32,576 nucleotides of DNA. Origin: a candidate division WOR-3 bacterium (lineage in GTDB: Bacteria; SDB-A). The translations under genes and the position numbers were made by a program. Positions 1 through 32,576 of this stretch are shown in pieces. Within the stretch, counting starts at the first letter, position 1. Every line of letters starts with the position of its first letter. The notes under the pieces were generated by a model. That model was given only the letters and a program-made list of their open reading frames with translations, ran no database searches and was not told the DNA's origin. Location: positions 1 through 32,576 of the forward strand of contig JAFGSQ010000061.1 of the NCBI GenBank assembly GCA_016934535.1, in the 5' to 3' direction.

Positions 1-23
1 AGGTTTAAAAAGAAAAAAAGAAT

Positions 24-261
24 TAACCACTAATTAACGCGAAAAAAGGAAAGAATAAGTTATAACCACGAATTGACACGAATGGACGCGAAAAAGACAG
101 AAAAATATTAACCACGAATCAGATTTTTGAATCGAAGATTCAAAATATCGTTACACGAAGAGACGATAAATGAAAGAAAGAGATATCCACCACGAAGGGT
201 GGGAAGCATCGCTTCCCACCTGCACGAAGGAAAAAATGTAAACATTTTTTCTACACGAAGG
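24..261. repeat. CACGAA-core repeat/hairpin cluster, locus A
   Basis: Contains taaccactaattaacgcgaa (24-43) and taaccacgaattgacacgaatggacgcgaa (63-92). CACGAA cores at 113, 154, 191, 223 and 254 bracket perfect hairpins at 125-145, 198-220 and 230-251. Confidence 0.85.
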
Positions 262-336
262 TTAAGAAAAGAAAAGTATAAAAATCTTACCGTAAAAATG
301 ATACAGTGATATGGCGCAGTGCGGCGCAGTAGTTTG

Positions 337-1386
337 TCACAGTAGCTCATAGTATTTAGTCGGGTCCGTGGCGCTTTGAGCCACCGGTTTGACTATCTTT
401 TTTTCTTCGAGTATCTCAAAATCCCTCTGGGCGGTCCTTCTTGAGCAGAGATTTTTGTTCTGGTGTTCGTTGATTGTTATTTTTCCGTTAATCAGTATTT
501 GTTTCAACGCTTTTATCTGCCTTTCGTTTAAATCCATTTTTCTGTATGTTCGCATTTTCTCTTCGCTGGAGATTATTTTTTCTCCCTTCAGCCGGATTTC
601 AGCCATCTGCGAACTGAGGCCGCTGACGAAATACTCCAACCAGGAGGTCATGTCCATCCTGCTGTTTCTGACAGATTGTATCGCTTTGTAATAGGAAGGT
701 CTGTCTCTGTCGTAAAACTCGGAAAGAGTGAAAAGCTTTTTGAAATCGTAACCGGTTTTGTAGAGAACGAGAGTCGAAAGAAGACGGGCAGCTCTGCCGT
801 TGCCGTCTATAAAAGGATGAATGTGAACGAGCCGAAATTGTGATATACCGGCGGCGAGAACCGGCGACATTTCTCCCGGCTTGTTGAGCCATTTGACGAG
901 CTCTTTCATCAGGGCCGGGACTTTTGAGGGAGGGGGAGGAGTGTAGACAATATTTTTGGTCATTGAGTTAATGAGATAATTTTGTATTTTTCTGTAATTA
1001 CCCGGATCTGATTTGTCATTCCTGACGCCTTTTACCAATATTTCGTGAAGTTTGCATATAATCTCTTCAGTAATCGGATCGTTCTTGCCCAAATATTTGG
1101 ATATAAAAAACATTGCTTTTTTGTAATTTAACAGTTCGCGCCTGTCATTTGGGTCAACGCCCAAAACTTTGTGGCCGGCCAGAATATTTTTCGCCTGATT
1201 GAAGTCGAGGCCGGTCCCTTCGATGTGAGTGGAATGATGGGCTTCAGTTACAAGAGCATTTTTCTGTATGTCGGATATCCAGTCCTCTTTAAGTTTTATG
1301 GCGTCAAGAAAACCGCTCACACGTTCAATTTCCGTGAGATTTTTATTCATTTTGGGAGTTATTCTAAATTTTGTTTTAAAAGACAT
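337..1386 (-). CDS. Fic family protein (class II, N-terminal inhibitory motif) with C-terminal winged HTH
   Basis: Canonical Fic motif HPFIDGNGRAAR; (S/T)xxxE(G/N) inhibitory motif STHIEG upstream; C-terminal LNERQ...SRRTAQRDF HTH. Confidence 0.93.
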   Translation of the reverse strand: MSFKTKFRITPKMNKNLTEIERVSGFLDAIKLKEDWISDIQKNALVTEAHHSTHIEGTGLDFNQAKNILAGHKVLGVDPNDRRELLNYKKAMFFISKYLGKNDPITEEIICKLHEILVKGVRNDKSDPGNYRKIQNYLINSMTKNIVYTPPPPSKVPALMKELVKWLNKPGEMSPVLAAGISQFRLVHIHPFIDGNGRAARLLSTLVLYKTGYDFKKLFTLSEFYDRDRPSYYKAIQSVRNSRMDMTSWLEYFVSGLSSQMAEIRLKGEKIISSEEKMRTYRKMDLNERQIKALKQILINGKITINEHQNKNLCSRRTAQRDFEILEEKKIVKPVAQSATDPTKYYELL

Positions 1387-1553
1387 TTTTCCTCTTTGCT
1401 CGATTATAACTTGTTTTGAATTGAAATAAAATCCGTGTCAATTGATCAGGGCATTTTATATATCCAATATCATTCAGCGATTTTAAATAAAATGATTTAA
1501 TGTTTTTTTAACGCCTAAAAGGTATTGAAATGTTCAAACTCAACAAAGGAGAG

Positions 1554-3158
1554 ATGGTGAAGGCAATTTTAGTTTTAATACTGATGTTGGCAACGGCAGT
1601 CAACGCTTATTCATCTATACGCGATTATCAGAGCGCGAAAATTGTAAGCATAATAGAAGACCAGGACCCCCTGGAACTTCTGCCTAATACAAGCAACGAA
1701 GTCTATCCTTATCTTCCCGATTTGCAGAGCAGGCCAGAAACACCTTCCGGTTACAACGGAGAATGGGGGACGGACAGGCTGATATCGAATGAATGTTGCA
1801 TGGAAAATTCAATAATTTCATTGGACTACGATAATGACGGTTTCCTGTATGTCGTCCTGATTTCGAAAAACAGCCAATATGACACTTTAAAAATATATAA
1901 ATCCGCTGATCAGGGAGTAACGTGGAATAGGATAGTTCAGTTTACTCCTTTAGTTCCCTATAAGATATTTGACGTGGAAATGAGAGTGAATCACACAGGA
2001 AGTGATCCTGACATTTATTTTTTCATGATAGATTCTTTTTCAGTAACAAACAAGAGATCGCTTTGGTTCTGCACTATTGATCAACCATCAATGACTAGTA
2101 ACTGGAAAGAGTTTCCGGACACAGTAACGATATTTGAAAAACCTCTCGAACTTTCGATTGACATCACCGACGAAGCGATACCCGATATCTGGTGCTCATA
2201 TAGCCGCGTGACGGCGTCAAATTACGGTTGGGCTTCAATCCGCTCTTCCGACGCCGGAGTGACATGGAATGTTTTCAGCCACAGCACGAACAGGGGCGGA
2301 AGGGATCCATACATTTCTTTTGGGACTGATTATGTTTATGAGGTGTGCGTTTACACGAACACATCAGACAGCAATGCCATAAGGTGCTGTATCACTGATA
2401 TTGGCGGTGGAGGAGATTATATATGGGTCTCTGATCAAAACCTTCAGGGAAGAACACGTCCCTGCGTTGCGAGCACGAGAATAGCATATCGTGCGAACAG
2501 GGTAGAAGTGCTCTATGAGGAGATTGCAGTTTCGGGGGAAATAATAAAAGAATCCTTCAGCAATGACGCCGGTCAGACTTGGACTTTGTCTCAACTATGG
2601 CCGATGACGGGTGATGCCGAGTCTGTTCATCCTTACGTCAGATCGGGTTGGCAGACGGGTGTATGCAGCGAATTTTGCGCTGTGGCAGCCATTCCGGGTG
2701 TTTTCGATTCTTTAGTTGTCGCTTACAATGTTGACGGGAACTGGACCGGCAGAATAACAGTAAACGAATACAAGGTGACCGGTGAAGTCACGTCTCAAGC
2801 TACTGTCACCTTAGGCGGAAGGGCTGTAGTATATCGTCAATACGGATCAGACAATGTTTGGTTTGACTCGAATGACAATGTCGCCGTTGAAGAAATCCCT
2901 TCTGAAGTCTTTCTGGATTGGAATATCACAGGACAGAATAATATTGTAAGGGTCAGTTTTACTCTTGAGACGCCGCAGTCAGTGACGTTGAAAATGTACG
3001 ATGTTCTCGGCAGAAATGTCCTGACGGAAGATTTCGGGAAGGTTTCTGAGGGAAGTCATTCTTATGTCCTGAACGCAGCGGAGATGAGTTCGGGCAGGTA
3101 TTTCGTCAGCGTAAGGGCAGGGGATCGGAATCTCTCAAAGCCTATTGTTCTTTTTTAG
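1554..3158 (+). CDS. Secreted Asp-box/BNR repeat (sialidase-like propeller) protein with T9SS-type C-terminal domain
   Basis: SD aaggag precedes ATG 1554 (ORF track starts at 1530). Signal peptide; Asp boxes KSADQGVTW, SSDAGVTW, SNDAGQTW; AVEE linker then YDVLGR...SGRYF CTD. Confidence 0.82.
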   Translation: MVKAILVLILMLATAVNAYSSIRDYQSAKIVSIIEDQDPLELLPNTSNEVYPYLPDLQSRPETPSGYNGEWGTDRLISNECCMENSIISLDYDNDGFLYVVLISKNSQYDTLKIYKSADQGVTWNRIVQFTPLVPYKIFDVEMRVNHTGSDPDIYFFMIDSFSVTNKRSLWFCTIDQPSMTSNWKEFPDTVTIFEKPLELSIDITDEAIPDIWCSYSRVTASNYGWASIRSSDAGVTWNVFSHSTNRGGRDPYISFGTDYVYEVCVYTNTSDSNAIRCCITDIGGGGDYIWVSDQNLQGRTRPCVASTRIAYRANRVEVLYEEIAVSGEIIKESFSNDAGQTWTLSQLWPMTGDAESVHPYVRSGWQTGVCSEFCAVAAIPGVFDSLVVAYNVDGNWTGRITVNEYKVTGEVTSQATVTLGGRAVVYRQYGSDNVWFDSNDNVAVEEIPSEVFLDWNITGQNNIVRVSFTLETPQSVTLKMYDVLGRNVLTEDFGKVSEGSHSYVLNAAEMSSGRYFVSVRAGDRNLSKPIVLF

Positions 3159-3181
3159 ATAATTGATTCATTGATAATAAC

Positions 3182-3209
3182 AAAGGCGGGAATAAATCCG
3201 CCTTTTTTT
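3182..3209 (+). terminator. Rho-independent terminator
   Basis: aaaggcgg/ccgccttt stem followed by a T-run, just downstream of the 1554-3158 stop. Confidence 0.8.
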
Positions 3210-3260
3210 GTTATCAGTGGTTATGTTTTTTGCTAATAAAATTTAAGAAAGAGGAAATTT

Positions 3261-3586
3261 AAACCACGAAGCGGGATAAAGCCTTACTTTATCCCTTCAC
3301 GAAGGTGAAGAAAAAAAACAAATAGATTATTCTTAATAAAATTTGTATTACTTCGTGTAGGGCACTTATTTGTCTTTAGCAAATAAGTGAACTTTCGTGT
3401 AGAAGGGTATTGCTGCTGTAATACCCTTCGCTTCGTTGTAAAAATTATTTTTGGTTTTTCTTCGTAATGCATCAAATAAGTGAATTAGCAGTCGTGGTAG
3501 AAATTGTATTTAGTCTTTACAGAATAAAAAACAAGAAGAGATGTCAACCACGAAGGAAAAAATGTAAACAATCCATCTTCACGAAG
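3261..3586. repeat. CACGAA-core repeat/hairpin cluster, locus B
   Basis: Forward cores 3265 and 3298 around hairpin 3273-3295. Inverted TTCGTG cores 3352 and 3394 (degenerate ones at 3432 and about 3491) around hairpins 3363-3389 and 3402-3429. Forward cores again at 3549 and 3580. 3549-3570 is identical to 223-244 (22 bp). Confidence 0.85.
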
Positions 3587-3729
3587 CCGTCTATTTTTAC
3601 TCTGTCGGAAAGTAAGAATGGTTTATAAATTTACTTATGAATTGCTTGCTTTTTAATCGTCAAAACTTTGGTATGATTTTTTCCCTTTTCGTAATAAAAT
3701 TATGTTAACAGTTTAAGACAGGAGGAAAA

Positions 3730-4167
3730 ATGGCGTTACTCGATTTTGTAAAAGACGCGGGTAAAAACCTTATCAAAGACGCAAAACAGGCGACTTTGAA
3801 ACCCGAAGATTTGGCCAATGAATTGAAACTGCACGGATTTGAGATTCAGGATCTCAAGATCGGAGTCGACAAGGAAAAAGTCCTCGTTTCTGGAAAAGCA
3901 AAATCTCAGGAAGAAAGGGAAAAAGCCATTCTGTGTCTCGGAAACATAAAGGGCGTCGCTCAGATAGACGACAAGATCGCCATCGGTAAGGCCGAACCCG
4001 AATCGGGATATTATACTGTCAAATCCGGAGACACCCTTTCGAAAATCTCCAAGGAACAATACGGGGACCCGAACAAATACAACACAATCTTCGAGGCAAA
4101 CAAACCCATGCTGAAAGACGTTAACAAGATATACCCGGGTCAGGTTCTCAGGATACCCAAAAAGTAA
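3730..4167 (+). CDS. kbp: BON + LysM domain protein (Kbp/YgaU family)
   Basis: N-terminal LDFVKDAGK, BON domain, LysM YTVKSGDTLSKISKEQYG...IYPGQVLRIP; SD ggagg. Confidence 0.9.
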   Translation: MALLDFVKDAGKNLIKDAKQATLKPEDLANELKLHGFEIQDLKIGVDKEKVLVSGKAKSQEEREKAILCLGNIKGVAQIDDKIAIGKAEPESGYYTVKSGDTLSKISKEQYGDPNKYNTIFEANKPMLKDVNKIYPGQVLRIPKK

Positions 4168-4182
4168 TAGTTTTAACTTCAA

Positions 4183-4220
4183 GGTGTGTCATATATCCAT
4201 GATGACACACCATTTTTTTT
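4183..4220 (+). terminator. Rho-independent terminator after kbp
   Basis: Perfect 10-bp stem ggtgtgtcat/atgacacacc followed by A and 8 T. Confidence 0.75.
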
Positions 4221-4247
4221 AATATTTGTAATGTTAAGGAGAAAAAC

Positions 4248-4745
4248 ATGGGATTGCTTGAATCGATTCTGAATTCCGATGCGTCACCTCTGAATAAAAT
4301 CGGAGATAAATTCGGGCTCAGTGAACAGCAGACCGCGGAAGTGGTAAAATTGTTTCTACCTGCTTTAACAGAAGGTATTAAAAAAAATGTGTCCCAAAAA
4401 GGGGGACTGGAAAGTTTGCTCGGTGCGCTCGCCAACGGGAATCACGATAAATATCTGAACGACGCGAATTCGCTGGATTCAGACAATGCAATTTCGGACG
4501 GCAACGGGATCCTCGGTCATGTGCTTAAAAACAAAGAAGTCAGTAAACAACTTGCAAAAAAGACCTCTGAAATTACGGGGGTAGATTCAAAAATACTTGA
4601 AAAAATGCTGCCTCTGGCGGCAGGACTGGCGATGGGAGCGCTGAAAAAACAGGGAGGAAAATCGGGTATTGTTTCCCAGCTTGTAGGAAGTGCACCGGCG
4701 CCATCAGCCCTTGATACAGTTATGTCTTTATTGAGCGGAGATTAA
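4248..4745 (+). CDS. DUF937 family protein (C-terminus possibly chimeric or truncated)
   Basis: Family-like pattern GNGILGHVL...LEKMLPLAAGLAMGAL; SD aaggag. Confidence 0.78.
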   Translation: MGLLESILNSDASPLNKIGDKFGLSEQQTAEVVKLFLPALTEGIKKNVSQKGGLESLLGALANGNHDKYLNDANSLDSDNAISDGNGILGHVLKNKEVSKQLAKKTSEITGVDSKILEKMLPLAAGLAMGALKKQGGKSGIVSQLVGSAPAPSALDTVMSLLSGD

Positions 4746-4890
4746 TAGTCAATCAGTCGAATATACGACTAAAGCGAACAGAGCGCTGATCGAAATCGCT
4801 TACAGAAGAACACCTTCTCTGAAAGACACACCTGATGAAATTCTCGATCTGGTCGCAGAGTATCCGAAGTCTACAAAAGCGATAAAGTAG
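4735..4890 (+). pseudogene. Start-less 3' gene remnant (about 50 codons), possibly the tail of a linear amide C-N hydrolase
   Basis: Open frame AEINSQSVEYTTKANRALIEIAYRRTPSLKDTPDEILDLVAEYPKSTKAIK* with coding-like composition and no upstream start or SD. The family assignment is from memory only. Confidence 0.45.
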
Positions 4891-4911
4891 AATAATTAAG
4901 TTAATACGCTG

Positions 4912-6327
4912 TTATTTTTCAAGACCTGTAGGAGATCCGTACCATACGAAAATTGCTCCCTGCGTGTCGTCTTCGAGCGTAATTCCGGATGCTCCTGCAA
5001 CAATGTCGTCAAAACCATCGCCGTTTACATCGCCGGCACAGGAAACTGTAATGCCTAACAGCGCATTTTCGACATCGGATTCAATTAACGAATAAGAAGA
5101 ATTTGAAAGGCCTGTGGGCGAACCGTAGAAAAGATAAACTGCTCCTTCCATACTCTCGCCGTTTTTATAACCGTGGGCTCCGACAATGACGTCGCCGTAA
5201 CCGTCGCCGTTTATGTCTCCGGCGGCCGAAACATCGTATCCGAAAACGGAATTTTCAATTCCTGACGCAAAGGACCAGTTCAACAGGTCCGAAAGACCGG
5301 AGGAAGATCCGCTGAACGAAAACGCTGCGCCCTGCCAGGCCTCGCCGCCGCTGAACATCGGCGCCCCGATCAAAACTTCGTCGTATCCGTCGCCGTTGAC
5401 GTCGCCGGCAGAGGAGACCGAGGTTCCGTATTCAGTTCCTATCTGAACGGGCATGGCTGTCCAGTCGGGCTCCGAGGGGAGCCCTGATCCGGTGCCGTAA
5501 AAAACCAGCGCGGAGCCGAATTCCTCATCCGCGAAGTCGAAATAAGGCGCTCCAGCAATAATGTCGGAAAAACCGTCGCCGTTTACGTCCCCGGCACTGG
5601 AAACAGACCATCCGAGGTTTGACCATTCCTGATCGGATTCATAGGACCAGTCATAATTTTTGGAGGGGCCGGAAGAAGATCCGTAATAGACGAAAATCCC
5701 GCCCTCATATTCCTGATAGTTGGAGAAATTGTAAGAACCTGCTACGATGTCAGAATATCCGTCTTTATTGATGTCGCCTGCTGATGAAACCGAAGATCCG
5801 AAAAATGCTTCGAGTTGATTTATTTCGGATGTCCAATCAGGAGTTTCAGAGAGTCCTTCAGGCGATCCGTAATATATAAAAACCCTTCCCTTGTCATTTT
5901 GTTCGTCGCCGTATCCCGGTGATCCGATAATGACGTCCGAATAACCGTCGCCGTTGACATCGCCGGCTCCGGACACAGCCCATCCGAATTTAGCTTCCAC
6001 CAGGTCGGATTCCGCCAACCAGTCCGGAGAAGATGATAAGCCGTTTTCAGATCCGTAAAAAACTAGAGCGGCTCCTTCGAAAGGTTCCTCATCCATGAAG
6101 TACGGGACCCCCGCGATAATGTCGTCGTATCCGTCTCCGTTAACGTCGCCGGCAGAAGACACGGAAGTCACGGAAAGACCTAAATTCGCATAAATGTGTT
6201 TGGTGGAAAAAGTCCAATCGGAATCAAAAGAAGAAAATAGAACGAAATCTTTTGCAAAAAAAGTCAATGTCAACAGAACAATCAATTTTTTAAACGTTCC
6301 ATACGATATTAATCTTATTCCTTTCAC
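4912..6327 (-). CDS. FG-GAP / integrin-alpha beta-propeller repeat protein
   Basis: Seven repeats of G.SVS.AGDVNGDG(Y/F).D.I.GA....G.VF..YGS; N-terminal hydrophobic segment; GTG start with SD aagggg. Confidence 0.93.
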   Translation of the reverse strand: MKGIRLISYGTFKKLIVLLTLTFFAKDFVLFSSFDSDWTFSTKHIYANLGLSVTSVSSAGDVNGDGYDDIIAGVPYFMDEEPFEGAALVFYGSENGLSSSPDWLAESDLVEAKFGWAVSGAGDVNGDGYSDVIIGSPGYGDEQNDKGRVFIYYGSPEGLSETPDWTSEINQLEAFFGSSVSSAGDINKDGYSDIVAGSYNFSNYQEYEGGIFVYYGSSSGPSKNYDWSYESDQEWSNLGWSVSSAGDVNGDGFSDIIAGAPYFDFADEEFGSALVFYGTGSGLPSEPDWTAMPVQIGTEYGTSVSSAGDVNGDGYDEVLIGAPMFSGGEAWQGAAFSFSGSSSGLSDLLNWSFASGIENSVFGYDVSAAGDINGDGYGDVIVGAHGYKNGESMEGAVYLFYGSPTGLSNSSYSLIESDVENALLGITVSCAGDVNGDGFDDIVAGASGITLEDDTQGAIFVWYGSPTGLEK

Positions 6328-6481
6328 AACAATTCCCCTTTAAAGAATTTTATAAAATCTCTTTTATTATAAGAATTAAACACCATTTGTCATACAAAAT
6401 AAACAGAGTATTATCATGAAATATCTCTTGCATTGGAATAAATTACTGAATAATTTAGGTTTAAACCGTTTGTAATAAAAA

Positions 6482-8083
6482 ATGAAAAAAATAAACACAC
6501 TTTTCCTTTGCATATTTGTTTATTCAGCTACAGTTATTATTCTCGTTGTCTCGGGCATTAGATCAAATTCCGGAACATTTGTTTACCCTCTCGATGACAC
6601 GTACATACACATGGCTTTAGCCCGGAATTTTGCCGGCAACGGAGTATGGGGTGTCAACGGAAATACACATTCTTTTTGTTCTTCGTCACCTCTTTGGACG
6701 TTGCTGTTATCATCTTTATATTTTGTTATTGGAAGCAGCATCTGGCTGCCACTGGTTCTCAATATTGCATTCGGAGTGTTGTTTATAATTTTTGCTTTTA
6801 ATTTTCTGCATAAAACCATGAATCTGACCGCCACTTTTTTTGCGGTGAATCTTTTGGTGTTTTCAATTTCACTGCCTGCTTTGACTTTAATCGCCATGGA
6901 ACATGTTTTACATATTTTGCTGACTGCGGTATTTTTGTATTTTGCGTCTGATCTTATCGGACGTGATAAATGCGGAAAATCGGGTGTCGTGAAAATTTCC
7001 TTTATCGCTTTTTTGCTTTCTTCTGTGAGATATGAGGGAATTTTCGCAGTTCTATCGGTTTGTTTGTTCCTGCTTTTTATCAAAAAATACAAAACAGCTG
7101 TGATTGTCGGGACTTCGGGTGTTATGCCGGCTTTTATACACGGTGCTTTTTCAACAGCCAAAGGATGGAAGTTTTTTCCAAGTTCAGTGCTTATAAAAAG
7201 AGCCTCTCTTTCGTTCAGTTCATTTGAAAGAATTTTGGATTCAATCGGAGGTTTGGCCATCAGGAAACTCTGGTCCTGTCATGCGCTTTTGTCTGTTTTG
7301 GCTCTGATAATTATAAGCTTTTATATAAAGAATTCAGAATCCGAGGAGAAAAGTTTAAGGAACAATTATCTTTTTCCCGTGGTTATTCTGGTTACTATTT
7401 TGCATCTGCAATTTGCCGCATTAGGCTGGATATATCGGTACGAAGCATATCTTATCGCTTTGGGACTTTTGATTTCATTGCCGATCATATCGAAGAAGCT
7501 GTTTATTCTTTTAAGGAACTGGACAAGACCTGTACAGCCGGTAAAATTGCTCGTTTTATGCGTATCAATGTTGATAATCGTTTTTCCTCTGGTTGACAGA
7601 GGCAGAAAAATGACCAGAGACGTTTATTATGCGATGAACGACAGATATCTGGAACACGTATTTCCAGCTCTTTTTTTGGAAAAATATTATGATGGTGCAG
7701 TGATTGTACTCAACGACATTGGAATAGCGTCATATTACTGTGACTGCAAAATCTTAGATGTTTCCGGTTTAGGCAGTATAGAACCGTTGAACTTCAGAAT
7801 GAAAACGGACGGATATACAAAAGATGATGTGTACGAATGGTCGAGTTCGGAAAATGCCCGGATCGCGATAATTCAAGTTAAATGGAAAGAAATCGCACAG
7901 AAGATTCCGGATCAGTGGGTGAAGGTCTGTCAATGGGAAATCCCGAGGAATACTGTATTCGGAGACACGGTCGTCGGATTTTTCGGTACGGATTCGGCTC
8001 AGGCATTAAAATTGAAGGAAAATATTATAGATTTCTCAAACTATATGCCAAGAAATATCCATATAACATGGGAACTAATGTAA
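6482..8083 (+). CDS. Polytopic membrane protein, GT-C-like glycosyltransferase
   Basis: Many TM helices; LDDTYIH...ARN after TM1, SSPLW, ME and RYEG motifs; soluble C-terminal domain with DIG...ILDVSGL. Confidence 0.65.
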   Translation: MKKINTLFLCIFVYSATVIILVVSGIRSNSGTFVYPLDDTYIHMALARNFAGNGVWGVNGNTHSFCSSSPLWTLLLSSLYFVIGSSIWLPLVLNIAFGVLFIIFAFNFLHKTMNLTATFFAVNLLVFSISLPALTLIAMEHVLHILLTAVFLYFASDLIGRDKCGKSGVVKISFIAFLLSSVRYEGIFAVLSVCLFLLFIKKYKTAVIVGTSGVMPAFIHGAFSTAKGWKFFPSSVLIKRASLSFSSFERILDSIGGLAIRKLWSCHALLSVLALIIISFYIKNSESEEKSLRNNYLFPVVILVTILHLQFAALGWIYRYEAYLIALGLLISLPIISKKLFILLRNWTRPVQPVKLLVLCVSMLIIVFPLVDRGRKMTRDVYYAMNDRYLEHVFPALFLEKYYDGAVIVLNDIGIASYYCDCKILDVSGLGSIEPLNFRMKTDGYTKDDVYEWSSSENARIAIIQVKWKEIAQKIPDQWVKVCQWEIPRNTVFGDTVVGFFGTDSAQALKLKENIIDFSNYMPRNIHITWELM

Positions 8084-8085
8084 GA

Positions 8086-8163
8086 TGGCGGGGTAGACGG
8101 GACTCGAACCCGCGGCCTCTGGCTTGACAGGCCAGTGTGCTAACCAAACTGCACCACTACCCC
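8086..8163 (-). tRNA. tRNA-Asp (GTC)
   Basis: Minus strand reads GGGGTAG...ctggc-CT-GTC-AA-gccag...GGTTCGAGTCC...CTACCCC-G-CCA. The cloverleaf is complete, with encoded CCA and discriminator G. Confidence 0.97.
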
Positions 8164-8176
8164 TCTGGAATAAGGA

Positions 8177-8204
8177 ATTATAAGTAATTGAAAATTAAAG
8201 TCAA
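8177..8204 (-). promoter_or_regulatory. Sigma70-type promoter for tRNA-Asp
   Basis: Minus strand TTGACT (8204-8199), 16-nt spacer, TATAAT (8182-8177), 13 nt upstream of the tRNA 5' end. Confidence 0.75.
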
Positions 8205-8305
8205 GGATTTTAGTAGAGAAGAGAACTGAAGAACTTCCACCACGGTTATAATGTAGTGTGAAAAAAGAATATAAGAAACTAACCGCAAAAAAGAAAGAAA
8301 AAAAT

Positions 8306-8447
8306 TAACCACGAATTGACACGAATGAACGCTAATGGATGCGAAGGATAAGAAAGAAACTATTCTATATAAAATTTGTTACCAAATTTTATAACTTCGT
8401 GTAGCTGGTTTATTTGCCTTATGCAAATAAGCCAGCCTTCTTGGTAG
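8306..8447. repeat. CACGAA-core repeat/hairpin cluster, locus C
   Basis: 8306-8327 is identical to 63-84 (22 bp). Perfect 11-bp hairpin at 8368-8393. acttcgtgtag + 14-bp hairpin (8404-8436) + cttcttggtag is homologous to 3350-3400. Confidence 0.85.
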
Positions 8448-8494
8448 AAATATTCTTAGTTCTTTGATTAAAATTTTTTAAAAAAAGATAGAAT

Positions 8495-9664
8495 TCAGAT
8501 CATCGAAGAAAGGATCGCGGTTAACTCGTCTACGAGGACTGCGCCTTCTTCAGTCACACGGCACCTTGTTTTTGATATTGATATTAAATTTTTCTCAATC
8601 AAATTTCCGGTTTTTTCTCTGCTGAAATTTTTGAATATACCGAGGCGGACACCTTCTTTTGTCCTCAATCCCGTCATCAGTATTTCGAGTCTTCTTTGTT
8701 GTTCGGTGACCTCTTCGCTTTCAGCGAGAATTTTTCCTTTAGAATAGGAAACAAGGTCGGATATGTTTTTCCACCTCCTGTTTCCTATACGCGACACAGA
8801 AGCGGGTCCGAAACCCAAATAGTTCTTTCCTTTCCAGATGTGAGAATTGTGGACGCTTCTCGCGTTGAAATCTTTTCTGAAATTACTTGTTTCATACCGC
8901 TCGTATCCGCTGTCTGACAGTATTTTTCCTACGAGCCTGAAAAGAGAAAGAGATTTTTCTTCGTCCAAAGGTCTTATTTTGCCTTTTTCCGTGTCTTCAA
9001 AAAGAGGGCATCCTTTTTCAATTGTCAGAGCGTAAGCTGAGACGTGGTCGGGCGAGAGAGACAGCACTTTTTCAAGGTCCTTTCTCAGGGATTTTTCGTC
9101 TTCGCCGGGAACACCGAATATAAAATCCACAGAGACTGATTTGGCGCGGGACTTCCTGCAAGCCTCGAAGGCTTCAAGAGCTTTCGAGGCGCTGTGAATC
9201 CTTCCGAGAAAACGTAATTTTCTGTCGTTCAGGCTTTGTACGCCGAGAGAGAGTCTCGTTACGCCTTCAAGGGTTAAAAACCTCGCGTAATCGTTGTCGA
9301 CAAGTTCCGGATTGAGTTCGACGGCGAATTCCTGCGACGGATCATTCAGTCCGGAAGATTCGAGAAAGGACATGAAAGCGACTGCGTTCTTTCCGCGCAA
9401 TATGTTGGGAGTCCCTCCGCCGATGTGCAGAGTTCTGGCCCTGGGATGCGCCTTGTATTCAGACAATTCAGTTTTTAATCCTGAAAGGTATTGAGAAATT
9501 CTGTTGTCGGTAGAGTGGAATGATGTAAAATTACAGTACAGGCATTTTTTTACGCAAAGCGGAACGTGAACATAATAGTCGGTGGCAAGAAGAGATTGAG
9601 TTTGATGATGGGAGTGAGTATGAATTGGCTCCTGGCCGTTTCTTTCGGTGTCGTTTTTTTTCAT
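8495..9664 (-). CDS. hemW: Radical SAM heme chaperone HemW / HemN-like protein
   Basis: YVHVPLCVKKCLYCNF (CxxxCxxC), GGGTP, RLSLGVQS, YETSNF...HNSHIW, YLGFGP. Confidence 0.88.
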   Translation of the reverse strand: MKKNDTERNGQEPIHTHSHHQTQSLLATDYYVHVPLCVKKCLYCNFTSFHSTDNRISQYLSGLKTELSEYKAHPRARTLHIGGGTPNILRGKNAVAFMSFLESSGLNDPSQEFAVELNPELVDNDYARFLTLEGVTRLSLGVQSLNDRKLRFLGRIHSASKALEAFEACRKSRAKSVSVDFIFGVPGEDEKSLRKDLEKVLSLSPDHVSAYALTIEKGCPLFEDTEKGKIRPLDEEKSLSLFRLVGKILSDSGYERYETSNFRKDFNARSVHNSHIWKGKNYLGFGPASVSRIGNRRWKNISDLVSYSKGKILAESEEVTEQQRRLEILMTGLRTKEGVRLGIFKNFSREKTGNLIEKNLISISKTRCRVTEEGAVLVDELTAILSSMI

Positions 9665-10282
9665 TGTTCTGAATTTAATGAAATTCTATCACTTTACAGG
9701 CGGATTGAAAACGACCCTTACACAAGCGCTGATATATTGACGTGGGCGGACATAATTTATCTTCACGGAAACAAAGAAATAAGCGAGGACGTCGCTTTTC
9801 TGCTCACTGACACGGCGAGACAGAGCATGGCGGGAATGCCTGTTTGCGCTCATATTTCCTGGGCCATCTACGACGCGAAAGAATTTTTAACTGCCGAAAG
9901 AACGGGCGCCTGGACCGGAAAGCTATACCCTTACAGGAGATTCGGACTTGAAGGGATTAACGACCTGCCTTCCCGTTTTGACACGGTGTTCGGCAAAACA
10001 GAAGGATTTGCCTACAGGTGCGGGTCGAGGTGGGCTGAATTCTATCCGTTTTTAGATTCTACGGGAATGGTGTGGATCGAAAACCTTGACGGATCGATGA
10101 GCACAGACGATCTCTGCAGGACTTCGGGAGCAGACAGAGGAGAGCTTTCGCTTTTTTTACTTGCTTTGTCAAGAATTGATGCAGTGCGTTTCAGCAAAAT
10201 CCAGTTGAGTGACAATTTCTGGTTTTGCCCTGATAAACCGGGCGGAATAAACGGTATGATGTATTTTTTTATTGGGGAATGA
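9620..10282 (+). CDS. Hypothetical protein: N-terminal hydrophobic segment, C-terminal PqqD/RRE-like winged helix
   Basis: SD gggag before ATG 9620. C-terminal LDSTGMVWIENLDGSMSTDDLC...LFLLALSRIDAV resembles the PqqD pattern. The start overlaps the hemW start. Confidence 0.55.
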   Translation: MNWLLAVSFGVVFFHCSEFNEILSLYRRIENDPYTSADILTWADIIYLHGNKEISEDVAFLLTDTARQSMAGMPVCAHISWAIYDAKEFLTAERTGAWTGKLYPYRRFGLEGINDLPSRFDTVFGKTEGFAYRCGSRWAEFYPFLDSTGMVWIENLDGSMSTDDLCRTSGADRGELSLFLLALSRIDAVRFSKIQLSDNFWFCPDKPGGINGMMYFFIGE

Positions 10283-10382
10283 GCGTTAAAACTGCTCGTT
10301 CAATTGTTGGAATATTTCTGTTGTTAACAGTACTGTGGAGGCAATTAATAAATTAATTTTCAAGCGCGAGAACGGAGAATAC

Positions 10383-11897
10383 ATGAAAAAAGTTTTGATA
10401 GTTCTGATTTCAAGCCTTTGTTTTACGGCCGCCATCCATGCGCAGGCCGTAAACGGAGACACAGTGAGAGTTGACCGAAACATACTGGTTCTAAAAGTGT
10501 GGGGTTCTCATCAGGAGAGAGGCTACGCTCACGGCTACCTTTTGGCCCCGAGAATAAAAAACGTCTTCGAGAATTATGTGCTCAGCAGTATATTCTACAA
10601 CAATGCTGGCTTGTACACCGGAGTCAGAACCTTTTTTGAGCAAAACTGCTATTTCAACGACAGATACCTTGCTGAAACCGGAGCGATGATACAGGGAATG
10701 GAAGATGCAGGCGTCAGCGTATGGTCGCAGGTCCTTGGAAGAGACGTCGATTCGGTCGACATACTTATGACGAGCGCAATAGACGAACTGGTCGAAGCTT
10801 TGGAGTGTTCAAGTCTCTCGAGCTGGGGACCCATGACTGCCCAGGACTCGGTTTTACAGGGTTCTTTGGTGATAACGAGAATGATGGACTGGACGTCAAA
10901 TTCCGTTCTGAAAGAAAACCATTTAGTAATAGTCCACATACCCTCTGAAAACGACGAACAGCCCTGGCTATCTGTCGCCTATTCAGGTTTCGTCGCCGCT
11001 CTTTCGGCTGTCAACGACAGCGGCGTCACGGCTTTCAAAAACATGGGGAACACGCCGAGTCATCCCAATCCGACGAACCTGTACCCGGCTCTCCTGGCCG
11101 CAAGAGACGCCGTCGAGAGATGTGATTACAATAACGACGGGACGTGCGACGTAAATGACGTATTGAGCTCATTTGGTTCGCATAATTTTTACGGTTCTTC
11201 GATAATACACGCAACATCGGAAGCGGGAGAGATAATCCCTGCGCTCGCAATCGAATGCGACAACGAGGCCGGAGACACCTTCAGAACGTATTCACACGAT
11301 CCCGGCTTGCCTCTTTACAACATCGTTTGCACGAACCATTTCCGCGCCCTGCATCCGCCAGTGTACTGTTACAGGTACAATAATATAACAGATTCAATAC
11401 AGGCGGACTCTTCAATGACCGCAGACAGAAGCTGGAAAGTCATGTCCGGAGCCGCCGGCGTTTCAGGCAACAGCCAGATGATGCAATGGATAGGAATAAC
11501 AAGAACCTTGAAAGTCTCTGCGGCAACTTCGGATTCCCCGGCATACATGAGGATGCCGATCCTGCTCAACGCGGATTCTCTTTTTGAATTCACCGGCGTG
11601 GAGGAAAACCGGGAATGCGCTTGCGGAGCTTTCCTGTCAGTCAGCAACGTTATTTTTTCTTCGACAATCGTCGTTTCTTATTCCGGAAACACGGAGATCG
11701 AGTTATTGATTTCCCTCTATGACATATCGGGAAGGGAAACCCTCCCCGTAAGACGAGTGATCATGAATCCGGGACGTTCGTGCGAAATTCCCCTGACAGA
11801 TTTTCCTGCCGGGATGTATTTCCTCAGGATAGAAGGAGTGACGGCCGATGCAGACAGAAATCTGTATCTGACAAAAAAAATCTTTTCAGTTCTTTAG
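10383..11897 (+). CDS. Secreted C45-family autoproteolytic Ntn-hydrolase (acyltransferase/peptidase) with T9SS-type CTD
   Basis: Signal peptide; VWGSHQERGYAHGYLL; nucleophile site ECSSLSSWG; RMMDW; CTNHF; GVEE linker then YDISGR...GMYF. SD ggag before ATG 10383. Confidence 0.82.
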   Translation: MKKVLIVLISSLCFTAAIHAQAVNGDTVRVDRNILVLKVWGSHQERGYAHGYLLAPRIKNVFENYVLSSIFYNNAGLYTGVRTFFEQNCYFNDRYLAETGAMIQGMEDAGVSVWSQVLGRDVDSVDILMTSAIDELVEALECSSLSSWGPMTAQDSVLQGSLVITRMMDWTSNSVLKENHLVIVHIPSENDEQPWLSVAYSGFVAALSAVNDSGVTAFKNMGNTPSHPNPTNLYPALLAARDAVERCDYNNDGTCDVNDVLSSFGSHNFYGSSIIHATSEAGEIIPALAIECDNEAGDTFRTYSHDPGLPLYNIVCTNHFRALHPPVYCYRYNNITDSIQADSSMTADRSWKVMSGAAGVSGNSQMMQWIGITRTLKVSAATSDSPAYMRMPILLNADSLFEFTGVEENRECACGAFLSVSNVIFSSTIVVSYSGNTEIELLISLYDISGRETLPVRRVIMNPGRSCEIPLTDFPAGMYFLRIEGVTADADRNLYLTKKIFSVL

Positions 11898-12574
11898 GTT
11901 TTTTTATCGAGCCGGCAGAGGCACGACACCGTTTCTCCGATGCGGTCGAGTTTGATGCGCATGCCGGAGACTTTGAGGAAAACAGAGGACCGGTCTATCC
12001 ATAAAATGAAATGTCCGAATCTTGGTGTTATTCCGGTGAATAGCTCAAGAGCTCCTCTCAGAGTGGAAAGCGAAAGAAGCCGATCGGCTCCGGCCTGGCC
12101 GTCGGCTTTTACCCGGATTTTTTTCCCGCCTAAATCAACGGGCACGCAGTTTTCCAGACCGGTTTTCTGAAAAAGAAATCTCGAAGAGTAAAAGACGGCT
12201 TTAGAAGGCATAAAGACAGGGGTCCTGACTTCCAATCTCGCCGGAGAGTTTCTCATTGCGGGTCTGTAGAAGATTTCGACGCTCCTGTCGTTGTAGCGTC
12301 CGAAATAGCGCCTGCCCATTATAAAAAAACTTTGAACCTTTTCAACGGTCATGAAAGTCAGAAATTTAGAAATGTCGGAGCGCCTTTTGAGTATGGTCAG
12401 TATCAAACCAACGAACAGGACCCAGATAATGAAAAACAGGGAACCGGTTATTATCGGAGTGTATTCAGCGGTGATTATTTTTATGCCCTTAGCGGACTCA
12501 AGCCAGTACCCGGCCGACAGAAGGACGAGGACAGCAATGAATCCTGTCAGCAGATAAAAAAAATACTTAGGCAT
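11894..12574 (-). CDS. Hypothetical membrane protein (2 TM)
   Basis: 226-aa ORF with two N-terminal TM segments, starting 4 nt after the stop of the upstream gene in the same orientation. Confidence 0.7.
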   Translation of the reverse strand: MPKYFFYLLTGFIAVLVLLSAGYWLESAKGIKIITAEYTPIITGSLFFIIWVLFVGLILTILKRRSDISKFLTFMTVEKVQSFFIMGRRYFGRYNDRSVEIFYRPAMRNSPARLEVRTPVFMPSKAVFYSSRFLFQKTGLENCVPVDLGGKKIRVKADGQAGADRLLSLSTLRGALELFTGITPRFGHFILWIDRSSVFLKVSGMRIKLDRIGETVSCLCRLDKKT

Positions 12575-12578
12575 GTTT

Positions 12579-13850
12579 TCAGAAGGATCGTACCGTTCTG
12601 AATCCTATGAGTTCTATTGCCATCATCGGAATATTCTTGCCCCTTGACGAGCATCGTAGATACCTGAAGTCGTGTCCGAAGGAGCCTCCTCTCATCGATC
12701 TGTATTCACCCGATTCAGGTCCTCTCGGATTGTAATTGCTTCCCGCAGGAGGGTAGTCTGAATAGAAATTCGAGCACCACTGCCAAATATTGCCGGCCAT
12801 GTCAAACAGTCCGAAATTGTTTGGAGCGAAGTTTTTTACCGGAGAGGTGTGCATGAATCCGTCCCTTGCCATGTGGCTGAAAACAGACGCGAAGTCGCCT
12901 TTTTCCATGTCCTGTATGTATTCTCCGATCGTCGAATAACCCGCGTGGTTGGCTTTTGCCTCGCTTTTTTCTATTCCGGGTGATTCGTCTCCCCACGGGT
13001 AAGCGGCTATTGTTCCTCCCTGTGCCGCATACTCGAATTCGTATTCCGTCGGAAGCCTGTAGCCGTTCGTGTACCGGCACTGCCATGTGACGGTGTCATA
13101 CTGAATGTCAAGACCTTCTTTTGAAGAAAGCCAGTTGCAGTATCGCGCGGCGTCAAACCATGTGACCTGAGTGACCGGGTGATCAGGAATATCAGTCGGA
13201 GCGTCTGGACCTTCCGGCCCTCTCGGCCTTTGCCAGTTTCCTCCGTCGTGCTGGTAACCGGTCGTGTCTGTATAAAAACCTATTGTTGTGTCTTTTTCGG
13301 CATCTGTTATGTAACCTGTCTCCCTGACGAATGAGTAAAACTCGGCGTTCGTCACGGGCGTGGTCTTCATAAGAAAACTGTCTATCTTGACTCTGAATGT
13401 CGGTTTCTCGTCGTCGAATATAGGCCTTGTCGAACCAATTCTGCAAATACCCTCGGGTATAAAAGAGTAACCTTCGGGCAATGACCTGAAAATTTCTTCG
13501 GTTATGATCTGAGGTGGTTTTTTAAAAAATTTGTTGGAAAAAACTATCGCGAGAATTGCGAGAATGACTAAAATAAAAAATATTGACAAAAGTATTTTCG
13601 GCAGTTTGGATTTTTTCTCTTCCTCATCATACTCCGGGTAATCGGTCTTAGAAGGGGGCGGAATTTGTTTTTCCGGAGTTTTTTCGACGGTGACGGGCGG
13701 AATTTTTTCAGGTTCCTTTTTTGCCGGAGGAGGGGGAGGAAAGTCGTCGGGTGGAGGGGGGACGTCTTTTAAAAGCTTGTATCCGCAATTGGGGCATTTT
13801 ACGTCTTTCTCATTCACTGGGAAAAAACAATTAGGACAATTTTTTTGCAT
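12579..13850 (-). CDS. Zinc-ribbon + Pro-rich + TM + FGE-sulfatase (SUMF1/EgtB/PvdO) domain protein
   Basis: CPNC...CPNCG; poly-Pro linker; TM; VTNAEF, HPVTQVTWFDA, YRLPTEYEFEYAA, GLFDMAGNIWQWC, RGGSF, IGFR. SD aaggag before ATG 13850. Confidence 0.9.
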   Translation of the reverse strand: MQKNCPNCFFPVNEKDVKCPNCGYKLLKDVPPPPDDFPPPPPAKKEPEKIPPVTVEKTPEKQIPPPSKTDYPEYDEEEKKSKLPKILLSIFFILVILAILAIVFSNKFFKKPPQIITEEIFRSLPEGYSFIPEGICRIGSTRPIFDDEKPTFRVKIDSFLMKTTPVTNAEFYSFVRETGYITDAEKDTTIGFYTDTTGYQHDGGNWQRPRGPEGPDAPTDIPDHPVTQVTWFDAARYCNWLSSKEGLDIQYDTVTWQCRYTNGYRLPTEYEFEYAAQGGTIAAYPWGDESPGIEKSEAKANHAGYSTIGEYIQDMEKGDFASVFSHMARDGFMHTSPVKNFAPNNFGLFDMAGNIWQWCSNFYSDYPPAGSNYNPRGPESGEYRSMRGGSFGHDFRYLRCSSRGKNIPMMAIELIGFRTVRSF

Positions 13851-13970
13851 CCGCAACTCCTTTGTTGGAATGAATTATAATTTAAAAACGATTAAAAATA
13901 AATATTTGTGTTATTGGTATTGTAATTGTGCCAAAAAGCAGTATCTTTATTTAAAACGAACGGAGGCAGA

Positions 13971-14666
13971 TTGGACCCCAAATGTTTTTACAAGTTGAGT
14001 TACGGAGTTTATATAGCCTGTTCCAAAAAAGGCTCCAAATTCAACGGTCAAATTGTCAACACATGTTTTCAAGTGACTTCCGATCCTCCTCAAATAGCTC
14101 TGAGCATCAACAAAAACAATCTCACCCACGAGTACATTCAGGAAAGCCGCGTAGTGGCGTTATCTATATTATCCGAGAACGCGCCCATGAAATTTATTGG
14201 AAATTTTGGTTTTAAAAGCGGAAGGGAAATAGATAAATTCCAGGGTATAAATTACAAAATAGGCAAACTTGGAGCCCCTATTGTTCTTGACTACACGACA
14301 GGATATTTTGAACTCGAAATAATAAGCCAGACCGACGTTGGAAGCCACACTCTTTTCATAGGCAAAGTTGTCGAAGCCCAGGTATGCAATGAAGATGAGC
14401 CCATGACCTATAGTTTTTACCACAACGTAAAAAAAGGGCTGTCTCCTAAAAATGCTCCAACGTATGTTAAGAAAACTGAAGAAACAAAACCGGAGGAGGA
14501 AAAGATGAAAAAGTATGTCTGCGATGTTTGCGGATATATCTACGACCCCGAGGTCGGAGATCCCGATTCAAACATTCCGGCGGGAACGGCTTTTGAAGAT
14601 ATCCCCGAAAGCTGGGTTTGTCCGATATGCGGCGCGGGAAAAGACTCCTTTTCCCCGCAGTCTTAA
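13971..14666 (+). CDS. Flavin reductase-rubredoxin fusion (high-molecular-weight rubredoxin)
   Basis: KLSYGVYI...GSHTLFIG flavin reductase-like domain; C-terminal [12 protein letters not shown]...WVCPICG rubredoxin; SD ggagg before TTG 13971. Confidence 0.92.
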
Positions 14667-14681
14667 ATAAAGGAGGATGTA

Positions 14682-15062
14682 ATGACTAAAAAGCTTCAGA
14701 TCTACAAATGCGATATATGCGGCAACATAATCGAAGTTCTGCATCCGGGGGCAGAAGCGCTCGTCTGCTGCGGACAACCGATGAAACTTAAAGATGAACT
14801 GACAAAAGAAGGCGCCGGTGAAAAACACCTGCCAGTAATAGAAAAAACGGGCGACAAAATCAAAGTCAAAGTTGGATCCGTCACTCACCCTATGGAAGAC
14901 GCCCATTACATAGAATGGATAGAAGTCCAGTGCGGCGAAAAGGTGTGCAAAAAATTTCTCAAACCCGGTGAGAACCCCGAAGCTGAGTTCGAAAACTGTA
15001 AGGGCGAGGAAATTATCGCGAGAGAGTACTGCAACGTCCACGGACTGTGGTCGGTCAAGTAA
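14682..15062 (+). CDS. dfx: Desulfoferrodoxin (2Fe superoxide reductase)
   Basis: CDICGN...CCGQPM desulforedoxin domain; EKHLP, HPM...HYIEWI, CNVHGLW. Confidence 0.96.
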   Translation: MTKKLQIYKCDICGNIIEVLHPGAEALVCCGQPMKLKDELTKEGAGEKHLPVIEKTGDKIKVKVGSVTHPMEDAHYIEWIEVQCGEKVCKKFLKPGENPEAEFENCKGEEIIAREYCNVHGLWSVK

Positions 15063-15077
15063 AAGGAGAAATAAAAC

Positions 15078-15563
15078 ATGGATCAAAAAATGATAAAAGA
15101 GCTAAACGATCAGGTAAACGCCGAGCTTTATTCGGCTTATCTTTATCTTTCTATGTCGGCTTATTTCGAAGACAGGAATTTGAAAGGTTTCGCCAAATGG
15201 ATGAGAATTCAGGCGAAAGAAGAACTCGGCCACGCGATGAAAATATACGATCACATACTCGAAAGAGGCGAAAGAGCTGAACTTTCGAAAATCGACGCTC
15301 CTGACAAGGAATGGGCTTCTCCTCTTGAAGTTTTTAAAAAAACTCTCGAACACGAAAAACACGTAACTTCACTCATTCACGGACTTGTCAAAACAGCGAG
15401 AGACTTAAACGACTACGCGACGGAGATATTCCTTCAATGGTTCGTAACCGAGCAAATTGAAGAAGAAGCGAGTGCCGGAGAGATTCTCAACAAACTCGAC
15501 ATGATTAAAGAGAGTAAAAACGGAATGTTCATGCTCGACAGGGAGCTCGGAACGAGAGAATGA
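15078..15563 (+). CDS. ftnA: Non-heme ferritin
   Basis: ELYSAYLYLSM, EELGHAMK, EHEKHVT, FLQWFVTEQIEEE ferroxidase motifs. Confidence 0.96.
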   Translation: MDQKMIKELNDQVNAELYSAYLYLSMSAYFEDRNLKGFAKWMRIQAKEELGHAMKIYDHILERGERAELSKIDAPDKEWASPLEVFKKTLEHEKHVTSLIHGLVKTARDLNDYATEIFLQWFVTEQIEEEASAGEILNKLDMIKESKNGMFMLDRELGTRE

Positions 15564-16315
15564 TAAAAAGAGATAAGGAGAAGAAAAGCGTTCTCAGGAT
15601 AAGGAATCTCGCGCTTTCTCTAAACGGGAAAAAAATAATTAACGACCTCGATGCCGAGATATGGCAGGGTCACGTTCACGCCGTAGTCGGACCTAACGGC
15701 GCTGGTAAATCCACGTTAGCCGGAATCCTGATGGGACTCTCCGGCTATCGGGATTACGAAGGCGAAATAATTTTTCGGGGAAAATCGTTAAAAGAACTCG
15801 GGATTTACGAAAGAGCTGAACTCGGTATGACACTCGCCTGGCAGGAACCCGCGAGATACGAAGGACTGAAAGTGAAAGATTTCGTCGGAGCCGCGTCGGA
15901 AAAGATTTCCGGAATAAAATCGGCCAAAGCCCTAAAAGAGGTAGGATTGGATCCCGATGAATACCTTACAAGAAATGTGGACAAAACTTTGAGCGGAGGC
16001 GAGAGAAAGAAAATCGAACTCGCATCAATATACCTGATGAAGCCCAAACTGGCGATATTGGATGAACCTGACTCAGGGATAGACGTGGAATCGTTAGGTA
16101 GAATATTCGACGTAGTACGAAAACTCAAGGAAAAAGGAACCACGGTAATAATGATAACCCACAGCCTCGAAGTACTGAAACATTCCGATCACGCGTTTTT
16201 GATGTGTGACGGAAGGATTGTCGACAAAGGAGCCGTGTCTAAAATTTCGAAATACTTTGAGAATAAATGCATACCCTGTTCCCACAAAAACATGCCGGAC
16301 AGAGGAGTCAAATGA
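15560..16315 (+). CDS. SufC-like ABC ATPase (SmsC-type)
   Basis: GPNGAGKST, AWQEPARYEG, LSGGERKKIELA, ILDEPDSGID; C-terminal CIPC. Confidence 0.88.
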   Translation: MIKRDKEKKSVLRIRNLALSLNGKKIINDLDAEIWQGHVHAVVGPNGAGKSTLAGILMGLSGYRDYEGEIIFRGKSLKELGIYERAELGMTLAWQEPARYEGLKVKDFVGAASEKISGIKSAKALKEVGLDPDEYLTRNVDKTLSGGERKKIELASIYLMKPKLAILDEPDSGIDVESLGRIFDVVRKLKEKGTTVIMITHSLEVLKHSDHAFLMCDGRIVDKGAVSKISKYFENKCIPCSHKNMPDRGVK

Positions 16316-17250
16316 CCCAAAACAAGAATGCAGAAGAACTTTTTTCGAAAACCGATTCAGATATTAACGATCTTCTGGACCCGAAAATCGCCCATCTCAT
16401 AATTAGCCACGATAAAGTCGTCAGCAAAAACGGCGTTGAAGGCCTCAAGGTTGAAACCCAGACGATCGAAAACGGCCTTCACGTCCTCATCGAACTCGAA
16501 GAAGGAATAGTTATTGAAAAACCCGTCCATCTCTGTTTCGGTATGCTGCCTGAACAGGGAATTCAAAATATAGTAGTTGAAGCCGTGATGAAAGAGCGCG
16601 CTTCGATGTCCGTTCTCGCTCACTGCGTTTTCCCGAACGCGATAGACGTTCAGCACCTGATGAATGGCAGTATAAAACTCGGAAAATATTCTGTTTTCAG
16701 ATATTTCGAAAGGCACGTTCACAGCGAGAAAGGCGGAGTGAGGGTCGTGCCGAAAACTGTTGTGGAGCTGGGCGAAGGTGCAAAATTCTCGACGGAATTC
16801 GAACTTCTCAGAGGCAGAGTCGGCGTCATTGATATAGACTACGAGGCCAAATGCTCGGAAAACTCTGTCCTTGAAATGTCGGCTAGGATAAACGGAACCG
16901 AAGACGACAAAATTTCAATCAGGGAGACCGGATTGCTCCAAGGAGCTTATTCGAGAGGAGTTTTAAAGACCAAGATAGCCCTGCGCGGAAGGTCGAGAGC
17001 CGATGTCTTCAATAAAATTATCGCATCGGGAGCTTATTCGAGAGGTCATGTTGACTGCAAGGAAATCGTCATGGACCAAGCAGTAGCCAACGCAGTGCCG
17101 ATAGTTGAAGTCAGACATCCCAAGGCTCGCGTAACTCACGAAGCTGCAATAGGAAGCGTCGACAACAGACAGCTCGAAACGCTTATGTCGAGAGGCGTTT
17201 CTGAAGAAGCCGCCGAAGAAATGATAATACAGGGGATGCTGTCAGAATGA
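16312..17250 (+). CDS. SufB/SufD-family Fe-S scaffold (SmsB-type)
   Basis: PVHLCFG, AHCVFPNA, GHVDCKEIV, VTHEAAIGSVD...LMSRG; SD gaggag and ATGA overlap with the upstream stop. Confidence 0.9.
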   Translation: MTQNKNAEELFSKTDSDINDLLDPKIAHLIISHDKVVSKNGVEGLKVETQTIENGLHVLIELEEGIVIEKPVHLCFGMLPEQGIQNIVVEAVMKERASMSVLAHCVFPNAIDVQHLMNGSIKLGKYSVFRYFERHVHSEKGGVRVVPKTVVELGEGAKFSTEFELLRGRVGVIDIDYEAKCSENSVLEMSARINGTEDDKISIRETGLLQGAYSRGVLKTKIALRGRSRADVFNKIIASGAYSRGHVDCKEIVMDQAVANAVPIVEVRHPKARVTHEAAIGSVDNRQLETLMSRGVSEEAAEEMIIQGMLSE

Positions 17251-17345
17251 AAGCAGGAAGGAAAAATGCTATCGCTTTTCCCGCTGGAATGAATTTCAGC
17301 GGAATCTTTACCCTGTCAGCAAGATCAGTCATGACAGAGTCATGA

Positions 17346-17972
17346 ATGTTTTGCGCTGTAGTTCTCGCTCTGGTTTCCGGTTTCCTTTATCTTGCCGTTA
17401 CAGACTCTTCAATACTTGAAATTCACGATTCATTATATGACCGGACTCAGGAAATAACTGTTGCGGAACCGGAGTTTTTAAACAGAGATTTGATTAGAGA
17501 AGACTACCGGGTTATCGATTCGTTTTCCGCTGACATAACTGGAGACGGATTATCGGACGAAGTTTATCTCATAGAACGCCCTTTCAGAGACTGGCCTTTT
17601 GCCGTTTGGCACGAAATGGAGACCGTGATTTCAGGCAACAAAGACGAAAGAGGGCTCTCGTGCAGTATTTTTGTTTTCGGTCCGAAGTCTCCGAACGACA
17701 CAACCGGCAGTTTATTGTGGGCTGGATCTCCAATGTTCGTTCCTTTCACTGAAATCGAGCAGATAGATTCCGACAAAGACAAAGTTTTCGAGATCGCCGC
17801 CATTGAAAGCGATTATACGATTTGGTCAACGGGCTACGGAACAGACGTGGCAGTGTGGATATGGGACGGATTCGGTTTCAGAAGGGACTGCTTCTGTGGA
17901 GAAAGATCTTTCCTTTATGATTCATTGGAAATAAATGAAACAACGAGCATTTTACAAGTGCGCGTCAAATGA
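17346..17972 (+). CDS. Hypothetical exported protein with DxxGDG-type loops
   Basis: N-terminal hydrophobic segment; DITGDGLSDE and DSDKDKVFE motifs; VWIWDGFGF. Confidence 0.65.
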   Translation: MFCAVVLALVSGFLYLAVTDSSILEIHDSLYDRTQEITVAEPEFLNRDLIREDYRVIDSFSADITGDGLSDEVYLIERPFRDWPFAVWHEMETVISGNKDERGLSCSIFVFGPKSPNDTTGSLLWAGSPMFVPFTEIEQIDSDKDKVFEIAAIESDYTIWSTGYGTDVAVWIWDGFGFRRDCFCGERSFLYDSLEINETTSILQVRVK

Positions 17973-18041
17973 CTTACCCGCTCTTTTGGTGTTTTTCAGT
18001 TTTTCGTGATATTCTATTTGTAAATTTTGCTGGAGGTTAAT

Positions 18042-20072
18042 ATGATGAGACTGTTTCGTTTTCCAGTAATCCTTTCCATACCTGTAATATTTACTCTGGC
18101 CAGACTTTCCGGCGCCGACTTCAATATTGAAGATTCAATTCCTGCCTCATACCAGGGGGCCGACTTCAGGTATCCCGTTGATCCCGAAAAGATTTTGTAT
18201 CTGGAATTTGCCGGCCTCAATGAAGGTCAGGCCAGGTTTCTTTGTCAGAACGGTTTTGTCATTGTTCCAGGAAATTCAAGGGATTTTTATTGTCTGTACG
18301 ACGGTTTTAAATACGATTCCGTTCCTGTTTACGTCACTGCTGACGCCATGCTGCACACCTACCATTTGATCTTCAATAAAATAATAAGAGGCCTTGAGGA
18401 CGAGTTTTTGAGGGAGAGATTGCTGATGCTCACGGTGGACCTCTGCGCCGAAGCGAAGGATGTTTATTCCGAGCTAAGAGGCACGCAGTTCGAAGACGCC
18501 GCGCTGGATGTCTGGACGTATTTTGAAATAGCACGTTTTCTTCTGGACGAAAAACCTTCGGCACTCCCACTGGCGGTAATGATTGCTGCACAGTACGAGA
18601 TAGAAAGGATTTCCGAAGCCCAGGGCATAGATGTTTCAACCCTTATGACTGAGGGAGAAGATATCTACGAAGAGGACTACAGTCAATACAGGCCGAGGGG
18701 GCATTACGACGGCAAACCCGAAAGAGAGAGATATTTCAGGGCGATGATGTGGTTCGGAAGAATAACATTTTCAACGGACGATCTCGGAGATATCCGAAGA
18801 ATCATTGTCTTTGCCGACATAATGTCAAAACCCGGGAATGATTATCTGAAAAAATGGCAGGAAATATCGGAGCCCATTGAGTATTTTGTAGGAAGGTCAA
18901 AAGATCTCAGCGTTGTCGAAGCCGTATCTGTTTTCAGAAAAATATACGGTGATTCCCCCGATAAATCAGCTCTCGTAAGCTTGGTAAAAGGGACGGAGTT
19001 TTTATCTGAGATAAAAAAAATATCCAAGGGCGAAGACCTGCCGTTTGAATATTCAGAAAATGACCCCGGTTTCAGGTTTATGGGACAAAAATACGTATTC
19101 GATTCACACGTATATGAAAAACTTGTCTACAGCGAAGTCGGGACGCCTTCAAACACAAGAATGCTGCCCAAAGCTCTCGACCTGTTCGCTGTTTTTGGCA
19201 GCGAAGAAGCGTACGGCATTCTCGAAAGCGATGGCGACACTGAAATCGAAAATTATTCCGAGAACATGGAAAAACTGAAAGCCCTCGTCTCAAGAATTAC
19301 TCCCGAAAAGTGGCAATCCGATGTGTACATTTACTGGCTTTACGTACTGAAAACATACGTCAGGGAAAAAGGCGAGTCATATCCGAAGTACATGAGAAAA
19401 CTATCGTGGACGCTGAGAAATCTCTACGCCGCTTTGGCGAGTTACACTGAACTCAAACATGACACTGTGCTTTACGCGAATCAGGTAATGGCAGAATGCG
19501 GCGACGACATCCCGTACGATAAGTACATCTGTCACGTCGAGCCTGATCCTGAATTCTTTTACAGTCTTTTGAAGCTGGTCGAATTGACCGAAAAAGCGCT
19601 GGAAAAAACCGGCGTTGAGTTGAAAGCTTCTGAAGGCTTGCTTGCAAACCTTGAAGAGGAAACCCGGTACATGGCATCGGTATCTCTTAAAGAACTCAGG
19701 GGAGAAGAATTGAGCAGGGAAGACTTCGACCGTCTATATTATTTCGGCGGATGGCTCGAATGGATGGTTTTTGAATCCGCGGACGATCCTGCAGGAAATC
19801 CCGACTGGGAATGGGCTGGACTCGTCACGGACATAGCGACCGATCCGAACGGCAGAGTCCTTCAGGAGGCGACAGGAAAAATATTCAAGATATTCGTAAT
19901 AACTCAGGGTAAAGAAGGAAGGCCTCAGCTCGCAGGAGGAGGCGTATATTCTTACTACGAATTCCCGTGGCCGATGGACGACAGACTTACGGACTCTAAA
20001 TGGAGAAAAATGCTATTAGAAAATTCCGAACCGCCGAGACCTGAGTGGTCGGGTAATTTCATAATTGAATGA
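18042..20072 (+). CDS. DUF3160 domain-containing protein
   Basis: YVTADAMLHTYH, EDYSQYRPRGHY, YFRAMMWFGR, ASYTELKHDTVLY, GGVYSYYEF...RLTD..W; SD ggagg before ATG 18042. Confidence 0.9.
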   Translation: MMRLFRFPVILSIPVIFTLARLSGADFNIEDSIPASYQGADFRYPVDPEKILYLEFAGLNEGQARFLCQNGFVIVPGNSRDFYCLYDGFKYDSVPVYVTADAMLHTYHLIFNKIIRGLEDEFLRERLLMLTVDLCAEAKDVYSELRGTQFEDAALDVWTYFEIARFLLDEKPSALPLAVMIAAQYEIERISEAQGIDVSTLMTEGEDIYEEDYSQYRPRGHYDGKPERERYFRAMMWFGRITFSTDDLGDIRRIIVFADIMSKPGNDYLKKWQEISEPIEYFVGRSKDLSVVEAVSVFRKIYGDSPDKSALVSLVKGTEFLSEIKKISKGEDLPFEYSENDPGFRFMGQKYVFDSHVYEKLVYSEVGTPSNTRMLPKALDLFAVFGSEEAYGILESDGDTEIENYSENMEKLKALVSRITPEKWQSDVYIYWLYVLKTYVREKGESYPKYMRKLSWTLRNLYAALASYTELKHDTVLYANQVMAECGDDIPYDKYICHVEPDPEFFYSLLKLVELTEKALEKTGVELKASEGLLANLEEETRYMASVSLKELRGEELSREDFDRLYYFGGWLEWMVFESADDPAGNPDWEWAGLVTDIATDPNGRVLQEATGKIFKIFVITQGKEGRPQLAGGGVYSYYEFPWPMDDRLTDSKWRKMLLENSEPPRPEWSGNFIIE

Positions 20073-20090
20073 GTCCCTGACAATTACTTT

Positions 20091-20714
20091 ATGACACTAA
20101 GCTATCTGCCTTTCGGCGCCGACATATTTGTTCTGGAATTAATAAACAAAACATTGCACGCAGTTTTTCTGAATTATTTTTTTGTTTTTTTCTCTGACGA
20201 AAAAGCAGCGGTTTTCCCGCTGGCCCTGACCTTATTTTTTTTTCTGAGAAAATACAAGAAAAAGGGAATCGTGCTTTTTTTGTTCGCGATCGCAGCTGTC
20301 GGACTGTCGGACCTTTTGGGAGCAAGATTTTTCAAGGAGTTGTTTGACAGACCAAGACCCTGTCAGGAAATAGCCGGTATATTTTATTTCGATAAAAAGA
20401 CCGCCGGATGGTTGATCACCGACGGAGTGACAGGTTTTAAATCTTCCTCTTCATTCGTTTCCAATCACTCGGCAAACGCCGCCGCATTTGCCCTGTTTTC
20501 TTCGTTTTATCTCAGGCGGCTTTCCGTTTTTTTTCTTACGGCGGCTTTTTTAGTCGGAATATCGAGGATATACACAGGAGTTCATTACCCTTCCGATGTC
20601 GCGGCGGGATTTGCGACAGGAGCAGTGTGCGCTTTTTTTACCAAATGGCTCTGTGATCTATCAATCAAAATCCATTCAGGATATCGGGAAAAGAGAAAAA
20701 AAGTACGAAGTTGA
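20091..20714 (+). CDS. PAP2 family membrane phosphatase
   Basis: KELFDRPRP, SFVSNHS and SRIYTGVHYPSDV motifs with TM helices. Confidence 0.92.
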   Translation: MTLSYLPFGADIFVLELINKTLHAVFLNYFFVFFSDEKAAVFPLALTLFFFLRKYKKKGIVLFLFAIAAVGLSDLLGARFFKELFDRPRPCQEIAGIFYFDKKTAGWLITDGVTGFKSSSSFVSNHSANAAAFALFSSFYLRRLSVFFLTAAFLVGISRIYTGVHYPSDVAAGFATGAVCAFFTKWLCDLSIKIHSGYREKRKKVRS

Positions 20715-20791
20715 TTTTTTCATTTCTGTGATTTATTATTGATCGATATGTAATTGTCCCGTCAAAAAATTAAGGGAGGTAGGGAAAAGGC

Positions 20792-21184
20792 ATGAAATAC
20801 CTGAAAACTCACCCTGATAAATGCATCGGTTGTATGGTTTGTATGGACGTCTGCTCGGAGACATTCTTTGGCGAAAAAGATCACAGAAAATCTTCGATAA
20901 AGATAACTCCAAAAAAGGAAGAAGGCTTCGAGATAACCGTCTGCAATCAGAAATGCCGTTTGTGCGTCGACGAGTGTCCTGTCAAGGCTCTTTCTATAAC
21001 TTCTCAGGGAGTAGTAATACTCAATAAAAAACTTTGCGTCGGATGCCTCGCCTGTGTCGCTGTCTGTCCTATAAATGCTATGATGTGGCTGGAAGGCTTG
21101 GAAAATCCCTTTAAATGCGTGGCCTGCGGAAAATGCGCTGAAAAATGCCCGTCGGGCGCCATTGAAATTGCCGAGGAGGAATAA
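20792..21184 (+). CDS. 4Fe-4S polyferredoxin subunit of the AOR complex
   Basis: Multiple CxxCxxCxxxC motifs; SD gggagg; abuts the AOR gene. Confidence 0.92.
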   Translation: MKYLKTHPDKCIGCMVCMDVCSETFFGEKDHRKSSIKITPKKEEGFEITVCNQKCRLCVDECPVKALSITSQGVVILNKKLCVGCLACVAVCPINAMMWLEGLENPFKCVACGKCAEKCPSGAIEIAEEE

Positions 21185-23347
21185 ATGAGGGGAGACATCG
21201 AAAAAATCAAAGCTTCGCACAAACAGCTCGCTGAGATCAAATACGATTTGAAACCTGTCCGAAGAGGCTACAACGACAGGACTCTCTACGTCAATGTGTC
21301 CGACAATACGATAAAGATCAAACCGGTTTCCTCGCAAATGAAGGAAAAATTCACGGGAGGAAGAGGATACGACCTGAAGCTTCTCTGGGACGCAGTCAAT
21401 GAAAAAACCAGATGGAACTCTCCTGAAAACGAAGTTGTCATTGCGGCAGGACCCATTGGAGGTAATACAAATTATGCGGGTTCGGGCAAGTCTATAGTGG
21501 TCACCATTTCACCTTTGACTGGAATACCTATAGATTCCAACGTCGGCGGTTATTTCGGACCGTATCTGAAATTTTCCGGATTCGACGCCATAGAACTGCA
21601 GGGTAAAGCGAAAAATGATGTGATTGTTTTTATAGACGGTGACGAAGGATCGGTGAAAATAATGGAAGCACCGATGGAAGCGGTTGACAGCCACGTGCTC
21701 GGAGAACAGCTGGTGGAAATATTTTCAAAGAACGAAGAGGATAAAATTCACGTCAGTTCGGTTACAGCCGGAACGGGATCAGAACATGCGTACATCGGAT
21801 GTCTCAATTTTTCACTTTACGACAAGAGGAGGAAAGGAGTCCGCTTCAAACAGGCCGGCAGGGGCGGAATCGGAACGGTTTTCAGAGACAAAAAGATTAA
21901 AGCGCTCGTCGTCAGATTCTCGAACCTTACTTCCTCATCGAACGATCCCGCCGACATAGCAAAACTCCAAAAAGTGGGTCTGAAACTCCACGACGAAATA
22001 ATCCAGCGTGACGAACTCGATTGCAACATGAGAAAAGTCGGAACCGCTCATCTTGCCGAGATAATGAACGACTACGACCTTCTGCCCACGATGAACTACA
22101 AGTTCGGCAGTCACGAAATGGCAAAAAATCTGGCGTCCGACAAGCTTTATGAGAAATTTCTTTCAAAGGGCAAACCTGACGGCTGCTGGTACGGTTGTAC
22201 AATGGCTTGCGCAAAAGTCGTAGAAAATTTTGAATTGACCACCGGACCTTACAAGGGAAACAAAGTACTCGTCGACGGACCGGAATACGAGACCGTGGCG
22301 GGCTGCGGCTCGAACATCGGCGTTTTCGACATGAGGGACGTTTTGGAGATAAATTTTTACTGCGATTCTTACGGACTGGACACTATTTCATTCGGGACAA
22401 TGACTGCTTTCATAATGGAATGCTGGGAAAAAGGGATTTTGGACGCCGTAAAAACCGGCGGGCTCGATTTTTCCTGGGGGAACGCCGGATCCGCCCTCGA
22501 ACTTCTTCACAGGATTTCGCGAGGCGAGGGATTCGGGCTGATAGCGGGAAAAGGCATCAGGCAGATGAAGGATTATTTCGAAAAAGAATTCGGAGCGGAC
22601 AGAAAACTCATGGACGATTTCGGTATGGAAGCCAAAGGACTCGAATACTCCGAATACGTCACCAAAGAATCCCTGGCGATGCAGGGTGGATACGGTCTGA
22701 CCAACAAGGGTCCCCAGCACGACGAAGCGTGGCTCATTTTCATGGACATGGTCCAAAACCTCATACCGACGTTCGAAGACAAAGCCGAAGCCCTGCACTA
22801 TTTTCCGATGTTCAGAACCTGGTTCGGAATTCAGGGGCTTTGCAAACTGCCCTGGAACGACGTGACGCCCGAGGACAACGCCAGGACCAGCGAACCTGCT
22901 AAAGTCCCGGAACATGTCCAGAACTACGTCGACATCTTCAACGCGATAACAGGGAGGAACATAGACAAAGAGGAGCTCATACTACAGTCCGAGAGAGTTT
23001 ACAACTTCCAGAGGGTTTTCAACATAAGACTTGGCAAAGGAAAAAGAACGAACGACGCGATTCCATACAGATCGGTTGGACCCGTGACGGAAGAGGAATA
23101 CGAATCGAGGAATGAACGCTACGACAAACAGCTCAAAGAAAAAATCGGCCTCGACCCTGAAAAAATGAACACCCGGGAAAAGGTGAAAGAACTGAGAAAA
23201 TTCAGGGAAGACCAGTACAAAAAGCTGACTGACGCGGTTTACCAGAGAAGAGGCTGGACAAAAGAAGGGGTGCCTACGATAGAACACCTCAGAAAAATCG
23301 GAATGGATCTTCCCGAAGTAATCGAAGTTGTTAAAAAGCACCTTTAA
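21185..23347 (+). CDS. Aldehyde:ferredoxin oxidoreductase family (tungstopterin) protein
   Basis: ISPLTG...DSNVGGYFG, QAGRGGIG, CWYGCTMAC, GPEYET, CDSYGLDTIS, KGLE, YQRRGW...GVP. Confidence 0.95.
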   Translation: MRGDIEKIKASHKQLAEIKYDLKPVRRGYNDRTLYVNVSDNTIKIKPVSSQMKEKFTGGRGYDLKLLWDAVNEKTRWNSPENEVVIAAGPIGGNTNYAGSGKSIVVTISPLTGIPIDSNVGGYFGPYLKFSGFDAIELQGKAKNDVIVFIDGDEGSVKIMEAPMEAVDSHVLGEQLVEIFSKNEEDKIHVSSVTAGTGSEHAYIGCLNFSLYDKRRKGVRFKQAGRGGIGTVFRDKKIKALVVRFSNLTSSSNDPADIAKLQKVGLKLHDEIIQRDELDCNMRKVGTAHLAEIMNDYDLLPTMNYKFGSHEMAKNLASDKLYEKFLSKGKPDGCWYGCTMACAKVVENFELTTGPYKGNKVLVDGPEYETVAGCGSNIGVFDMRDVLEINFYCDSYGLDTISFGTMTAFIMECWEKGILDAVKTGGLDFSWGNAGSALELLHRISRGEGFGLIAGKGIRQMKDYFEKEFGADRKLMDDFGMEAKGLEYSEYVTKESLAMQGGYGLTNKGPQHDEAWLIFMDMVQNLIPTFEDKAEALHYFPMFRTWFGIQGLCKLPWNDVTPEDNARTSEPAKVPEHVQNYVDIFNAITGRNIDKEELILQSERVYNFQRVFNIRLGKGKRTNDAIPYRSVGPVTEEEYESRNERYDKQLKEKIGLDPEKMNTREKVKELRKFREDQYKKLTDAVYQRRGWTKEGVPTIEHLRKIGMDLPEVIEVVKKHL

Positions 23348-23362
23348 TCCGATGGAGAAGAA

Positions 23363-23641
23363 ATGATAAATATAAACGAATATTTCGACGGCAAGGTAAA
23401 AAGCCTCGCTCCCGATGGCGTAAAGAAAAAGTTCACCGTGGGCGTCATCATGCCCGGAGAGTTCGAGTTCGGAACAGGCGTCAAGGAATTGATGGAGATC
23501 ACGCACGGATGCCTCGAAGTGACTTACAATGGACACCCGTCAAGAAAATATTCCAAGGGACAGAGTTTTGATGTTCCTGCTGAAACCAAATTCAAAGTCA
23601 AAGCGGAGGAAGCGACTTCGTACGTATGTTATTACGGATAA
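23363..23641 (+). CDS. ppnP: Pyrimidine/purine nucleoside phosphorylase (DUF1255/YaiE cupin)
   Basis: NEYFDGKVKS, TVGVIMPGEFEFGT...ELMEI, F.VPA...F, Y.C.Y C-terminus. Confidence 0.9.
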   Translation: MININEYFDGKVKSLAPDGVKKKFTVGVIMPGEFEFGTGVKELMEITHGCLEVTYNGHPSRKYSKGQSFDVPAETKFKVKAEEATSYVCYYG

Positions 23642-23663
23642 TTTTTTCTGCGAGTGAATCTGT

Positions 23664-24272
23664 TTGAAGTTTGACCAAATAAAAACGCGTCTTAAGAACT
23701 GTAATGTAGGGATCGCAGGGTGCGGAGGGTTAGGTTCAAACTGCGCTGTCATCCTGGCGAGGACCGGAATAGGGGGACTGATACTTGTAGATTACGATAC
23801 TGTGGAAAGGTCAAATCTCAATCGGCAGTATTATTTTCTGAATCAGCTCGGAAGAAAGAAAGTCGAAGCCCTCAAAGAAAATATTGAATCAATAGATCCG
23901 ACAGTAAGGGTCAAAACAATTTTCACGAAATTGACACCCTCAAACTGCGCTGAAATCTTCAGGGATTCCGACTTGGTAGTGGAAGCTCTCGACAAGGCGG
24001 AAGAAAAAGCTTGGCTGATCCAGGCATTGATGGGGAAAAAACCCGAAATGCGAGTTGTTTCAGGTTCAGGGATCGCGGGTTTCGGGAGCAACAACAGGAT
24101 AAAGACGAGGAGATATGGAAATCTCTGGGTCTGCGGAGACGGTGAAACCGAAGTGTCTGACGAAAACCCCGCGCTGGCGCCAAAAGTATCCATTGTCGCC
24201 GGCATGGAAGCAAATCAGGCCGTTGAAATACTTTTAAAAAAAATACATGAAAATGAAGATAAAACTGAATAA
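23664..24272 (+). CDS. thiF: Sulfur-carrier protein adenylyltransferase, ThiF family
   Basis: GIAGCGGLGS, DYDTVERSNLNRQ, VEALDKAEEK; lacks the zinc-binding CxxC pairs (short ThiF type). Confidence 0.88.
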   Translation: MKFDQIKTRLKNCNVGIAGCGGLGSNCAVILARTGIGGLILVDYDTVERSNLNRQYYFLNQLGRKKVEALKENIESIDPTVRVKTIFTKLTPSNCAEIFRDSDLVVEALDKAEEKAWLIQALMGKKPEMRVVSGSGIAGFGSNNRIKTRRYGNLWVCGDGETEVSDENPALAPKVSIVAGMEANQAVEILLKKIHENEDKTE

Positions 24273-24456
24273 GAAAGATTTTTCGACAGATATAAAAAAC
24301 CCGACGGTTTCGTATCTTTTACGGCAGGTGGCTCCGATACATCCGATAGCCGCAGTGAAAGTCAACGGCTCATTCGTCAAAAAGACCGACTATGACATTC
24401 TTGCCCTCAAAGAAGGAGACAACGTCACGATTGTCTACATGCTCGGAGGGGGATGA
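24247..24456 (+). CDS. thiS: Sulfur carrier protein, ThiS/MoaD family
   Basis: Ubiquitin-like size; AVKVNG...LKEGDNVTIV..LGGG C-terminal di-glycine. Confidence 0.88.
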   Translation: MKMKIKLNKKDFSTDIKNPTVSYLLRQVAPIHPIAAVKVNGSFVKKTDYDILALKEGDNVTIVYMLGGG

Positions 24457-24458
24457 TT

Positions 24459-24478
24459 GCCGCTTTATTTAAGGCGGC
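24459..24478. terminator. Hairpin ending the AOR operon
   Basis: gccgcttt/aaggcggc stem immediately after the thiS stop, between convergent genes; weak U-tract. Confidence 0.45.
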
Positions 24479-24537
24479 TCCTTTCTAGCTACGTTTTTTG
24501 TACCGGTTTTTTATAAAAATCCGTCTCAAAAACACAT

Positions 24538-26856
24538 CTACCTCACGAGAGTTATTTTACAGGTTTTTGAGAAATTACCCGTTCTGAGCAACAGGAAATA
24601 CTGCCCCGCGGGTTCTTCAGATGTATTCCAGAAAAACTCATGTTGACCCGCCGATATTTCTTTGTCAGCGAGAATTTTAATTTTTCTTCCGACCAGATCG
24701 TAGATTTCGAGAACTAAAGGCGAGTCTTTAAAGATTTCTAGCCGGATTTCGACTAAAGATGCCGAAACTGATGCGCTTAGCTGAAAAGAAACTGTTTTGA
24801 CATGGTCGGCGTTGATCTCTTCGACGTGTGTCGAGTAAAAAGGCGTCCCCTGAACCCACTCACAGTTAAAAATTCTGCAGTTTATCATGTTGGCGGTTCC
24901 GTCAAAAAGTGTGTCTCCGTTTGCTTCGTTCATGTTCCAGTAAGCGACAAGGCCGGATTCGGAACCGGAAAGCGGATGAGAAAGATTGCTTTGTATGGTC
25001 TGCTGAGTGAGGCAGGAATTCCAAATTCTCAGATCGTCTATCACTCCGTTGAAAGTGAAATTTAAACCGTTGTTGTTTCCCACGTAGAGGTTGTAGCTTG
25101 AGTGATCTTTAACGCTTCCTGACGGAGAGGTCAAATATGTGAGGGGCTGTTCGACGCCGTTGATGTATATCTTGAGTTCGCTCGAGGATGCCAGGTAAGT
25201 AAAAGCTATGTGCTGCCATGTGTCAAGTATGATCGAACTGTCCGGAGTGAATGAATAGCTGGTCGAGTTGTCCGAATGGACGATTTTTACCGCCAGGCAG
25301 TGGTCGTTGTAACTTGCTCCGCTCTTGACAAGATAGAAAGACAAGTTCACTTTGTCTATTATTCTGCCGAAACCGAGCATAGAGTTTTCCCCCCATCCAT
25401 GAGGATATATCCATGCCTCGATGGACAGAGAATCCGTCAGGTCAAGATTCGGAGAACTCTGGCAGACCGCTCTGCTTGATGCCCCGTCGAATCCGAGCGC
25501 ACTTTCACCGTTGAAAACTCTCACGCATTTTTGTTTGATTATCGTGTCGGTCAGCGAATCGTTCGACACTACGAGGGTAACTGTATAGTCTCCGGAATCG
25601 CCGTAAACGTGGACGGGATTCTGATCGTGCGAATCAAATGTTCCGTCGCTTTCGAAATCCCATGACCAGTCGTTTGCCGCAGGACTTGAAAATGACGAGT
25701 CGGTGAAATGAACCGTCAATGGCTCGTGACCTGTTTGAGGTTCGGCCATGAAATCGGCAAAAAGGAATGTAGTGACAGTTTCGTACCAGGCTACGTAAAA
25801 AGCATCCCTGATCGAGGACACTATGTCGAGATCACCGTCCTGGTCTACGTCCGAAACAAACACGTCGGATGAACCGTTGACATTCCGGGCGACTGTGTGA
25901 CCTGTAAAAATAATCTGTCCCGTGTTTTCCCAGTACGTTATTTTGTCCGCTATAAGATCTGCTCCGATGACATCGATGTCCCCGTCGCCGTCGAAATCCA
26001 CGGGAACTACCGTATGCGGAGAGTTGCCGGCGCTGTCGATCAGATGTTTGGTCAGATTCGTCGAGCCGTCATTTTCATACCATGCGACCTGGCCTATGAT
26101 ACAGGATGAAGCGACGAGATCGGAATCGCCGTCTCCGTCCATGTCGATCACCTCGACATGGTTTGGTCTGCCCCATGAAGTTTCGATCTGATGCTCGGTA
26201 AAATTCATAGATCCGTCGTTTTCGAACCATGAAAGGTCACCCGCAATGCTTGCGGTTCCGAAAAGGTCATTGTCTCCGTCGCCGTCGAGGTCGCCCGAGG
26301 CAATGCTGTTCGCGTTGTCCCACGGATATTTAACCGTGTGATCAGTGAAGTTCATTGAGCCGTCGTTCTCGAACCAGCCGAACCTGTCCGCGTTTTCGCA
26401 TGCTGCGGCGAGTATGTCGATGTCTCCGTCAATGTCCAGATCGACAGCTCGAACATAAGTGACGCCTGACCAATTCGACACTACGTTGGGTGTAAAATTC
26501 TGACTGCCGTCGTTTTCATACCAGAGAACCAGAGCAGCCTCGTCTACTGCGCAGACAATGTCGCTGTCTCCGTCGCAGTCGAGGTCGCAGATCTCGAGTT
26601 TCATTACTCCCGTCGCCGAAGACGATATGTTGTGTCTTGTGAAATACTGATTGCCGCCGTTTTCGTACCAGTCCAGGCTGTTGCCGATTCTGTCAGTACC
26701 CGCTATATCTATGTCTCCGTCTGAGTCGATGTCGCACGCCCAGACGAACCAGGGCCAGCCCAATCCGCTTTGAATAATGTGTTCCGCGTAATAATTGAGA
26801 CAGCAGCATTCAACGAAAACAAACAATAAAACCGCGAATGAAAAGCACCTCTTCAT
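24538..26856 (-). CDS. Secreted VCBS/FG-GAP repeat + PKD + LamG protein with T9SS-type CTD
   Basis: Repeated DxDGDGDxD...W(Y/F)ENDG; PKD (FTDSS...WSWDF...PVHVY...YTVTLVV); LamG (EAWIYP, WQHIA, IYING, IDDLRIWN); HVEE linker and YDLVGR...GQYF. SD gggagg before ATG 26856. Confidence 0.9.
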   Translation of the reverse strand: MKRCFSFAVLLFVFVECCCLNYYAEHIIQSGLGWPWFVWACDIDSDGDIDIAGTDRIGNSLDWYENGGNQYFTRHNISSSATGVMKLEICDLDCDGDSDIVCAVDEAALVLWYENDGSQNFTPNVVSNWSGVTYVRAVDLDIDGDIDILAAACENADRFGWFENDGSMNFTDHTVKYPWDNANSIASGDLDGDGDNDLFGTASIAGDLSWFENDGSMNFTEHQIETSWGRPNHVEVIDMDGDGDSDLVASSCIIGQVAWYENDGSTNLTKHLIDSAGNSPHTVVPVDFDGDGDIDVIGADLIADKITYWENTGQIIFTGHTVARNVNGSSDVFVSDVDQDGDLDIVSSIRDAFYVAWYETVTTFLFADFMAEPQTGHEPLTVHFTDSSFSSPAANDWSWDFESDGTFDSHDQNPVHVYGDSGDYTVTLVVSNDSLTDTIIKQKCVRVFNGESALGFDGASSRAVCQSSPNLDLTDSLSIEAWIYPHGWGENSMLGFGRIIDKVNLSFYLVKSGASYNDHCLAVKIVHSDNSTSYSFTPDSSIILDTWQHIAFTYLASSSELKIYINGVEQPLTYLTSPSGSVKDHSSYNLYVGNNNGLNFTFNGVIDDLRIWNSCLTQQTIQSNLSHPLSGSESGLVAYWNMNEANGDTLFDGTANMINCRIFNCEWVQGTPFYSTHVEEINADHVKTVSFQLSASVSASLVEIRLEIFKDSPLVLEIYDLVGRKIKILADKEISAGQHEFFWNTSEEPAGQYFLLLRTGNFSKTCKITLVR

Positions 26857-26923
26857 CTTCCACCTCCCGTTTAGGTAGTCAATTTTCAGCCTCAAATGAC
26901 AAAACGTCAAGGAAAAAGCAGAT

Positions 26924-26957
26924 AAAAAAAAGGAGGGCAACAAGCCCTCCTTTTTTT
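26924..26957 (-). terminator. Rho-independent terminator (symmetric, potentially bidirectional)
   Basis: A8-ggagggc-aacaa-gccctcc-T7 downstream of the 26980-28602 gene. Confidence 0.88.
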
Positions 26958-26979
26958 AACTTTTTATTTAATAAAGTTC

Positions 26980-28602
26980 TTAAAAAATCATTACGCTTTT
27001 TGTCTGAGAACCTTCCCTCGTAGTCGCTGTGACGAAATACCTGCCCGAAGACGGAGTTTCCCACAAGAAAGAGTGATCGCCGCTTGAAAGAGAGCCGGAG
27101 AAAATAGAGCCGGATTTTCTTCCCAAAATGTCAAAAACCGAGATGTCGACATTTGCAGGCGCGGAAAGTGAAAAACTCACGAGAATGTTCCCTTCTCCTC
27201 CCTGGATGTTCAAGGCGTCAAAGTAAGTGACAGAAGGAGTCTCTTCGACGGAGTTGGGGTTGGCGAAACAGTCAAACCAGATGTTGTCTGAACCAAATCC
27301 CCTGTAAACTATAGCTCTTCCAGAACTAATTACTGTGCCCTGAGGGGTTATCTCCCCCGTAGCGTCGTGATCGTTGGGGACGACTCTGCTTCCCCAGCCT
27401 GTTCCCGTGTAATATGCGACAACTAGCGAATCATAAGTTCCGACTAAAGTCGCCATACCGCACATTTCGGTGGAAACTCCTCCCAACCAGCCAGCCCTGA
27501 CATAAGGTCTCACTGCTTGAAAATCTCCCGTCATCTCCCAGGTCTGGCTCAAAACAGAATTCTGCCAACCGTCTGTGCTGGAAGAGTATTTGACTCTTGC
27601 GGAAGTTCCAGTCCCCTCCTGCCAGAATACCATGACATGATTGGCTGGATATGTCGTCCTGTAGGAAGCCACGCTGATGTAATTTCTTGTTGCGAGAACG
27701 TTTTCAGCCGCGTAAAACCAATCCCCGCCGCTTACCAGGTTTCTTCTGTACATCCTGATTCTTCCGTTGCCGGTAGTGTTGTTGTAAACTGTAATAGTGT
27801 AGAGATAGTCGTCGGCAATAGCCACGTAGGCGTCTCTCGCTATCGAAGTTGTTGAATGGTTTCCCGAAGTCCAGTTGGCGCCTCCGTCGGAAGACCATGT
27901 ATAGCTCCATGCGTAATTAGTGGCGTCGGTCTGTCGGCTCATACCGCACCAGATGTAAGGAGATGCGGCGCTGTTGATGTCGAAAGACATGTCGACGACG
28001 TTCTGATAGGCGGCCGTTGCGGGGTTGAATTGAGTCGCGTCCAAAATACCGGTAGTCTGGTGGTAAATCATGAACCAGAGCTGTTTTTCAGCCAAAGTTT
28101 TGTTTGTGTCGCATAAAATGATGTATATATCTGGGTCGGTTACCGCGTGGTTCACCCTAATATCGAAATCGTCGAATTCCATGCTGTAACTATTGTTAAA
28201 GAGATTGTAAACGAGGCTCCAAGTAAGGCCGTTGTCCGTGGATTTGTAGATTTTTAAGCTGTCGTGATCAGCATGTTTGTCAATTGAGGCGACATATATG
28301 TTGTTGTTCATGTCGTAGTCCATTGAAATCACGGATTGAGATGTTAAATTCCATTGGTCTGAAACGAGGATGTCATTTCCCCAAAGAGGAGCGTACGAAC
28401 CGGGAGATCCTTCCCTTTCTGCCGGCTGTTCCGGAGGGAAAAAAGCGGGTCCGGAATTACAATTCTCAAAATCGGCCGGATCCATGTCGTCCTGAGATTC
28501 GACTGAATTGGCCGTTCTTTCTACTGCGTTGGGTCCCCAGCTTGACATTGCGAATGCCGAGCCGGCAAGAACCGTCAGAAAAATTACTAGTGCTGTTTTC
28601 AT
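26980..28602 (-). CDS. Secreted Asp-box/BNR repeat protein with T9SS-type CTD; paralog of 1554-3158
   Basis: Signal peptide; KSTDNGLTW, SSDGGANW; colinear similarity to 1554-3158; SVEE linker and FDILGR...SGRYF; SD aaggag. Confidence 0.85.
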   Translation of the reverse strand: MKTALVIFLTVLAGSAFAMSSWGPNAVERTANSVESQDDMDPADFENCNSGPAFFPPEQPAEREGSPGSYAPLWGNDILVSDQWNLTSQSVISMDYDMNNNIYVASIDKHADHDSLKIYKSTDNGLTWSLVYNLFNNSYSMEFDDFDIRVNHAVTDPDIYIILCDTNKTLAEKQLWFMIYHQTTGILDATQFNPATAAYQNVVDMSFDINSAASPYIWCGMSRQTDATNYAWSYTWSSDGGANWTSGNHSTTSIARDAYVAIADDYLYTITVYNNTTGNGRIRMYRRNLVSGGDWFYAAENVLATRNYISVASYRTTYPANHVMVFWQEGTGTSARVKYSSSTDGWQNSVLSQTWEMTGDFQAVRPYVRAGWLGGVSTEMCGMATLVGTYDSLVVAYYTGTGWGSRVVPNDHDATGEITPQGTVISSGRAIVYRGFGSDNIWFDCFANPNSVEETPSVTYFDALNIQGGEGNILVSFSLSAPANVDISVFDILGRKSGSIFSGSLSSGDHSFLWETPSSGRYFVTATTREGSQTKSVMIF

Positions 28603-28745
28603 TTTCTTCTCCTTTCGTTTTTTAAAGATTATACACGATCGGGTATTAAAAAATCATTAAATAGAGGTTAAGTTCAAAAATTATAAAAGGTCCGGAATAA
28701 AACATTTCTGCTACAAGTAAACTATGTGAAACACGGAGGTGAGAG

Positions 28746-29393
28746 ATGAAAAGAAGAACATTCGACACTAAAGGACCGATGAGAATCGGCATCGCCATGG
28801 CCTTGCTTTTGCATGTAGTCGCTTTTATGACCATCCCTGAACCGGAAATTCCCGTTTACAAACCTCTGGATTCGAGAGAAAGGGAAACAATACAAGCCAA
28901 CATAAATGTGGGGATCGATTTCAGGACGGTCGAAGACGTGGTCAGAATTATCGAAAACCAGAATGTCATAGAGATTCCCAAGCAGGACGGGGGTGAGATA
29001 ATCATCTCGGATAAAGGCGACACCCTTCTCGGAAACATAACGGATTCCGTTTTTCTTATAGACACGGTTTCGCTTATACCTGAAGACACGTCGGATACAG
29101 GGTCAGAGTACGTGATGTCGTACGAGATACCACCGAGACCTGTAAAACTTCAGGAACCGGCCTATCCTTCAGCGGCTCTGAACGGGGGGCTTGAGGGAAC
29201 AGTCGTTTTGATGCTTTACGTAGATATCGACGGAACCGTTACGAAAGCCGAAGTTATAAATTCGACCAATCCTCTGTTCGATCAGAGCGCAGTTGACGCC
29301 GGGCTGAAGTGCGTTTTCAAACCGGCAGAGAGCGCCGGCAGACCAGTGAGGGTAAAGCTCGTTTTTCCGGTGAATTTCAAGCTTAACGGGTGA
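28746..29393 (+). CDS. tonB: Energy transducer TonB family protein
   Basis: N-terminal TM with LLLH; C-terminal YPSAA...LEGTVVL...VDIDGTV...FKPA...PVNFKL; SD ggagg. Confidence 0.88.
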   Translation: MKRRTFDTKGPMRIGIAMALLLHVVAFMTIPEPEIPVYKPLDSRERETIQANINVGIDFRTVEDVVRIIENQNVIEIPKQDGGEIIISDKGDTLLGNITDSVFLIDTVSLIPEDTSDTGSEYVMSYEIPPRPVKLQEPAYPSAALNGGLEGTVVLMLYVDIDGTVTKAEVINSTNPLFDQSAVDAGLKCVFKPAESAGRPVRVKLVFPVNFKLNG

Positions 29394-29413
29394 AAGGGTG
29401 AAGGCGGTACAAA

Positions 29414-29440
29414 GCGGCGTTTTTCTTTGAAAAGCGCCGC
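29414..29440. terminator. Terminator-like hairpin after tonB
   Basis: gcggcgtttttc-ttt-gaaaagcgccgc, 12-bp stem with one wobble pair. Confidence 0.55.
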
Positions 29441-29547
29441 TCTGGTATTTCTGTCCTCAATTAGTCCAATGAGTCTCCTTAAAATAATGAGTTGACTTTT
29501 ATCCGGGTCTAAAATTAAAGTTCTAATTCAATATAAATCCTGAAAAA

Positions 29548-32500
29548 ATGACGATAAAAGAAAACATTCTCATATCAGTCGCCGAGAAAATCGAAAAAGA
29601 CTGTCCTCTGTCTGTGAACAGGTTGAGCGCTTCGGAGCTCGCGCTCGTTCTATGCAGTCTTCACTTTTATCACAAAAAAAGCATTTTTGCTTTTCTCGAC
29701 GACGAAAAAGAGATCGAAAAAATATCTTCAGACATTTTTGTCATGTCAGGCGTTTTGCCTAAGACTTTACCCAGGTGGGACAAAGCTTTACCGGGTGAGT
29801 TTTCACCTTCACCGGACATAGTGAGGAGAAGGATGGATTTTCTGCTGAGCGCCGGAAGGGGAAAAAACGGTATTTATATTGCCGGAACAGATTCTCTGAC
29901 CGAGAAAGTCCCTTCTCCGAAAAGGCTTGAATCGTTCTCTTTGAAAATTGAACTTGGATCTGGTATTGACACTGAAAAAACGGCTCTGCTGCTTACAAAT
30001 GCCGGATACAACGCTGAAACAAACGCAATAAATCCGGGGGAATTTTCTATGAGAGGCGGAATTATAGACGTTTTTTCTCAGGGAGAGGAATATCCGGCGA
30101 GGATCGAACTTTTCGGCGACAAGATAGACGATTTGCGTGTTTACGATCCATCTAACCAGCGGAGCGTCAGAAAGATAACGACTTACAACATAATTCCAGC
30201 CAGGGAAATACTTTTAGACGACGAAGAAACAGCCGAGTTTCGAAATAAATTCCCTGAATTTCCGGATCCTTTCGCTTTGGGCTGTGAAGCCATTGCCAAA
30301 GAGCTGAGAAATGACGACGTACAGCTTGAAAGCGTTTTTCACAATGGTTTATTATTCTCGGAATCAGCGGAAATAACCGGCGCAAGGAAAATCAACTGGG
30401 GTGACGGTGTGACAACTCCTGTCGATTTCAGTTTTGAAGACATGGATAAAGAAGGGATTGCCGGGGATTTCAAAAATTACACGGTCAGATTTTTCGTCAA
30501 ATCCCAGTCCCTGTCAAAAAAACTTGGCAAATATTTCCCCGACGCAGATTTTGTGGGAAAACCGCTGAGTTCGGGTTTTTTGCTCGAATGCGCGAAACAG
30601 ATTTTTATCACTGAAAAGGAGCTTTTCGGAATTGAACCGAGACTGATAACTCAAAAAGAAAGAGAGCATTATTTTGTAAGAGATGAGATAGAATTCCTTC
30701 CTGTCGGAACATACGTAGTACACGAGCAGTCCGGGGTCGGCAGATACAAAGGCGTCAAAGTGATTGATCACGGCGGGCAAAAGACGGAATACTTGATGCT
30801 CGAATACGCGGACGAAGCTATTTTATATCTGCCCGTTCACAAGCTCCACCTCCTGACAAGATATATAGGGCCAAAGGATTCAGCTGTGCCCCAACTTAGC
30901 AGTCTCGGCTCGCTCAAATGGCTTCAAAAAAAACAGAAAGCAAAAAAAATCATTTGGGACATGACTATTGAACTGGCTCAGCATTACGCTCTCAGAAAAG
31001 CGGCCACAGCGCCTGCCATAGAGATAGACGATGAATTAGCGAGGTCTCTGTCTTCGAGCTTTGAATTTGAAGAAACCCCGGATCAGCTCAAAGCCATAGA
31101 AGATGTTTATTCGGATCTGATAGTCCCGAAACCGATGGACAGACTGATCTGCGGAGAAGTCGGATTCGGCAAAACCGAAGTCGCTGTAAGAGCTTCGATG
31201 AAAGCCGCCAACAGCGGATATCAGACCGCAGTCCTCGTACCGACTACAGTCCTTTGCCGTCAGCATTTCGATGTTTTCAAGAGGAGGCTTGCTGATTACC
31301 CGATGAAAATTGAAATGCTCAGCAGGTTTGTCAGCCGAGAAGGGGCGAAAAAAACAATTGAAAACATCTCTTCCGGCAAAACAGATGTTGTAATCGGAAC
31401 ACACAGATTACTTTCTCAAGACATCAAATTCAGAAACCTTGGCCTGCTTATAATTGACGAGGAGCACAAGTTCGGAGTCAAACAGAAAGAAAAACTGAGA
31501 AAGCTCAAAAAAAACGTCAACACGCTCATGATGAGCGCAACTCCTATTCCGAGAACTCTGCACATGTCCCTTTGGAATCTCATGGACGTCAGTCAGATAA
31601 GGACTGCTCCTCCGGGCAGATTTCCCATCGAAACATCTGTCATACCTTTTTCTGAAAAAGTTGTAAAGGACGCGGTTTATTTCGAGATAAGCAGGGGAGG
31701 ACAGGTTTTTTTCCTTCACAACAGGATAGACAGTCTTCAGGCAGTCGAAGCTTACTTGAGAAGAATATTGCCGGATGTGAGCATGAAATGCTGTCACGGA
31801 AGGATGTCGAGCGGACAGATAGAAAAAATCATGGTCGAGTTTTATGATCACGAATTCGACGTTCTGATATCTACGACCATTATAGAATCCGGACTCGATA
31901 TAAGAAACGCCAATACGCTGATTGTTGACAGGGCGGACACTCTTGGTCTCGCTCAGCTTCATCAGATTAGGGGCAGAATAGGGAGGGGAGACGTCAGGGC
32001 TTACTGTTATTTTATGATACCGAGAAAAGGACCTAAAACTGACAGCGGAAAAGAAAGACTGAAGGCTATAAGGTCGTATGCGAGGCTCGGTGCCGGCTAC
32101 CAGCTCGCAATGCACGACATGAAGATAAGAGGGGCAGGGAACCTTCTTGGCAGTCAGCAGTCAGGGTACGATTTTGACATAGGATACGAATTATACATGA
32201 AGTATCTTGAAGAGGCTGTGGAAAAGATCAAGGCCGAAAAGGGCGAACAGGAAGAAATTGAACACGACGTGCTGACCGACTTCGCTTACTACATTCCTCC
32301 CGAATTCGTTCAGGACGCGCAGGAAAGAGTCTATCTCTACAGGAGAATAGCAGGATCGAGCCTTGACGAGCTTTCTGATATTGAAGCTGAAATTAAAGAC
32401 AGATACGGCGCTTTACCGGAAAACGCGATCAGATTTTTCGAAGTGGCGAAGCTTTACAGGACTGTAAAAGAAAGCTGTATTGCATCACTGACACTGACGG

Positions 32501-32576
32501 AAAGCCTCAAAATTCAATTTGCAAAGGATCCGGAAAGGTGGTATATTGAAAAACTTGTCTTGAACATGCCGGAAAA
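29548..32576 (+). CDS. mfd: Transcription-repair coupling factor (3' end outside the window)
   Basis: Missing from the ORF track because it has no stop in the window. Reading from ATG 29548 gives RGGIIDVF, PARIELFGD, VVHEQSGVGRY, DRLICGEVGFGKTEVA, IDEEHKFGV, MSATPIPRTL, QLHQIRGRIGR, DMKIRGAGNLLG. Confidence 0.96.
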   Translation, partial: MTIKENILISVAEKIEKDCPLSVNRLSASELALVLCSLHFYHKKSIFAFLDDEKEIEKISSDIFVMSGVLPKTLPRWDKALPGEFSPSPDIVRRRMDFLLSAGRGKNGIYIAGTDSLTEKVPSPKRLESFSLKIELGSGIDTEKTALLLTNAGYNAETNAINPGEFSMRGGIIDVFSQGEEYPARIELFGDKIDDLRVYDPSNQRSVRKITTYNIIPAREILLDDEETAEFRNKFPEFPDPFALGCEAIAKELRNDDVQLESVFHNGLLFSESAEITGARKINWGDGVTTPVDFSFEDMDKEGIAGDFKNYTVRFFVKSQSLSKKLGKYFPDADFVGKPLSSGFLLECAKQIFITEKELFGIEPRLITQKEREHYFVRDEIEFLPVGTYVVHEQSGVGRYKGVKVIDHGGQKTEYLMLEYADEAILYLPVHKLHLLTRYIGPKDSAVPQLSSLGSLKWLQKKQKAKKIIWDMTIELAQHYALRKAATAPAIEIDDELARSLSSSFEFEETPDQLKAIEDVYSDLIVPKPMDRLICGEVGFGKTEVAVRASMKAANSGYQTAVLVPTTVLCRQHFDVFKRRLADYPMKIEMLSRFVSREGAKKTIENISSGKTDVVIGTHRLLSQDIKFRNLGLLIIDEEHKFGVKQKEKLRKLKKNVNTLMMSATPIPRTLHMSLWNLMDVSQIRTAPPGRFPIETSVIPFSEKVVKDAVYFEISRGGQVFFLHNRIDSLQAVEAYLRRILPDVSMKCCHGRMSSGQIEKIMVEFYDHEFDVLISTTIIESGLDIRNANTLIVDRADTLGLAQLHQIRGRIGRGDVRAYCYFMIPRKGPKTDSGKERLKAIRSYARLGAGYQLAMHDMKIRGAGNLLGSQQSGYDFDIGYELYMKYLEEAVEKIKAEKGEQEEIEHDVLTDFAYYIPPEFVQDAQERVYLYRRIAGSSLDELSDIEAEIKDRYGALPENAIRFFEVAKLYRTVKESCIASLTLTESLKIQFAKDPERWYIEKLVLNMPE

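Follow-up and report, generated by a model that had tools for sequence, protein, structure and literature searches.

The three intergenic loci at positions 24–261, 3261–3586 and 8306–8447 of the window (the whole 32,576-nucleotide stretch of candidate division WOR-3 DNA that was analysed) are members of a genuine family of mosaic repeats that extends across the genus. They are most readily understood, with a probability of about 60%, as mosaic, gene-less and selfish DNA repeats derived from the ends of cassettes that carry a GxxExxY gene, with an expansion of hairpin modules specific to this genus. A sequence-only reading of the window had suggested that the loci may be empty, non-autonomous copies of an element associated with such genes, and this is the best reading because the link to GxxExxY genes in other genomes is real and a congeneric genome carries one between two halves of the element. 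A clean empty site did not turn up in the genus, where both compared orthologous sites carry some form of the element in each species with the site assembled, so that transposition inside the genus is only a possibility. No published description of such repeats or of the cassette was found in the openly accessible literature.

All three loci share one grammar, and every element named in the sequence-only reading is present. The leading cores, (A/C)ACCACGAA, begin at 64, 110, 188, 3262, 3546 and 8307, and the further NCACGAA(G) cores at 76, 153, 222, 253, 3297, 3579 and 8319; cores in the inverted form, TTCGTG, begin at 3351, 3393 and 8395. Seven hairpins had been reported as perfect or near-perfect, of which five are perfect (starting at 125, 198, 230, 3273 and 3363) and two contain one mismatch (3402 and 8404), while the modules said to recur between loci are identical (63–84 and 8306–8327; 223–244 and 3549–3570). 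An independent repeat search of the window recovered the shared modules (families D3, D5–D9, D11 and D14), and open reading frames overlapping the loci have no Pfam match.

The first locus lies entirely on the forward strand and opens with degenerate, hairpin-less tandem cores (AACCACTAAT-TAACGCGAA) at a 10-bp period (24–44; families D3 and D14). The contig start falls inside the element, 23 bases upstream of position 24. There follow a hairpin-less tandem array with the same period (ACCACGAA-ttg-ACACGAA-tgg-ACGCGAA; 64–92) and a module at 110–160 with a leading AACCACGAA core, a perfect hairpin (125–145; 9-bp stem, 3-nt loop) and a closing ACACGAAG core (153–160), which was found again in C14, C20, C28 and C46. 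The half-element at 181–260 comprises the leader AGATATCC, the terminal core ACCACGAAG (189–197), a hairpin (198–220), a core (223–229), a second hairpin (230–251) and a last core (254–260), and near-identical modules occur in the congeneric genomes G001 and G003.

The second locus begins on the forward strand with a leader, the terminal core ACCACGAAG (3263–3271), a hairpin (3273–3295) and a core (3298–3304), together spanning 3249–3304, at the counterpart of which G003 has one additional hairpin-and-core module. An AT-rich spacer with a partial copy of a central palindrome of the tataaaatttg...caaattttata type (3327–3350, strandless; families D4 and D18) leads into an inverted half on the reverse strand (3351–3446; families D6 and D7), made up of CTTCGTG (3351–3357), a hairpin (3363–3389), TTCGTG (3394–3399), a hairpin with one mismatch (3402–3429) and the terminus CTTCGTTGTAAAAATT (3430–3446). 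A decayed inverted half, also on the reverse strand (3460–3505; family D7), retains a core-like CTTCGTA, one hairpin arm and the terminus GTCGTGGTAGAAATT (3491–3505). The forward half-element at 3533–3586 consists of a leader, ACCACGAAG (3547–3555), a chimera in which the left arm of one hairpin is joined to the right arm of the next, and a core (3580–3586); compared with G003 and run X6, 31 bp have been deleted at this fusion.

The third locus combines a forward leader and hairpin-less tandem array (8284–8346; families D3 and D5) containing ACCACGAA (8308–8315), ACACGAA (8319–8325), ACGCTAA (8329–8335) and ATGCGAAG (8339–8346), a strandless central palindrome (8368–8393; 11-bp stem, 4-nt loop) of the tataaaatttg family, which recurs beyond this locus, and a reverse-strand inverted half (8395–8451; families D6 and D7) with CTTCGTG (8395–8401), a hairpin (8404–8436; 14-bp stem, one mismatch) and the terminus CTTCTTGGTAGAAAT (8437–8451). 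The three inverted termini are degenerate and extend the loci slightly past the coordinates first given; termini in the window are partly decayed (family D7).

The family extends well beyond the window. In a genome scan of the kind proposed with the original description, CACGAAG-N14-40-CACGAAG occurred 27 times in the genome of the window (G000) versus 0 for the reversed control. The three congeners (G001–G003) gave counts of 18, 18 and 12, so that the pattern is present in all four genomes of the genus; two genomes of two other genera of the family contained 0 copies. The hexamer alone is not significantly enriched across the window (29 versus 22.8 ± 4.6 expected; 8 of 100 shuffles reach 29), and 16 of the 29 fall within the three loci, which occupy 706 bases (2.2%). 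The expected intergenic enrichment was borne out under a crude ORF mask, with CACGAAG approximately 6 times denser outside long ORFs (0.280 versus 0.047 per kb) and ACCACGAA approximately 18 times (0.160 versus 0.009 per kb). In G000 there are approximately 20 dispersed short non-coding loci. Forward and inverted halves occur within single loci, and composite copies bracketed by ACCACGAAG ... CTTCGTGGT are found at C18 1472–1735, at the start of C70 and in C29. No consistent target-site duplication or exact element boundary was seen in the flanks of the copies examined, and the borders are not fixed because similarity between copies extends past the heptamer arrays.

Alternatively, a DNA-binding protein of the host could occupy the arrays, as iteron-like or nucleoid-organising sites, in which case the phased direct repeats would be functional and the hairpins tolerated insertions. 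The hairpin-less versions are indeed direct repeats with a 9–10-bp period and the core is conserved far outside the genus, but species differ completely in module content at the two orthologous sites, many copies are decayed or fused, and the loci break assembly as selfish repeats do (roughly 11–13 of 152 contig ends of G000 stop within an element). Elsewhere, moreover, the motif moves with a nuclease gene and does not keep to set positions in the host, making a host-protein role highly improbable.

The spacers between cores are overwhelmingly palindromic, with 66 of 75 forming hairpins (shuffles: mean 1.7, maximum 5) even though 69 of the 75 sequences are distinct. Among the 17 sequences of the 24-nt spacer class, Watson–Crick pairs account for 138 of 153 cells (shuffles: mean 101.8, maximum 115) and two or more pair types occur at 6 of 9 pairs, such that the proposal that stem pairing is kept while hairpin sequence varies holds, including compensatory pairs. 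The spacers fall into related families of palindromes, and the hairpins are related by descent, not acquired. A contrast originally drawn with CRISPR arrays is useful as an analogy only: as in CRISPR and integron attC arrays, constant and variable parts alternate regularly, and attC sites are likewise recognised by structure rather than sequence, but the constant unit here is 7–9 nt, in place of the 23–50-bp repeats with unique, unrelated spacers of CRISPR, and the variable parts belong to palindrome families. No attC core sites (RYYYAAC/GTTRRRY) were evident by eye in the window sequence. The placement of the hairpins is also regular, as they begin 0 nt past the core in 43 of 62 cases and, with the hairpin taken out, the core-to-core linker is 2 nt in 39 of 62. 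Heptamers flanking GxxExxY (PD-(D/E)XK) genes of other phyla are spaced alike, with 83 of 115 gaps measuring 2 nt.

Such strong maintenance of hairpins could also be expected if the arrays act as RNA, whether as cis-acting structural barriers to exonucleases in 3' or intercistronic regions, as RNase III substrates like rRNA intervening sequences, or as a sponge in which hairpins space out single-stranded CACGAAG motifs for an RNA-binding protein. Folding of the hairpins would leave the cores as a regular 9–10-nt single-stranded array, inverted arrays could pair and enclose cargo, and the loci lie downstream of genes and terminators, with 0 of 10 assignable loci between divergent genes versus a background of 172 of 606 (crude ORF calls). 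However, forward and inverted halves within one locus mean that no single strand carries the motif throughout, and the 34 stem mismatches (5 G.T, 10 A.C and 19 transversion-type) are not enriched for the G.U type, whichever strand is read (5 and 10). Covariation is likewise absent between the outermost 2-nt spacers of opposite arms (22 of 50 versus 17.7 ± 3.2; 238 of 2,000 permutations as high), and there is no Rfam match: only a tRNA passes the gathering score in the window, with nothing relevant at E ≤ 1 in 10 loci. Of the two roles raised in the sequence-only reading, ssDNA recombination sites and a structured RNA, the lack of G.U tolerance in stems, the two orientations per locus and the non-covarying arm spacers make the data lean to DNA, and an RNA role is unlikely. 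No RNA run is among the listed holders of the stretch, and contigs from two RNA runs of the source study yielded nothing on the elements, which speaks neither for nor against their expression. Type III toxin–antitoxin RNA repeats were dropped as a candidate, there being no recurring adjacent toxin gene and arrays in both orientations.

The association with GxxExxY genes, which had been suggested for other genomes, is supported by 80 GxxExxY loci sampled across many phyla. At 39 of them, the flanks contain at least two CACGAAG or CACAGAG heptamers in the correct orientation; the other 41 are without two or more heptamers of these two counted types. Around these genes, 198 heptamers are correctly and 51 wrongly oriented, and an ACCACnnnn...nnnnGTGGT bracket occurs at 29 of 80 loci. 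The type of end clusters on the protein tree (4 changes versus 9.7 in shuffles; 0 of 500 shuffles as low). A count of 7-mers common to the upstream and inverted downstream flanks is uninformative (71 of 80 loci versus 64 of 80 in the same-orientation control). A search for enclosed genes returned a GxxExxY gene in G001:C53 (TIGR04256, E 4.8e-45) between + + + and - - - halves, gene-bearing copies with the same ends including both G001 C53 and L160, while in G005 the gene is flanked by a ACCACAGA-type 10-bp array and its inverse. The corresponding layout of cassette ends (a leading ACCAC-RRAG, then CAC-RRAG cores at a 9–10-nt period, with the inverse opposite) is found in the window at 64–92 and 8308–8346. 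No GxxExxY gene or remnant was found in the window or G000, and none was found in G002 or G003. The copies in this genome would therefore be non-autonomous and probably inert now, and any activity would need another factor.

The encoded protein has the hallmarks of a nuclease, with D67, E77 and K79 invariant in 44 of 44 proteins and a predicted nuclease fold (pLDDT 96) whose best structural match is Cas4 (E 8e-3). Foldseek with this model returned generic PD-(D/E)XK folds only, with no match at E ≤ 0.001, and a PDB sequence search gave no match under E 0.4. In the literature, the function of PDDEXK_3 is listed as 'Unknown', with multiple transfers (PMC3424549). Four-helix-bundle genes (PF05635) were not found above the cut-off in the genus, and ORFs downstream of solo end motifs, considered as cargo, were mostly spurious.

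Gene-less inverted heptamer arrays of 35–280 bp were found in many phyla, one array of this type enclosing a truncated GxxExxY gene. For example, G042 has 31 end motifs and 3 GxxExxY genes, only 1 of which coincides with the exact end pattern, and its family contains gene fragments and up to approximately 20 mini-elements per genome. Here the comparison of filled and empty sites succeeded, as at one orthologous site in this Desulfobacteraceae-type family G042 and G069 show the filled state and G060 and G061 the empty one. In searches of 596 Gb with a 16-base pattern, only paired matches were counted because single matches are partly chance (approximately 280 expected by arithmetic). The genome-collection scan for three cores with 20–45-nt gaps included chance matches in GC-rich DNA among the matches listed; of the loci listed, only 3 had stems in both gaps, and these looked like tandem, apparently coding, repeats, so that the scan argues neither for nor against hairpin arrays outside the genus.

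In the preferred reading, the loci would derive from the termini of a small mobile cassette, the full form of which carries a GxxExxY PD-(D/E)XK nuclease gene bracketed by inverted CAC-heptamer arrays, (TTC)ACCACGAAG-nn-CACGAAG-nn-CACGAAG ... CTTCGTG-nn-CTTCGTGGT(GAA). The cassette nuclease may bind or cleave at the heptamers, and the element's ends may be defined by the inverted arrays. In this genus, the arrays appear to have grown by palindromic modules, mostly at the heptamer 3' edge and 2 nt before the next heptamer, so that hairpin extrusion, as a cruciform or in single-stranded DNA, would restore the ancestral 9–10-nt core period. Change appears to proceed mainly by gain, loss and fusion of core-plus-hairpin modules through recombination between short repeats, with stem perfection probably kept at the DNA level.

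Spread or maintenance of the hairpins in trans by a transposase encoded elsewhere in the genome, as for REPs and REPINs, would be another route. Of the 4 genomes of the genus, 3 encode one copy of a Y1 (IS200-like, RAYT-like) protein (Y1_Tnp, PF01797, E 1.2e-12), whose best NCBIfam match is the REP-associated tyrosine transposase, although the protein scores 54.8 bits on NF047646 against a cut-off of 80. GTAG is a motif of REPs, and on the inverted strand a similar G(T/C/A)AG precedes each hairpin. Like BIMEs, the loci lie outside genes, form clusters and occur in either orientation, and their palindromes share with REPs a short conserved flank and compensatory stem evolution. Nevertheless, the flanks of the Y1 gene (G000:C43:4233-5160) contain neither cores nor family hairpins, G003 has 12 modules but no Y1 match, and across phyla the link is with GxxExxY genes. 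The diverse hairpin sequences are also unlike REPs, the invariant part here being the 7–9-nt core between hairpins, and copies number in the tens, not hundreds. A REP-like origin is accordingly very unlikely.

Among the closest known systems are MITEs and their autonomous parents, with which the family shares small size, non-coding, multi-copy and intergenic nature, inverted ends, a gene-bearing relative with shared ends, truncated-gene intermediates and, in another phylum, filled versus empty sites. Unlike MITEs, the ends are arrays of 2–3 tandem heptamers interleaved with variable hairpins rather than a simple inverted repeat, no target-site duplication was found, and the associated gene encodes no known transposase but a 120-aa PD-(D/E)XK nuclease. 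BOX elements of Streptococcus pneumoniae are modular boxA-boxB(n)-boxC repeats and, compared by description only, are similarly mosaic and intergenic with a variable number of internal modules, but their modules are conserved sequences whereas here variable hairpins lie between a fixed core. GxxExxY and four-helix-bundle genes have both been linked with rRNA intervening-sequence inserts. ORF-bearing intervening sequences of 23S rRNA, such as that of Coxiella with its S23p ORF, are likewise small selfish inserts carrying one tiny ORF (PMC4990558), but the elements here are intergenic, not in rRNA, and have no four-helix-bundle gene.

GxxExxY genes are very common and usually ignored, and a conserved heptamer-array end provides a testable candidate substrate for their products. 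The findings suggest that small mobile cassettes form a family which would escape standard IS and MITE catalogues and which includes gene-less derivatives that fragment metagenome assemblies. More tentatively, the heptamer arrays and the 120-aa nuclease could constitute an undescribed superfamily of bacterial mobile cassettes, spanning many phyla and with MITE-like gene-less offspring, in which the heptamers would be the nuclease's recognition sequence and their 3' edge its point of cleavage. The form seen in this genus, with its expanded hairpins, represents a natural experiment, as the position of the palindromes marks the 3' edge of the core as a precise junction where something acts on the DNA. 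Because the palindromes are gathered mostly directly at this edge, they may be footprints of repeated cleavage and fold-back repair, in which case the arrays would record the enzyme's cut site and work only with the hairpins extruded.

The three intergenic loci (24–261, 3261–3586 and 8306–8447) are real members of a mosaic repeat family found across the genus. On the best reading, they derive from the ends of a GxxExxY nuclease cassette common to many phyla, without its gene and with hairpins expanding the arrays. The cores, hairpins and shared modules described in the sequence-only reading were all found in place, the shared modules also being recovered by an independent repeat search. The locus bounds are slightly wider than earlier stated, since 3430–3446, 3491–3505 and 8437–8451 each hold a decayed inverted terminus (CTTCGTGGTAGAAATT type). 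Window-wide, the bare hexamer CACGAA was not significantly enriched (29 occurrences versus 22.8 ± 4.6 expected), but 16 of the 29 lay within the three loci, which together span 706 bases. The first locus directly adjoins a Fic-family (Fic/DOC) gene (337–1386, minus strand), and the neighbourhood also includes genes for a BNR/secretion-tail protein (1530–3158) and a BON-LysM protein (3730–4167), a tRNA-Asp (8086–8163, minus strand) and a radical-SAM HemN-like gene (8495–9664, minus strand); small ORFs overlapping the loci had no Pfam match. Elsewhere in the window, an FG-GAP repeat protein gene (4912–6327, minus strand) has a 186-bp internal periodicity in its DNA (families D1 and D2 of the repeat search). 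The BON-LysM region occurs in two versions in a congeneric genome (G003), one on a short contig (C29:1–1151; 90% identity to the window) and one syntenic with the tRNA-Asp and radical-SAM gene (C12:28129–30820; only 74–78%), pointing to recent transfer or to a bin that contains a second strain.

The elements follow a common grammar. Each half-element consists of a leader (AAGAGATATCC or AATTTCT), a terminal ACCACGAAG and n units of hairpin, two bases and CACGAAG, and halves were found in both orientations. In a composite, the forward half is followed by a central palindrome (tataaaatttg type), then AT-rich spacer DNA, then an inverted half with CTTCGTGGT at its end. In the hairpin-less form the cores repeat in tandem with a 10-bp period (ACCACGAA-ttg-ACACGAA-tgg-ACGCGAA). 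That the loci belong to a dispersed family, as first proposed, was borne out by a scan for spaced core pairs, which found further copies in this and the congeneric genomes: CACGAAG-N14-40-CACGAAG occurred 27 times in the 2.23-Mb genome (reversed control, 0), and 18, 18 and 12 times in the other three genomes of the genus. About 20 loci of the family were counted in the window's genome. The pattern was absent from two genomes of other genera in the same family (one 88% complete), and more distant genomes held scattered matches only, of a kind also seen with the control. True copy number is probably higher than counted because about 11–13 of 152 contig ends, including the start of the window's contig, stop inside an element. 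In one run from a related strain, contig depths summed across 1–300 reached about ten times the value for the flanking genes. Rfam held no such family, and no published description was found in the literature searched.

Pairing within the elements is constrained. Stems (at least 7 pairs, at most 1 mismatch) were present in 66 of 75 core-to-core spacers from the four genomes; shuffled spacers averaged 1.7 and never exceeded 5. The 75 spacers comprised 69 distinct sequences. For the 24-nt spacer class (17 distinct sequences), 138/153 stem cells were Watson–Crick, compared with a mean of 101.8 (maximum 115) in column shuffles and 47–60 in slid registers, and at least two pair types occurred at 6 of 9 pairs. 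Structure is thus conserved and hairpin sequence variable, as the sequence-only reading held. The hairpins, which group into related families (AATTG/CAATT, AAATG/CATTT, TTATTTGC/GCAAATAA and GGAAGC/GCTTCC), have diverged by descent with compensation, with no outside acquisition. Among 607 pairs in 62 distinct hairpins, the 34 mismatches comprised 5 G.T, 10 A.C and 19 of transversion type; neither strand shows a preference for wobble pairs, which argues for symmetry maintained at the DNA level rather than RNA selection. Hairpin placement is precise, with the stem starting 0 nt past the core in 43/62 and ending 2 nt ahead of the next core in 52/62; removal of the hairpin leaves a linker of 2 nt in 39/62 and 3 nt in 10/62. 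Between opposite arms, the outermost 2-nt spacers did not covary (22/50 versus 17.7 ± 3.2), which is weak evidence against a selected long stem and in favour of repeated protein sites.

A gene-bearing copy is present within the genus. On contig C53 of the congeneric genome G001, the interval between a + + + half and an array of - - - halves is occupied exactly by a 123-aa ORF instead of the central palindrome and spacer. The ORF matches PF13366 (E 1.4e-43) and TIGR04256 'GxxExxY protein' (E 4.8e-45), so that a gene enclosed between forward and inverted halves, as had been suspected, does exist. Downstream of this gene (644–1235) are about five tandem inverted half-elements, each unit comprising two hairpins, CTTCGTGGTTGATATTC and about 50 nt of spacer; unequal recombination probably produced this array. 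The other three genomes of the genus, including the window's own, had no match to the GxxExxY gene, and tblastn found no remnant in the latter (best E 0.44). In a genome of another genus of the family (G005), AACCACAGA-taa-ACACAGA-ag-ACACAGA and its inverse stand on either side of the gene, and 9 copies of the hairpin-less ACCACGAAtttACACGAA version are present in the genome. A competing enzyme would be a Y1 transposase-like protein, encoded by a single-copy gene in 3 of the 4 genomes of the genus. In the window's genome (C43:4233–5160, minus strand) this 308-aa protein has an N-terminal Y1 (IS200-like) transposase domain and its best NCBIfam match, under cut-off, is REP-associated tyrosine transposase; the flanks of the gene carry no elements or repeats.

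The same ends accompany GxxExxY genes in other phyla. Across 80 loci encoding relatives of the G001 protein (46–73% identity, many phyla), the commonest flank 8-mers were ACCACAGA/CCACAGAG upstream and TCTGTGGT downstream. The link between such cores and GxxExxY genes that the sequence-only reading raised was recovered in this sample, in which 29/80 loci had ACCACnnnn upstream and the matching nnnnGTGGT downstream, each no more than 150 bp away (19 of type ACCACAGAG, 9 ACCACGAAG and 1 ACCACAGAT), and 39/80, though not the other 41, had at least two heptamers of one type. Heptamers in the correct orientation numbered 50 + 148, and in the wrong orientation 20 + 31. Successive heptamers in these flanks are separated by 2 nt in 83/115 cases, the same linker that is left in the window's genus once the hairpin folds out. 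Gene and ends thus travel together and cross phyla: on the protein tree, like end types group together (4 changes versus 9.7 in shuffles; 0/500 shuffles as low), and the nearest neighbour of the G001 protein is from a Desulfobacteraceae MAG (73% identity). D67, E77 and K79 are invariant in 44/44 aligned proteins, and a structure model (pLDDT 96.2) showed only a weak resemblance, and to PD-(D/E)XK nucleases alone (Cas4 being the best match, E 8e-3). The PDDEXK_3 entry in PMC3424549 gives function unknown, with multiple transfers. Other layouts also occur: Bowmanella pacifica has several cassettes in series with a conserved junction (inverted array, linker of about 30 nt, forward array) reminiscent of a cassette array, and a genome of an unrelated family (G033:C19:16300–17500) has two forward-oriented ACCACGAA-ata-CACGAA arrays, of 4 and 3 units, flanking two ORFs.

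Gene-less relatives also occur in many phyla. The 16-base pattern ACCACGAAGNNCACGAAG matched at least 128 loci in the genome collection; as about 280 chance occurrences are expected by our arithmetic, single matches prove nothing. Among the matches listed, 25/128 had a full inverse partner within 300 bp, and more did with CTTCGTGGT; these paired gene-less elements span 35–280 bp, one containing a truncated GxxExxY gene, and their hosts include Acidobacteriota, Verrucomicrobiota, Planctomycetota, Chloroflexota, Desulfobacterota and Proteobacteria, among others. One 76-bp gene-less heptamer element in a Terriglobia MAG (L298, ~1001–1076) is enclosed by a longer perfect inverted repeat with about 20 bp to either side; either the element entered the loop of a hairpin that was already there, or its own ends reach further. 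In one Desulfobacteraceae-type genome (G042), 31 end motifs and 3 GxxExxY genes were counted. Its family, which belongs to a phylum other than the window's, carries gene fragments and a mini-element of about 110–130 bp, of which a single genome may have as many as about 20 copies. Two genomes of this family carry an element at an orthologous intergenic site that is empty in two others.

Within the window's genus, no clean empty site was seen at the two orthologous sites compared, where every species with the site assembled had some form of element, with differing modules. For example, a 545-bp array in the window's genome corresponds to a minimal core and palindrome in G002, and G003 contigs break there. 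Close relatives differ by gain, loss or fusion of single 31-bp hairpin-and-core modules: 3265–3304 has one module fewer than G003, and at 3556–3578 two hairpins have been fused into one. The element flanks compared yielded neither a target duplication nor a precise border. In the proposed model, the nuclease would act on the heptamers, extrusion of the hairpins would restore the heptamer spacing, and the copies in this genome are probably inert now.
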